Part shown: positions 1 through 34,861 of the stretch, piece by piece
Position numbering within the stretch: position 1 is the first letter of the stretch
How the letters are laid out: each line of letters opens with the position of its first letter
Source: Ministeria vibrans ATCC 50519
Lineage: Eukaryota; Protista; Filasterea
Reading direction: 5' to 3'
DNA: 34,861 nt
NCBI GenBank assembly: GCA_943704425.1
Contig: CALSCP010002654.1
Location: 1-34,861, forward strand
Position numbers and translations under genes: made by a program
The notes under the pieces: generated by a model
Seen by the model: only the letters and a program-made list of their open reading frames with translations
Database searches by the model: none
What the model was told of the DNA's origin: nothing

Positions 1-114
<114 letters not shown>

Positions 115-222
115 TCCAAATCGAAAAAAAATTCGGGCGGTTAACATTGCCTTCTTTCTTCCAACACCCGTCCCAAACCCCAATCATAATATACCAATAA
201 TACTACAGATTCTTCATGATTG

Positions 223-1865
223 TTATGATGACACATCACTCTCAGAAAGTCGCTCCAACACCTTTGCACGAACCGTCTCCAAATCGTGCTATAAACAACA
301 CACACAGAGTAATATGTGAGATCAGCATCAACAATATAAAAGTGCGCACCTGTAAGATATGGACACCATTGAGCGAGAGCACCAGAAGCTCATTGAGCCC
401 ATCGCCCGTCATATCGACATAGGACAGTGCGTAGAGGGGCATTGCAAAGTCAAGTGTGTGCATAAGCTGCCATTGCAGTGTGTCTGTGTGCGCGCTGACT
501 GTACTCTGGTGGATGCACACACTCTGACTGTAGTGCGCTGTGATGAGCTCACTGTGTCTGTCAAACGTCACGTCACAGCTCAGAATCGACAGTGTACAGT
601 CATTGGGCGTTTGCTGTCCCTTGGGTTTCGTAGTGTGACTCAATGAACTACTCACACTCAGGCCCACTCGTAGAATATCCCTATTAAATTTGATGCTCAG
701 TTTTTTCTGCTGTGCTTGTTTGGGTGTGATTCGTACTCATATACACAATCATCGTCTAATGCACACGCAACTGCTAATAACAATGGTCCTGTTCGGTCTA
801 AAAATGGAAACTCAGTGGAGTTTCATATTCAAAAACTGAGTTGGTTTCTGACCAGTGTTTCGCGTGAAGAGATGTACATCACTGATGGGCCCGTCAAAAC
901 GAACAGAGCAAAGTGACTCGCTAAGAGAGTGAGGGGAGTAAAGCGTGACAAGTCCGTCTGATGAGCCACAGACGAGCACAGTGCGCTCGAGTGCGTGTGT
1001 TGAGTGTGTCCAAATGTCAAGTGCCGTTGTGACCGAGTGTGTCTCTTGTGCGGTGTGCACATCTGTGTTGTTGCTCTTGTGTGTTGTGTCGTCGTCTGCT
1101 GTGTCGTTGGTGGCCGAGCGTGGCAATGGGAGAATCGACTCCACTGCAATTTGTTCCGACTGTGCATGTGTCTTGGGGTGAGATAAGTGATCTTGAGAGT
1201 GTGTGATATTACGTCGCGAAAGGCATAGATTTGCCCGTCGGATCCCGAGATGATAAAGACAGGGTATATTTCGTCTGGAGATCTGCAAAGAGAGCCCGAG
1301 GAATAATAAGCTTGGCAATGACACAACGGGAACTTCCTCATGTGTCCTTACGTGATGTGCATCAGCTTGAGCGGCTGGAACGCCAAGAGGACAACAAGAC
1401 AGTCGGCTACGACGCGCGGGAGCCGCGGGGGTTACTTAGGGGCATGCATGGCCAGCTGCATTGCACTCGTACCTGCGACTACGTTGAGGTTGTACTTGTC
1501 GTCGTCCGTTGTGGTCAGGCCGTAAATGTTGAGGAACGATTGGCATTCGCCGACCGTCTGCGGCGAACGGGGGTAAGCAGGGGCGGTGTGAGGGAGGGCA
1601 CTACCTTCATGAACGTGATCGCGACAACAATGCCCTGTGCGTCCGTGCAGTACGCATCAATGGCGACGATTTCCGCATCGCCCGGAACATACAGAAAGGG
1701 CACAGTCTCTTCCTTGCCCCACGAGAAATCCCAGAGGGCCACGCGCACAACAGACCCCGTGCGAGTGGCCACAAGGACTAAGGGGTCCCCGAGAACGTCA
1801 ACGACCGCCAGCGAGTACACATTGGTGGGTCCTTTGACGGGAACGAAGTGGAGTTCGTTGAACAT
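223..1865 (-). CDS. KPTN: Kaptin (KICSTOR subunit), multi-exon
   Basis: Spliced translation through GT-AG introns gives TNVYSLA..VPFLYVPGDAEIVAIDAY..IVVAITFMK|..SFLNIYG..YNLNVVA..FQPLKLMH..VFIISGSDG..FDGPISDVHLF..EDILRVGL..LYALSYVDMTGDGLNELLVLSLNGVHILQ|HDLETV. These blocks are collinear with human KPTN motifs ([56 protein letters not shown]). Stop TAA at 223-225. Confidence 0.9.
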
Positions 1866-2246
1866 CGATTAATCAATTGATTGAATACTAATGATCATGA
1901 ATAATGTATTCACAATGTATTCTTCTTCTTCTTCTAATTATTATTGATTGTTTGGTGAGTAAGCGTGCAATCTCTGCAGTCTGCATTCTGCAATCGTCGC
2001 TGACTGCTCAAATGACAAATGATGGTTGTTGCTCCAAGTCGAGAGATCTTTAGGACTTATTTTTGTTTTGGCTGACAGGCCTATGTCTCAAACCGGCTAC
2101 TGCTTCTCTGTCCTCTGGCAAGATGAGTGATTGAGTGACAAGTGAGGAAGTCTGGCCTTCCATCCGGTGATAGTTACATTTCCTGAAGATTAAGAATATT
2201 TTGTTGCAAGTTTCAATCATTGTTATTTCATTGTATTATTCTCCGC

Positions 2247-4290
2247 ATGAAAGGAAAGAAAGGTCGCGTCGTGGCCAAATCGACCCAAGCGGCTTTAGCA
2301 AGGGCTCTCCATGCCAATCCTCAGGGGGGCGGCCTTGACGTGCGGCATTCCTGGCCCAGTCGCAGTTCAGCACTAAACCCTCTTCCGTCGCTCGTAGTGC
2401 ATCGAAGACCAATTAAAAGAGGTCTCCAGGCTATCAGGAACCTTCCTAGCAGAGCTGGCTGAGTCTCAGGTACGACAAGGGTGGCGGATTGTCTCTCTGC
2501 GCATTACAATGAACCGATTTTTGGTGAACACTTTTCGTGACAGATTCCGTTGACGGAAACGATCAAAGAAGTTCACAGCACTCTCGAGGGCAGCGGAGCG
2601 AGCGAAGGTGCGTGCCCGCGCCACCGCCAATCCCACCTAATCTCCTGCGCGTAGAGGCGAATTGGCGCACGGCAAGCGAGTCATACGAGGAAATGGCGGA
2701 AACAGCCGAACGACAAGGACAGTACGTGTGCCACAATCACGCTCTCTCTCCCACGAAGGACTCAACGCCCGTTTCGTTAGGATGTTGCTGCAGATCTCCC
2801 AGTTGTTAGGACCGGTGATTGTGGCGAGAAGAAGAGAAGAAGGTACTGTACGCAAGTGGACGAGTCTGGCGCAAACCCCTCTTGTGTGTAGCGCTGCAGC
2901 TTCGCTCACAACGATCCGCAATGCTCAACTCCATCTCAGGTGCTCTTCCAATGTGGTTGGGTACGGGGTAAGACGAACGAGCTATCAGAGAGAGAGAAAG
3001 AGGAAAAAGAAACAAAGTGATAGAGAGAAAGAAAGTGATGAGAAAGAGAGAAACAATGTGAAAGAGTGAGAGAAACAAAATGATGGAGAGAGCAGAAACA
3101 AAGTGAGAGAGAAGTGATAGGGAGAGAGAGCTCAGACACACAACTTGTGTGTGTATTGCAGGCACCTTCCGCCTCTTGTGGGTGCTGTCCCACACGCACC
3201 CGAGCATGTTGTTCCGAATGGCGATCAAGTGGCTGCTCGCATCAGCAAGAAGTCTCTGCCCGACGTGTGGATTCTCGCTACCGTACACACGACGCAACTC
3301 GAGTTGACAGTGCTCAAAAACTACCCTTTTTTGTGTGCATAGGTCGTGAACTATGTGCCGTCAAAACGTGCATACACTGTAGAGGATATAATGGACGACT
3401 CAGCGACACGCAGTGATGTCGGAGGCACAACGGGGTATGCTTAACTTTTCTGTCCGACTGCAATGGCGCGCGCCGCGCGCGCGCGCGCCGCGCGTGTGTG
3501 TCTGTGTCTGTGTCTGTGTCTGTGTCTGTGCCTGTGTCTGTGTCTGTGTCTGTGTCTGTGTCTGTGTCTGTGTCTGTGCCTGTGTCTGTGTCTGTGTCTG
3601 TGTCTGTGTCTGTGTCTGTGTCTGTGTTTTGTCTCTCACTGTCGATGTGTGTCGTATGTAGTACGTCGCAAACGCATGTGCTGAGCCACAAGGCTGTGGT
3701 TCCGCTGGCCAAGTGGCTTCCACTGCCCCACCGCACCGATGCTTTCCATCCTGTGCAATCCCATCGCGTGGCGCTCTACCCACAAACCACTTGCTTCTAC
3801 CAGTGTGTGGTGCGCGCTCAGCCCACAAAGGTACTATTGTGATTCTTTTCTATTTGTGTTTCTCCCTCGTTATCACTCCATCGCTCTATCACTTCATCTC
3901 TCTCTTTCGCTTATTTATCTCTTTCTTTTTGTGACTTATTGTGTGCCTGTCTGTATAGGATCGTCAAGAGTATGTTGTGCGCTTCTCAGACGACGAGGAT
4001 GTGGGTACGCCACTCTCACTCCCTTTTGTCCATCTCATTTTCTCATGCCTTTCAAACCCATCTGTGTGCATTACTCTGATTGTCTTACGTATACTATCGC
4101 TCAGCTACTCACTCTCTCACTATTCGCACACAGATTCACTGTCGCTCAGTCACTTTCTCCCTGACTCAATTCTCACCCACTCTTTTTCTTTTTAGATGGC
4201 TCTACTCCCGACCGATGCGTCTCTCAGCGTTTTGTAGTCAATGTGCCTGTGAGGAAAACTCCCCTTAAAGTCCCCAAAGTAAAGGAATGA
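2247..4290 (+). CDS. SGF29: SAGA-associated factor 29 (tandem Tudor H3K4me reader), ~11 exons
   Basis: Spliced exons give ALPMWLGTGHLPPLVGAVP..GDQVAARI..WILAT|VVNY..YTVEDI..VVPLAKW..VALYPQTTCFYQCVV..RFSDDE..VSQRFVV, matching SGF29 motifs (LPLWIG..PPLCGAIP, GDKVAARV, WILAEVV, LALYPQTTCFY, VAQRYVV). The 5' exons are less conserved but splice in frame from ATG 2247. Stop TGA at 4288-4290. Confidence 0.88.
3494..3627. repeat. (GTGTCT)n hexanucleotide microsatellite in an SGF29 intron, preceded by a (CG)n tract
   Basis: About 21 copies visible, two with a GTGCCT variant; lies between donor GTATGC (~3435) and acceptor TAG (~3661). Confidence 0.95.
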
Positions 4291-4392
4291 TATTCTCTTT
4301 TCAACTAACTCAATACGGTAAAAAAAATGTACTCAAAACACTCAGAACAAAGATAGAAAGGGGCCACACAAAGTAAGAGTGAGTGAAGGAGA

Positions 4393-7144
4393 TTAGAGGC
4401 CCTCAAAGACGCCAACACGATCCTTGATCATTCCCTTCTGGATGAGACGCATGGTCTGGTACTTGGAACGGTCCTCCTTGACATTGTTGTCGTGGATGGC
4501 GTCAAGCTAAGGGGGGAGAGGGAGATGAGACGAAAACAGGGTGAGAGAGTGACACACACGCACACAATTCAAACGATGCAAGTTGAATTGATCAGTGATC
4601 GATAAAAGAAGAGAGAATCGAAATGGGAATTGAGAGGGAACACACACTAAACACAAGATTATCAAATACCTTGTGCATCTTGGATTTGATTGCCAGCACG
4701 CTGAGCTCTTCCTTCAGCTGAGTGGCACGTCGCTTGATGTCGACGTTGGCCTTCTTGTACTCCGTCTTGACCGGCTTGCTATCCTCCTTGGCCTTCATCG
4801 CAGTCGCCTCTGCCTCGTCCACCGTCGACATCTTGACCACCTCACTCTCTACACACTCCGTCATCAACACACACACACACACACACACACATGGACATTG
4901 AAAATTAGGCTCGTACCGTCGTCGTCATCTCCGCCAACAGTGCTTTCGCGTCGGTTCGTCATGCCAGTGGCAATCTTTTGCAGGATCGCCTCTTCCTCCT
5001 CCTAAAACCACGCACACGCACACGTACACCAATCAGCATCCGCATCGCAACTATAGTATTCGTACGTCAGGAAGGCCCACAATGGGTGACGAAGCCGCAT
5101 TGGCAACGAGCTTCTCAAGACGCAGTCTCTCCTTCTCACGCGCAGCCGCCTCCTTCTCACGACGCTCCTGCAACAACAATACGGACCTTATATTAGACAC
5201 CACCACATGCACTCAGTCACCCACAATTAATGTACCTTCTCAGCCTCTGCGGCTGCCTTTGCATTGGATGCCTCGCGGCGCTTCTTCTCTTCGGCGTCGC
5301 GCTTTCGCTTGGCCTCAAGTGCTGCCTGTCGCATCTGCTGGACCTCAAGGGCATCGGCCCTGCGTCGGCGCATGTACAGCTCGTGGTTGCCAATGCACAG
5401 CTGCAGAATGCGCTTGTTGATGCGCAAACGCGCACTGAAAAAGATGAACTTGGGTGCATTGCGCTCAACCGGCTCAATGCAGAACTTCTTGTCGTTGAAC
5501 GAGATAGTGCTGATCTCACTCCACGGGAAGGACACCTAACAGAGACCAAAAAAAAAAAAAAAAAAAAAAAAAACGACGCATAAGAGAGACTGTGTGTATG
5601 TGTATGTGTGTGACAGTGTAGAGGGTGGGAAAACGTGCCTTGGGAGTGAGCTTGTCGTGCGCCTGGTAGACAGTGAGACCACCGGCGTCGACGCCCAGGA
5701 ACAGGTCGGAGCCCTTCTTGTTCTTAATGTCAAAGTAGCTTACGCCGAACATCTCAAGATCCTACACGTATACACACACGCGCGTGAGATTCAACCGTGT
5801 ACCCTTCCTGTCATACCTGTGCGAGTCGCATGTACTCAAGTTCAGCCGACTCCTGAAACATACCGGCCTGTTCGGCCCAGAAGAGACCGATGCGGTTCTC
5901 CCAACCGGCATCGTCGAGCTTGTAGGCATCGAGAATACGCTTAGGCATCCACTCGCGCACTTTGATGAATCCTTTGGCGTGCTTTTCTTCTTGAAAGTCA
6001 CCGTGCACTGCCTGTGCGCCAAACGCCGCCAGAAGAATGGCAGTCTCGGCAGGGCAGTAAATCTAAACGCAGCTTTGGAGTGAGCCCTTGGCTTGTCCAT
6101 GTGTACACAAGGGGGTGATGTAGATACCTCGTCGCTGATGACCTTGGCAAAGGCCTCCTTGAAGAAGAGGTGGCGTGTGATGTCCTGAATGAGTTCGTCG
6201 ACAACATCCTCTGGATAGTACTTGATCGCAAAGTCAAGTTCAATGGGGTTCTACGCAGAAGTGCGAATCAGAAGGGTGTTTCCATGTTACGCCGTTGCCA
6301 GGGCGTGCGGGCGCTTCTGTCTTACGTTGAGCTGAGATTGGAGAGACAAAGAAGAGAAGGGCAAACTGTTGCGCACTCCGTCGCTGCGGAAGCACAAAAA
6401 GGGCGNNNNNNNNNNAAAAAAAAAAAAAAAAAAAAAAAAAGAAGTTAGTGGAAAGACAAGTGGACGGGGATGCGAAAGATCGCAACGTATGGATGGAGGG
6501 GGTACCTTGGCATCGTACTTGACGTCCTGGGAGATGACCTTCTTGCTCATTTTGATCCACGCAGGAATATCCTTTGAGTCGATGTAGTGCAGCCCGAAGT
6601 ACCACACCTCGCGCAGCCCAAGCGACGCAACCACCTACGTCAGTCAATTCCCCCTCGCTTTCAGTCAATTTCCTCTTCTTCGCGGTTTTGCAACGGTTCG
6701 CATTTGGGGGGGGTTTTTTTGGCGAGTTTGCACAAGTAGATCTGACGCCTGGCAGACGCTCTGTGCGTGCGTGGGGTGGCGCGGGTGCAGTGGCGCATCG
6801 ACGGGGCGGGCGGGCCTCGGGCGAGGGCATCGCAGAGGGCCCAGAGAGCGCGCACAACGCAACGACAACGCGAAAACATTCTTAGTTTGGAAACGCCGAT
6901 AAGAGGGAGGCACCAAGAACACACGGGATGCGGCTGGGTGGCGGGCGGCGAGGGTGTCGCGTCCGTTGGGGAGTGTCGGGGAGGGGGGCCGTGGGAGGGC
7001 GGGGTTTGGCCTGAGCGTTACCTGTTCGAACAGCTCTTGGCCGGTCGTGGTCGGCGAGATGGAGTACTCCAGGGTCGCATCGACCGTCGTCACCTTGACT
7101 GTGTATGATTTCTTGGCACCGCCAAACAGAGAAAGTCGAGACAT
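4393..7144 (-). CDS. ERM/merlin-family FERM protein, 10 exons, ~505 aa
   Basis: [20 protein letters not shown]|[57 protein letters not shown]|[34 protein letters not shown]|[48 protein letters not shown], then a coiled segment and tail ..[25 protein letters not shown]. This is the ezrin/radixin/moesin/NF2 pattern; subfamily left unassigned. Confidence 0.96.
6406..6415. other. Assembly gap (10 N) beside a poly(A) run in ERM intron 2
   Basis: N run visible in the sequence. Confidence 0.99.
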
Positions 7145-7402
7145 GTTGAGTTGGGAGAAAGAAAAGTGTGAAAGAGTGAAAAAAATTCTGTTATTTCACT
7201 CTCACTCGATCGAAAAGTGAAAATTGCAATTGTCCATCTCCCTTCCCTGGCCATCCGTCAGCCTGCCTGGCGTGTCTTCTCTGTTGCTCAGGAGTGCTTT
7301 TTGACTTTTGGGCTCTTTATGCTGTCATTATGTCATTATTGCTTGTGTTTCACAGTGTTCGCTTATCCTGGCTTTGTTTACTTTATTCTTATTTCTTAAT
7401 TC

Positions 7403-9807
7403 ATGTCCCCTCTGTGGCTCGCCTTGCTTTTCGCTTTCGTTCGTGTCCATGGACTGGAGTTTGAAGTTGACGCGGGTGGGTGGCTGCGCGTTGAGCCGGT
7501 ACAGCTTGCGGAAGCGCGGCTGATGTTGGATGGAAGGCACTTGGTTCACGTCGCTGCACTGCAGTCGCTTGTGTGGCCCACGCCGCTTAGCCCAGGCCTC
7601 CATGTCGCTGCTGTGTACTCTGTCGTTGACGGTACATACACTCTGGTGGATCACAGTGAGGTGCGTGCCCCACATCGCGATGGAGAGCGCACAATGCCAA
7701 CGCCGCGCGAAGTCTTCTCGACGGATGCGCACTACGCCACGTACTACACCACGATCAACTACCACGAGTCGCAGGCGTTTCAGGCGGCGTCCAGGGCGGC
7801 TCGCGCACTTGTGCCGTCGGTGGAGGATGTGATTCGTTCCAATGGCCAGCTGGTGCTCCGCGACATCCTCGGACACTTCCCGGCCAACTTGTACCACGAC
7901 ACTCCACTCCTGGGCTACTACTGTCTGTATCGCTCGCGCCCCAACGATACGTCGCCAGGCGTCGAGTGCAACGACACCACGGCGGTGCTGAGCAGCCATG
8001 CGGACATGCTGAGCGCCACCGGCATCTCTTACATGCTGCTCGACGACTCAAACCTCGGCGGAGAGTCACCCGAAGACCTTATCATGCAGGTGCGCCCGGC
8101 CCAGGTCATTTATGATGCCTTTGCTTCGTTTCACGCGTATGGACGCACTGTGCCCATGGTGGGTGCGTGGAATACGGTGCGGGAGGGCTCAACACAGTGG
8201 CAGGTAGAGAGAGAAAAATAACCATAACAATGACAATTTTCTCAATTGAATGTGTGTGTTTGACAGGACTACTTGGACATGTACAACTCAGGCGAGTATG
8301 CGTCAGTGGTGCTGCGTCTAAACACAACGAACGCGGGTGTGCGCAAGGTGTTCTTCGTGGTATGGGCGGCGGATGACAAGGACATGAGCCCAGATCTCAT
8401 TCGCCAGATTGAGCACAACGGAGGACGCAACGACATCACTGTCGTCAAAAGTATTATAATAATAACAAAATAAATTTATTATTATTATTATTATTATTAT
8501 TGTTGTTGTTGTTGTTTTGTTGTTGTCATTGTTGTCGTTGTTGTTGTTGTTGCTGTTGTTTTTGTATTATTATTATTTTACTTTATCTATGTTTTTTCTC
8601 ACTTTGTCACTTTGTTTCTCTTTCTTTATCACTTTCTTTATCACTTTGTTTTTTCTCTCTTTTTTCGTTCAAGCATACGATAAGACTGACTCTTTTTTTC
8701 TATCTTGCGCAGTGTGGGGCAATGTGGCTGCGTCGACATACGCAAGTGGTGTGCATGCGTTTATGGCGCCTTGTCTGACGCCCGACCAGCATCTCACGAC
8801 CACTATCACCCCCCAAGCGCCCTGCAACCATCCCACCTCCCGTGGCTCTCTAGTGGGCTCTCAGTCTGCCCTCTCCCTCTCCTATCAGGTGATGTACGGC
8901 AGTCTGCCTTTTCAGTCGTCCTCTCGTCTCGAGGGTCTTACCTTCAAGAAACAGGTAGTTCAATCATGACAATCATAGCCTTTGTATGACCTAATCATCA
9001 TACAATAAAATTGCTGGGTAGTTTGCCGATGCGCTGCGTGACCAGCCTGACCATGTGCTTGTGCCGTCATTCAACGAACACACCGCAATGCCCTTTGCCA
9101 GCCCCTTCCCGCACACCCAGGGCAGTGTGGGTCTCGAATGGGACGCGGGTCGCTTTCAGGTGTGGGTGGATACGTTTGGGGCAGACCGAAGCAGAGGCTG
9201 GGAGCCCACACGGCAGCAGGGAGATCGTTGGCTACAGTTGGTGCGCTCGTGTTTACGCGTGTACACTCTCTCGCGAAATGACTCCTCTCTCCGCAGCTGT
9301 CGCGTTGTCGGCGAAGTCTGCTGCCAAATGAGTGCCCCTGAGAATATCACCAATGTCTGGTCTCTGGTGCAACACGGCAATACCAATGCTACGCTGCTGA
9401 CCAACAGTGAGCATGAAAAAGAGGTGCTCACCCGCCCCGGTGGAGGCTGGAAGGAGGTCTGTTCGGGTCTGTCGGGCACTTCCGCCTTTTGTGTCGACGC
9501 CAACATTGAAGCGCTACCCTTTGCTCTTCAGGGTCCTTTTTTGCTCATGGCCGTCTCCAACGGCACTGCATACAGTGCACCTGTCTACCGGTGCCTCAAC
9601 TCTACCACGAGCCTCCACTTTCTCAGCGTCCATTCCGACTGCGACCACCTCGGAACTGCCGAGTCCATTCTTGGCTACACTGCCCTCCAGCGCACCTCGT
9701 CCTATCCACGTTCGCTGCGCTCTTGTTGCGGCTCACGCTTCTATCATCGTTTAGAGGCGCCCTGTGACGCAGGGGAGACCGAGAAGCACCTTGGATTTGT
9801 CATTTGA
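7403..9807 (+). CDS. Secreted glycoside hydrolase family 99/71-like protein with Cys-containing C-terminal module; exons ~7403-8202, 8267-8450, 8713-8953, 9022-9807
   Basis: Signal peptide MSPLWLALLFAFVRVHG; GT-AG joins keep the frame. Motifs TPLLGYY..AVLSSHADMLSATGISYMLLDDSN, LVPSFNEH and DTFGADRSRGWEPT..GDRW resemble GH99/GH71-like TIM barrels (P.LG.Y..H...l..aGID; sFNEw). C-terminus VYRC..HFLS..DC..G..ESILGY resembles bacterial DUF5648-like repeats. The gene is well supported; the family call is moderate. Confidence 0.6.
8477..8575. repeat. Compound (ATT)n/(GTT)n microsatellite in an intron
   Basis: Visible trinucleotide runs inside intron 8451-8712. Confidence 0.9.
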
Positions 9808-10173
9808 TGCTCTTTTCGTATCGAGTGGAGTATTTATTAATTTATACCTTTATTTTTATGTGAGGTTGGTACTTCTCTTGCCTATTTAGTGGCATCGTGG
9901 AAAACTCAAAACTGGAAATGATACAATTATGAATCAATAACAATTTCCCCTAAAGCGTTGAATAAAAATATTTTTCAAAGTCCGATCGGAAAAAAAAATT
10001 AATGGTTTGATATTCATATCCTCAATACTTAATTAATTTTTCATTAAATTTCTTTTCTACACTGCTTTAGGGGAATTACTCTGTTGCAGTGCTTAGACTT
10101 GTCGCTTGTCAGTTGCCAGTTGTCACTTGTGTGTTGCAGGTGTCGACTTGTAGTGCCTGGCACGCCCATCATC

Positions 10174-13100
10174 ATGTCCCGCGTTGGCATGCTGAAAAAA
10201 AAATCTTTTTTCTTTCTTGCATTCGCAATTGCTTTTCTCGTCTCGCGCGCACACGCCGTCGCCTTCAACCCGACGTGCAGCCATGTTGACCCCCAAAGCA
10301 TGTCTCACTGTGTTGCCAAGGGGTACACACAGCTTCTTGAGCACGTGACGGTTGGCAACGACCACTCGGAACCGGACCTTCTTGCTCATATCGACCCTCT
10401 CTTCGTCGCCGAAAGACCTCTCCAAGAGGACTTAGAGGAGAAAATGAACCGCGAACGACTTGCACGACTTCAAACCAAAGTTGCTGACGCAGCGAGGGGC
10501 AGCGCGACTCGAATGAATCTTCTCGTTGGCGAACGCACGTTTACTCTTTCGCGTCAAACAGCAACTGAAAGAGAGCCCAAAGGTCTATTGGCAGCGCTTG
10601 CCAGCGGTGATGTTAGTTATCCAACGCAGTTTACTACGGAGAATGTCAACCTTGACATCGACAGCAGCAACATTGACAACACCGAACAGCATTCCCTCTT
10701 TTTCGACCGTGATTCTAGCATTTTTCAACGACTCGTCGTGTACCTGCGCACAGGCCTCACAGTTCAAGCGACATCAAGCAGCGATCTTGAGCACCTAATT
10801 ATAGAATGCGACTACTTTGAAATGACCAACCTCGCGGCGGAGCTACGCAGCAGGCGCCCCTTTTTGCAGATGTCCGACGAAATTGCCACACACATCTCGC
10901 TTACTTCTTCGCCACTCCGTCTTCCCAACTTCGACTTGCGATCTCTTCGACTTGCATATTTTAACTTCGGAATCGGTGCACAACTTGCCAACAGTATCCT
11001 GAGTGGAATGGATCTCCGACAAGCTTTTTTTGCTCACGGGACACTGGTGGGTGCGGATTTTTCCGGCGCTGATTTGAGTGGCGCCAACCTCAACTCAGCT
11101 GATCTTCGATCAGCTAATCTCACGGGTACAACCCTGACAAATGCGGACCTTTCGAAATGTGATTTAGCAGGCACAGATTTGACTGGGGTCGATTTGCGCA
11201 GCGTCAAACTAAACGGAGCAAATCTTCAACGCGCGCGTCTGGTTGGGACAATTTTGAGTTCCTCTCAGCTGGTTGGCTCTGACTTGACAGGTGCAGACTT
11301 GTCAGGTGCCGACCTAAATGGCGCTATCTTGACCAAGGCAATTCTCAAGTACTCGAATCTGAAAGGAGCGACGCTATGCGGCACCGACTTAACAAGCGCG
11401 GACTTGTTTAGTGCAGACCTATCGGATGCCAGCCTCAGCGACACACAACTGTCCAAAGCGAACCTTCAAAATTCGTCCCTTGTTGGAGCGAACATGACCA
11501 ACACGAACTTTGTTGATGCCGACTTAACCAGTTCAAATCTGACAATGGCCGATCTGAGTAGTGCCAACATGAAAAGGGCTATTCTCAGGTCTGCTCTTCT
11601 GACGGGTGCAAAGCTCGTGGTCACAGAGCTGACAGGCTCGGATTTGCGTGATGCTGACTTGTCGGGCGCCAACCTCAACAGAGTCATCCTCAACGGCGCA
11701 AAACTTAATCGTGCAAAGATGGTGGGTGCGACGTTGATTGGCGCGACGATGACTCNNNNNNNTTGCGTAATGCTGACTTGTCGGGCGCCAACCTCAACAG
11801 AGTCATCCTCAACGGCGCAAAACTTAATCGTGCAAAGATGGTGGGTGCGACGTTGATTGGCGCGACGATGACTCGCTCGGACTTGAGCAACGCAGACTTG
11901 TCGGGTGCGGACCTCAGCCATGCCAAATTGGCTGGGGCAATTCTCAAATCGACCCTCCTGACCGATGTGAATCTGACAGACGCGGAGCTTACGAAAGCTG
12001 ATCTCACCGCCGCGAACATGTCGGGAGCAACATTTGTCACAACCAACCTGAGCGGCGCTCTTCTCAATTTTGCATACTTGTCGAATACCAAATTAAGCAG
12101 TGCCAACGTCTCAAAGGCCAAGTTTCAAGGTGCATGTCTGCAGAACTCGTCTATTACAGCGGCACAGCTGGCTACGGTCGACTCTGATCTGGCACTCGCT
12201 GATTTGTCTGGAGTTGACCTGAGCAGGGTTTTGCTGCACAATTTTATTCTTCGAGACGCGAACCTGTCAGGCACAGTGCTGAAGCATGCTGATATGACGG
12301 GTGCTTATTTGAAGGGCGCTGACTTGTCGTACTCAGACTTGAGTGGTGCTAATCTACGCTCTGCCGTCCTACACTTTTCTCAGCTTGTGTGTGCGAAGTT
12401 AACCAATGCAATCCTCGATAAGGCAGATCTCTCAGACGCAAATCTGTTCAAATCCGAACTGGTCGGTACCCGCATGACAAAGGCGACTCTTGTGCGGGCC
12501 TTCTTGCCCAGTGCAAATTTGACTGGCGCCCGTCTGGAAGAGTCTGACTTATCCTACGCGAACGTGTCAGGTGCGTCACTCGTCGGCGTAGAGCTGACGC
12601 ACGCTGTTCTCGTTTATGCGAACCTGTCTGGCACCAATCTGACGGGCGCCAACCTGAGCAAGGCCCATCTCCATGGTACAAACTTGACGTCATCAACAAT
12701 GACTGCTGCACAGTTGGCTTTGGTCCTCCCTGACCTAGCGGACGCCAATTTATCTGGCCTTGACCTGAACGGAGTCAAACTGTCCTCATTCAATTTGAAA
12801 CAAGCGAAAATGTCAGGCACGACGCTGAAGGGCGCCGAAATGGTGGGATCTGTCATGGAGCGTGCAAACTTGTCGAACGCTGACTTGAGCGGGGCGAAAC
12901 TGAGTGAAACTAATCTTCGCTTTGTCGATTTGACGGGAGCGTCGCTAAAGGGCATCGAATTGATTCGTGCTGATCTTTCGCACGTCAATTTGTCACAGCA
13001 TGATTTGAGCGATGCGAACCTGAACCATGCGCAACTGCGAGGTGCAGATCTGTCAAGTGCACGGCTGGTCGACGTTACAATGTTTTTCTGCGATTTGACG

Positions 13101-14882
13101 ACCGCCAACCTGTCGGGCGCCAATTTAAGCGGCGCTGAGATGAGCAGCGCCATTCTGCAAGGTGCAAACCTGACCCACGCAGTTGTAAACGCTGCTCAGC
13201 TGAACATGATTGCAAAGAATCTGAAAAACACATACTTGACCGGTCTGAATCTCACGGGAGCGGTTTTGGATAACTTTATACTTGTAAATGCCCACCTTGA
13301 CCACGCTTTGTTGATGAACGCTACGTTCGCCTCATCAAACTGCTCGGGAGCAGACTTTCACAATGCAAATATGTCGGGTGTGACTGTGGAAAATGCAGAC
13401 TTTACATCGGCAAATTTAGCAGACACGGTGCTCGACGATCACACAAACTGGTCGTCGACCAATTTGAAAGACACACTATATGGTACGGCTAGTTTCAAAC
13501 TTGAGCAAATACTTGTGGTTCAATTTTTCTTGCTTTTTTTAGAGGCACACGTGACGAACATCCTCCTGATGAGATTGACGGAGCAGGCGGAAGCCACCGC
13601 TGCTGGCACTTTTGTCACTTCGGAAGAACTTGATCGAATTCTTCGTTCACTTCAATCTACGCGTGACCCAACGGACGTCAAGGCAAAGGCTATGTGTGCA
13701 CTCGAAAGTCTCGTCAAGAATCCGTCGATGCTTGAATTAGTTGGCTCTCGCTGTCAGCAGGGTAATTTATTGAATCCCTGTCGTCTTCTTGCCGCGCCAT
13801 CAATGCGATCTGAATTGTATACACAGTCGCCAATGAGCCAAGAGAAGGCTGTTCGCATCATGGGTGCACTGTCCAAGTTTGGTAAGGCAGGAGCTGTCCC
13901 TCATGAGGGTGATGATGCCGAAACCATTGCCACTTACATCGAAGTACTCAACAGTGGCTCGACTGAAGCCAGAAACACCGCTGCCTTGGGATTGCTTCAG
14001 CTGTCCACTGTGAACATTGGATCGGATATGCGCGTCGAGTACATCACGTCGCTTGGAAATTACTTTCAAACCTCACAGGTTGACATTCTTATGAATGGGG
14101 AGTTGGTGGGAAAATACGTTACGATCTTTCGCAATCTGGCTCGCAACCCCCTGAACCATACCAAAGCGATGGCAGTCGAAGCAGCTGCACTTGCTGCATT
14201 TGTTAAGGTCGTGGAGAAAGGCTCTGTTGCCAGTGTCGTGCGGAGTGCTTTGGGTGCAGTTTTATTTTTGGCAGAGAATGAGGACAACCGACGAACATTT
14301 GAAGAGGTTGGAGGATGTGCGGTAATTGTGAAACTGTTGAATCACGATACGGATATGGTCTCGTCCGCCGCTGCGAACGCAGTGCGATATTTGGCGCGTG
14401 ATAGTGTATTGGCAAGGGACGCCATCCCATTTGCCGGCGGTCTCGCTGCTCTTGTTTTGGTTCTGGAGAGTCGATCAACATATGTTCAACGATCCGCGAT
14501 TCGCGCGATCATTCCTCTCTCTCGAATTGCCGCAAACCGGCGGCGGCTTTATGAGCTTGACATTTATTCCATCCTGCAGAAAATCGAACATTTGCATGTC
14601 GATATCAAGGAAATGTCTGACCTGTATCTTGTTCTGGGGTGGCGTTCCTCTCTATCGCATGATAGTTGTGCATGGCTCGAGATGACTATGTCTTTTTACT
14701 TTGTTTTGTTGTTGACGATCGGAGGTCTCGGAGGTTTTATATTCTGCAACAACCGAGCATTCAACATCATCCCTATCTCCATTAACATCATCCCTATCTC
14801 CATTGTCGTCGCCGTGGGAATATATGCGGTGTATTTCATGGTGTATCACCCCTACTGCGTTATCCTTGAGTCGTACCAATGA
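10174..14882 (+). CDS. Signal peptide + KCTD-type BTB/POZ + very long pentapeptide-repeat region + armadillo repeats + two C-terminal TM segments; one gene split by a 7-N gap
   Basis: BTB/T1 motifs LLVGERTFTLSRQT..EPKGLLAAL..LFFDRDSSIFQRLVVYLRTG..LIIECDYFEM (KCTD9/FIP2-like). About 800+ aa of A(D/N)LxG pentapeptides run across both long ORFs. ARM-like helices: ENEDNRRTFEEVGGCAVIVKLL, AAANAVRYLA, AGGLAALVLVL. Start is ATG 10174 or 10189; probable 60-nt in-frame intron at 13483-13542. Confidence 0.85.
11644..11874. repeat. 112-bp direct repeat flanking the 7-N gap (11756-11762); probable 120-bp tandem unit
   Basis: 11644-11755 and 11763-11874 are identical except one base (TTGCGTG/TTGCGTA). 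Confidence 0.9.
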
Positions 14883-15986
14883 AGATACAGACGAAATAAA
14901 AATAATTTTATTAATAATATTTTTTAAACAATCACGATAATCCATTCCATAGAAATAAAGCAACTTTTCAAGACGATTATTACCTTTGATTGTGCATCCT
15001 GCGATTTAGCTTGAAGCTTTTGCCCTAGCTAGGACTTCCAAAAAAAAAAAGCAACTTTCCAGTGATCTGCGAGGAGTGCTTACCCGTGTCGCATCTTCTA
15101 CACCACCTCTTACTAATTTTTTCCCCTGCACTCCCGGCACGTATACTAACTCCTTCTTTCCTTTGGTTATTTTCTCCCTAACACTTTTTAAGAGAATACT
15201 AAATATTTAAAAAGTCTAAATGTGTGTTGTTACGGATAAATATATTAATTTTCGCGCAATGAGAACTATGATAAAATCTAATATATTGTTAATATTCGCG
15301 CGTCATTAGATTTTAGTTTAAGCACTCATTTTTAAAATATACATCCGGCGAATATTATTATAAATATTGCCTTGAACGGGTTAAACAGTACACGGCTTAT
15401 TTGTACACACACTCTTTTTATCTTAAATTTAACCTCAGTGCGGGTTGTGGGGTGAGAGGGATTGATGCCTTGGGTTTTCTTAGTCAGTAATGCTGCTAGT
15501 GATAGGCAGTGTTGTAATCAAGACTGGGAGTCTTATGTTGGCTTGTTGATATCAATAAAAGTCGCCTGAAAAGTTAATTAAAAAACTCTCTTTTACTTTT
15601 TTTTTAGTCAATACCACCACTACGCGTCGCGCGGCACATCGTGGCGCCCCTTTGCGGTGGAACTGGTGTTTATAAATACGGGAATGAGTGTGTCTAAAGA
15701 GTGAGAGACAGTCGAGAGAGACGAGTAGACAAAGTCACTTGAAAGTTTAATTCAAAGTAAAAGAGAGACGAGTGGAGAGAAAAAAACTTGTAGGAACTCT
15801 CGCTGAACAACCCGAGTGCGGATTGTGGGCTGAGAGTCTTGTACCAATGAAAGTTTAAATATAAAATTATGGGGCGAGAGCCCGGGCCCTAGGATTTCCA
15901 AAAAAAAAAAAGTTCAAGTTTTTTTAAAAACTTGTCCTCTGGGGCAGAATTATAATTCTTTTGAAAAAAAAACACCAAAATGTTCA

Positions 15987-18900
15987 TTATGCCACCACCT
16001 CACTCTCGTCCATATCGAGATCAAAAATACTCTGCAACTTGGGCGCTGGCGTCGCAATGCTGTCTCGCGAGTCCTCACGCGGATGAGCCGAAATTAGCTC
16101 CACCATTGAGTGCGTGGTGCGCTTGTGCGAGGCAATGGCACTCGAACGACGACGACGCTTGTGCACCACAATCACCGAGACCAGCACGATGACAAGAAGC
16201 AGGAGAGTGCCTCCTGCTGCTGCGGCAATGACAATGATCAGCGATGTCGACAGACCGCCACTGTTGCTTGCGCCGGTGTTAGTGGCGGGCACATTGAATG
16301 CAGCAACAGTTGAAAAATGTGTCACGGTCACTGTAAGTGTGTGTGTCACAGAGTCAGTGGCCACGAGGGTCGTCGATTCCCACACGCCGCCCGCGGGTGC
16401 GATTTTGACTTGAAGACGACCCGCGTTGACCAGCGCGATAAAGTCGTTGGTGCTCAGACCGTTGACAGTAACCACCAGGGTCACTGCAGTGCCAAAGCTC
16501 ATGCTGGGCTCCAGGCGCCACGCATCAGAGACTAAAAAAAAATAAGAATACATTATTATGAAAAAGAAAACAATACACCAACAACGGTGTACCTGAAGTC
16601 CAGGAGGCAGCAGCCGCATCACTGACGTCGGTGGGAAGGGCATGGTAGACCTGGACAGTGGCTGGCGACGTGAGTGCACCCGACGGGAACGTAAGAGAGA
16701 GAGACGTGACGGAGATGGCACCGCCCGTTGCGGAGATACTCTTGGACGCGATGGGGGTGGTGTAGTCGATGGTCTGGCAGTGGGAGCCCTGGCGGCCTCC
16801 TGTGCAGCGACAGGAGTAGCCACCCACATGATCGAGACAAGTGCCGCCGTAGAGACAGGGCTGCGAGGCACATTCGTTGGTGAGGTCAATGTTGCAGAGG
16901 CTGCCCGTGGTCACGGATGTGCACACACACTCAAAGCCAACGCCAACTAGATTGCGACAGGTACCGCCGTTGACACAGGGCTGCGAGACACACTCGTCGA
17001 TGTTCACATCGCACAGTATGCCGGTGAAGCCAGCGGGACACGAACAGGTGAACATATCAACAACATTGACGCAGAGACCGCCGTTGGTGCACGGTGATGA
17101 CGCACACTCGTCCATCTCCGACTCGCACAGCTCACCAGTGAAGCCACTGGCACACGCACACGAGAAAGCACCCACCGCATCGAGACACGAGCCGCCGTTA
17201 CCACAGGGAAACGAGGCGCACTCGTTCAGCTCGGTGGCGCACGTGAGGCCAGTAAAGCCCGCAGCACACACACACGCGAAGGCGTTGACCTGATCAACAC
17301 ACGTCGAGCTCGTGGTGCACGGCGACGAAGAACACTCGTTTGTATTGGTGTCGCAAACCAGACCAAAGAAGCCCGCGACGCACGCGCACGAGAACGAATT
17401 GAGTTCGTCGGTGCACGAAGCAGCATTTTGGCAAGGGCTCGAGGCACACTCGTCAATATCCGACTCGCAGAGAGTACCAGTAAAGCCCGCGACACAACCG
17501 CATACGAAACTGTTGACACTGTCGATACACGAAGCAGCATTCTGGCACGGAGCAGAGGCACACTCGTCGACGTTTGTTTCGCAGAGACTGCCTGTGAAGC
17601 CGGCAACACAGCCACACGCATATCCATTCGCCATGTCACTGCACGACGCGCCATTCACGCACGGCTGCGAGTCACACTCGTCGATATTAGTCTCGCACAG
17701 AGTGCCTGTAAAACCCGCAGCACATGTGCAGATATAACCGTTGGTGCTGTCGGCACAACTCGCACCGTTTAGGCAGGGGGTAGACGAGCACTCGTCGTTG
17801 TCCGTGTCGCACACGGCACCAAAAAAGCCAACAACACAAGTGCACGTGAAGGAGTTCACACCGTCCTGACAGGTACCGCCATTCTGACACGGTATCGACG
17901 CACACTCGTTAACATTTGTCTCGCACATCGCACCCATGTAGCCGGCCTGACAAAAGCATGAGAATGCATTGTGTAGGTTGTTGCATGATGCGCCATTCTG
18001 ACACGGCATCGACGCACACTCGTCAATGTCACTCTCGCACACCAGTCCCGTGTAGCCAGGGTCACACGCACACGAGTACGAATTGATTTTGTCAGTGCAC
18101 ACTGCACCATTTTGACACGGTTGCGACGCGCATTCGTCAATGTTGGTCTCACACCGAACGCCCGTGTAGCCAGCGGAACAACTACACGCAAAGGCGTCGA
18201 CAACATCGATACACGTTGCACCATTGATGCACGGTTGCGACGAGCACTCGTTGGTATCCGTATCGCACAGCAGGCCAAAAAAACCCGACACACATTCGCA
18301 CGAGAACGAATTGACATTGTCTACACACACGCCAGCGTTCTGACACGGCATCGACGCGCATTCGTTGATATTGGTCTCACATTGAGTACCAGCGTAGCCC
18401 GCATCACAGCCACAGGTGTATCCATTTATTTCGTCGATGCATGTCGCGCCATTCTGACACGGAGCTGAGGCACACTCGTCAACGTTGGTCTCGCACACGG
18501 CGCCCATGTACCCGGCAACACAGCTGCAGAGGTAGGCATCAAGCAGATTAGAGCAGGTTGCGCCATGTTGACACGGATATGAGGCACATTCGTCAATTTC
18601 GGACTCGCACGTCACACCTGCATAGCCAGCGACACACGAACAAGTGTAGCTACCACCGGCACCGTTGATACAGCCGGCACCATTCTGGCAAGGAGAAGAC
18701 TCGCATGGAAGCAGAACGGTAGCGCAGTCGGTACCGGTGAAACCAAAGGCACATATGCATGAGTAGTCATTAACTCCGTCGACGCAACTGGCACCGTTGC
18801 GACACGGCATTGACATGCACTCGTCAATGTTCGTTTCGCATGTGGTGCCGACAAATCCTGCGACGCAGCCACACCAGAAGCCGCTCACACTGTCGACACA

Positions 18901-21900
18901 ATTTGCATCGTTCTGACACGGCGATGAAGCACACTCGTCCGTCTCGGACGCACACTGTGGGCCAGAAAACCCTGCGAGGCACACGCAGGAGAAAGCAAAA
19001 TCCAAGTCGACGCAAGTGCCCGCATTCTGGCAGGGCAGCGATGCACACTCGTCAATATTGGTCTCACACATTGTATCGGTAAATCCTGCCACACAAGTGC
19101 ACACAAAGACGTCGCCGGAAATGGAGCAAGTGGCTCCATTCTGGCAAGGCATTGAAGCACATGCGTCCGTAATGGTTTCGCAAAACTCTCCCGCATGTCC
19201 AACCATGCAGCCGCACGAGAACGAGTCGACGAGATCTGTGCACGTTGCGCTGTTCATGCACGGCTGCGACGCACACTCGTCAATGTCCGTCTCGCACAAC
19301 GAGCCCGAAAAGCCAGACACACAAGTGCACGCGTATCCCGAAACCCCATCGCTGCAGGTCCCACCATTCATGCACGGCTGTGACGCGCACTCGTCCGTCT
19401 CGGCGTCGCACAAGTCTCCAAAGAACCCGCTGGGACACGCGCACGTGAACGAATTCACCTGATCCGTGCACGTTGCGCTGTTCATGCACGGCTGCGACGC
19501 ACACTCGTCAATGTCCGTCTCGCACAACGAGCCCGAAAAGCCAGACACACAAGTGCATGCGTATCCCGAAACCCCATCGCTGCAGGTCCCGCCATTCATG
19601 CACGGCTGTGACGCGCACTCGTCCGTCTCGGCGTCGCACAAGTCTCCAAAGAACCCGCTGGGACACGCGCACGTGAACGAATTCACCTGATCCGTGCACG
19701 TTGCGCTGTTCATGCACGGCTGCGACTCACACTCGTCAATGTCCGTCTCGCACAACGAGCCCGAAAAGCCAGACACACAAGTGCATGCGTATCCCGAAAC
19801 CCCATCGCTGCAGGTCCCGCCATTCATGCACGGCTGTGACGCGCACTCGTCCGTCTCGGCGTCGCACAAGTCTCCAAAGAACCCGCTGGGACACGCGCAC
19901 GTAAACGAATTCACCTGATCCGTACACGTTGCGCTGTTCATGCACGGCTGCGACGCACACTCGTCAATGTCCGTCTCGCACAACAAGCCCGAAAAGCCAG
20001 ACACACAAGTGCATGCGTATCCCGAAAACCCATCGCTGCAGGTCCCGCCATTCATGCACGGCTGTGACGCGCACTCGTCCGTCTCGGCGTCGCACAAGTT
20101 TCCAAAGAACCCGCTGGGACACGCGCACGTGAACGAATTCACCTGATCCGTGCACGTTGCGCTGTTCATGCACGGCTGCGACGCACACTCGTCAATGTCC
20201 GTCTCGCACAACAAGCCCGAAAAGCCAGACACACAAGTGCACGCGTATCCCGAAACCCCATCGCTGCAGGTCCCACCATTCATGCACGGCTGTGACGCGC
20301 ACTCATCCACATCTGTTTCACACACCAGCCCTGCAAATCCGCTCGTACAGAAACACACAAAGTCATTCGTAGCGCCGACCGCACAGCTGGCACCGTTCTG
20401 ACACGGCGACGACTCGCACGGTGGCACAGGCACAGTGCACTCAAGGCCGGTAAAGCCTGCTGTGCAAGCACAGAAAAAGGAGCCCGCACTAGAACCACTA
20501 ATGCATGTGCCGCCGTTAGTGCAACGAGGCACCGCACAGCCGTCGACAGGTGCCTGGCAGAATGTGCCGGTAAACCCGGCGGTGCAAGCACACGCAAATC
20601 CCTGTGTGCTCGCTGAACAGGTTCCACCACTCGCACATGGCGAGCTCAAACACGGATCCCACTGGCTTTCGCACTGTACCCCTGTAAAGAGACCGGTGCA
20701 GTCGCAGCGATACGACGCCTCCAGGTCAACACAAAGGCCTCCGTTGTGACAGGGCTGCGATGCACACTCGTTTATGGCCAAGTCGCACAGAGTACCGGTG
20801 AAGCCTGGGTTGCAGCTGCAGGCAAAGCCACCACCCGGCGCAAACATACATGTTCCCGATGTCGCGGCACATGGCGACGAGGCACAGGGATCCTGACAGA
20901 CGTACGACGACGTGAGATCGACACAGAGTGTGTTAGCGGGACAGGGCGATGAGAGGCACAGGTCAATGTCAAAGCAATCGAAGGTGCCGGCAAGGTTGCT
21001 ACATTCAAACCCGACCGAGCACGGCGACGAAAGACACTCGTCAATGTCGCCGAGACATGTATCTCCCGTGTAGCCGGCCATACATGTGCACACAAAGCGA
21101 TCGGGGGCGTTGGAACATATGCCACCATTAGCGCAAGGCATCAGTCCCGTCCCAGTAAGTGCCCCACAATAGTCCGGGACTGTCTCGCAAAGGACTCCGC
21201 TCACACCAGCATAGCACGTGCACGCAAACAAAGTGGCGCCGTCCACACACGTACCGCCGTTGAGGCACGGCGACGAGGCACAATAGTCAACGTCAAACTC
21301 GCACTGATCGCCGTAGCGGCCCTCGGGACACACACAAGTGCCCAAGGGTGGCATGCATGTGCCGCCATTGGTACAAGGCGACGAGCCACACGCGTCCAAG
21401 GGCGTCGAGCAGTTGGTGCCAGTAAAGCCACTGGTACACGCACACGTAAACGACTGGAAGCTGGCACCGGCGGTGCACGAGCCGCCATTGTCACACGGGC
21501 TGGCAAGGCACGGATCATCAAAGTGACACTGCCCAGCATTTGCGCCGTAGTTCTGGTCGTAGCAGATGGACACCTGAAAGGGTGTCGGAAGCGGACAACT
21601 GCCGCCAAAGTAGAGCAGGAGTTGAATGCCTGCGTGCAATGGAAAGAGTAAAAGAACAGATAAAAAACACAAAAATTAATTTACCTTTGGGGTTCTTGGA
21701 GCCGAGCGAAGGATAAGTGACAAATTTTTGCTCGAGAAGCACCGGAGGATTGCACGAGAAGAGCGAATAGGTAGTCATGCTGTCGGTGAAGTCTTGCTGC
21801 AACGTGTACTTGCGGCCGACACGAAGCGGCGTATCGAACGTCTGGAGCAACTCCGGAGGCGCACCGGACGCAAAGGGCTGTTGGGAGTCGACATAGTCGT

Positions 21901-22605
21901 ACGACGCAATCTGGATGTAGTCTGCAAGGGCACAGTTGGGCACATTCTCGTTCATGCCCTGGTACGTCATGCCGTAGGGGGCGCCGGTGGACGAGTCGAT
22001 GGCTGGCTGTGAGACGCGCGTCACACACGACGGATGGCGTCGCCACACAAAGCGCGAGCTATGCTTGTGGTGCGGCTCGCGGTTGAAGAGGAAGTTGTAG
22101 CCCAGGTCACCGCGAGCACGCCCTGCAGGGAAAGAGGGGGTGGGAGAGTCCCGGGTGTGAGCAGGAGAGGGTGTAATGTGAAAACAAGGTCGGACCGAAC
22201 AACTTGTTCCAGTTTGAGACACAGCCGCCGCGATTGGTGCTGCTGGTGCCGCCAAAGAGGTACGTCGGGGTGTTTGGGTCGAACACAACGTTGACGCTGG
22301 TCGTTGACGACGTCACATACTCGTGCGGAGTGAAAATATTGTCAAATGCATCCTTGACAATAATAAAAAAAAAACAAAACAAAAGATAAGAAAAAAAAAA
22401 TGTCAGCGGGTCCTTCTGGTCAAAACAGCAGCACTGCACACACACACACACAACACATATACAATATACACACCCACACGATGCGTACCGTTGTGTAGTG
22501 GCCGCCGTCGGCACTTCTGACAGTTTGGCACTTATCAACCGCCATTGCCCCGTGCAGCGCCGCCACGGCCATCAGCAGGATCCCCCAGACGCGCATGAGT
22601 TTCAT
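15987..22605 (-). CDS. Giant type I membrane protein: signal peptide, novel N-terminal domain, ~42 Notch/fibropellin-like (Ca-binding) EGF repeats, ZU5-like domain with HFS motif, TM helix, ~58-aa tail; 5 exons
   Basis: Signal MKLMRVWGILLMAVAALHGAMA from ATG 22605; four GT-AG introns join in frame. Repeats of D(I/V)(D/N)ECxSxPCxNGxTCxDxxxx(Y/F)xCxCxxG(F/Y)xGxxC counted by hand (40 full, 2 truncated). TM LIIVIAAAAGGTLLLLVIVLVSVIVV is followed by HKRRRR. No LNR or ankyrin repeats, so not a true Notch. Confidence 0.92.
19238..20304. repeat. Coding tandem repeat, 228-bp unit (2 EGF domains) x ~4.7, near-identical
   Basis: Near-identical shadow ORFs recur at 19245, 19473, 19701, 19929 and 20157 (period 228); only a few substitutions between units. 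Confidence 0.97.
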
Positions 22606-22768
22606 CAAGCTGTGCGGGTCGATGTTTCGTCACAAAATGGCACAGTAATGGTTTTGGAGAAAGAAAAGTTTTGATATGATAAAATCCGGAATCCCCTTCA
22701 CACCTTTATTAAAGAATAGAAAGAAGAAATATTTTGATCTTATCTATCTACATAGTACAAACATATCG

Positions 22769-25700
22769 TTACACCCTCTCTCCCTCCTCAACAACAACAA
22801 GCACCCCGGCACACAACGTTGTGATAAGCACATCCAATTCTCCATGTCGAATCTCGCTCGTGTACGTCTCCAAGAACAGCGACTCCAGCAGCTACACAGC
22901 AATGTACAAAATTACGACGATTCAAACATCACAACAGCTCTGCATACCAATCGATGAGAGGACGCAGCACGCTCGTCGGTGAGCTCTGCCGCGGCACGGA
23001 CCACCACAAAGACAGCAAGGGGCAGCCACAGATCGAGATTGGAGGAGACTGAGGGAAGACCCTGGGTGGACAGAGCGGCAGCCATGCGTTCAAAGACCAG
23101 CACAACGTGCGCCAGCGAGTCCACCGTGTCCGTCACCAGACTCACCAGTGCGTCCACCGACTCGCCGTACCAGTCGTCGGGGGCCATGGCAAGCGCATTG
23201 AGTGCACCACTGGGTAGCTCAAGATGCGCCAAGAGAGCAGTGTCGTCGAGCGCAGCCAGAAGACGCGCGCCAATGCGAAAGGAACGCATGCGCGCCGTCT
23301 GTGCACTCTCGTACACACGCAGCATGGTCGTCTTGACCAAAGGCGTGCAGAATAGACGTCGCGCCACGACGGGCGATACTGCACAACGCTCGGCCGCGCG
23401 ACACACATACGCAACGAGTGCACCCAGGTCGCGCTGGGCAAGTTCGAGAAAGCGGTTGGGACTGGGCACGTCGGAGTACGCCCACAGAAAGAGTTCACGA
23501 CAGGCGGCCGTCAACTGCACCAGTGGATGCGCAACAACCGCTTCGACTGCACTCCCGTGTGCGGCACCATCTCCAAGGCGACTCCAGCCCACCACCCGTC
23601 CATCATCGTCCACAACTGCCTCAGCCTCGAGCGCATCCCACTGCGTTATCGCGTCCACTCGTTCCGGATGCTCTGCCATGCGTCCAACCTGTTCTTCAAA
23701 GCGTCGCTGCACCGCATCCCACCGCCCGCGCACCCCGACAAACGCCTCGACGACCTCACTGCCGCCCACTTCGTGTGTCAGGTTGTCCGCACGCGAAAAA
23801 GTCTGCACCACCTGCGCATTCTGAGAGATTTCGCGTGCTCGCGCCGTTGGCGTGCTCGGTGTTGGCGACACGCGCCGCTGTACTTGGTGATCGTGTGTGG
23901 CCGATAGCAGTACGCGAAGCGCACCGGCAATCTTGAGGTGTCCTTCACGGTCGGCGCCACTTCCCGCACTGCTCGTGTCGCTACTGTGCTGTCCGGTCGA
24001 CTCGTCCGTGTCGTCCGCCACCAGAGGACCCACAAAAGAGCCCTCGAGGACCATGCCGCCCATGGTAAGTCGACCATGGCCCGACGTTTTGAGTGTCCCC
24101 GAAAAAATGCCGTCAAAAACACCCTCGTTGCCACAAAAAACGCGCGCAGGACCCACCATACGTCCCGCCGTCCACCGACCCACACACACCAGCTGCTGCT
24201 CGCGGTCGCTCCAGCAGCCCACGCCGGCACAGCGTCCGTCTGCCCACTCGCCCACATACCGTCGCACACCCTCCATTTGCACTCCAAAGCCGGCTCGGCG
24301 TCCACGCGACCACGAGCCAGCATAGCGCAAGCGCCGTTCAGAGTGCACAAGCGTGCCAAAGCCCGAACGCACATCGTCAAGCCACTGCCCACAGTAGACA
24401 CTCCCGTCGACAAGTACCGCTTGCCCATCACCGGTGCGCCGGTCACGCACATACTCCCCCACATACTCCACATGATCGCCCTTGCGCCCGACAAACCGGC
24501 CAACGCCGTGCCGTCGTCCCTCGACAAAGTCCCCAACAAACACCACACCCGGCTCGTACTCGAGACGCCCGCGCCCATGCGGCAGACCCTGGTACCACAT
24601 GCCCAGGTAGCGGGCACCACGCGGAATGTCGCCCACCACACGGTCGTGGCGGAAGGTATAGGCACACGGACCACGTACCGCATCGGAGGTGGTTGAGGGG
24701 GCAGCAGTCGTCGCCAAAGCAGACGCGTCTAGGCTCGCATCCACTCCTGCGCTCGTGACCGCTGTAAGATGAAAAAGATCATGATGATGCGTGTCGCTGA
24801 CACTCGGCATAACAGTGCCAGCGCGTGCCTCTCTCACAAGTTGTTCGCATCGTCGCCGCAGCTTGGCCGAGGGCCACACAAGCGCAACGCGCTCCTCGGG
24901 GAGAGTCAGGAACATTTGCACTTGGTTGTCGGTCGAGTCGTTGGCAACAACACTCGCTCCGCCCACAGTGGCACTGGAGGGGTCGATCGTGTCGAGCCAG
25001 ATAATCTCAAGGGGGGTCATGGTGACAATGAAAGCACGCACAGGCTGCCACTGAACACGCGCGACGCCGTCGTTGAGGAAGAGAAAGGTGTCGGACGAGA
25101 GGCCAAAAGCTGGTCGACGCACTGCCACTAGCATCGGCAAGAGCACACGACGACCGGGACTCAGTAGATAGCGACGCAACGCGCGCTGCTCCTGGTAGAA
25201 CTTGAGGGTCGCATGAGCGTCGTAGCGCAGGCGATCGCTTGTCGCAATAAGGTCGCTCCAGTGTGCGCACGCTGCCATCAGCGTGTGTTGTGATTCGGTG
25301 TTCTCGGGCAACTGACTGCCGCAACGCCCACACTCGGCAGCGCGCTCTTTCACCCGCACAAGGATGACACCAAAGGCGTCCTGATCGTCGGCCGACCCGA
25401 ACACACCGGTCACAAGACACTCGGCGAGGGCACTCTGAAAGGCACGCACCACTCGCGCGTGCTCCTCGACACGCTCACTGAGCAGCGCCGTTGCACACTC
25501 AACTCGTGTCCACTGTCGCGGTGCACAACTCTGCTCGCGGTTGTTGTCGGCCGACGCTGCCAATAGCATTTGCCACGTGAAGCGCAGCAGACGACGGAAG
25601 GCCGTGTAGAAGGCGACGCGCGCCGCATCCTCGGTCGCCGCCACGTCGGCTTTGTCGCCCAACAGCGGTCCACACACCACGGGAGTGGGCAACGGAAAGG

Positions 25701-27168
25701 GCACAGACGAAGCAACAGCGCCAGACGAGTACGACATCAGGGAGGCGCCGTCGTCGGCGACAGTTGCATCGCCATTACTCGTGTCGTGTTGCCGTTGTGG
25801 TTGAAGTTGATGAGGGTGTGTGCCGTCAGGACTGGACCGGCTGTACTCGTGCGAGTGGTCGTGAGCATGGTCGGTGCTGCCACCACTGCTGTCAACAATG
25901 GTAGTGGTGTGGTCGGACGAGCGTGGCGGCATGCGGTCGCAGAGGGACAAGAGGCGTCGGTAGAAGAGACGTTCGTGGTGAGTGTAGAGCAGCTGAGTGA
26001 GGGCGTAAGGTGGGGCGGGCTTGAAGCCAGCGACAATGCAGGTGCCCTGTTGCCCGCTGCTGCTGAGTGAAAGTGCCATAAGGGTTGAGCGACGTGCGGA
26101 GCGAAGGCAGACGAGGTCGAGCGAGCGCCCCACGGCGGCGGGTAGGGGCGCCAAGAGAATGCTCCAGGAGCCGTTGGGTCCCTCGTTGCTCAGAAAGACA
26201 GAGCCCCCCTTGGAGGCGCTCACATGCGTACAAATGTGTGCAACAAGATCTTCGACGCGCGTTGCAGTCGCCTCGCCGTTGCCCCAGTGGTACGCTTCGC
26301 CGTCAAATGTGATAGCGGCCGAGTGGGCGGGACCGCCCGACACATGCGAGACGTTGACGTGACGCAGACCGCGCACGAGAGTGGGTCGCTCGACGTGGCG
26401 CTGGGCCAAGGCAACACCGCACTGACCTCCCGAGTTGTCGCCAAAGGCCCACACCTGCGTTTGGTTTGCTGAGATTCCACGGTGCACGACGACGAGGGTG
26501 TGTCGCATGCCGCAGGCCACACGTAAGATGCGACAGTTCTCCGACCAGGCGTGCACCGTGGGCTTGGGCAGGTGCGGTTGCAAGTGGTCCTCGTTGGAGT
26601 CGTCGGTGTCGCCGGGCTGATTGAAGGTACCCTCGTTCCACACAAAGAGGCGAGTGCGATCGACACTCACGGCAACAATGTGTTCGTAGCCGCCCGCAAT
26701 GCACGCCTGTGCCGCGTACACGTCCGTGGCCAGCAGCGCAAAGCGCCCCACGGCAAAGCCTCGGCCCGACACATACAGCCGGCCGGCGCTCGTGACCACA
26801 ATGCTTGTGGAGTCGCCACAGGCGATGCCCACCGCCACCTCGTCTGCCGTCAACAAGTCGAGGCCGCGAACGGCCGTGGGAACCTGCTGTGCGCGACCGC
26901 CCGGCTCGCCGTTGCCCAACTGGCCGCTGGCATTGCTGCCGCAGGTGAGGACCCGGCGGTCGTGCGTGAGCAGGAGGACGTGTTCGCTGCCACAGGCGAC
27001 GGCCGCGATGTCGCTCGCGTTTTTCAGCGGACGGAACGATGTTGAGGGAAGCACAGAGAAGAGGTAGGCGCGATCGCTGTCCTCGTCGTGCTCGTCCCCC
27101 TCGCTCTCCTTTCTTCTCCGCCGCTCACCGTCGCCGTCGTCCAACCGGAATGGTGGGAGTCGGGACAT
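22769..27168 (-). CDS. ALS2: Alsin (ALS2)-like Rab GEF: RCC1 repeats, degenerate DH/PH-like region, MORN repeats, VPS9 domain; 2 exons
   Basis: RCC1: VACGSEHVLLL..GSNASGQLG, VACGMRHTL..GDNSGGQCG. MORN: YLGMWYQGLPHGRG, FVGDFVEGRRHGVG, YCGQWLDDVRSGFG. VPS9: SNLDLWLPLAVFVVVRA, then after intron 22892-22947 LLESLF..IRHGELDVLITTLCA (alsin SMDDLFPVFLYVVLRA..LQHGEQGIMFTTL). Stop TAA at 22769-22771. Confidence 0.82.
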
Positions 27169-27277
27169 CAGAAGGACAAGATGTGAATAAAAAATTGGCG
27201 CTTCAAAATATCAAATTATTCCTTCTTTTGACTTTTCACTGACTTTTCATTTTTCAATAATTTTTTCGAATTTCGAC

Positions 27278-28235
27278 ATGAAACTCACGATTGCTCTTCT
27301 CGCTCTGTTCGCGATTGCGTTCGCGATGGATCCTCTCGAGGATGCGTACAACCTCGGTCTTGACGTCTCCGCAAACGATTATGTAAGACAGCGCATTGCC
27401 CTCTGCCCGCACACCCTCCCCGTGCGACCCACACGTGTCTATACACAGCGTTTGTTCTGCGCGCGCGTTCAAACAAATCGATTTATTTTTTGGACGAGGA
27501 ATGTTGAGAAAAAAAACAAGCGAAAAAAAAAAACGCAAAGTGGATTACGCGAGTGTTGCGGGACTGTTAGACTCGGTAGGGTGCAGTAGACAGGCGAAGG
27601 TTCTGCACTGGAAGTAGTGGCGTGGGCGGGCATGCGCGTGCAGTGCAGTTCGGGAGTTTTACTGTTCGTCCAGAAAAAAAAAAGACTACAGCGCATTTTA
27701 TAAAACAACGCAAGTCGCCGCGCAGAGGCACAGCCAGACTTGAGACTGCTTTGGCATTTGCCAACCCAATTGAAACGCGAAGACGAGCGAGTTTTGTTGT
27801 TCTGAGTCGAAAAGGGTTATCGACACTCACACACAACACAACACACATTCCGACTCTGTCTGTGTTGCACAGGTTGAGATTTACAACTCCACGGGACTGC
27901 ATTGCGGATGCAAGCCCAAGATCGATCAGTACGTGATTGAGGCGATGCCGGGACACCAGTCGGCCAACGTGGCCGTCGTCGGCGACTACGGCAGCTGCGA
28001 CCCGGCGCAGAAGCAGCCAATGCGCATCTTCATCAAGTGGGGCGACGGCTGTTCGTTCACAACGGACCGTCTCCCGCACGTTGCGCCCTTCCAGTCGACA
28101 CACCGCTACGAAGAGCCGGGCACCTACCGTATCCGCGTCTACTACTGCTCGGCCGTCTCGGCAACCAACCTTGTGCCCCGCTGCAGTGTCCGCACCCGCT
28201 CTGTGGACATTGCGCCCGCCAACTTTGGACAGTAA
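27278..28235 (+). CDS. Small secreted PKD-domain protein (~156 aa); exons 27278-27382 and 27873-28235
   Basis: Signal MKLTIALLALFAIAFA; donor TAT|GTAAGA and acceptor GCACAG|GTT are in frame; PKD signature IKWGDG..STHRYEEPGTYRIRV; several Cys. Confidence 0.75.
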
Positions 28236-28287
28236 AAAACTGAAAAGCCATCGTCGAAATCACATTTAAGATGGGAATATGGTGTAA

Positions 28288-30495
28288 TTATAAGTGAGCA
28301 ACACCCTTTGCGCGTCGCATCGCCTCAATAGTGCGCAGAAATTGTCCATAGGAGCGCGGAAGGACACGACGGAGTGGCTGCAGCAACATGACAAACGAAA
28401 AAAACAGGAGGAAGGGAGAGTTAGTTGAGAGAGTGAGTCAGTCGAGTCAACACTCGTCTTTACCTTGTTTGGGGCAAGAAAAGTAATATTGAAGCAATTG
28501 GTAGTGTGTTTCTGACCCGTCTCGGGATCTAGCACATCGGCAAGGACTGAGACCTGAAAGGCCTTTGGGTCATAGTCGAGAGATTGATGCCCCGGCGAGA
28601 AGACAACCTGTGAGGTGAGACTGAGGATGGAACCAATGGCGACGGGACGGCGGAAGGCAATGTCATCGATGCACAGCAGACGCGGTGTGTCCTGGCTGAA
28701 CATGGCGCCGTTGGCCCACGCCAGTTCATACGCTACGAGGACACATGCTTAGCTCAAAATGGCAGTGGGATGGATACTGTGCAATCATTCCATTGTATGT
28801 AAAATTGACAATAGAATAAGTGTGACTAAAACGAGTGTGATTGCAAGCAGTTTGCAGTGCAGTAGAATGTGTGTGATTGCAAGCAGTTTGCAGTGCAGTA
28901 GAATGTGTGTGATTACAAGCAGTTTGCAGTGCAGTAGAATGTGTGTGATTGCAAGCAGTTTGCAGTGAATGTGTGTGATTGCAAGCAGTTTGCAGTGCAG
29001 TAGAATGTGTGTCACTGCGAGCAGTTTGCAGTACAACCAGTCATCAATGTTACACTGAGTGCAGTTTCGAGTGAGAGCGTGTGCACATGAAGTTATACTG
29101 CTAAACGAATGGTTAATTATTTTTACCTTCTTTCATAAGGTATCCTCCAAAAATCTTATTATGTACATTACGATCCTAAAAAAAACAGTAAAAAGAAAAC
29201 AGTGAGAGAAGGAAAAAATGAGAAAAAAAGAGAAACCTGAGGCTGACAGAGACGGGTTGAGCTCATAGTCGTGTCTTTCATGTACACGCAGGGCGCACCC
29301 CCCGCATTGGTCGCGGCTTGCTGGGCCTTCTTCTGTTCCATGTACAGCGCATGGATAACCAGCCGCTCGGTCTCTGACGGCGCCATCCGCTCCAGTCCAT
29401 TGCTCACTTGCTCTCTTCGCTCTCGTGTGTTCTCTATCATGTCACACATCTTACGTCTTATTCCTTTTTCTCTGCTTCTCGTCTTTCCCAATCGTACTTT
29501 CGCCCTGTTCGAACAGCGCCTTTTCTTCCGGTGTGCTCACAATCAGTCGGTTGACTTTCGCCGCCTTTTCGTTTTGTGCATCCCGTGCCACAAACGTAAA
29601 TTTCGCTACAAACACCGTCAGGAAAAGGTCTCTTATCTCTTTCTCTTTTGTGCATCTCTCTCAGCTCTGACCGGTCAGAGTCGTTTCGCCAATGGGAAAC
29701 GCAGAGGAACTCTCAACTGCGGTGGGCAGTGTAAGACTGCGCATCCATACGGTGATCTCCATGGAACTGTTTCCCACCCACGTGACGTGTCCGCTCAAGC
29801 GATAGTCCACATCTGCTCGAACCCGATGTGTCTGTGACAACAGTTCGATCTTGTCGACCGACGCAGTCACAAGCGTCAGTGGCGATGTCTGCGGGTCGCC
29901 GTCGTCGCAATGCTTGACTACACACATAGCGCCGCACTCAGCATTCTTCTTCTCCTTCTCCTTCTCCTTCTCCTTCTTCTTCTTCTTCTCTCTCTCTCTC
30001 TCTCTCTCTCTCCCTCTCTCTGCATATTATCCTTACATGCAATGTTTCCCGCAAATGCGTCCAAGTCTTCCAATATTTTTCCAAAGCGAATGGCACCCAC
30101 CAGATTCATATACTCATCGCGCAGCACCGGGTCTGTGCCAAAACACAGGTCTGTCTCGTGCATTGAGTCGCTCATGCGCTTCTCCACCACACGATGCTCG
30201 CGGACATTTCGCTACAGAACAATGAAAACCCGTTTCACACCAGAAAAACCTTTTCGATCGGCCGTACGGGCACACCTGGCGCTTGAAACAGCGGCACTGC
30301 ATGAGATTCGTCGGCACTGGTGGCTGCAAGACGGCCACGCCAAAGCTCTTCGGTGACTTTGGAGCGGAATCGCGGTGTGAAGCGGGCGTTGCCGTCATCC
30401 GCCCGTCGCGCCGTACTGGCCGAAAACACACGCGCACGGGACACGCTCAGTCCACTGCGCACCCATGCAATTGATTTTCCTACGTTCGCCAACAT
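28288..30495 (-). CDS. ACOT9: Acyl-CoA thioesterase 9-like (double hotdog fold), probably mitochondrial
   Basis: KRMSDS..DPVLRDEYMNLVGAIRFGKILEDLDAFAG, LVTASVDKI..LSGHVTWVGNSSMEI, FTFVARD..KVNRL, CQPQ|..HNKIFGGYLM, IDDIAFRRPVAIGSIL, TNCFNITF..VLPRSYG. The Arg/Ser-rich N-terminus fits a mitochondrial presequence. Stop at 28288-28290. Confidence 0.92.
28835..29032. repeat. 36-bp minisatellite (GTGTGATTGCAAGCAGTTTGCAGTGCAGTAGAATGT) x ~5.5 in an ACOT9 intron
   Basis: Head-to-tail copies without spacers; one copy has an internal deletion. Confidence 0.95.
29944..30020. repeat. (CTT/CTCCTT)n + (CT)n microsatellite in an ACOT9 intron
   Basis: Directly visible. Confidence 0.9.
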
Positions 30496-30598
30496 ATACC
30501 AAATGCGCCAAACGGGTAAATATCAATGAGTCCAAGGGAATTCGGGATGATCATGGAACTGTTTGGTTGACTGAACTTTCCCTCATTCAATTTTCGCA

Positions 30599-32488
30599 AT
30601 GTCGCGCTCACCCACTGCTGCCGGCGTACTACCCTACGCCATGGTTCCGCAAGAGAATGGTAGCTTTCGTGTGCTTCTTTTGCTCGGTGGCGAGGCGCGT
30701 GGTGGTCGAGCTGTCGTGTACTCGGACTTTGGCGGGGGTGTTGACAGCGACGACGTCGACTCGCTGCACACGGCTGAGGGGGCGCCTGCGTCAACAAGCG
30801 ATGCATCAGGGGGGTCTACTCATCAATTTGCGGGAGCTGCAGCGACAGCGGCACGTGAATTTGCCGAGGAGACGGGCGGGGCCGTTGCGCAACTTCCAAT
30901 GTCGAAGTCTCAGCGCTCTCGTCACGATCGACGCCGTGCGCATCGACGACGACTCTCGGAATCGGCAGAAGGGACAGCAGAAGACGATGGTGGTGCTGCG
31001 CCAGCCACCGATGTGTTTGTGGAGGCTACGCGCACCTGGATGTTGCGCAAGCTGTCGACAACGGGCCACTCAACCGATCTTGCCACTATTCCCATCCTCC
31101 TTCCCCGCGTGCGCAAGCCCTACTGCATGTTTCTCACGGCCATTCCATACATTGATCCGTTGGTCTTTATGAGTGCAGTGCGTGTGGCGACCGACGCGAG
31201 ACACAGAGAAAAGAAAGCATTTCTGTGGGTTGATCTTGAAGATTTGCTCAGCGCGACCGAGCCTGACAGCGAGACGGGCGAGTCTTACTCGGGCCTCGTG
31301 ACCGTCTTCAACCAGACCACCTGTGTTCCGCTCTACCTTCCAATGGTACGCCTGCTGGCGAGCCCCATGGGCCGCGCAGCCCTACACCGACTGCGTGCTC
31401 AGGCTCACATGTATTCCGCCCCACGCACTACCGCAGTCTCCGCCACCAGCTCATCACGTCGCAAGAGCCCAGGCACCGCTACAAAATCCACCCACCACGA
31501 CACCAGTGACGCTGATGACGACATGAGCCTGCAACTGGTTGTCCCGGGCCTGTGGATCAGCGGCGTGGATGCCGCCAACAATCGCGCTCTTCTCATTTCA
31601 CGAGGCATCACTCACGTCGTTTGTGCCATCAACCGTCGCGAACCTCACCACCGCGACGCCCTTCATACTCTCTTGTTGCCCGTTGAAGACCGTCCCGCCC
31701 AGCCCATGCGCCCCTACCTCAGTGCATGCATGGCCTTCATCGACCGTGGTCGTGCCACCGGAGGTGTCCTTGTACACTGCCAAGCAGGTACCACACAACT
31801 GACTGGCTCAGTTGCAATATAGATATTCTTACACTCATTTTTTCTGATTGGTTTGTTAGGTCGCTCTCGCTCTGCCACCATTGTACTTGCCTATCTCATG
31901 CGCACCTTTCCGTCACTGCGCTCCTTTCCCACCGCCCTCTCCTTTCTCCGATCGCGTCGCTCCATTGTTTGTCCCAACACTGGATTCACTGCTCTCCTCG
32001 GCACTCTCTCCAGCGCAAGCACAGCCCATCGACACCGCATCACAACACAGTCCGTTTCCCTTCCCCCGTCCACCACACACTATGCAACGGCAGTCAGGCC
32101 ACCCTCAAATGAACCAGAGGATGACGCACAAGCCCCTCCTCATAACCGACTGACTGACTCTCAAGTGCACTGTCTCGCATGCGATACAACCCTCACCACC
32201 ACAGGGACACTCTTTGACGACCATTCTCACTGCGCCACTGACTACCTCCTCAACGAAGAAGGAAGCACTTCAGACGTCCCTCAGTGGTACACTGCACAGG
32301 CACTTGCGTGTGCTGCTCCCTCAGGCGATCTTCTGTGCCCTCAGTGCGAGTCCGTTGTCGGTCGCTTCCACTGGTCGGGAATCCTCTGTCGCTGTGCCAT
32401 GCGTGTTGTGCCGGGGTTTTTGCTATACGACACTGCCTGCATGCTCCAAGGTGCGACTGTGGGAAGAGTCACCACAAACACCGAGTAA
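30599..32488 (+). CDS. Nudix hydrolase fused to DUSP12/Yvh1-type dual-specificity phosphatase with C-terminal zinc-binding domain; intron 31788-31859
   Basis: Nudix: AAGVLPY..LLLGGE..YSDFGGG..TAAREFAEETGG..HREKKAFLWV. DSP: VVPGLWISG..GITHVV..VEDRP..VLVHCQAG|RSRSATIVLAYLM..RSIVCPNTGF (intact CX5R). Zn domain: HCLAC..H..C..W..GDLLCPQCESVVGRFHWSGILCRC..VVPGF, as in DUSP12/Yvh1. Confidence 0.88.
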
Positions 32489-32850
32489 CTGTCATGTCAG
32501 TTGTGTTATATAGTAATTAATTTATGTACATAATACAATAAAACAGCGAGTCAAGTGCTGTCTCCCTCTGAGTCACTATCTATACTGCGCAGTCCGGCCA
32601 TCGATGCACTCAAAGTGGTTGCGGGGAATATGGTAGAGGGAGCGGGTTCAGACGCAAAAAAGGACACTGAGTAACTGTCGCGTGAGTTGTGTTAATCTTA
32701 TAGTGTACATAATACAAAAAAAAAGAGCGGGTCAGGTGCTGTCTCCCTCTGAGTCACTGTATTGCGCAAGACTGTGCAGTCCGGCCATCGATGAGGTCAA
32801 AGTGGTTGCGGGGGATGTGGTAGAGGGAGCAGGTGCAGATGCAAAAAGGG
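32478..32850. repeat. Diverged tandem duplication (~186 bp x 2) spanning the convergent 3' ends of the DUSP12-like gene and NAF1
   Basis: Both copies (32478-32663, 32664-32850) start ACA(C/T)GAGTAACTGTC-like and share GTGCTGTCTCCCTCTGAGTCACT, GCAGTCCGGCCATCGATG, CAAAGTGGTTGCGGGG and TGGTAGAGGGAGC. Confidence 0.93.
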
Positions 32851-33890
32851 TGAGCACAGAGGAGGCTGAGAGAGATGCGCTTGGTGAGCTTGTGGCGGTG
32901 GTGGTCGTCGTTGTTTGTGTGGCTGGACGTCGCTTGGATTGTTTCTTGGCCTTTTTCGCTTGGGCACGCATTTCGCGCTCTCGTTCGTCGTCGCTAAAGT
33001 CCTCTTCGCCCGCCGGTGGCTCTTCGTCGTACCGCCAGGAGGCATCGCACCCAACAGGTTGGCTCTTGCGCACCCGCTCGGCAAAGACGAACTGCGTCGA
33101 GTCGACTGTGGGCGCACAAAAGACACTCGAGCCCATCGCAATGGAGCTCACCACTGCATTGTCTTGTGGGTTGATCCGTATCGCATAGAACGGCTGCGAG
33201 ACCTGTCCAAATACGTCAAAAACCTTGCCTAGTGCTAGATCCGCTCGGAGCCATAGCCACGAATCGGTGTCGAGTGCTTTCGTGTCGGCTCGTGACTCCT
33301 ACACAACACAGAGGGCATCAGGTGTTTGTTGTGTTGTGTTTTGAGTTGCTTACAACGACCACCATAGAGTCAACAATGCTGGAAATCTTTCCAACAAGCA
33401 TGAGGTCATCTTGAGTGACGCGAGGGGATGCATGGTGACTTTCTGGCGGTGGGAGATCCTAAGGAAGGTAAGGATTGAGCGCGCTTGATCTGCGCACCAA
33501 TCTGATCTTCACCTGTACGAGGAGCTCGTTCTCCGTCTTGGGAGGTCCGTGAAAGGCTTGACCCTCGACCTCGTCGTCGGCAAGTAGATCGTCCAGGGCA
33601 CTCATGGGCAGGCGCAGAATGTCGTCGTCACTGTCGCTGTCGTCTCCATTTTCGCTGTGAGCATCGTTGCTTGAGTCGTGTGGCGCATTCGACGCTCTGA
33701 CATCCATCTCATCTTCTTCGTCGTCTGCCTCGACACCCGCCATCTCGACATCGTCGTGATCAGAGGTGTCTACGGCCATCGTCGCTTCGCCACGAGATTC
33801 GTCCATCGCCATGTTGTCTGACGTCGACGCCTCCATTTGCATCGGTCGGTCGGGAGCAGGGTCCGCCTCCATGGAAAAGGAGGGGTCCAT
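32732..33890 (-). CDS. NAF1: H/ACA snoRNP assembly factor NAF1
   Basis: Acidic N-terminus, PPKTENELL, VGKISSIVDSMVV, LGKVFDVFGQVSQPFYAIR (Gar1/Naf1 domain) and the NAF1-specific GCDASWRYDEEPP..EEDFSDDERERE. Confidence 0.92.
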
Positions 33891-34056
33891 GGCAAAAGAG
33901 AGGGAGAGAGAGGGAGAGGGAGAGGGAAGGAAAGAGTGAACTGGTGTGAATGGATTGATCAGATTTGAGATTTCTCATTCAAACATCTACATAAATAAAT
34001 TATTACACATTTCTGAGCTTTCTCTCTCCTTCCACCAATCCCCTCTCTCCTGCACA

Positions 34057-34861
34057 ATGAACGGCACCCAAGAACACGTGGCCGACGCCTCGTCCGACAC
34101 CGTCTCCGCTGCTGCCGTGGCTGCCGCTGCTGCCGCTGCGTCTGTCGCCGCTCCCGCTCCCGTTGCCGCTCCCGTCGCGGTTCCTACGGATTCTTTGACT
34201 GCTGTCCAGAAGGATCCCGATGCTCTTAAGCTCTTTATCGGCCAGGTAGAGTATTTTTTTTTTTTTTTTTTGAAATCGATCATTGGACACATTTTGCTCA
34301 TTTCCGGCTCACGCGCGCTCTACACGCGCATCGTCTCCCCCCCGCTTCATTCCTTACCTCAACGTACTCCTCTGACGATGTTCTTCCGCCGACAATTCTT
34401 CCAGATTTTCTCGCAATGAGCCGATGTCTAATTCTTTTTCTTTTTTTTTTGTCGTGCACGCTGCAGCTGCCCAAGGCCATGTCGGAGGCGGAGGTGAAGG
34501 ACATCTTTGCGCCCTTTGGACCCATTGCTGAGTTTATGATCCTCAAGGACAAGTTCACCGGGACTTCCAAAGGTACGCCAGTGCGCATGCGAGGGTGTGT
34601 GGGAGTGCGTTGCCGCTCCTGCCGTGTCCTTCGCGAACCGTCGTGACCGCCGTCCTTTGCTCTCTCTCCCCTCAGGTTGCGGCTTTGTGACCTTTGCGAA
34701 GCGCGAGTCTGCCAAGGAAGCCATGAGTGCGCTCCACGAACAGATGACTCTGCCCGGCATGCAGAACCAGGCACGACAGACACCCCACAAAAACCAACGC
34801 AACAATCATTTCTCTGACCTTTTTTCAACTGTTGCACCGCGCCGGAAACCGGGGTAGGGTC
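34057..34861 (+). CDS. CELF: CELF/Bruno-like RNA-binding protein, 5' part (RRM1); continues beyond the window
   Basis: Spliced [12 protein letters not shown]|[36 protein letters not shown]|[28 protein letters not shown] matches CELF3-6 RRM1 (KDHDAIKLFVGQIP..LKDRFTG..KGCAF..SALHEQKTLPGM). Confidence 0.93.

What the first reader, a model, noticed from the sequence alone, without database searches (positions are those of the whole stretch)
15987..16770. Notch-like EGF receptor with a juxtamembrane ZU5-like 'HFS' self-cleaving module
Seen: after the last EGF, the spliced sequence reads SKSISATGGAISVTSLSLTFPSGALTSPATVQV..VSDAWRLEPSMSFGTAVTLVV..GVWE..TLTVTVTHFSTVAAF (HFS codons at 16311-16319), then a ~15-aa linker, one TM helix and a short tail. 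Known: GG..l.(i/f)P.GAl...S.v...P..F..pv.l is the ZU5 pattern, and HF|S is the autoproteolysis site in the PIDD1 ZU5 regions and in Nup98. Characterised animal ZU5 domains (UNC5, ankyrin, PIDD, ZO-1) are cytosolic. Inference: here the domain is extracellular, in the position occupied by the Notch NRR, mucin SEA or adhesion-GPCR GAIN domain. It could self-cleave to give a non-covalent heterodimer, so that force on the ~42-EGF stalk sheds the ectodomain and exposes a stub starting STVAAF. That would be an independently assembled Notch/aGPCR-like shedding or mechanosensing system. I do not recall this architecture being described.
Basis: partly seen in the sequence, partly recalled or inferred. 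Interest (0 to 1): 0.82.

Follow-up and report, generated by a model that had tools for sequence, protein, structure and literature searches.

The report
Self-cleaving-type ZU5 domain above membrane anchor
A giant EGF-repeat surface protein of an unidentified single-celled eukaryote has, right above its membrane anchor, a ZU5/GAIN-type domain with the intact 'HFS' self-cleavage motif; the same module sits in at least 40 receptors of this genome, so the domain kind is known but its use as a general membrane-proximal module in eukaryotic receptors appears undescribed.

Summary
On the minus strand, a 42-EGF exon ends at 16593. A 61-nt GT-AG intron follows. The last exon (15987-16531) encodes HFS (16311-16319), a 23-residue linker, the only TM helix and a 58-residue tail.

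A profile of 30 paralogues, built without the window, matches exon A at positions 4-62 and exon B at 70-150. The splice therefore restores one domain.

At least 40 copies exist in this genome, in EGF receptors, receptor tyrosine kinases and adhesion GPCRs. In a 31-row alignment, 28 keep H/S-[FL]-[ST].

The nearest relatives are bacterial surface proteins. These fit the description of 'MAIN' domains, which were recently shown to cleave at HF|S.

Cleavage here is inferred, not shown. The novelty claim is overstated: ZU5-GAIN homology and extracellular ZU5 domains are published. The scan had already noted this module on at least 8 other pieces of this genome.

The spliced protein was never joined, so the window's own domain was not folded. 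The contig is not human.

The parts
22489..22605 (-). First coding exon: start codon and signal peptide (MKLMRVWGILLMAVAALHGAMA|VD...)
   Evidence: Read directly from the sequence. It has a hydrophobic core and a GT donor at 22488/22487. The exons between here and 21630 were not resolved exactly.
16771..21630 (-). EGF-repeat array (about 42 EGF units) within the large exon
   Evidence: Single open frame. It holds 252 Cys, equal to 42 x 6, and 39 strict EGF pattern matches. Pfam EGF, hEGF and EGF_CA hit its last part. It has no hydrophobic segment.
16593..16770 (-). N-terminal half of the ZU5-type domain (end of the large exon)
   Evidence: Pfam ZU5 E 0.12, profile positions 2-46 of 97. It matches positions 4-62 of the window-free paralogue profile at 30.7 bits.
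16532..16592 (-). 61-nt phase-1 intron (GT..AG) that splits the domain
   Evidence: Sequence. Reading through it meets a stop. The profile coordinates of the two exons abut.
16296..16531 (-). C-terminal half of the ZU5-type domain, up to the last beta-strand (TVAAF)
   Evidence: It matches positions 70-150 of the window-free profile at 36.7 bits. The closest paralogue, on G000 contig C894, is 35% identical.
16311..16319 (-). His-Phe-Ser codons: predicted autoproteolysis site (cut between Phe and Ser)
   Evidence: These columns align with HFS of both PIDD1 ZU5 domains. In the paralogue model they lie in the turn between the last two strands.
16242..16310 (-). Predicted stub: last strand TVAAF plus the Ser/Gly/Asn/Thr linker (23 residues)
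16164..16241 (-). Single transmembrane helix (26 residues)
   Evidence: It is the only Kyte-Doolittle window of 1.6 or more outside the signal peptide. HKRRRR follows it.
15987..16163 (-). 58-residue cytoplasmic tail ending ...DESEVVA, plus the stop codon
   Evidence: No Pfam domain matches.

Best explanation
The gene encodes a type I surface protein made of a signal peptide, a small head region, about 42 EGF repeats, a roughly 140-residue ZU5-superfamily beta-sandwich, a 23-residue stub, one TM helix and a 58-residue tail. The sandwich is of the bacterial 'MAIN'/GAIN-subdomain-B type and has no helical GAIN-A part. Shown here: the domain's identity, its fold (on a paralogue), the position of HFS in the turn before the last strand, its conservation, and the membrane-proximal extracellular topology. 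Inferred: as in PIDD1, Nup98, GAIN and bacterial MAIN domains, the His activates the Ser, which attacks the Phe-Ser peptide bond (N-to-O acyl shift, then hydrolysis). The protein then becomes two chains held together because the new N-terminal strand S-TVAAF stays inside the sandwich. Pulling on the long EGF stalk would extract that strand and release the ectodomain, leaving a stub of about 24 residues on the membrane. What the stub then does is open. It could be simple detachment, as proposed for MAIN proteins, or further intramembrane cleavage as in Notch. The module is a genome-wide building block, with at least 40 copies, placed directly before the membrane in EGF receptors, receptor tyrosine kinases and adhesion GPCRs.
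Against: No cleavage data exist for this protein or any paralogue. Many true ZU5 domains (ankyrin, UNC5, ZO-1) do not cleave, so the fold alone proves nothing. The window's own exon A piece reaches only E 0.12 against Pfam ZU5, and exon B does not hit it at all. The window's own spliced domain was not folded; the model is of a paralogue about 29-35% identical. The intron has no transcript support. The tail has no recognisable signalling domain, so a signalling role for the stub is pure inference. Force dependence is by analogy only.
Confidence: 0.65

Rival explanations
1. The domain is a non-cleaving ZU5 sandwich that serves as a rigid membrane-proximal spacer or binding module. HFS is retained by descent or for structural reasons, as in the uncleaved ZU5 domains of ankyrin and UNC5 or uncleaved GAIN domains.
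For: The best structural matches are the non-cleaving ankyrin ZU5 domains. Some paralogues have lost the motif and still look intact (L031, L047, L050). Published work cited shows that some GAIN domains with near-canonical motifs are not cleaved.
Against: His, Phe/Leu and Ser/Thr are the best-conserved positions in a family with 27% mean column identity. The same triplet is kept across thousands of distant bacterial relatives. Every tested domain of this superfamily with an intact HFS cleaves: PIDD1 and Nup98 (established knowledge), UNC5CL and MAIN.
Confidence: 0.2
2. The domain cleaves, but its role is only to let the cell shed or detach a large adhesive EGF ectodomain (MAIN-like release). 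It is not a Notch- or aGPCR-like signalling switch, and the stub and tail carry no message.
For: The tail is short and has no domain. The closest relatives are bacterial surface proteins for which release, not signalling, is the proposed function. This reading shares the cleavage step of the best explanation and differs only downstream.
Against: The same module sits directly before tyrosine-kinase and 7TM signalling units in paralogues, which suggests coupling to signalling at least there. Presenilin is encoded in the genome, so stub processing is possible.
Confidence: 0.3
3. This is a gene-model artefact: the intron is not real or the last exon belongs to a decayed copy, so no intact domain is made.
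For: No transcript evidence was available. Most paralogues have no intron at this place.
Against: The intron has canonical GT..AG ends and a polypyrimidine tract, and its size matches the gene's other introns. Both exons are open, and their profile coordinates abut without loss or overlap. Read-through meets a stop after 25 codons.
Confidence: 0.03

Closest known systems
ZU5 domains of PIDD1 and UNC5CL (autoproteolytic, cytosolic)
   Same: They share a sequence family. The paralogue profile aligns full-length to both PIDD1 ZU5 domains, with HFS on HFS. They share the beta-sandwich fold and the motif position before the last strand.
   Different: Those domains are cytosolic and are followed by UPA and death domains. 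This one is extracellular, follows EGF repeats and is followed by a linker and a TM helix, with no UPA or death domain.
GAIN domain (GPS) of adhesion GPCRs and PKD1-type proteins
   Different: It has no helical GAIN-A subdomain and no GPS cysteines or tryptophans. Pfam GPS does not match it. The motif is HFS, not HL[T/S]. Here the domain precedes a single-pass anchor. The genome also has at least 55 canonical GPS motifs, so this is a second, separate module.
Microbial MAIN domains (Brogan and Rudner 2026, bioRxiv 10.64898/2026.05.12.724683)
   Same: Both are a GAIN-B-like sandwich without GAIN-A. Both have a conserved HFS that is cut between F and S, with fragments that stay associated. Both are tethered to the cell surface under large adhesion or enzyme ectodomains. 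The best library hits of this family are bacterial SLH/Big_2 surface proteins of that description.
   Different: Those are bacterial or archaeal and anchored by sortase signals, SLH domains or the like. Their authors discarded eukaryotic hits. This one is eukaryotic, sits in EGF, RTK and 7TM receptors, and is anchored by a TM helix. A direct match to YfkN was not tested.
FAM171A1/A2 ectodomain domain 2 (animal type I proteins)
   Same: It is an extracellular ZU5-like sandwich joined to the TM helix by a short stalk.
   Different: The FAM171 domain aligns poorly with ZU5 (rmsd 4.8 A, per that paper). No HFS or cleavage is reported, and it forms trimers.
Notch NRR and SEA domains (functional analogues)
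   Same: They are membrane-proximal modules under a long EGF or mucin stalk that are pre-cleaved and release the ectodomain under force.
   Different: The folds are unrelated. The window protein has no LNR, NOD or SEA match, no furin-type S1 site was examined, and it has no ANK/RAM tail.

Membership tests
ZU5 superfamily (Pfam PF00791 and relatives) | Sequence-profile match to ZU5 | tested here: met
   For the window alone the match is weak: exon A E 0.12, exon B none. At family level it is met. The profile of 32 rows hits ankyrin ZU5 at 7e-17, ZO-1 at 4e-4 and both PIDD1 ZU5 domains. Six paralogues pass the Pfam cut-off. The window's exons match the window-free family profile.
ZU5 superfamily (Pfam PF00791 and relatives) | ZU5 beta-sandwich fold | tested here: met
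ZU5 superfamily (Pfam PF00791 and relatives) | H-F-S in the turn before the last strand (autoproteolytic members) | tested here: met
   HFS is at 16311-16319 and aligns to the HFS of PIDD1. In the model it lies between strands 133-140 and 143-148.
ZU5 superfamily (Pfam PF00791 and relatives) | ZU5-UPA-death domain supramodule of the animal cytosolic members | tested here: not met
   A linker, a TM helix and a 58-residue tail follow the domain. There is no Pfam match to UPA or Death.
Autoproteolytic domain (any of ZU5/GAIN/MAIN/Nup98) | Actual cis-cleavage at the motif | not testable with these tools
   This needs protein expression, with wild type compared to Ser-to-Ala.
GAIN domain | Helical subdomain A plus beta subdomain B | tested here: not met
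   The domain is about 140 residues and starts right after the last EGF. The model is all-beta. Only subdomain B is matched.
GAIN domain | GPS motif with conserved Cys/Trp and HL[T/S] | tested here: not met
   There is no Pfam GPS hit on the window's C-terminal 269 + 180 residues. The window's domain has no Cys, and its motif is HFS.
GAIN domain | Position immediately before the first TM segment | tested here: met
   There are 23 residues between Ser and the TM helix.
MAIN domain (Brogan and Rudner 2026) | GAIN-B-like sandwich without GAIN-A, conserved HFS, surface tether | tested here: met
   The features are as described.
MAIN domain (Brogan and Rudner 2026) | Sequence relationship to the founding member (B. 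subtilis YfkN) and microbial origin | not tested
   No reference copy of YfkN was available by reference. The best hits are Bacillota-type SLH/Big_2 proteins with Pfam ZU5. The host here is a eukaryote.
Notch | LNR/NOD negative regulatory region and RAM-ANK intracellular domain | tested here: not met
   Pfam finds only EGF-type families before the ZU5 domain and nothing in the tail.
SEA domain | Alpha/beta SEA fold with G|SVVV-type site | tested here: not met
   The model is all-beta, and no SEA entry appears among the structure matches.

The most novel reading that the evidence does not exclude
In this protist the ZU5/MAIN-type HFS domain is a general force-sensitive, self-cleaving switch placed under the ectodomains of three receptor classes: EGF-only receptors, receptor tyrosine kinases and adhesion GPCRs. 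In the window's protein it would act like Notch. Pulling on the 42-EGF stalk would remove the N-terminal fragment, and the stub of about 24 residues would then be cut within the membrane (presenilin is present), freeing the 58-residue tail. That would be a second solution, evolved in parallel, to mechanical receptor activation near the origin of animals, and the first self-cleaving receptor tyrosine kinases.
Probability: 0.15. Interest if true: 0.85.

Novelty: new variant of a known kind. Interest (0 to 1): 0.6.

Why it matters
Self-cleaving membrane-proximal domains (GAIN, SEA, the Notch NRR) are how animal cells turn pulling forces into signals. The ZU5/GAIN/Nup98 superfamily is known, and its bacterial surface members were shown to cleave only in 2026. 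This genome places the simple HFS form of that domain directly above the membrane in dozens of eukaryotic receptors, kinases and adhesion GPCRs included. In the adhesion GPCRs it occurs together with a canonical GPS further out. That gives a natural intermediate between bacterial surface-release domains and animal GAIN-type mechanoreceptors. It also gives a set of testable proteins. The window's copy is a simple one: EGF stalk, domain, anchor. If the module cleaves, receptor tyrosine kinases and Notch-like proteins with built-in autoproteolysis would be new. If it does not, it is one more lineage-specific domain shuffle.

Tried and rejected
1. Pfam on the two exon pieces alone gave only ZU5 E 0.12 for exon A and nothing for exon B. 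Seven HFS paralogue domains gave no Pfam hit at E 1 or below. Single sequences are too divergent, and only the family profile made the link.
2. The word-index protein search was blank three times: the window's big exon with region 1630-1693, paralogue L025 with region 495-650, and P0082 with region 95-245, which found only itself. These blanks say little, because relatives share too few exact words and candidates are limited by length.
The named prokaryotic distribution and a direct YfkN match were therefore not obtained.
4. The organism was not identified. Run accessions SRR23272272 and SRR33270664 appear in no held paper. Cluster look-ups gave no names for the near-identical proteins.
5. Liao et al. 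2014 (PMC4258472) is not held. Its content is cited only through other papers and from memory.
6. Notch, SEA and canonical GAIN membership were considered and rejected; see the membership tests.
7. The ESM Atlas gave only unnamed bacterial clusters and one bacterial 'ZU5 domain-containing' cluster. That is consistent but adds little.
8. Left out on instruction: building, searching or folding the joined (spliced) protein. Exons were searched apart by reference, and an intronless paralogue was folded instead.

Full report
**What is in the window**

The finding lies on the minus strand. One open frame (16525-21672) encodes an uninterrupted EGF array. It contains 252 cysteines, which equals 42 six-cysteine units. 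Pfam EGF, hEGF and EGF_CA match its last part.

After the last EGF the frame reads IDYTTPIASKSISATGGAISVTSLSLTFPSGALTSPATVQV... and runs into a stop 25 codons past a GT at 16592/16591. A 61-nt intron (16532-16592) has GT..AG ends and a long pyrimidine tract, and it resembles the gene's other short introns. It joins in phase 1 to the last exon (16531 down to the stop at 15987-15989).

That exon reads SDAWRLEPSMSFGTAVTLVV...GVWE...TLTVTVTHFSTVAAF. Next come 23 residues: the TVAAF strand plus a Ser/Gly/Asn/Thr linker. Then comes the only strongly hydrophobic segment of the whole protein (16164-16241), then HKRRRR and a 58-residue tail.

At the 5' end, an exon at 22489-22605 encodes a typical signal peptide. 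The signal peptide, the disulfide-rich EGF repeats, the single helix and the basic stretch after it together give a type I topology with the domain outside the cell. This topology is inferred from sequence, not measured. The contig is not human.

**How the spliced model was handled**

They were translated, searched and aligned apart, by reference. The step of folding or searching the joined domain was left out.

To test the splice without joining, I built a profile from 30 paralogous domains with the window's rows excluded. Exon A matches profile positions 4-62 (30.7 bits). Exon B matches positions 70-150 (36.7 bits), including the HFS columns. The few unaligned residues at the end of exon A fill the gap. 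The two exons are therefore the two halves of one domain, with nothing missing or duplicated.

**A large family in the same genome**

Searching the window's own assembly (29.7 Mb, 2860 contigs) with exon B found eight further places. Each ends in H[FL]S, followed within about 20-30 residues by a hydrophobic helix.

Pfam ZU5 itself scores above its curated cut-off at six other places. All of these lie after EGF repeats and before a TM helix.

A profile of these domains finds 43 places in the genome. In the 31 rows of alignment A2 that cover the motif, the triplet is HFS 19, SFS 5, HLS 3, HLT 1 and degenerate 3. The Ser/Thr position is kept in 29 of 31, against 27% mean column identity.

Twenty-eight copies with an intact motif lie directly before a membrane segment. 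The degenerate copies are mostly those followed by further EGF repeats. They share an insertion and may trace to a single loss.

Pfam scans of the flanking open frames give three architectures:
- EGF(n)-domain-TM-short tail, as in the window.
- EGF(n)-domain-TM-tyrosine kinase.
- GPS-EGF(n)-domain-7tm_2, that is, adhesion-type GPCRs in which HFS sits about 20 residues before TM1 and a canonical GPS lies further out.

The genome also has at least 55 canonical GPS motifs and about 50 7tm_2 receptors. The HFS module is therefore an additional element, not a replacement for a lost GAIN.

**What the domain is**

Single sequences are too divergent for Pfam, but the family profile is decisive.
- Against all PDB sequences it hits both ZU5 domains of ankyrin-B/R/G (E 7e-17 to 1e-8), ZO-1 ZU5 (4e-4) and UNC5B (0.2).
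- Against 1.84 billion representative proteins it finds 14,941 at E 1e-3 or better.
- One of these is PIDD1 of a lizard, named by its source. Both of its ZU5 domains align over the full profile, with the family's HFS on PIDD1's two HFS triplets. In human PIDD these are the known autocleavage sites; that is established knowledge, not tested here.

The AlphaFold2 model of the closest intronless paralogue (contig C894, 35% identical to exon B) was made with the 32-row alignment. It has pLDDT 86 and pTM 0.83 and is an all-beta sandwich. HFS (residues 140-142) lies in the tight turn between the last two strands.

|---|---|---|
| Ankyrin ZU5 | 13.7 | rmsd 2.4 A over 128 residues |
| BAI3 GAIN subdomain B | 10.7 | |
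| CD97 GAIN | 10.4 | |
| ZO-1 ZU5 | 9.6 | |
| NLRP1 FIIND | 9.1 | |
| UNC5B | 8.5 | |

The domain is a ZU5-superfamily member. It lacks the helical GAIN-A part, the GPS cysteines, and the UPA/death domains of the animal cytosolic ZU5 proteins.

**Nearest relatives and prior art**

Most of the best 150 library hits are cysteine-poor. Many carry the domain near the N-terminus or in tandem. They have HFS, HFT, HLS or SFS at the same columns.

Those I scanned are bacterial surface proteins with SLH, Big_2, Fn3_assoc or copper-amine-oxidase-N domains, and several also pass Pfam ZU5. The ESM Atlas look-alikes are bacterial too.

This fits three published lines of work:
- Zhang et al. 2012 placed GPS and Nup98 in the ZU5 superfamily. 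They also described ZU5 autopeptidases in bacterial surface proteins and polymorphic toxins (PMC3482391).
- Liao et al. 2014 proposed a common autoproteolytic ancestor of GAIN, ZU5 and Nup98. That paper is not held and is cited through. From memory, its abstract also names extracellular ZU5-like domains in CILP and FAM171.
- Brogan and Rudner 2026 showed experimentally that bacterial and archaeal 'MAIN' domains, which are GAIN-B-like sandwiches with a conserved HFS, cut between Phe and Ser. They showed that Ser-to-Ala abolishes this, that the two fragments stay associated, and that the proteins are tethered to the cell surface. They removed eukaryotic hits from their survey and do not mention ZU5.

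In animals, the FAM171A1/A2 ectodomain has a ZU5-like domain joined to the TM helix by a short stalk.

I found no paper that describes EGF-ZU5(HFS)-TM proteins, or receptor tyrosine kinases with an extracellular ZU5, in protists. Searches for ZU5 with Capsaspora or with choanoflagellate returned nothing relevant.

One protein from another organism's reads (P0082) has a Ser/Thr/Pro-rich region, the domain with HFS, a TM helix and a tyrosine kinase. The layout is therefore not confined to this genome. Two library proteins are 98-99% identical to paralogues here, so a near-identical strain exists in public reads.

**How it most likely works**

Shown:
- the identity of the domain;
- the fold, on a paralogue;
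- the motif's position and conservation;
- the extracellular membrane-proximal placement.

Inferred: cis-autoproteolysis at HF|S by the His/Ser mechanism of this superfamily, giving two chains held together by the last strand S-TVAAF. Tension on the long EGF stalk would then release the ectodomain and leave a stub of about 24 residues.

I put about 0.65 on cleavage with non-covalent association. What follows release is open. The tail has no domain. Presenilin is encoded in the genome, so Notch-like intramembrane processing is possible but unsupported. A release-only role, as proposed for MAIN proteins, is at least as likely for this particular protein.

**Verdict**

The claims of independence from GAIN and of a wholly undescribed principle are overstated. 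The superfamily, its extracellular members and their cleavage are already published.

What appears new is the eukaryotic deployment: a MAIN/ZU5-type HFS domain used as the standard membrane-proximal module in at least 40 receptors of three classes, of which the window's gene is one plain example.

The scan had already noted this module on at least eight other pieces of this genome, and one of these (an adhesion GPCR) was followed up. My census was made independently before I saw those notes, and it agrees with them.

Noticed in passing
G000 contigs C2584 (L020), C2066 (L035), C572 (L040, L043), C1103 (L038): These are adhesion-type GPCRs in which the HFS domain lies about 20 residues before TM1 of a 7tm_2 domain. 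In four of the five, a canonical GPS motif lies several hundred residues further out in the same open frame, so one ectodomain carries two candidate self-cleavage modules.
   Followed up: partly
G000 loci L017, L018, L019, L022, L024, L028, L029, L037, L046: These are receptor tyrosine kinases with the layout EGF(n), HFS/HLS domain, TM helix, Tyr kinase. I know of no receptor tyrosine kinase with an autoproteolytic-type juxtamembrane domain.
   Followed up: partly
G000, whole genome: There are at least 55 GPS motifs above the Pfam cut-off and about 50 7tm_2 matches in a 29.7-Mb genome. That is an unusually large adhesion-GPCR repertoire for a small eukaryotic genome.
   Followed up: no
Library proteins P0002, P0004, P0006, P0009, P0043, P0057: These are cysteine-rich proteins from metagenomes with 2-5 tandem ZU5-type domains ending C-G-x-T-D-H-F-T-N-F-A-I-L-L. 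After the predicted cut the sequence is almost the adhesion-GPCR tethered-agonist consensus (TNFAxLM). Even so, the only one I scanned, P0002, matches Pfam ZU5 and not GPS. It may be an intermediate form between ZU5 and GPS.
   Followed up: no
Library proteins P0139, P0142: Their layout is CarboxypepD_reg, fn3, ZU5 with HFS/HLS, then a TM-like segment. It is the same pairing of a carboxypeptidase-regulatory-like domain with a ZU5-like domain next to a TM helix that is reported for animal FAM171 ectodomains.
   Followed up: no
window 15990-16010 and the C-termini of paralogues L021, L023, L025, L026, L030, L031, L036, L053: The short-tail family members end in similar acidic-x-hydrophobic C-termini...SEVVA, DEFVA, TEDFA, DEIAM, TEDYV, HEENV, DGEDV, GNPEV, GSSEV. 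This may be a shared PDZ-type or export signal. Several tails also carry NPxxF-like motifs.
   Followed up: no
G000 loci L031, L047, L050, L055, L057: These copies have lost the H-F-S triplet (GPG, APS, APG and the like). At least L031, L047 and L050 share an Arg-rich, Cys-containing insertion. All except L031 are followed by further EGF repeats instead of a TM helix. They look like one subfamily in which the domain became internal and non-catalytic.
   Followed up: partly
G000 loci L023, L027, L030, L044, L053: This subfamily has C-x-T-S-F-S instead of HFS. SF|S is the cleavage motif of the NLRP1/CARD8 FIIND (PMC3210808). Three of the five (L023, L027, L030) pass Pfam's ZU5 cut-off.
   Followed up: no
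Logan SRR23272272 (L058) and an ENA assembly; Logan SRR33270664 (L059): Proteins 98-99% identical to two paralogues occur in public read sets, so a near-identical strain has been sequenced. A more distant receptor tyrosine kinase with the same module occurs in another run. None of these carries an organism name.
   Followed up: partly
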